Virus record (IMG/VR): IMGVR_UViG_3300020029_000019
Span: 1 to 6,144 of that record
Source of the DNA: a virus
DNA length: 6,144 nucleotides
Direction: 5' to 3' (one strand)
The position numbers and the translations under genes are program-made. This document shows, one piece after another, positions 1-6,144 of this stretch. Under the pieces are notes generated by a model that did no database searches, had not been told where the DNA came from, and saw nothing but the letters and a program-made list of their open reading frames with translations. Numbering within the stretch: position 1 is the first letter of the stretch; each line of letters opens with the position of its first letter.

Positions 1-121
1 ACCAATAAATGAACCATAACCAAGCATATCCAACAGCTTGCAAGAGCCATAAGCAAATCCAAAGCCAGCGTCATCCACAGTGCCAGAATCCACTCTATTA
101 CGAATTTCACCAGAAATATTG
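1..121. repeat. Terminal direct repeat, copy 1 (circular wrap-around)
   Basis: Compared base by base, it is identical to 6024..6144 (ACCAATAAATGAACCATAACCAAGC...CACCAGAAATATTG). Confidence 0.97.
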
Positions 122-480
122 ACAAGAGGGGCATACGGGACACTAGTCAATTGTTCTGTATTAGAAACATTGCTAGCCGCGCTAGTCATATAATCCGTCA
201 TTTGAGTAAAAGCTTGCGGAAGCGCACGAGAAATCAAACGTAACGGCACGGCATAGAAGTCATAATACTCCTTAATACGGGTATAAGCAGCAGTATTGAC
301 TGGAACGGTACGAGTAAACCAGTCAGACGAAATACGATATTTCGTACCGGGAATAGCAATTTGCCAATAGCAAGGAAGAATCTCACCAACTTTAGCGGTA
401 AACAGCTTTTTCGAACTTAAGTCAAAAGATGAGCGATGGGTAGGAATTTTCGCTCGGTCCAAAGGATTAAAATCACTCAT
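1..480 (-). CDS. Major capsid protein VP1 (phiX174 F-like), N-terminal part. True start ATG at 480..478; continues across the circular junction into 6023..4776 (1..121 duplicates 6024..6144)
   Basis: Hand translation of the minus strand from 480 gives MSDFNPLDRAKIPTHRSSFDLSSKKLFTAKVGEILPCYWQIAIPGTKYRISSDWFTRTVPVNTAAYTRIKEYYDFYAVPLRLISRALPQAFTQMTDYMTSAASNVSNTEQLTSVPYAPLVNISGEIRNRVDSGTVDDAGF with no stop down to base 1. It is in frame with the 4776..6116 track ORF (387 nt = 129 codons upstream of it). The FDLS..(K)L....G.L.P and YDF..VP.R patterns are typical of Microviridae capsid N-termini. It is absent from the ORF track only because it runs off the window edge. Confidence 0.9.
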   Translation of the reverse strand, partial: MSDFNPLDRAKIPTHRSSFDLSSKKLFTAKVGEILPCYWQIAIPGTKYRISSDWFTRTVPVNTAAYTRIKEYYDFYAVPLRLISRALPQAFTQMTDYMTSAASNVSNTEQLTSVPYAPLVNISGEIRNRVDSGTVDDAGFGFAYGSCKLLDMLGYGSFIG

Positions 481-499
481 AATTAATTAATATTTAAAA

Positions 500-2176
500 T
501 TAAACCATACGGTTGAAAATATTATTAGCATCATTAAGCTTCTTGTGTTTAATCATATTACAACAGAATGTCGAACTACGGTACCGGAGCTGCTCAAGAA
601 TCTGAACCGTTTCACGTGAAATATTCGACAAGACATCAATCTCCTGCCCGTACGCAGGCAACGCAAACATACAATCCGAAATCTCAGGGTATTGGGCACG
701 GATGTTATATGCATCTCGTAAACTTTCATAATTCGCTTTCTTTTCATATTCTATGCCTGTTTTAATGATAAAATTAATACGACCGGAGTAAGCACTAACA
801 TCAGAACCGAAGTCAGGCAAATGCCAGTTACGGAAGAATTTAGAGACATATAGGAACAACCTATACAACTTATTAACAAAAGATTCAGCATCGAAATCAA
901 CAGAACAGTAACCAAACCTAGTAGAACACCGAGAAGCATGTAATACAATCTTGTCATCATCAGTAAGAATAGGATTAACCTTAAGATATTTATAATAAGC
1001 ATTGACAAGGCCTAGAATCGAGTCTCTGTAGTGAATAATCCCGAATCTTGCAACTCTTTGCGGCGTGCGATGCACAGCGAGAAGAATTCGAGCAATCGCA
1101 GCACTATCGTCATTGCGAGCAGACGAGAATCGGGGCAGTAAGGTACGGATATACGACATGGGTGGAGTTGACCGAACACTGACGCCGTTGAAGTTATAGA
1201 TTCGTCCGTTAACGACAGAATCGATTTTTTTCTCAATTTGAGAATAAGGGTCGTCGTCTTCCATGAAATCGCAACCTTTCTCAAAAAATCCGACAGACGC
1301 TCGCGATTTGAGTCTAAACGCGCGGCATGAGCGATATAAAAGGGGAGCAGCACTAAGGCTGTTAACGTAACTCGCAACGTACGAACCAGCTCCACCAGCG
1401 GCACGTTGGAAATCTGAACGACCGAGCTTCCAACTCTTATCGTGACAGTGTCGTAGAACCTCGGAGACTTCGTCCGAGTTTGTGAATAATAAGAGATGAT
1501 AATGCGGGCGGAAATGAACGGGTCCGTACTCACCCACAGCGTAGAAATGTAACGTTTCATAAGAACCTAGTGTTTGGAATAAATGTTTACGTAAACGTTT
1601 AATATAATTCTGAACATCAACATAATTCAGGAAGGGAATAAGGTTATCACGACCGTATTGCGAAGAAACGGGATAGTCCGTTTTGCCAACGGCTTGCGTC
1701 TTATAGATAAAACTACGAATAGCATCCATACTAAGGAACCAATTATCCCTAACAGGGACATATTCCTTAATTTCACGGTCATACGGCACAGTGCCTTGAA
1801 CCTGCTCGAAGAATATATGATGCAACATGGAGTTATCATCACATTTATATTCAGAAACAGAGATATACTGATGATGTTCATCGCCAAAATGAGAATCTCC
1901 TGAAATGCCTAAAACATCCTCATATTCACTATGAAGAACCTTACAATTCATAAGAGGAATGTGTACATTGTCATAAGTAAGAGTTACAAAATAAGAATAC
2001 TTAAAAGCACTTCCAGCGGTCTTCACACGCATGGACGCTTTTTTAGCACGCTTATGGATACAATAATCACATTGACCACAATCCACGGCAATGCGTGCAC
2101 CGGTGTATTTGTTCGTAATAAACGAACGATATTGACAATGGTCAACAGCCTTAAACAAATCAGGAGAAAATTTCAT
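500..2176 (-). CDS. Replication initiation protein VP4 (HUH rolling-circle endonuclease, phiX174 gpA-like)
   Basis: 558 aa, ATG at 2176..2174, TAA at 502..500. Motif I is FVTLTY (aa 63-68). The HUH motif is GEYGPVHFRPHYHLLLF (H225/H227, nt 1504..1496). The two-tyrosine motif is GSYVASYVNS (Y266 nt 1381..1379, Y270 nt 1369..1367), with the Y-x3-Y spacing of the phiX174 gpA catalytic tyrosines. There is an N-terminal Cys cluster, CGQCDYC (aa 33-39). Confidence 0.93.
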   Translation of the reverse strand: MKFSPDLFKAVDHCQYRSFITNKYTGARIAVDCGQCDYCIHKRAKKASMRVKTAGSAFKYSYFVTLTYDNVHIPLMNCKVLHSEYEDVLGISGDSHFGDEHHQYISVSEYKCDDNSMLHHIFFEQVQGTVPYDREIKEYVPVRDNWFLSMDAIRSFIYKTQAVGKTDYPVSSQYGRDNLIPFLNYVDVQNYIKRLRKHLFQTLGSYETLHFYAVGEYGPVHFRPHYHLLLFTNSDEVSEVLRHCHDKSWKLGRSDFQRAAGGAGSYVASYVNSLSAAPLLYRSCRAFRLKSRASVGFFEKGCDFMEDDDPYSQIEKKIDSVVNGRIYNFNGVSVRSTPPMSYIRTLLPRFSSARNDDSAAIARILLAVHRTPQRVARFGIIHYRDSILGLVNAYYKYLKVNPILTDDDKIVLHASRCSTRFGYCSVDFDAESFVNKLYRLFLYVSKFFRNWHLPDFGSDVSAYSGRINFIIKTGIEYEKKANYESLRDAYNIRAQYPEISDCMFALPAYGQEIDVLSNISRETVQILEQLRYRSSTFCCNMIKHKKLNDANNIFNRMV

Positions 2177-2181
2177 AATTA

Positions 2182-2487
2182 CTAACGTTTATCAATCACC
2201 TGACGACGATTACGGTCACCAAACGAAATATGAATAAATGTAGGGTACAATATTAACTGGTCAAACACATGAACATTATCCGAAAAACTATGAATATGTT
2301 CAAGTAACCGGTTATAAGTAGTAGAACCATAAGGTTTCATATCAATAGCCTCACCAAATAGATGCTGGGAATTGAAAACACCACCAGCGGCCTTATTCTC
2401 AGCGATAGAACGCTTGGCACTTGTTATAGTAAAATGCAAGTTAAAGCATAACAAATGCTCAAGAAAATCCATAAGAGTAGAATTCAT
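2182..2487 (-). CDS. Peptidase M15 family (zinc D-Ala-D-Ala carboxypeptidase / LAS-fold cell-wall hydrolase), endolysin-like
   Basis: 101 aa, ATG 2487..2485, TAG 2184..2182. ITSAKRSIAENKAAGGVFNSQHLFGEAIDM matches the M15 signature (itSgyRs...N...GG...S.H..G.A.D). The H-x6-D zinc pair is H42 (nt 2364..2362) and D49 (2343..2341). The C-terminal LILYPTFIHISF supplies the third ligand, H86 (2232..2230). Caveats: the domain is minimal, and Ser rather than Asp follows the last His. Confidence 0.75.
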   Translation of the reverse strand: MNSTLMDFLEHLLCFNLHFTITSAKRSIAENKAAGGVFNSQHLFGEAIDMKPYGSTTYNRLLEHIHSFSDNVHVFDQLILYPTFIHISFGDRNRRQVIDKR

Positions 2488-2567
2488 AAACCAATAGCAT
2501 TAAGGATATAACCAAGAGCGGCAGAAACAGCACCAATCACAATCTTCCAAATATTATTCCTTTTCAT
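2484..2567 (-). CDS. 27-aa single-pass membrane peptide (MKRNNIWKIVIGAVSAALGYILNAIGL), possible holin-like or membrane partner of the peptidase
   Basis: ATG at 2567..2565. The TGA stop (2486..2484) overlaps the peptidase ATG (2487..2485) as ATGA. 18 of 27 codons end in T, matching the genome-wide T-ending codon preference, so this is the coding frame here. A basic N-terminus (KR) is followed by a ~22-residue hydrophobic helix. It is the 3' portion of the 74-aa track ORF 2484..2708. Confidence 0.5.
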   Translation of the reverse strand: MKRNNIWKIVIGAVSAALGYILNAIGL

Positions 2568-2751
2568 TGCTTTGAGTTTTAAGTTCAACGAAATCATTTT
2601 CTTCTTTAATCGAATCCACAATAACAATAAGACCCAACGAAGAAATTCGCTCAGAATAATTTCCAAGACCATCGAGAGAATTAACGATATAAGGCGAAAT
2701 AACATCACGACCTGTGTTTTTGTCCTTAACTGAGATAATAAATTTCTGCAT
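2554..2751 (-). CDS. Hypothetical protein, 65 aa (no recognisable family)
   Basis: ATG 2751..2749 is the first start codon after the non-coding region and promoter candidate. It has strong T-ending codon usage (ATT TCG CCT TAT ATC GTT AAT TCT CTC GAT GGT CTT ...) and a balanced, soluble-looking composition. It overlaps the 27-aa ORF by 14 nt. Confidence 0.6.
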   Translation of the reverse strand: MQKFIISVKDKNTGRDVISPYIVNSLDGLGNYSERISSLGLIVIVDSIKEENDFVELKTQSNEKE

Positions 2752-2801
2752 AATCGTAATAATTTTTAAAGTGTTAATAATGATTGTAACTTCTACTGGA
2801 G

Positions 2802-2832
2802 CAAAGGTATGAGTTTTTTTCGTATTTCCAAA
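2802..2832 (-). promoter_or_regulatory. Candidate Bacteroidota-type promoter (-33 TTTG / -7 TAnnTTTG) driving the accessory block and rep
   Basis: On the minus strand, TTTG (2832..2829) is followed by 19 nt and then TACCTTTG (2809..2802). This fits the Bacteroides sigma-AB consensus TAnnTTTG with an upstream TTTG. It lies ~50 nt upstream of the ATG at 2751, in a stretch that is 24% GC and rich in A-tracts. Confidence 0.35.
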
Positions 2833-2878
2833 ATTTTTTTAGAAATTGTGGGGAGAGGACCATTTGTGATGGAGTGTG

Positions 2879-2946
2879 AGTTGTGCGTTTATGGACAAGA
2901 GTAGGAGAATCCGAGAGGATAACTCGGATTTGCTTCGCACACAACT
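2879..2946. other. Nested inverted repeat
   Basis: The outer stem is AGTTGTGCG (2879..2887) paired with CGCACACAACT (2936..2946): 9 bp with a 2-nt bulge. The inner stem is a perfect 8 bp, AATCCGAG (2908..2915) with CTCGGATT (2923..2930), and a 7-nt loop AGGATAA. Confidence 0.6.
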
Positions 2947-2996
2947 AGGGGCTTCGCTTAATTAACAAGTGGATGTATACAGAGGTGTATAGGCAC

Positions 2997-3036
2997 GGCA
3001 AGGCAGAGGCTGTCTTGCCTTTGCGCGCCGTCGCGC
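2997..3036. other. Two adjacent GC-rich hairpins
   Basis: GGCAAGGCA (2997..3005) pairs with TGTCTTGCC (3011..3019): 9 bp including one G-T at 3003/3013, with loop GAGGC. Next, GCGCG (3023..3027) pairs with CGCGC (3032..3036), with tetraloop CCGT. Confidence 0.6.
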
Positions 3037-3045
3037 TAAAATACC

Positions 3046-3082
3046 GGAGCGGGGCGCTCCTATAAGGAAGTCGCTCCGCTCC
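3046..3082. other. 11-bp hairpin with a competing local fold
   Basis: GGAGCGGGGCG (3046..3056) pairs with CGCTCCGCTCC (3072..3082): 11 bp with one G-T at 3053/3075 and a 15-nt loop. Alternatively, GGAGCG (3046..3051) pairs with CGCTCC (3055..3060) around a 3-nt loop. Confidence 0.6.
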
Positions 3083-3094
3083 ATTTTCGAACAG

Positions 3095-3141
3095 GCCCTA
3101 CGCGGGCGGCGGGTGTATATCGCTCAAACGCCGCGATGGGC
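3095..3141. other. Long-range GC stem
   Basis: GCCC (3095..3098) pairs with GGGC (3138..3141), and CGCGG (3101..3105) pairs with CCGCG (3131..3135). A 2x2 internal loop separates the two stems, which enclose 25 nt including GGGTGTATA. Confidence 0.5.
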
Positions 3142-3219
3142 TTCTAGTCCTGAAGTACGCTATTGTCTACCTAACTTAGGAATAATCTAAAATACACAAG
3201 AAAATAGATTTGCCAACGA

Positions 3220-4323
3220 CTAATAACCGATACCATTAGAACTATTATAAATAGTAGTGTTACGAGGACCGTAATCATTACGAAAAATCTGAGGACCGGG
3301 TCGCATAGCTCCAATTACATTACCGGCACCTTGAAAAATACGAGACGTATAATCTATCGCATTACGCAAACCATATGAATCAAAATCTTTCTTAGTATTA
3401 CCAGCAGACCACTTATAATAATCACGAATAGCCTTATCCTTAGAATACTGGATATTTTTACGATGATTCACATTTTTATAATCCCATAAAGAATCATAAT
3501 ACTGTGTATAATAAGCCATATTCGTAGCACTTACAAGAGCATTAGCAGTACCAGAAGCTATTTCATTAGAAATACGCTGGCCTCGAGCCTGAGCGGCGAC
3601 CAGAATAGCACGCTGAAGTTCAGTCTGGACTTGTTTTTCAGTCAGAGCACCCTGCTGGACAAGATTATAAAGATACTGGCTCTTAGTGAGCAAATCGGCC
3701 TGTTGATTTGCGTCCATATATTTATTAAGCACAGCTTGAGCATCAGATTGTAAGTAAACGTGTGTTGTCTGAGCCGCAGACAATTTACCAGCAGCAACCG
3801 CATTTTCAAGTTCCTGACGTTCTGTAGACTGGTCCAACTCCGCAGAAATGCGACCTGTTTCAGAATTCCAATAACCAGATTCACCGACGCCAATATTCTT
3901 ATAATTGGTATCTCCCATAATTTTCCTTGCCAAAAGAGGAGTAAGAGTCTCAATTTGACTAGATTCAGAAATAGACTTACGAGCCTGGGCAAATGTTGCT
4001 AACGCGGAATCAATGCCAGACAAATCCACATGAACACCTTGCATAGCCGGAGTAGTAGGGATAGTAGCCTGAGGAGAAGGGCCGGGAGAAGCAGAAGTAC
4101 CAGCACCAGTCTGGTGAAGGAATGGATTCAAACCTCGGACAATCTGAGCAGCAGGAGAATTATATTGGTTTTGATAATCAACCATATATTTCTGCCATTG
4201 TCGAGACAGCTGAGCCTCATTTTGGGCAGCCACACGATTCTGTGTAGCGATTAATTCATTAGTCGCATTCGCATTAGACTGCGACATAGCATTAATCATA
4301 CTGCCAAACAACGAACCTATCAT
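3220..4323 (-). CDS. Minor capsid / DNA pilot protein VP2
   Basis: 367 aa, ATG 4323..4321, TAG 3222..3220. A Gly/Ser-rich N-terminus is followed by QNQYNSPAAQIVRGLNPFL, the N.P..Q....GLNP.L signature of gokusho/alpa-type VP2. The centre is Gln/Ala-rich and looks coiled-coil. It sits downstream of VP1 and the scaffold-position gene. Confidence 0.8.
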   Translation of the reverse strand: MIGSLFGSMINAMSQSNANATNELIATQNRVAAQNEAQLSRQWQKYMVDYQNQYNSPAAQIVRGLNPFLHQTGAGTSASPGPSPQATIPTTPAMQGVHVDLSGIDSALATFAQARKSISESSQIETLTPLLARKIMGDTNYKNIGVGESGYWNSETGRISAELDQSTERQELENAVAAGKLSAAQTTHVYLQSDAQAVLNKYMDANQQADLLTKSQYLYNLVQQGALTEKQVQTELQRAILVAAQARGQRISNEIASGTANALVSATNMAYYTQYYDSLWDYKNVNHRKNIQYSKDKAIRDYYKWSAGNTKKDFDSYGLRNAIDYTSRIFQGAGNVIGAMRPGPQIFRNDYGPRNTTIYNSSNGIGY

Positions 4324-4763
4324 TGAACACTAGAGGCAGGGGCGGAATCCGAAGACGGCACTGCCTTATCCGCTGCCAACAAAGACTCAGCATAAGCTGA
4401 AAGTTCAGACTTCTCACTAGCTAATTGCCGCAATACAGCCTGTCGCTCTGACATAGTCTGACAATGTCGAGAAATAATACAATTAAACCGCTCATCATCC
4501 GACATATTATCCATGGAGGTAGACTGAGTAGGATGCATTTGCGCAAGAATATTCTGGACATTCATATCGCCAAGGAGACGACGATATTTTTCTTGGTTGA
4601 GGAGAATGGAAGTCATATCCATATACATATACGAACCGTCAGACAATTTTTCCAACATAACCGAATCATATACACTAGGTTCATAACAAGGATTCCCTTC
4701 AATCAATTCAGGGGTAACAGTATCCTGTTCAAAATCAGGATTAATATAAGCAAAACTTCTCAT
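4320..4763 (-). CDS. Hypothetical acidic protein, possibly an internal scaffolding protein (VP3 position)
   Basis: I place the start at ATG 4763..4761 (MRSFAYINPDF..., 147 aa). The track start at 4775 is a TTG abutting the VP1 stop. The TGA (4322..4320) overlaps the VP2 ATG as ATGA. The protein is rich in Asp, Glu and Ser. The scaffold assignment rests only on position and composition. Confidence 0.6.
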   Translation of the reverse strand: MRSFAYINPDFEQDTVTPELIEGNPCYEPSVYDSVMLEKLSDGSYMYMDMTSILLNQEKYRRLLGDMNVQNILAQMHPTQSTSMDNMSDDERFNCIISRHCQTMSERQAVLRQLASEKSELSAYAESLLAADKAVPSSDSAPASSVQ

Positions 4764-4775
4764 AACAACACACAA

Positions 4776-6144
4776 TTAATAAGGTAAACCATTTCTATCC
4801 AAATTCTGCACAGCATACACTTGGAAATTAACATTACACAATAACTGGTCATAAGCCACGCTATAATGTTCAGTAGTAATCTGAGGCTCAAATATAGAAT
4901 TCAATTGCTGAGGACGAATCTTAAACGATTGATAACTCAATGAAGACTGGCCAGAAACTTGAATCTGAGACCCTTGAAGCGGAGCAGCCCAAGACTGATA
5001 AGCAGCATTAGGACGGAATGCACCATGAACAGTATCTACAGCGGATTTCCATTGCCAATAGCGCAAATTGTATCCAATATTGCCCTGAACAGAAGACGGG
5101 CTATTATTAAGAGTCAAAGCCGAAACAGGCTGCATACCTAACTGGTCAAAAGCAGGTTGAGGGAAATCGGAAACAGACGTACATAACAACTGAGGATTGT
5201 GGCCCTTAAGAGACCAGTCAAGCAAAGGAACAGCATGATAAACGCACATAATAACCTGATGTTCAGCACCGCAATCATAATTAATAACATGGCCAGACTT
5301 AGAGCCTACACCTTTACCAGCAATAACAGCCTGAGAGTTGTCGGCAGTCAAATTAGTGTTCAGAACCTCATTAATATTAATAACATTAGACCAACCACCA
5401 ATATAATGGGCATGGTTACCCATGTACTCGGGGGCTTTAATACCAAATTGAGCGGCCATTTGGTCTGAATAATCCTTGCTAGAGAATTGGACTACTTCTT
5501 TCCAGCGCTGGAGAAATTCAATGGCACGGATTGAGAGAGCGGAAAGGTCTGAATTAAGATGAATCTCACGAACAGAAGAAGAGGACTGCTGAACAACAAC
5601 ATTATCAGAACCACCATTATTCAATACAGGAGAAGATGGAACACCTAAAGCTAAAATACGAGTTGAACCCAAAGTAGGATCATACGAAGAAGGTAAAATA
5701 GCTACCGAACCATATTGAGAAGCAGGAAGAACACCAAGAAAATAGTCTTTAGGATAATTAGCATAGCGGAGACGAATCATATCAGAAGATAATTCGATAG
5801 AACTTTTGCCATCCCAATAATCAACATTATAAGAATAAGCTAAATGTTTCTCCCATTGAGAGTTACTGAAAAAATCAAAATAAATCTTCTGATAAGCAAG
5901 AGCAGGAAGAAGATTCAAGTTAACACTGGTACCATAAATAAGGGGGTTCTGTCCATCAGCCAATGAAGTCGTATCAAGACCAAGATACTGCATAGTAATT
6001 TCTGCCTTCTTATCATTAGAAGTACCAATAAATGAACCATAACCAAGCATATCCAACAGCTTGCAAGAGCCATAAGCAAATCCAAAGCCAGCGTCATCCA
6101 CAGTGCCAGAATCCACTCTATTACGAATTTCACCAGAAATATTG
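4776..6144 (-). CDS. Major capsid protein VP1 (F-like), C-terminal part; same gene as 1..480
   Basis: Track ORF 4776..6116 stays open upstream to the window end. Its listed first M is really an internal GTG (Val) codon in ...EIRNRVDSGTVDD.... Joining 480..122 with 6144..4776 gives 1728 nt = 575 aa plus TAA (4778..4776). The size fits the microvirus jelly-roll capsid family. So do the Gly/Ser/Asn/Tyr-rich composition and the position directly downstream of rep. Confidence 0.9.
   Translation of the reverse strand, partial: NISGEIRNRVDSGTVDDAGFGFAYGSCKLLDMLGYGSFIGTSNDKKAEITMQYLGLDTTSLADGQNPLIYGTSVNLNLLPALAYQKIYFDFFSNSQWEKHLAYSYNVDYWDGKSSIELSSDMIRLRYANYPKDYFLGVLPASQYGSVAILPSSYDPTLGSTRILALGVPSSPVLNNGGSDNVVVQQSSSSVREIHLNSDLSALSIRAIEFLQRWKEVVQFSSKDYSDQMAAQFGIKAPEYMGNHAHYIGGWSNVININEVLNTNLTADNSQAVIAGKGVGSKSGHVINYDCGAEHQVIMCVYHAVPLLDWSLKGHNPQLLCTSVSDFPQPAFDQLGMQPVSALTLNNSPSSVQGNIGYNLRYWQWKSAVDTVHGAFRPNAAYQSWAAPLQGSQIQVSGQSSLSYQSFKIRPQQLNSIFEPQITTEHYSVAYDQLLCNVNFQVYAVQNLDRNGLPY
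6024..6144. repeat. Terminal direct repeat, copy 2 (circular wrap-around)
   Basis: Identical to 1..121. The repeat lies inside the VP1 reading frame and restores it when the ends are joined. Confidence 0.97.

Follow-up and report, generated by a model that had tools for sequence, protein, structure and literature searches.

A compact M15-type zinc peptidase beside the replication gene of a microvirus, a probable endolysin preceded by a conserved small membrane peptide

The stretch of DNA analysed here (the window, 6,144 nt) holds one complete circular microvirus genome of 6,023 nt, because positions 1-121 recur at 6024-6144 as an exact 121-nt terminal repeat with 0 mismatches. All genes lie on the minus strand, in the order VP1, VP3-like gene, VP2, ORF65, 27-aa ORF, M15 peptidase and Rep (Table 1). 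The open reading frame list contained VP1 only as a 446-aa piece, the gene spanning the 1-121/6024-6144 junction. Taking VP1, VP2 and a VP4 Rep on a circular genome of ~4-7 kb as the mark of the Microviridae, we found an F-type VP1, a VP2 pilot protein and a VP4 Rep by Pfam and PHROG matches on this circular genome. It shares 73-86% nucleotide identity with GenBank microviruses from dog, lemur and human samples, over one third to two thirds of its length, and the synteny VP2 - ORF65 - transmembrane (TM) peptide - M15 - Rep is fixed across a large clade recovered from mammalian gut, faecal and vaginal samples. Scans of 185,579 species genomes yielded no prophage copies of either the peptidase or VP1. 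Our guess at the host is a member of the Bacteroidota, given a moderate similarity to the microvirus phiHBP1 and the fact that most relatives are of gut or faecal origin.

Table 1. Genes and other features of the window, with positions counted from its first letter.
Feature	Position	Strand	Description
VP1 capsid	across circular junction	-	575 aa once circularised; PF02305, PHROG 514
VP3-like gene	4775..4320	-	
VP2 pilot protein	4323..3220	-	PHROG 31272
ORF65	2554..2751	-	conserved acidic 64-65-aa protein; first gene of the ORF65/TM peptide/M15/Rep block
73-aa membrane ORF, possible	2484..2705	-	frame of the 27-aa peptide; overprinted on ORF65, +1 frame
27-aa single-pass membrane peptide	2484..2567	-	MKRNNIWKIVIGAVSAALGYILNAIGL; unannotated
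M15_3 zinc peptidase gene (predicted), compact form	2182..2487	-	101 aa; MEROPS M15A / LAS
Rep (VP4), replication initiator	500..2176	-	558 aa; PF23343 E 4e-16, PHROG 942 E 7e-32
Terminal redundancy of circular genome	1..121	.	identical to 6024-6144; VP1 crosses junction

Between VP2 and ORF65 lies a non-coding gap of 470 nt, inside which positions 2900-3200 form a GC-rich island (~54% GC, against ~33% in the flanking sequence). Folded as coding-strand ssDNA, the island forms several successive hairpins (-54.4 kcal/mol, z = -4.4), among them a GGAGCG...CGCTCC stem with a T-rich tail behind it (3060..3046), and a terminator or a complementary-strand origin are possible functions; an Rfam search of the window found nothing. 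Short ORFs of the island (MERSDF...) recur in relatives, probably owing to nucleotide conservation. The gene that follows, ORF65, encodes an acidic protein (pI 4.8; 64-71 aa across relatives) that is conserved in relatives and labelled 'hypothetical protein' in their GenBank records, and it has no match in Pfam, PHROG or NCBIfam.

The 101-aa ORF that a first-pass annotation had singled out as an M15-family peptidase is real and reads on the minus strand, a point on which that annotation was silent (MNSTLMDFLEHLLCFNLHFTITSAKRSIAENKAAGGVFNSQHLFGEAIDMKPYGSTTYNRLLEHIHSFSDNVHVFDQLILYPTFIHISFGDRNRRQVIDKR; 2487..2182). Inspection of its codons bore out the motif that had been claimed, S40-Q-H42-L-F-G45-E-A47-I-D49 together with H86-I-S88, and the three residues that could bind zinc are encoded at 2364..2362 (H42), 2343..2341 (D49) and 2232..2230 (H86), with further conserved peptidase residues at R26 (2412..2410) and D76-Q77 (2262..2257). 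The gene had also been placed directly upstream of rep, and rightly so, since Rep begins 5 nt past the peptidase stop codon. The profile comparison that had been proposed as a check gave a match to Pfam PF08291 (Peptidase_M15_3) with an E-value of 7.4e-9, its 36.1 bits exceeding the gathering score of 23.2 bits, in an alignment spanning profile positions 38-107 of 108, and PHROG 894, 'endolysin', was matched at E 2.8e-13. In terms of sequence, the M15 match is far beyond chance. A search of NCBIfam with the peptidase gave no meaningful match.

The predicted structure also favours this assignment. An AF2 model built on an alignment of 95 diverse homologues reached a pLDDT of 96.7 and a pTM of 0.87 and has the predicted LAS/DD-peptidase fold, that is, the central antiparallel sheet with flanking helices that defines the DD-peptidase/hedgehog fold. 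The best PDB match in Foldseek was 1LBU (E 2e-4, probability 1.00, rmsd 2.2 Å over 78 columns); VanY, the RB49 L-Ala-D-Glu peptidase, LdcB and hedgehog N-domains came next. LAS proteins make up most of the top of the list, which also holds unrelated matches of low probability. Against BFVD, Foldseek returned M15A peptidases, 'Microvirus mar50/52/54/59' among them. A search of the PDB with the single sequence was weak, with 1LBU at E 0.11, and a profile of the 95 homologues matched the same entry, the Zn DD-peptidase of Streptomyces albus, which we take to be the founding member of MEROPS M15A, at E 2e-12. H42 and D49 align with H154 and D161 of 1LBU, and the profile spans Sonic hedgehog from end to end as well, placing H42/D49 on H-x6-D and H86-I-S on H-C-S, motifs that supply the hedgehog zinc ligands. 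LAS enzymes draw their three Zn ligands from an H-x(3-6)-D motif and a C-terminal His, and H42-x6-D49 and H86 are invariant in both the 95 diverse and the 120 close homologues; the three residues are candidate ligands of one metal site, with indirect support through their alignment to solved LAS structures. Altogether, the ORF product is almost certainly a LAS-type zinc peptidase (Peptidase_M15_3, MEROPS M15A-like).

A 27-aa peptide encoded just upstream, mentioned in passing in the first-pass annotation, is likewise a real ORF (2567..2484, minus strand), whose TGA stop overlaps the peptidase ATG (ATGA). It was found in 34/34 close relatives examined, none of which has lost the start/stop overlap (ATGA in 33, GTGA in L010), and it is unannotated in all GenBank relatives. 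In an alignment of 33 ungapped 27-codon sequences (window included, L006 left out) there were 31 distinct nucleotide versions, with 23, 10 and 3 variable sites at codon positions 3, 1 and 2, respectively. Median dN/dS across 29 genomes was 0.18 for the peptidase; dN/dS of the peptide was 0.06, which is the stronger constraint. Its Kyte-Doolittle hydropathy peaks at 2.0 over 19 residues. Counterparts of 28-30 aa precede M15 in three divergent genomes whose peptidases are 39-48% identical (L036, positions 2494-2586; L037; L038), and they share a pattern consisting of a basic N-terminus, a Trp and then an Ala/Ser/Gly-rich TM segment.

The frame of the 27-aa peptide may extend upstream to give a form of 73 aa, in which a hydrophobic N-terminal segment and a basic loop precede the TM peptide. 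This longer frame is open, with a conserved ATG, in 25/25 ungapped genomes analysed (window included), the alternative frame stays open in only ~1% of synonymous-codon shuffles of ORF65, and third positions of ORF65 vary half as much where the two frames overlap (2.59) as outside the overlap (~5.3; Mann-Whitney p 2e-5). The 73-aa ORF looks like a real overprinted gene. Near its C-terminus, ORF65 carries a 7-residue insertion in three relatives and a 4-residue duplication in one, changes that also lengthen the loop of the overprinted ORF. We regard the 27-aa unit as the conserved core and the 73-aa form as less certain, because the longer form is interrupted in L027 and absent in L038. Homologues of the 73-aa ORF belong to no Pfam family and lie almost only on contigs of microvirus size, with two contigs reaching 10.7 and 12.3 kb, and our homologue search returned none clearly outside microvirus-sized contigs; tailed-phage cassettes therefore give no independent support for a holin function.

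By its layout the 27-aa ORF resembles a holin gene, in that it encodes at least one TM domain and adjoins the putative endolysin gene; the charged hydrophilic C-terminal tail of holins is missing, the peptide ending inside its hydrophobic segment (...LNAIGL*). Searches of Pfam, PHROG and NCBIfam with the 27-aa and 73-aa ORFs gave no significant match, the best being PHROG 'hemolysin' families at E 0.07-0.08, and neither form has significant similarity to any known holin or Sgl. We also considered a -1 frameshift that would fuse the TM peptide to the peptidase in the manner of a SAR endolysin, and rejected it: the junction GGA TTA TGA contains no slippery heptamer, the M15-frame sequence upstream is not conserved, and translational coupling through ATGA is simpler.

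What role the peptidase might play is best approached through its closest tailed-phage homologues, gp42 of Burkholderia phage KS9 and endolysins from siphophages of Stenotrophomonas and Xanthomonas, which share 38-46% identity with it across residues 21-101. The KS9 homologue ('endolysin') lies between the holin and Rz/Rz1 in a canonical cassette, and in Stenotrophomonas phage Yut1 the 'endolysin' homologue lies two genes from a holin. Lysis, which the first-pass annotation had listed among several roles, is the best reading because these closest homologues carry endolysin annotations and their genes adjoin, or stand close to, those of holins; judged from such sequence comparisons, a role of the peptidase in lysis is likely. 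An endolysin role for microviral M15 enzymes has also been proposed by others (PMC3394797; PMC11499846). The peptidase itself contains no signal peptide or TM segment (maximum 19-residue hydropathy 1.04), and since it has no hydrophobic segment for export, an endolysin role needs a membrane lesion.

We propose that, at the end of infection, the peptidase would act as a phage endolysin, reaching the periplasm through a membrane lesion and there cleaving the host's peptidoglycan at its peptide stems or its cross-links. The lesion itself would most likely be made by the 27-aa TM peptide, translationally coupled to the peptidase via the stop/start overlap, and in some lineages it may act as the longer 73-aa overprinted form. 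That the peptide serves as an export or holin-like partner of the peptidase is plausible, and we rate it at slightly short of an even chance. The explanation as a whole, a functional miniaturised LAS peptidase acting as an endolysin with export by way of the TM peptide, is the one we favour with moderate confidence, a little less firmly than the lysis role taken by itself. Yet more tentative is the suggestion that a 27-30-aa TM peptide (perhaps also in its 73-aa form) and a 101-aa peptidase make up the smallest known two-component lysis cassette of the holin-like plus endolysin type. If it were true, a 6-kb ssDNA phage would compress the lysis strategy of tailed phages into less than 400 nt, where phiX174 takes the single-gene 'protein antibiotic' route instead.

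The same enzyme could instead be associated with the virion and serve entry, opening peptidoglycan locally for delivery of the ssDNA by the VP2 pilot protein, with lysis brought about by another factor or with the peptidase active at both steps, as P5 of phi6 is. M15A domains of the same fold do occur in very large virion proteins with which tailed phages enter the cell (Gp5-like proteins with an OB-fold; 'cell wall hydrolase' proteins of 500-1,191 aa), and Gp7, an unrelated peptidoglycan hydrolase of microvirus Ebor, was found in purified virions, though in trace amounts only (PMC11980548). The homologues closest to the microviral enzyme, however, are free-standing proteins of ~150 aa annotated as endolysins near holins rather than virion proteins, the peptidase gene sits in the non-structural block beside Rep and is coupled to a membrane peptide, and a T=1 capsid is generally known to have little spare volume. 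We consider an entry role unlikely.

Equally unlikely, in our estimation, is that lysis is in truth the work of the small TM peptide (27 or 73 aa), which would inhibit peptidoglycan synthesis at a membrane step as an Sgl does, the M15 enzyme being an accessory that merely hastens or finishes the breakdown of the wall. The tighter constraint on the peptide than on the peptidase (dN/dS as given above) and its retention across deep divergence speak for such a role, as does the general character of known Sgl proteins, which are small, single-TM and often overprinted (PMC12506998; PMC10614894), much as the 73-aa form is overprinted on ORF65. Set against this, the peptide shows no sequence similarity to any known Sgl and precedes M15 in every genome of the lineage that was examined, and a 303-nt peptidase kept under purifying selection in a 6-kb genome is hard to explain if the peptide were sufficient.

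The preferred reading, a functional endolysin, must also accommodate the departures of the peptidase from textbook LAS enzymes. In VanX and the endolysin of phage T5 a catalytic acid lies 3 residues before the last His. In the microviral enzyme position 83 is Thr, so that no Glu or Asp stands 3 residues before H86, and the first His of H-x-H is replaced by Phe84. Phe84 and the missing acid are common to the whole subfamily, including the tailed-phage homologues annotated as endolysins. Similarly, the microviral F-D-Q and H-x-S stand in place of the canonical M15_3 G-G-I-G and H-x-D; the consensus of the 95 homologues (to ~31% identity) reads F-D-Q-L-I-x-Y-x-T-F-x-H-x-S, and the canonical G-G-I-G...H-x-D occurs in just 1/118 aligned homologue sequences (P0251). 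The first-pass annotation had taken the Ser after the last His as a sign of possible decay, a suspicion that does not hold, because the subfamily as a whole, tailed-phage endolysins included, has H-[IV]-S combined with F-D-Q as its consensus, and because Sonic hedgehog, a solved LAS protein, likewise reads H-C-S. D76-Q77 is nearly invariant in the subfamily; we infer that the acid has moved to D76 on the neighbouring strand, and D76 and Q77 are candidate substitutes for the second catalytic residue.

In a homologue search that covered 5.8 billion proteins, 1,718 protein clusters matched the peptidase. Among the best 120 of these 1,718 clusters, 118 are 101-102 aa long, all 120 carry a precomputed Pfam assignment to PF08291, and none is encoded on a contig longer than ~6.9 kb, with roughly half of the contigs close to 6 kb. 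Residues S23, R26, N31, S40, H42, D49 and H86 are invariant across the 95 diverse homologues, and within the best 120 clusters T22-S-A-K-R26, N31, G36, S40, H42, G45, A47, D49, D76-Q-L-I79, H86, S88, R92 and R94 do not vary. Typical homologues have 125-150 aa, and their residue ~50 aligns with residue 18-20 of the query; the query clade therefore lacks ~35 N-terminal residues, including an 'F...E...N.P' segment, and its sequence opens directly with the fold's first helix. Further compact versions (100-114 aa, 39-48% identity) are found on 6.2-kb contigs with the gene order kept. Most of the closest full-length homologues come from contigs no longer than ~5.5 kb; two are on larger ones, of 12.8 and 15.4 kb. 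Because both the compact and the closest full-length homologues are mostly on small contigs, the compact form probably arose within small ssDNA phages. On one contig of 4,614 nt (L040), a close full-length M15_3 homologue of 137 aa (P0151) adjoins a replication initiator (PHROG 20614), and the remaining ORFs match no PHROG family; this may be another small ssDNA phage lineage with the same peptidase subfamily.

A decaying, host-derived gene, as the first-pass annotation had entertained, is contradicted by the dN/dS of 0.18 and by ORFs that are intact in all 29 loci, with no premature stops, and on these grounds we reject pseudogenisation. More broadly, it is highly improbable that the protein is what remains of a host or prophage M15 gene that is decaying or has lost catalysis, whether as a pseudogene in the making or as a hedgehog-like module that binds peptidoglycan or a ligand with a pseudo-active site: the ~35 missing N-terminal residues, the Phe at the first His of H-x-H and the end-to-end alignment with hedgehog N-domains, for which we know of no established hydrolase activity, would suit such a reading, but purifying selection at that dN/dS, the uniform 101-102 aa length without stops in 118/120 of the best clusters, the invariance of all metal-ligand and substrate-site residues, the same motifs in tailed-phage homologues annotated as endolysins, and a shortened protein that is still modelled as a complete compact domain (pLDDT 96.7) all argue against it.

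A functional endolysin of this kind can be set beside several known systems. With the Zn D-Ala-D-Ala carboxypeptidase of Streptomyces albus G (1LBU) and the wider LAS group, compared here through VanX/VanY, the T5 and RB49 L-Ala-D-Glu peptidases and the hedgehog N-domain, the microviral enzyme shares the fold, the H-x6-D...H triad and the Arg of S-x-x-R, but it has only 101 aa and no peptidoglycan-binding or N-terminal extension. As a free-standing LAS enzyme it is shorter than all LAS chains matched in our PDB searches, apart from the isolated domain of VldE (107-110 residues), and its small size may interest designers of enzybiotics. The tailed-phage homologues, of ~150 aa, retain the N-terminal segment and have conventional holins and spanins as partners, whereas the microvirus offers only the 27-aa (or 73-aa) membrane ORF and no recognisable spanin. 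The very small phages provide a possible analogue of that ORF in E of phiX174 and LysM (37 aa) of levivirus M, which are small single-TM proteins and sometimes overprinted; they have no sequence similarity to it, however, and those phages do without a muralytic enzyme.

Among ssDNA phages, the only experimentally verified peptidoglycan hydrolase is Gp7 of the Rhodobacter microvirus Ebor, whose genome also encodes a 45-aa membrane protein (PMC11980548). We considered Gp7 as a characterised homologue and discarded it, as Pfam M15 does not match it and BLASTP finds no significant similarity to the peptidase (best E 1.3). Gp7 demonstrates that a muralytic enzyme is within the reach of microviruses, though not that M15 enzymes are put to this use. 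The first-pass statement that there is no characterised example thus stands for the M15 enzymes of microviruses, for which we found no enzymatic or genetic assay in the literature that we searched, and falls for microviral peptidoglycan hydrolases at large, given that the Ebor enzyme was shown to be active in 2025 (PMC11980548). An M15 peptidase in the Microviridae is also not the surprise that it had been taken for. Roux et al. described M15_3 peptidases in 11 human-associated (gut) Gokushovirinae/Alpavirinae in 2012, argued for their horizontal acquisition and noted that some of the peptidase genes adjoin an 'unknown' ORF (PMC3394797). M15 peptidases have since been reported from cultured microviruses, namely vB_RpoMi-Mini (PMC9865509), five Roseobacter CRPss phages (PMC11499846) and phiHBP1 of B. 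fragilis (PMC13064476), and GenBank relatives (Dulem virus, bajarodmic virus and Microvirus sp. records) label the gene 'peptidase'.

The cultured and plaque-forming phiHBP1 (PV598014) has VP1, Rep and VP2 homologous to those of the window genome and a peptidase of the same subfamily (38% identity over 80 aa), with the motif ...SGYRS..N..GGV..SQH..G.A.D...FDQLI.Y..FIHVS. Its peptidase (L007 84-488) is nonetheless full length, at 134 aa with the N-terminal F...E segment, against 101 aa here, and it is encoded downstream of Rep, after a soluble 54-aa ORF, rather than between VP2 and Rep, with no TM peptide before it. Such a difference in position is compatible with rearrangement or with repeated acquisition, as Roux et al. 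proposed. Closer still are the Alpavirinae and Gokushovirinae of Roux et al. and the GenBank relatives, which have the same Pfam family, the same proposed role, the same type of small circular ssDNA phage and the same gut, faecal or vaginal source. The protein identity of the peptidase is 85% to MG945488 and 58-70% to OP549867 and the Dulem viruses, with the same gene order. Nothing essential sets the window apart from these records, save that the 27-aa TM ORF is not annotated in them. The peptidase is accordingly another member of a kind known since 2012 and routinely annotated, and the locus leaves existing knowledge unchanged. What it adds is modest, namely the compact 101-aa form and a conserved, unannotated and translationally coupled membrane peptide. 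Microviruses other than phiX174 are abundant in the mammalian gut, and for muralytic lysis there the locus provides a very small test case, in the form of a 101-aa LAS peptidase and a 27-aa membrane peptide that are both strongly conserved.

Follow-up and report, generated by a model that had tools for sequence, protein, structure and literature searches.

The short region that precedes the peptidase gene of this microvirus raises the question of whether it codes for a membrane peptide and whether such a peptide forms, with the enzyme, a minimal holin-endolysin pair, as an initial annotation of this DNA had proposed. The window, i.e. the whole stretch of 6,144 nucleotides that was analysed, corresponds to a 6144-base virus record with direct terminal repeats and therefore represents a complete circular microvirus. 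It is an Alpavirinae-like gut microvirus, and these microviruses are among the most abundant phages of the human and animal gut. Its closest GenBank relatives are faecal Microviridae of dogs, lemurs and humans, and its Rep is 30% identical to that of the Bacteroides phage phiHBP1, the first Bacteroidota microvirus in culture (PMC13064476).

The minus strand carries every long ORF of the window. The genes of the major capsid protein (4776..6143 continuing 1..480, Phage_F match), of a protein assigned to the scaffold by its position alone (4320..4775) and of the pilot protein (3220..4323, phrog_31272) are followed by a GC-rich non-coding stretch (about 2850..3160) that matches no Rfam family, the Rfam search of the entire window having found no RNA family. 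An accessory block then opens with a 65-aa ORF (2554..2751), and the order of overlapping or abutting genes is 65-aa ORF, peptide, M15 peptidase and Rep (VP4, the replication initiator; 500..2176, PF23343). The 65-aa ORF is conserved among relatives (pN/pS 0.08-0.32); it has no family in Pfam or PHROGs, and its matches in a protein atlas are unnamed microvirus clusters only.

The short ORF upstream of the peptidase

The ORF at 2567..2484 on the minus strand (window:2487-2567:-) consists of an ATG, 26 sense codons and a TGA, that is, 27 codons plus the stop, and would code for a single-pass membrane micropeptide. Residues 1-8 form a basic N-terminus (K2, R3, K8) and acidic residues are absent, while residues 9-27 are predicted to form a 19-residue hydrophobic helix with a Kyte-Doolittle mean of 2.01; the basic N-terminus and single hydrophobic helix described in the initial annotation are thus apparent in both sequence and hydropathy. 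One face of the helix is made of small or polar residues (G12, A16, G19, N23, G26), no charged residue occurs after K8, and the peptide ends within the helix. Its TGA (2486..2484) overlaps the peptidase ATG (2487..2485) in an ATGA at 2484..2487, as previously described, and a recount agrees with the 18 T-ending codons out of 27 reported before, a T3 of 0.67 compared with 0.47-0.59 in the other genes. The peptide ATG falls within the terminal part of the 65-aa ORF, which stops at 2556..2554, and codons 6-26 overlap no other gene. The earlier statement that the region between the 65-aa ORF and the peptidase is not spacer is therefore right in that it holds a real gene, but this gene is not wholly intergenic, as it shares 14 nt with the 65-aa ORF.

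Judging from its variation among more than 100 relatives, there is very little doubt that this ORF is a genuine gene. Relatives were sampled in three independent ways, with the peptidase as seed, with the 65-aa ORF as seed, and by a back-translated motif scan. The ORF is intact in all 27 peptidase-seeded IMG/VR loci, where it ends in ATGA (GTGA in one). The search seeded with the 65-aa ORF, in which the peptide plays no part, returned 80 loci, two of which were left out since the contig ends inside the ORF, and the peptide is intact in all 78 that could be evaluated, one with a GTG start. Neither stops nor frameshifts, which the initial annotation had named as evidence against a gene if they occurred in relatives that keep the peptidase, were found among these 105 evaluable loci (27 and 78, the two sets sharing contigs). 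The scan, run with the ten-residue core IGAV[ST]AALGY, matched 98 microvirus contigs and otherwise only two loci of one unrelated large contig; among its 93 peptidase-bearing contigs, the junction is ATGA in 91 and GTGA in two (L032, L074).

The pattern of substitution is that of a protein under purifying selection. Among the peptidase-seeded loci, variation affects the third position in 21 of the 27 codons and the second position in only three, and pN/pS over codons 6-26 is 0.088, lower than that of the peptidase (0.24), while the same DNA read in the other two frames gives 1.4 and 6.9. The start codon is always kept or replaced nearby (GTG in L203, a new ATG five codons upstream in L127), and several lineages have versions of 26, 28 or 29 residues. 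Compared with Microvirus mar56, the peptide is 81% identical, whereas the peptidase, Rep and the 65-aa ORF are only 47%, 46% and 38% identical, respectively, making the peptide better conserved than any neighbouring protein. The contrary view, in which a hydrophobic open frame simply arises from the T-rich codon bias, could draw on the many hydrophobic alternative-frame ORFs of the window genome, but it is hardly tenable: the variation is codon-periodic and strongly constrained over a segment free of gene overlap, and the frame is intact in all evaluable relatives. We therefore rejected a codon-bias artefact.

The same frame extends upstream to an ATG at 2705, and the functional product might be, or include, a 73-aa two-helix protein (2484..2705) that has a second hydrophobic segment besides the peptide helix and is overprinted on the 65-aa ORF; it would resemble a class II holin, and the 27-aa form would be a second start. 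Such a dual start does not exclude the short form. Of 98 genomes, 80 have an in-frame ATG 46 or 47 codons upstream and seven more have one at -53; the frame stays open over at least 35 codons in 97 of them, and mar56 as well as Dulem viruses 226 and 243 carry an ATG at the homologous position. Moreover, pS in the 64/65-aa ORF falls from 0.45 (codons 1-15) to 0.21 (codons 16-60), exactly where it is overlapped, and GAT is used for the Asp whose codon provides the ATG in 92 of 93 genomes, compared with 74% genome-wide. We nevertheless regard the long form as unlikely. T-rich third positions hold the +1 register open genome-wide, so an open frame is expected from codon bias, and the drop in pS is not decisive because Rep shows comparable dips. 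The extension itself has a pN/pS of 0.70 with no conservation of its charged residues, stops interrupt it in three of the eight genomes that carry the type-2 peptide described below, and one genome of the window type (seen as L020 and L130) has a stop ten codons upstream. Finally, the Met of the short form is strictly conserved or compensated, which argues for independent initiation there.

The peptidase and the separability of the two genes

The gene at 2182..2487 codes for a 101-aa minimal zinc peptidase of the M15_3 (LAS) type that matches Pfam PF08291 (E 7e-9, 36.1 bits for a cut-off of 23.2, profile positions 38-107 of 108) and phrog_894 "endolysin". The zinc-ligand motif SxHxxGxAxD and the distal His are present, and S40, H42, G45, D49 and H86, as well as R26 and D76, are invariant in 18 sequences. 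A fold model with a pLDDT of 90.8 gives TM scores of 0.62-0.69 to 1lbu, 8q2g and 5opz; its Foldseek matches comprise the Streptomyces DD-peptidase 1lbu, the endolysins LysECD7, LysB4, Ply500, T5 and RB49, and the Serratia L-Ala-D-Glu endopeptidase ChiX, and tblastn identified relatives annotated as endolysin in Stenotrophomonas, Xanthomonas and Burkholderia phages. On this model the enzyme is a complete, endolysin-like LAS fold assignable to M15_3, of which it is a shortened form. No signal or SAR sequence is predicted at its N-terminus, in line with the earlier claim that it lacks a signal sequence: over the first 35 residues, which include D, E and H, the hydropathy of 15-residue segments does not exceed 1.05.

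Such peptidases were reported in Alpavirinae and gokushoviruses by Roux et al. 2012, who proposed a role in lysis (PMC3394797), and were treated as probable lysis genes by Kirchberger et al. 2022, who also described module recombination (PMC9239249). The window gene agrees with these accessory genes in being located upstream of VP4, in being a proposed endolysin and in belonging to a recombining module. Neither study names a membrane partner for the enzyme, and what is described there is the peptidase with an adjacent "unknown ORF", unlike the transmembrane micropeptide found here (PMC3394797, PMC9239249).

In about 94% of the clade, including the window, the peptide gene lies directly before the peptidase gene, but the ATGA overlap joining the two is also found between the VP3 and VP2 genes (4323..4320); it is thus the usual packing of this genome and not evidence of a functional pair. 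Moreover, six relatives (L072, L080, L081, L091, L106 and L127, four of which also belong to the sample seeded with the 65-aa ORF) keep the 64-aa ORF and the peptide but have no peptidase anywhere in tblastn at E up to 10. In these genomes a conserved spacer of about 52 nt separates the peptide gene from Rep. Purifying selection persists on their peptides (pN/pS 0.14, or 0.25 outside the residues fixed by the search); five of the six carry a terminal Val in place of Leu, and four share the ending Ser-Ala-Ile-Gly-Val. A degenerate copy of the peptide gene interior, about 38 nt long, is present in the spacer of at least L072 and L127, and the 14-mer GCTCTTGGTTATAT ends the spacer just before the Rep ATG in L072, L080, L091 and L127. 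Because of this copy, the shared 14-mer and the Val endings, the arrangement looks like a single rearranged module. A tree of the Rep N-terminus scatters the six genomes and forces at least three changes, which may reflect module recombination, as fits the description of Kirchberger et al. 2022, or poor resolution.

Conversely, a peptidase without an adjacent transmembrane mini-ORF occurs in mar62, mar63, phiHBP1 and the long-peptidase microviruses L136, L137 and L139, and in Microvirus D_HF4_111 and Dulem virus 264 a related peptide is not adjacent to the peptidase. The peptide thus behaves as an independent module, kept with or without the peptidase in every relative examined, and its persistence where the enzyme is missing shows that it does not merely serve the peptidase.

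A sister clade (Dulem virus 257, bajarodmic virus 410 and six IMG/VR genomes) has a different, 29-residue peptide, here called type 2, in the same layout directly before the peptidase in 8/8 genomes; Ala, Ser, Thr, Gln and Ser align with the helix-face residues G12, A16, G19, N23 and G26 of the window type. The two clades bear on a further possibility, that the peptide serves as a membrane anchor of the peptidase through frameshifting or readthrough, yielding a fusion similar to a SAR endolysin. The helix is rich in Gly, Ala and Ser, as SAR domains are, and in the type-2 genomes peptide and peptidase are in one frame, separated by one stop and one codon. In the window clade, however, the peptidase is read in the -1 frame, and in nearly every genome this frame is closed by a TAA located four codons (12 nt) ahead of the peptidase ATG. 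The last Leu codon of the peptide varies (TTA, CTA, CTG), so there is no conserved slippery site, and the relation between the two frames differs between the clades. A programmed fusion was ruled out on these three grounds, and we give this reading almost no weight.

Among alpaviruses at a greater distance (Rep identity 28-33%), the position ahead of Rep is taken by several kinds of genes for small membrane proteins: an unannotated 26-residue transmembrane ORF in Dulem virus 264; in Dipodfec virus RodF1_24 and Dulem viruses 244 and 263, ORFs of about 63 aa that combine a signal-like helix with a lipobox-like Cys; and an unannotated ORF of this last kind in Dulem virus 252. In addition, Microvirus D_HF4_111 carries an unannotated 29-residue ORF (L326:808-894) directly after VP2 and about 500 nt from the peptidase. 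This ORF is the best match of an HMM of the window-type peptide among 928 ORF segments (E 0.042), and it belongs to Pfam PF20096 (DUF6486; 39.9 bits, curated cut-off 22.7) and NCBIfam NF033879 "smalltalk" (33.7 bits, curated cut-off 24.7); the peptide of Dulem virus 264 (L324:755-832) is exactly at the Pfam DUF6486 threshold. The window peptide has no family of its own in Pfam, PHROGs or NCBIfam. It resembles DUF6486/"smalltalk" (about 30 aa) in size, basic N-terminus, interface Trp and single helix but is beyond the reach of both models, which do not match it at E up to 10 and do not match any of the six translated frames of the genome either. For this reason we report a probable distant relationship, linked through the D_HF4_111 peptide, and not membership.

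Possible roles of the peptide

A holin-like or viroporin-like role in membrane lysis is our best guess for the peptide, although a tentative one that we hold at somewhat less than even. The peptide would be translated from its own conserved start codon, within the chain of overlapping or abutting genes, and would then insert into the host inner membrane, with the basic N-terminus remaining cytoplasmic and the 19-residue helix ending at the periplasmic face. Through its small or polar face it could oligomerise or bind a conserved membrane partner, and late in infection it would compromise the inner membrane. Where the signal-less peptidase is present, this lesion would give the enzyme access to murein; alternatively, the lesion might trigger lysis by itself. 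In its favour are the type-2 peptide of the sister clade, alike in layout and position, and an adjacent endolysin-like peptidase devoid of an export signal. In ssRNA phages, lysis genes that have a transmembrane domain (TMD) and only about 25 codons are documented as functional; 178 of 293 TMD-bearing small ORFs gave no phenotype, however, so that a TMD alone predicts little (PMC7693330).

The comparison with the holin-endolysin cassettes of tailed phages (lambda S/R; the pinholin S21-68 with its SAR endolysin) is similarly mixed. In the window, as in these cassettes, a small membrane gene lies immediately upstream of, and is translationally linked to, the gene of a muralytic enzyme without a signal sequence, and the small residues of the helix face recall glycine-zipper pinholins. 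Of the features of canonical holins, the peptide has the predicted TMD but not the charged hydrophilic C-terminal tail, and it further differs from the cassettes in having only 27 residues and one helix, in being nearly invariant, in being kept without the enzyme and in its ssDNA microvirus context. Unlike in pinholin/SAR systems, the peptidase has no SAR domain, and a pinhole would therefore not suffice; with neither a charged tail on the peptide nor a SAR domain in the enzyme, the likeness to canonical holins and pinholins is only partial. Two further observations argue against this mechanism. A pure holin without a muralytic enzyme should not lyse the cell, as would have to happen in the six peptidase-less relatives, and a near-invariant transmembrane helix is atypical of holins, its constancy fitting a specific protein target better. 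The minimal holin-endolysin pair originally suggested thus survives in part: a real single-pass gene is coupled to an endolysin-like, signal-less M15 peptidase, but the pairing is not obligate, its ATGA is the house style of the genome, and both the tail and the sequence variability expected of a holin are missing.

A specific target would be at the centre of single-gene lysis, in which the peptide inhibits a conserved membrane step of murein synthesis and the peptidase is an optional accelerator; precedents are the action of phiX174 E on MraY and of LysM on MurJ. The peptide is under selection in peptidase-less genomes, and its helix is nearly invariant across lineages whose other proteins are 38-47% identical, which suggests such a target. 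Furthermore, single-gene lysis (Sgl) proteins are general in small single-stranded phages (PMC3394797, PMC7693330), and the window peptide shares with phiX174 E and levivirus Sgl (PMC7693330) a small TMD protein in a tiny single-stranded phage, a gene overlap as seen in some of them, the presence in some relatives without a muralytic enzyme, and a length near the 25-codon range. It differs from them in that it has no sequence similarity to them and is usually accompanied by an endolysin-like peptidase (about 94% of the clade), which would be redundant if synthesis were blocked, and in that it lacks a soluble domain and no target can be named. We consider this reading improbable. At 27 residues the peptide is also shorter than any characterised Sgl protein that we know of.

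The peptide could also have a membrane role other than lysis, for example in superinfection exclusion, in the modulation of a host membrane protein or in whatever DUF6486/"smalltalk" peptides do, its adjacency to the peptidase being accidental. The two genes are separable in both directions, the clear DUF6486 peptide of D_HF4_111 stands after VP2 and well apart from the peptidase, and other alpaviruses have the lipoprotein-like ORFs of about 63 aa at this locus without a peptidase; phage lipoproteins are often exclusion factors. The role of DUF6486/"smalltalk"-like peptides need likewise not be lysis, which may count against the lysis mechanism. However, a lytic phage has to lyse its host by some means, for which the 6-kb genome shows no other candidate, and three divergent lineages (the window clade, mar56 and the type-2 clade) retain the peptide directly before the peptidase. 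We regard a role outside lysis as a minority possibility.

We know of no established mechanism of host lysis for microviruses outside the phiX174 group. The peptidase has been known since 2012 without a route across the membrane, and an always-present micropeptide offers a concrete and cheap hypothesis in this respect. As its retention does not depend on the peptidase, the peptide may in its own right be a minimal antibacterial agent against Bacteroidota, either membrane-active or target-specific. In the most far-reaching version, which is a long shot, the peptide alone would be the lysis effector of a large and abundant clade of gut microviruses with Bacteroidota hosts, the peptidase would be a dispensable recombining add-on, and the peptide would represent a viral branch of DUF6486/"smalltalk". 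If true, this would be the smallest natural phage lysis protein with a conserved, specific membrane target or pore, and the DUF6486/"smalltalk" peptides of Bacteroidales would gain a first function.

Distribution and annotation of the peptide gene

A tblastn search of 50,697 phage records found the peptide in 35 microvirus records only, with no homologue in tailed phages, and a protein homologue search with the 74-aa extended frame gave microvirus contigs only. PHROG "hemolysin" matches of this extended frame (E 0.05-0.08) were dismissed as hydrophobic noise. A bacterial or prophage source was also discarded, as the motif scan of 185,579 species genomes gave no Bacteroidota and matched only an unrelated helix at the C-terminus of Dehalococcoidia proteins about 430 aa long. 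Such peptides are also carried by contigs of 17-367 kb, among them contigs of 24.7 kb, 62 kb and 367 kb.

While the peptidase is already known, our literature search found no paper describing the peptide itself. The gene is not strictly unannotated, but it carries neither a name nor a function: in exact look-ups, the IMG gene calls include the window peptide and the consensus peptide without a name, and the type-2 peptide is present in NCBI nr as a hypothetical protein of Microviridae. The default minimum gene length of Prodigal is 90 nt, so an ORF of 84 nt would be excluded. This locus is thus a case where routine annotation hides or mis-frames a gene. For example, in the GenBank records of Dulem viruses 226, 238 and 243 the peptide is unannotated and the peptidase CDS is extended upstream across it to 124 aa, the extension being poorly conserved in the peptidase frame in contrast to the conserved frame of the peptide.

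Peptidase start and the spacer before Rep

The peptidase gene is annotated as a 124-aa CDS, either 'peptidase' or hypothetical, in the GenBank records of Dulem virus 226 (PP511396, L028:870-1244), Dulem virus 243 (PP511391, L029:832-1206) and Dulem virus 238 (PP511887, L030:831-1205). In all three, the upstream extension of this CDS spans the gene of the membrane micropeptide. The 21 residues that it adds show poor conservation, in contrast to the conserved peptide frame that they overlap, and the internal ATG of the ATGA overlap is probably the true start.

In four of the six relatives lacking the peptidase (L072, L080, L091 and L127), the spacer of about 52 nt that separates the stop codon of the peptide from the start of Rep terminates in GCTCTTGGTTATAT just 5' of the Rep ATG. 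Part of this spacer, in L072 and L127 at least, is a degenerate copy, about 38 nt long, of the interior of the peptide gene. The spacer looks like the scar of a rearrangement that removed, or came before, the peptidase cassette.

Regions of low synonymous divergence and a GC-rich island

Synonymous divergence falls to about half that of flanking coding DNA at positions 2570-2705 of the window, corresponding to codons 16-60 of the 65-aa ORF, and likewise in Rep at alignment columns about 271-330 and 376-405. These stretches could owe their lower divergence to genes overprinted in the +1 register, to DNA or RNA elements, or to a T3 codon bias that is locally extreme. Upstream of the 65-aa ORF, a non-coding island (2850-3160) is GC-rich in an otherwise AT-rich genome; an Rfam search of the whole window, this island included, returned no family at the gathering score.

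The peptide and its core in larger contigs and bacterial proteins

The peptides are also present on contigs of 17, 25, 63 and 367 kb (protein clusters P0122, P0136, P0145 and P0093), which might be integrated copies or chimeric assemblies, and from which the identity of the host could emerge. Dehalococcoidia proteins of about 420-570 aa (L220-L237, from Dehalococcoidia/Chloroflexota MAGs) contain an exact match to the peptide's ten-residue core within their C-terminal transmembrane helix; this most likely reflects convergence on a helix-packing motif and is unrelated to the phage.

Small ORFs in other microviruses

The same pre-Rep locus is occupied by ORFs of about 63 aa in distant alpaviruses: L320:466-657, L322:447-644, L325:656-847 and, unannotated, one in Dulem virus 252 (L323, about 740-927). 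All have a signal-like helix at the N-terminus, a Cys in a lipobox-like setting and a Ser/Thr/Asn-rich tail, and they may be small lipoproteins.

Finally, an unannotated 29-residue ORF lies directly 3' of the pilot gene in Microvirus D_HF4_111 (L326:808-894, corresponding to OR148991.1 3707-3793). Because it clearly belongs to both Pfam DUF6486 (39.9 bits) and NCBIfam 'smalltalk' (33.7 bits), this uncharacterised family is placed in microviruses.

Follow-up and report, generated by a model that had tools for sequence, protein, structure and literature searches.

The circular microvirus genome studied here (about 6,023 nt) carries every gene on the minus strand of the window, by which we mean the whole 6,144-nt stretch of DNA that was analysed. 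Inside its sole large non-coding gap lies a GC-rich, ORF-free stretch at 2868-3160. This raises the question of what this island does, on which strand it acts, and whether DNA or RNA is the folded species. A preliminary description of the locus had seen in it a candidate for the element that primes complementary-strand synthesis on the packaged strand. Microviruses rank with the most abundant phages in the human gut, and we know of no start site for the copying of their single-stranded DNA outside the phiX174/G4 group. From comparative sequence analysis, we lean towards an ssDNA replication-origin element of the packaged strand, with the complementary-strand origin as the likeliest kind.

A modular island in the only large non-coding gap

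Genes, signals and structural elements are compiled in Table 1. The Rep protein (VP4) was assigned to the Pfam family REP_ORF2-G2P (PF23343). Microviridae package the coding-sense strand and, because all genes of this phage lie on the minus strand, the packaged strand is the reverse complement of the window (here also called the sense strand). The GC content amounts to 54.2% in 2860-3160 versus 39.6% in the rest of the genome; the figures of the preliminary description for two smaller intervals (62.5% in 2991-3150 and 24.0% in 2741-2840) were exact. Its statement that 2860-3160 contains no ORF of at least 60 aa was likewise borne out when both strands were scanned; the longest ORFs near the island comprise 56 aa (2774-2944) and 40 aa (2962-3084), both on the minus strand. 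A conserved short protein-coding gene, which had been considered as well, is not found, as no reading frame is conserved across 123 homologs. Their core lengths spread evenly over the three residues modulo 3 (33/41/49), on which basis coding potential of the island was rejected.

Table 1. Genes, signals and structural elements in window coordinates (descending ranges are read on the sense strand)
Feature	Position	Strand	Remarks
Rep gene	500-2176	-	PF23343
M15 peptidase gene	2182-2487	-	Peptidase_M15
65-aa ORF	2554-2751	-	
Only large non-coding gap	2752-3219		genes occupy the remainder of the minus strand
Bacteroidota-type promoter (predicted)	2802..2832	-	flanks the element, downstream of the island; -33 TTTG (2832..2829), -7 TACCTTTG (2809..2802)
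Whole island, array of 11 short hairpins	2868..3160	-	conservation, covariation, mini-hairpin density
M1, universal core	2868..2966	-	in 124/127 scored genomes
P1 stem, 7 bp	2879..2946	-	2879-2885 with 2940-2946; compensatory changes
M1 junction unpaired segment	2886..2907	-	alignment columns
P2 hairpin, 8 bp	2908..2930	-	sense-strand loop TTATCNT conserved; covariation
P3 mini-hairpin	2932..2938	-	sense GCGAAGC, rule N-C-GNA-G-N'; variant counts
P3' mini-hairpin	2951..2957	-	sense GCGAAGC; variant counts
P4 optional hairpin	2976..2991	-	TATACA/TGTATA; weakest helix, 93% of cells paired
P5 hairpin	2997..3019	-	outer 6 bp supported; covariation
P6 hairpin, 4 bp	3025..3036	-	3027/3034 A-T 95, G-C 28, intermediates 0
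P7 hairpin with tail	3036..3060	-	3046-3051/3055-3060, tail GGTATTTTAG (sense, 3045..3036); terminator-like
P7' mini-hairpin	3073..3079	-	sense GCGGAGC; GCGAAGC in 11 relatives
P8 hairpin, 4 bp	3095..3107	-	covariation
Unpaired linker	3108..3120	-	plus strand GGCGGGTGTATAT, nearly invariant
P9 hairpin, 5 bp	3119..3137	-	3122/3134 G-C 106, A-T 12, C-G 3
VP2 gene	3220-4323	-	
151-aa ORF	4320-4775	-	
VP1 gene	4776, wrapping to 480	-	Phage_F capsid

Relatives were collected with nhmmer profiles, which proved adequate given how strongly this element of approximately 290 positions is conserved. The island is present in more than 200 gut microvirus genomes. It was recovered from 122 IMG/VR genomes and more than 120 metagenome contigs, and blastn against 50,697 phage records found it 76-85% conserved in 34 GenBank records, all of them uncultured gut microviruses. 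No other part of the genome, any viral protein included, is as well conserved as M1 (99 nt): M1 has a mean nucleotide identity of 87.6%, and this 88% stands against mean amino acid identities of 73.7% for Rep, 72% for VP1 and 54% for VP2. Where Rep falls to 56% identity, M1 still reaches about 77%, and the relative mar56 (Rep 41% identical) keeps the M1 architecture with compensated stems.

The island is modular, with M1 alone universal and P4-P9 accessory, that is, gained, lost or swapped. Four of the genomes with M1 have no other island module, a fifth reduced genome (L184) keeps the P7 module alone in addition, and the P4 module is missing in 23 genomes with an otherwise full island. P4-P9 are missing in genomes with Rep proteins 79-82% identical, and such modularity is in keeping with exchangeable single-strand origins.

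The distribution also bears on the suggestion that the island is a dif/att-like recombination site, or host-derived DNA, serving provirus integration. Microvirus proviruses are known in Bacteroidota, the point from which the preliminary description had argued, and the TGTATA-containing repeats of the island loosely recall the dif core. However, the 73 matches of an island 17-mer in 185,579 species-representative bacterial genomes (GTDB) are at chance level (about 70 expected by our estimate), and by nhmmer none of these matches carries the element. A plasmid search gave no match either, all real copies reside in circular contigs of about 6 kb, and a recombination site would not need eleven covarying hairpins. 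With no copy in these bacterial genomes or in plasmids, we consider this origin of the island extremely improbable.

Covariation and the folding strand

Eleven short hairpins are backed by covariation. Over 65 sequences, 98.4% of cells are paired, versus 26-45% in a control with slid partners; 19 of 52 pairs are altered on both sides, and the 201 double-change cells were matched in 0 of 500 shuffles. Folding was better than that of dinucleotide-shuffled controls on both strands, whether treated as RNA (z = -5.4 for the plus and -3.9 for the minus strand) or as DNA (z = -4.6 and -5.3). Two of the checks suggested at the outset, folding against shuffled controls and compensatory change among relatives, thus came out positive. 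Of the five inverted repeats first reported, covariation upheld three, namely 2879..2946 with its nested hairpin, 2997..3019 and 3023..3036, the last of which is a 4-bp hairpin at 3025-3036 in relatives. The other two were redrawn from comparative data: 3046..3082 as a local hairpin (3046-3060) plus a mini-hairpin (3073-3079), and 3095..3141 as two local hairpins (3095-3107 and 3119-3137).

In M1, stem P1 closes a junction with mini-hairpin P3, hairpin P2 and a 22-nt unpaired segment; P3' precedes M1 on the sense strand. Compensatory pairs in P1 are 2883/2942, 2884/2941 (four pair types) and 2885/2940, and in mar56 the stem reads ATTTCTA/TAGAAAT, with three compensatory pairs. The P2 pairs 2910/2928, 2911/2927 and 2912/2926 each occur as two Watson-Crick types, in 35-71 sequences; mar56 has the P2 stem wholly replaced and still forms 7 bp. 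The 14-mer CTTGTCYATAAACG of the unpaired segment (sense, 2899..2886) is nearly invariant and identical in mar56, and the pyrimidine-rich part (sense, 2907..2900) is variable. We regard the segment as a candidate priming or recognition site.

As to the remaining helices, P5 pair 3001/3015 divides the sequences into 64 with A-T and 59 with G-C, intermediates being absent, and 3002/3014 and 2998/3018 show compensatory changes too; the inner part and loop of P5 differ between two families. In P8, C-G became T-A at 3098/3104 in three sequences and G-C at 3096/3106 in four. The motif GGTGTATA occurs twice, in the linker between P8 and P9 and at 2984-2991. For P7, we set aside the extended stem 3046-3056/3072-3082 of the preliminary description, since covariation at 3047/3059 (G-C in 74, A-T in 44 sequences) favours the local hairpin. 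Pair 3052/3076 (five A-T cases) speaks for the extended stem, with which P7' competes, and P7 and the extended stem may be alternative conformers.

Over 123 sequences and the 11 helices, 6,201 cells are Watson-Crick, 19 G.T and 23 A.C, and pairs that swap between G-C and A-T in dozens of sequences are essentially free of wobble intermediates. There is thus no excess of G.U wobble on either strand among the 6,296 cells, and because the covariation is Watson-Crick only, it points to folded DNA rather than RNA. Such a statistic offers a way to separate a folded-DNA element from an RNA by sequence alone. The preliminary description had taken a hint at folding of the given (plus) strand from two G-T pairs. 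This hint did not survive the comparison, G.T and A.C being equally rare in the 123 homologs; pair 3053/3075 falls outside any supported helix, and 3003/3013 alternates with T-A, G-C and G.A. Thermodynamics was rejected as a strand test, the supported structure scoring alike on both strands (-34.5 vs -35.3 kcal/mol).

The strand is indicated by the mini-hairpins instead. The motif N-C-G(N/NN)A-G-N' occurs three times on the minus strand of the island and not once on the plus strand, with 0.29 expected (P=0.003). P3 occurs on the sense strand as GCGAAGC (70), CCGAAGG (31), ACGAAGT (9), CCGGAGG (6) and CCGTAGG (2). These variants all keep the closing C-G pair and loop positions G1 and A3, differ freely at the middle base and show covariation of the outer pair, exactly as the d(GNA) rule demands. 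P3' reads GCGAAGC in 115 of 123 sequences, GCGGAGC in six and ACGAAGT, with a compensated outer pair, in one; mar56 keeps it as AAGCGAAGCCC. In 79 genomes, the motif reaches 10.25 per kb on the sense strand of the island, versus 1.01 on the antisense strand and 1.07 and 1.39 per kb outside the island, these clade-wide counts being non-independent events. In mar56 there are eight on the sense and none on the antisense strand (shuffle mean 0.51, maximum 5 in 20,000), and six genomes with Rep only 26-29% identical have 14 versus 2, with about 2.9 expected. In the cultured B. fragilis microvirus phiHBP1 (Rep 28% identical), mini-hairpin motifs are absent from the non-coding region; this phage has a different gene order and an AT-rich non-coding region of 208 nt, and is uninformative on the present element.

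The C-GNA-G motif has a special stability in DNA (PMC13037366, PMC3201870). Such mini-hairpins mark ssDNA initiation sites, as in the primase origins of G4, St-1 and alpha3 and in RSF1010 ssiA (CCGAAGG), and the hairpin promoters of N4 carry a GCGGAGC mini-hairpin (PMC13037366). The packaged strand is the best-supported folding strand by its strand-specific C-GNA-G mini-hairpins, and action of the whole island on this strand is the best reading. Density of mini-hairpins on the coding strand is also a simple rule, which singled out equivalent regions at 26-41% Rep identity.

Transcription of the plus strand into a structured antisense ncRNA of about 290 nt has to be weighed against this. The RNA fold of the window is stronger on the plus strand (-125.9 vs -101.1 kcal/mol), as it is in 38 of 41 homologs (as RNA, -109.6 vs -98.0 kcal/mol), and the predicted DNA minimum free energy is lower there as well (-54.7 vs -52.3 kcal/mol); the G+T-rich composition of this strand, however, accounts for its lower energy. 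Consensus folding further yielded a long-range helix, 2945-2954/3138-3147, rich in G.U (G.T) pairs, which is 98.6% compatible on the plus strand only and survives C/T and G/A changes at four columns. We did not adopt it and hold it to be the less likely fold, since it shows zero double compensatory changes, clashes with the compensated P3' and is partnerless in the five genomes without P8-P9. The covariation-supported helices lack a wobble excess (19 G.T vs 23 A.C), the plus strand of the island is without any mini-hairpin motif, and promoter motifs aimed into the island are inconsistent, being found in 19 of 122 genomes versus 87 of 122 for the opposite direction. Nor does the island match an Rfam family, as had been proposed for checking: cmscan at E<=10 returned only three sub-threshold matches to eukaryotic snoRNAs/miRNAs (14-19 bits), and ARAGORN found no tRNA or tmRNA, so that known RNA families were rejected. 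An antisense RNA is accordingly very improbable.

Transcription signals around the island

A Bacteroidota-type promoter downstream of the island is predicted to drive the 65-aa ORF, peptidase and Rep genes. The motif TAnnTTTG is found about 51 nt past M1 in 87 of 122 genomes, with a correctly spaced TTTG in 83 of the 87. A structured leader of the downstream operon, one of the roles originally suggested, is unlikely, as the promoter of that operon comes only after the island.

On the sense strand, the island comes after the VP2 stop codon, and as RNA it could terminate and stabilise the VP1-VP3-VP2 transcript, in the manner of a 3'-UTR or terminator cluster. P7 followed by GGUAUUUUAG is the single match of the region to a terminator pattern, lying on the sense strand, and genomes without P4-P9 have a plain hairpin and T-run terminator in that place. 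The tail GGTATTTTAG is invariant, but P7 with this tail is a weak match with four T residues and is one of 11 hairpins. The terminator-like signals, i.e. a 17-bp stem with T6 in one genome (L193) and P7 with TATTTTAG in the window, lie upstream of M1. Because M1 is placed between these signals and the next promoter, it need not be transcribed. Sense-strand G.U (A.C on the plus strand) accounts for just 23 of about 6,300 cells and is no commoner than the opposite class, the special stability of C-GNA-G belongs to DNA, and eleven hairpins with invariant linkers and a conservation above any protein go far beyond the needs of termination. We therefore hold a sense-strand RNA to be improbable as an explanation of the island. 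The idea of a terminator cluster survives in part, as a possible role of 3046-3060 followed by GGTATTTTAG.

A candidate origin on single-stranded DNA

In ssDNA replicons, a large, structured element without coding function is typically a (-) origin, as in phiX174, G4, the Ff phages and the sso of rolling-circle plasmids. Concerning the priming element claimed at the outset, the structure proved to be real, conserved, covarying and equipped with packaged-strand motifs; the priming function we infer. The circular ssDNA genome would enter a Bacteroidota cell (Phocaeicola/Bacteroides) and be coated by the host single-strand binding protein, from which the very stable short hairpins, including the three d(C-GNA-G) mini-hairpins, would be spared by remaining folded. 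The folded cluster would expose the M1 junction (2868-2966) with its invariant unpaired CTTGTCYATAAACG. Host priming machinery, either DnaG primase directly or a PriA-type primosome, might recognise the structure and lay an RNA primer, and complementary-strand synthesis from this primer would convert the genome to the double-stranded replicative form. P4-P9 would be accessory modules, and P7 with GGTATTTTAG may double as terminator of the capsid operon. More tentatively, M1 could represent a new class of Bacteroidota-specific single-strand initiation signal, in which d(C-GNA-G) mini-hairpins brace a three-way ssDNA junction and host primase or Rep acts at CTTGTCYATAAACG. The type of signal is known; its version in Bacteroidota phages was most likely previously undescribed. 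If the class is real, a strand-specific density of GNA/GNNA motifs could serve as a signature for origins in thousands of uncultured microviruses.

The core thus provides a concrete testable candidate of 99 nt with a defined fold and an invariant unpaired 14-mer. A CRISPR spacer of Phocaeicola dorei targets M1, and this link, together with the Bacteroidota-type promoter, points to a host for reconstituting priming. For ssDNA vectors in Bacteroides, the island may also supply a useful origin module.

Much of this evidence would also fit a viral-strand (+) origin in M1, where Rep (VP4) would nick in CTTGTCYATAAACG or the P2 loop, presented by the hairpins. Rolling-circle replication would then start and end at M1, and the region would resemble the filamentous-phage intergenic region with both origins adjacent. 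M1 is universal, the most conserved sequence of the genome and directly upstream of the Rep operon; its invariant unpaired sequence is framed by covarying stems, and Watson-Crick-only covariation is compatible with a (+) origin too. The mini-hairpin motif cannot tell a (-) from a (+) origin, because the viral-strand origin of phiX174 has an adjoining one of the CCGAAGG type (CCCCGAAGGGG, about 25 nt past the nick site). No other nick-site candidates were found: the motif CTTGATA is not universal (68 of 116 genomes on the sense vs 64 on the antisense strand) and, with neither presence nor position conserved, was rejected. On the other hand, the supposed similarity of M1 to known nick regions is at chance level for both the phiX174 origin (M1 loop, P=0.56-0.99) and the M13 gpII origin region (P=0.41), and the 'CTTG' of the M1 loop reads CTCG in about one fifth of the sequences. 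M1 does not visibly co-vary with Rep, remaining at about 77% identity where Rep is at 56% and with an identical loop at 41%. Known microvirus (+) origins are about 30 nt long and lie within gene A, unlike the large, structured, non-coding region of M1. We deem a (+) origin possible but unlikely.

For the complementary-strand origin that we favour, the closest parallels are the primase-dependent origins of G4, St-1, alpha3 and phiK, likewise clusters of stable hairpins on the viral strand of a microvirus non-coding region. They share C-G-closed GNA/GNNA mini-hairpins and an invariant unpaired sequence beside the hairpins (PMC13037366); the island is equally non-coding, acts in our reading on the packaged strand, and has 11 hairpins including three mini-hairpins of the d(GNA) rule. 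However, G4-type origins measure about 140 nt with three hairpins and lie between F and G, whereas the island, located between the pilot and Rep genes of a phage with a Bacteroidota host, has 11 hairpins in about 290 nt, its three-way core alone taking up 99 nt. Sequence similarity between the two was not seen in blastn, where the 50,697 phage records, confirmed to include phiX174 and M13, yielded uncultured gut microviruses only. The phiX174 primosome assembly site (n'/PriA site) is a folded intergenic ssDNA signal that starts the complementary strand (PMC9865509), a role for which the island is a candidate. The phiX174 site spans some 55 nt with a single hairpin region and is dissimilar in sequence to the modular multi-hairpin array described here.

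The Ff (M13/f1/fd) intergenic region resembles the island in being a series of hairpins and the only large stretch of non-coding DNA in a small circular ssDNA phage. Packaging signal, (-) origin and (+) origin are all found in the Ff region, ahead of the Rep (gpII) gene, and gpII belongs to the same Pfam family (REP_ORF2-G2P) as Rep of the island phage. Local alignment to M13 5500-6010 gave P=0.41 for the sense and 0.097 for the other strand. In the Ff (-) origin, long hairpins mimic a promoter for RNA polymerase, whereas the stems of the island (4-8 bp) are probably too short for this route. Comparable ssDNA signals are ssoA, ssoT, ssoU and ssoW of rolling-circle plasmids and RSF1010 ssiA/ssiB, which like the island are non-coding, structured, orientation-specific and modular, and can be exchanged among replicons whose Rep proteins are similar. 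The CCGAAGG of ssiA is the second commonest P3 variant. A hexamer resembling CS-6 of ssoA (TAGCGT, sense, 3162..3157) is present as a sole copy, outside the conserved core and unconserved in the alignment.

Among uncultured microviruses, the reekeekee- and roodoodoo-microviruses have conserved, compensated hairpins upstream of Rep that were tentatively linked to negative-strand initiation (PMC9865509). Compensated hairpins in this location are common to them and the island phage, but theirs number one or two, of 13-64 nt, against an array of 290 nt that contains a conserved junction core. The island goes beyond them in that its strand could be assigned via the mini-hairpin motif and Watson-Crick-only statistics are available for its helices.

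Genome context and conservation of the island

Bases 1 to ~121 of the window recur at 6024-6144, giving one circular microvirus genome of ~6,023 nt plus an overlap. An ORF scan of the window found long ORFs on the - strand only. As Microviridae package the mRNA-sense strand, the packaged strand is the reverse complement of the window; the coding (-) strand is called sense here. The gene layout confirms the gap 2752-3219 as the sole large non-coding region. In it lies the GC-rich island, previously delimited as 2860-3160 and here as 2868-3160, whose GC values were reproduced exactly (62.5% in 2991-3150, 24.0% in 2741-2840; rest of the genome 39.6%). No ORF of at least 60 aa overlaps 2860-3160, and the core length in 123 homologs is evenly spread over the three residues modulo 3, so that nothing is translated in a conserved frame, as a conserved short protein-coding gene would be. 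No Rfam family matched at E<=10, and ARAGORN reported no tRNA/tmRNA-type match in the region. A Peptidase_M15 domain protein sits just upstream of Rep and is presumably a cell-wall endolysin, in which this genome would differ from the phiX174-type phages with their single-gene lysis proteins.

Features of the window genome and of the island
Feature	Position	Strand	Basis or remark
VP1, F-type capsid (PF02305)	4776 wrapping to 480	-	ORF + domain
151-aa ORF	4320-4775	-	
VP2, pilot protein	3220-4323	-	
65-aa ORF	2554-2751	-	
M15 peptidase (PF08291, E=7e-9), 101 aa	2182-2487	-	'peptidase' in annotation of relatives
Rep (PF23343, REP_ORF2-G2P)	500-2176	-	
Promoter -33 box TTTG	2832..2829	-	Bacteroidota-type pattern
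Promoter -7 box TACCTTTG	2809..2802	-	Bacteroidota-type pattern
P1	2879-2885 / 2940-2946		covariation-supported helix
P2	2908-2915 / 2923-2930		covariation-supported helix
P3	2932-2938		covariation-supported mini-hairpin
P3'	2951-2957		covariation-supported mini-hairpin
P4 (optional)	2976-2981 / 2986-2991		covariation-supported helix
P5	2997-3002 / 3014-3019		covariation-supported helix
P6	3025-3028 / 3033-3036		covariation-supported helix
P7	3046-3051 / 3055-3060		covariation-supported helix
P7'	3073-3079		covariation-supported mini-hairpin
P8	3095-3098 / 3104-3107		covariation-supported helix
P9	3119-3123 / 3133-3137		covariation-supported helix

A blastn search of the gap against 50,697 phage records gave 34 matches, all to uncultured microviruses, sampled from lemur, dog and human. 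In these records the island is 76-85% identical, equal to or above the coding DNA, and none of them annotates it. A wider search with three independent conserved motifs yielded 97 full copies in ~6-kb IMG/VR contigs, 24 further full copies and five genomes without most or all of the 3' part (P4-P9). In ENA metagenomes the island occurs in >120 contigs among the matches listed, several labelled human gut. The core module M1 (2868-2966) has a mean nucleotide identity of 87.6%, against amino-acid identities of 73.7, 71.8 and 53.8% for Rep, VP1 and VP2 of the same genomes, which makes it the best-conserved stretch in these genomes.

Folding of the packaged DNA strand

Whether modelled as RNA or as DNA, each strand folds more stably than its dinucleotide shuffles (z -3.9 to -5.4). 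To derive the structure, all column pairs were first scanned for double changes without using energies, and pairs were then counted on 97, later 123 sequences. Eleven short local hairpins are both conserved and covarying among relatives. In alignment A2 (65 island sequences) 98.4% of cells are paired, compared with 26-45% when partners are slid; 19 of 52 pairs show changes on both sides, double changes occur in 201 cells, and the score for covariation is 0.165 versus 0.02-0.04, values reached by 0 of 500 shuffles. Three of the five inverted repeats originally described stand, while 3046..3082 and 3095..3141 are better seen as pairs of shorter local hairpins. P7 and P7' compete with an extended stem 3046-3056/3072-3082, and a G.T-rich pairing of 2945-2954 with 3138-3147 is available on the + strand only.

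Structured RNAs normally contain many G.U pairs and far fewer A.C. Across the 11 helices in 123 sequences we counted 6,201 Watson-Crick cells, 19 G.T and 23 A.C. Pairs alternating between G-C and A-T show almost no intermediates, though they have switched in dozens of sequences (3001/3015, A-T 64, G-C 59; 2911/2927, T-A 71, C-G 48; 3027/3034, A-T 95, G-C 28; 3047/3059, A-T 44, G-C 74). G.T and A.C are thus equally rare whichever strand is read, as would be expected of hairpins under a requirement to form in DNA, in which G.T pairs poorly. With this falls the hint, drawn from two G-T pairs, that the given strand is the folding species; 3053/3075 lies outside any supported helix, and 3003/3013 alternates with T-A, G-C and G.A.

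Neither pair statistics nor thermodynamics decide the strand. The energies of the supported structure are nearly equal (-34.5 kcal/mol for the + strand, -35.3 for the - strand), and the + strand reaches its lower MFE through additional G.T pairs, which its G+T-rich composition permits. The loop sequences do decide it. On the - strand, three hairpins read GCGAAGC, GCGAAGC and GCGGAGC, i.e. the d(N-C-GNA-G-N') mini-hairpin, which is extraordinarily stable in DNA and needs a C-G closing pair (PMC13037366, PMC3201870). The island holds three such motifs on the - strand and none on the + strand (expected 0.29, P=0.003). The P3 variants in 123 sequences (GCGAAGC 70, CCGAAGG 31, ACGAAGT 9, CCGGAGG 6, CCGTAGG 2) retain the C-G closing pair and, in the loop, G and A, with a free middle base and a covarying outer pair. 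In 79 genomes the island carries 10.25 motifs per kb in sense and 1.01 in antisense orientation, against 1.07 (sense) and 1.39 (antisense) in the rest of the genome. These sites are homologous, and independent cases were sought in distant relatives. In mar56, a distant microvirus whose Rep is 41% identical, the 593-nt non-coding region has eight sense and no antisense motifs (shuffles: mean 0.51, maximum 5 in 20,000). In the same gap of six genomes with 26-29% Rep identity there are 14 sense versus 2 antisense motifs (~2.9 expected; one-sided binomial P ~0.002), whose coding regions do not favour the sense strand for the motif. On this evidence the folded species is the coding-sense, packaged strand.

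A universal core with variable hairpin modules

Of 127 genomes profiled module by module, 96 have all five modules, 23 lack P4, four have M1 alone and one has M1 plus the P7 module; M1 is the universal core. Rep identity to that of the window is 76-82% in genomes where P4-P9 are mostly or wholly missing, inside the range of full-island genomes (56-87%), so these modules can be dispensed with and do not go with a particular Rep.

In sense order, M1 consists of mini-hairpin P3' (AAGCGAAGCCC), a junction closed by P1, and CACAC. P1 encloses P3, a mini-hairpin; P2, a hairpin with loop TTATCNT; and 22 unpaired nt, the last of which are the nearly invariant CTTGTCYATAAACG. Mar56 keeps this architecture despite its divergent Rep: P1 carries three compensatory pairs (AGTTGTG/CACAACT to ATTTCTA/TAGAAAT), P2 is a wholly different 7-bp stem, P3 is replaced by a GNNA-type mini-hairpin (CCGATAGG), and the unpaired sequence is identical.

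Some relatives (L036, L074, L078, L002, L007, L040, L047, L083, L084 and L086) carry an extra hairpin of ~30-45 nt, e.g. TCCTAGATCCATTACTAATAGATCTAGGA, at the M1/P4 boundary, after the equivalent of window 2966; L061 has GTGTAAGTCCTGGACTTGACAA three times in tandem there. Judging from these sequences, the junction is evidently a place where new hairpin modules are added. Four of the five genomes without most of the 3' part (L193, L184, L217, L202) share a sense-strand TTTTTTCCGAAAGTA(T)CGT between the VP2 terminator and M1, which L208/L253 lack upstream of M1. Its C-GAAA-G core is a C-G-closed, GNNA-type mini-hairpin in a non-homologous segment of the packaged strand.

The exact 8-mer GGTGTATA (sense TATACACC) occurs at 2984-2991 and 3112-3119, within the nearly invariant unpaired stretches GGTGTATAGGCACGG and GGCGGGTGTATATCGC. 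The first copy is invariant even in genomes without its proposed P4 partner, and the two could be paired, iteron-like protein binding sites. The G-rich linker 3104-3120 is near-invariant, also in genomes found with an independent motif.

Proposed function and host

A Bacteroidota-type promoter (-33 TTTG, 19 nt, -7 TAnnTTTG; 2802-2832) comes, in sense direction, ~51 nt beyond M1 and ahead of the 65-aa ORF. The -7 box is at a conserved position in 87 of 122 related genomes, 83 of which also have the -33 box. Because this promoter comes after M1, the earlier idea of a leader for the downstream operon does not hold. Only 19 of the 122 genomes have a promoter-type motif directed into the island, so there is no consistent promoter for an antisense ncRNA, a poorly supported and very improbable reading. 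Upstream of M1 stand terminator-like signals, in the window P7 plus GGTATTTTAG and in L193, with M1 as its only module, a 17-bp hairpin plus T6. The earlier suggestion of a terminator cluster after VP2 may hold for P7; as a sense-strand terminator or 3'-UTR role for the whole island, which it leaves unexplained, it is improbable. Terminator and promoter place M1 in a spacer, which fits a DNA-level role.

The preliminary description proposed a folded packaged-strand element priming complementary-strand synthesis. DNA-level folding of that strand is borne out, and priming is our best reading: the island is probably a replication-origin element acting in ssDNA, most likely a complementary-strand origin. 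This rests on the presence, in a phage with circular ssDNA, of a non-coding element that is large and structured, on DNA-level selection of folding in the packaged strand, on modular accessory hairpins and on a universal junction core that needs no transcription. Mini-hairpins of the C-GNA-G kind mark sites of ssDNA priming or transcription, as in the G4 (GCGAAAGC) and St-1/alpha3 (GCGTTAGC) primase origins, RSF1010 ssiA (CCGAAGG) and N4 virion-polymerase promoters (GCGGAGC/GAA), and SSB binds DNA containing them poorly (PMC13037366).

The main rival, which is doubtful, is that the Rep nick site is M1 itself or lies within it. No resemblance was found to the origin of phiX174 (P=0.56-0.99), to that of M13 gpII (P=0.41) or to a CTTGATA-type motif. 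However, in phiX174 (L385, 4270-4350), CCCCGAAGGGG, a CCGAAGG mini-hairpin with extended stem, lies just after the viral-strand nick site (~25 nt downstream of 4305/4306), so that the motif alone cannot separate (+) from (-) origins. A dif/att-like site, also raised before, is poorly supported and most improbable.

Folded ssDNA origins are of a known kind, and short conserved hairpins upstream of Rep in other uncultured microviruses have been tentatively tied to negative-strand synthesis (PMC9865509). New are the element itself, which resembles no described origin in sequence; its size, and its modular build around a conserved three-way core; its very wide spread among gut microviruses; the Watson-Crick-only signature; and the strand-specific mini-hairpin rule, reaching relatives with 26-41% Rep identity. 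The cultured B. fragilis microvirus phiHBP1 (L383, PV598014.1; Rep 28% identical) differs in gene order, and its sole non-coding region (208 nt, 27% GC, upstream of VP1) has a single hairpin of 8 bp (CCCGTCTA...TAGACGGG) and lacks mini-hairpin motifs; its complementary-strand origin, if located there, is of a different design.

One metagenome match (OOAF01000088.1, 125,495 nt; L326:3779-5061) is a CRISPR array rather than a phage; its 32-nt repeat GTTTCAATCCACACACCCACGTAGGGTGTGAC occurs 20 times, and cas1/cas2 and hydEGF genes lie on its flanks. The HydF encoded there is 100% identical to a Phocaeicola dorei protein. One 33-nt spacer corresponds to the 5' end of M1 as found in relatives; at 48 loci it has 0-3 mismatches, and at 45 of the 48 TTC, the type I-C PAM, stands 5' of the protospacer. 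The conserved promoter supports a Bacteroidota host, and together with the spacer match it places the clade on Phocaeicola/Bacteroides. The window's equivalent of the protospacer (2864-2896) has seven mismatches and no PAM, which may reflect escape.
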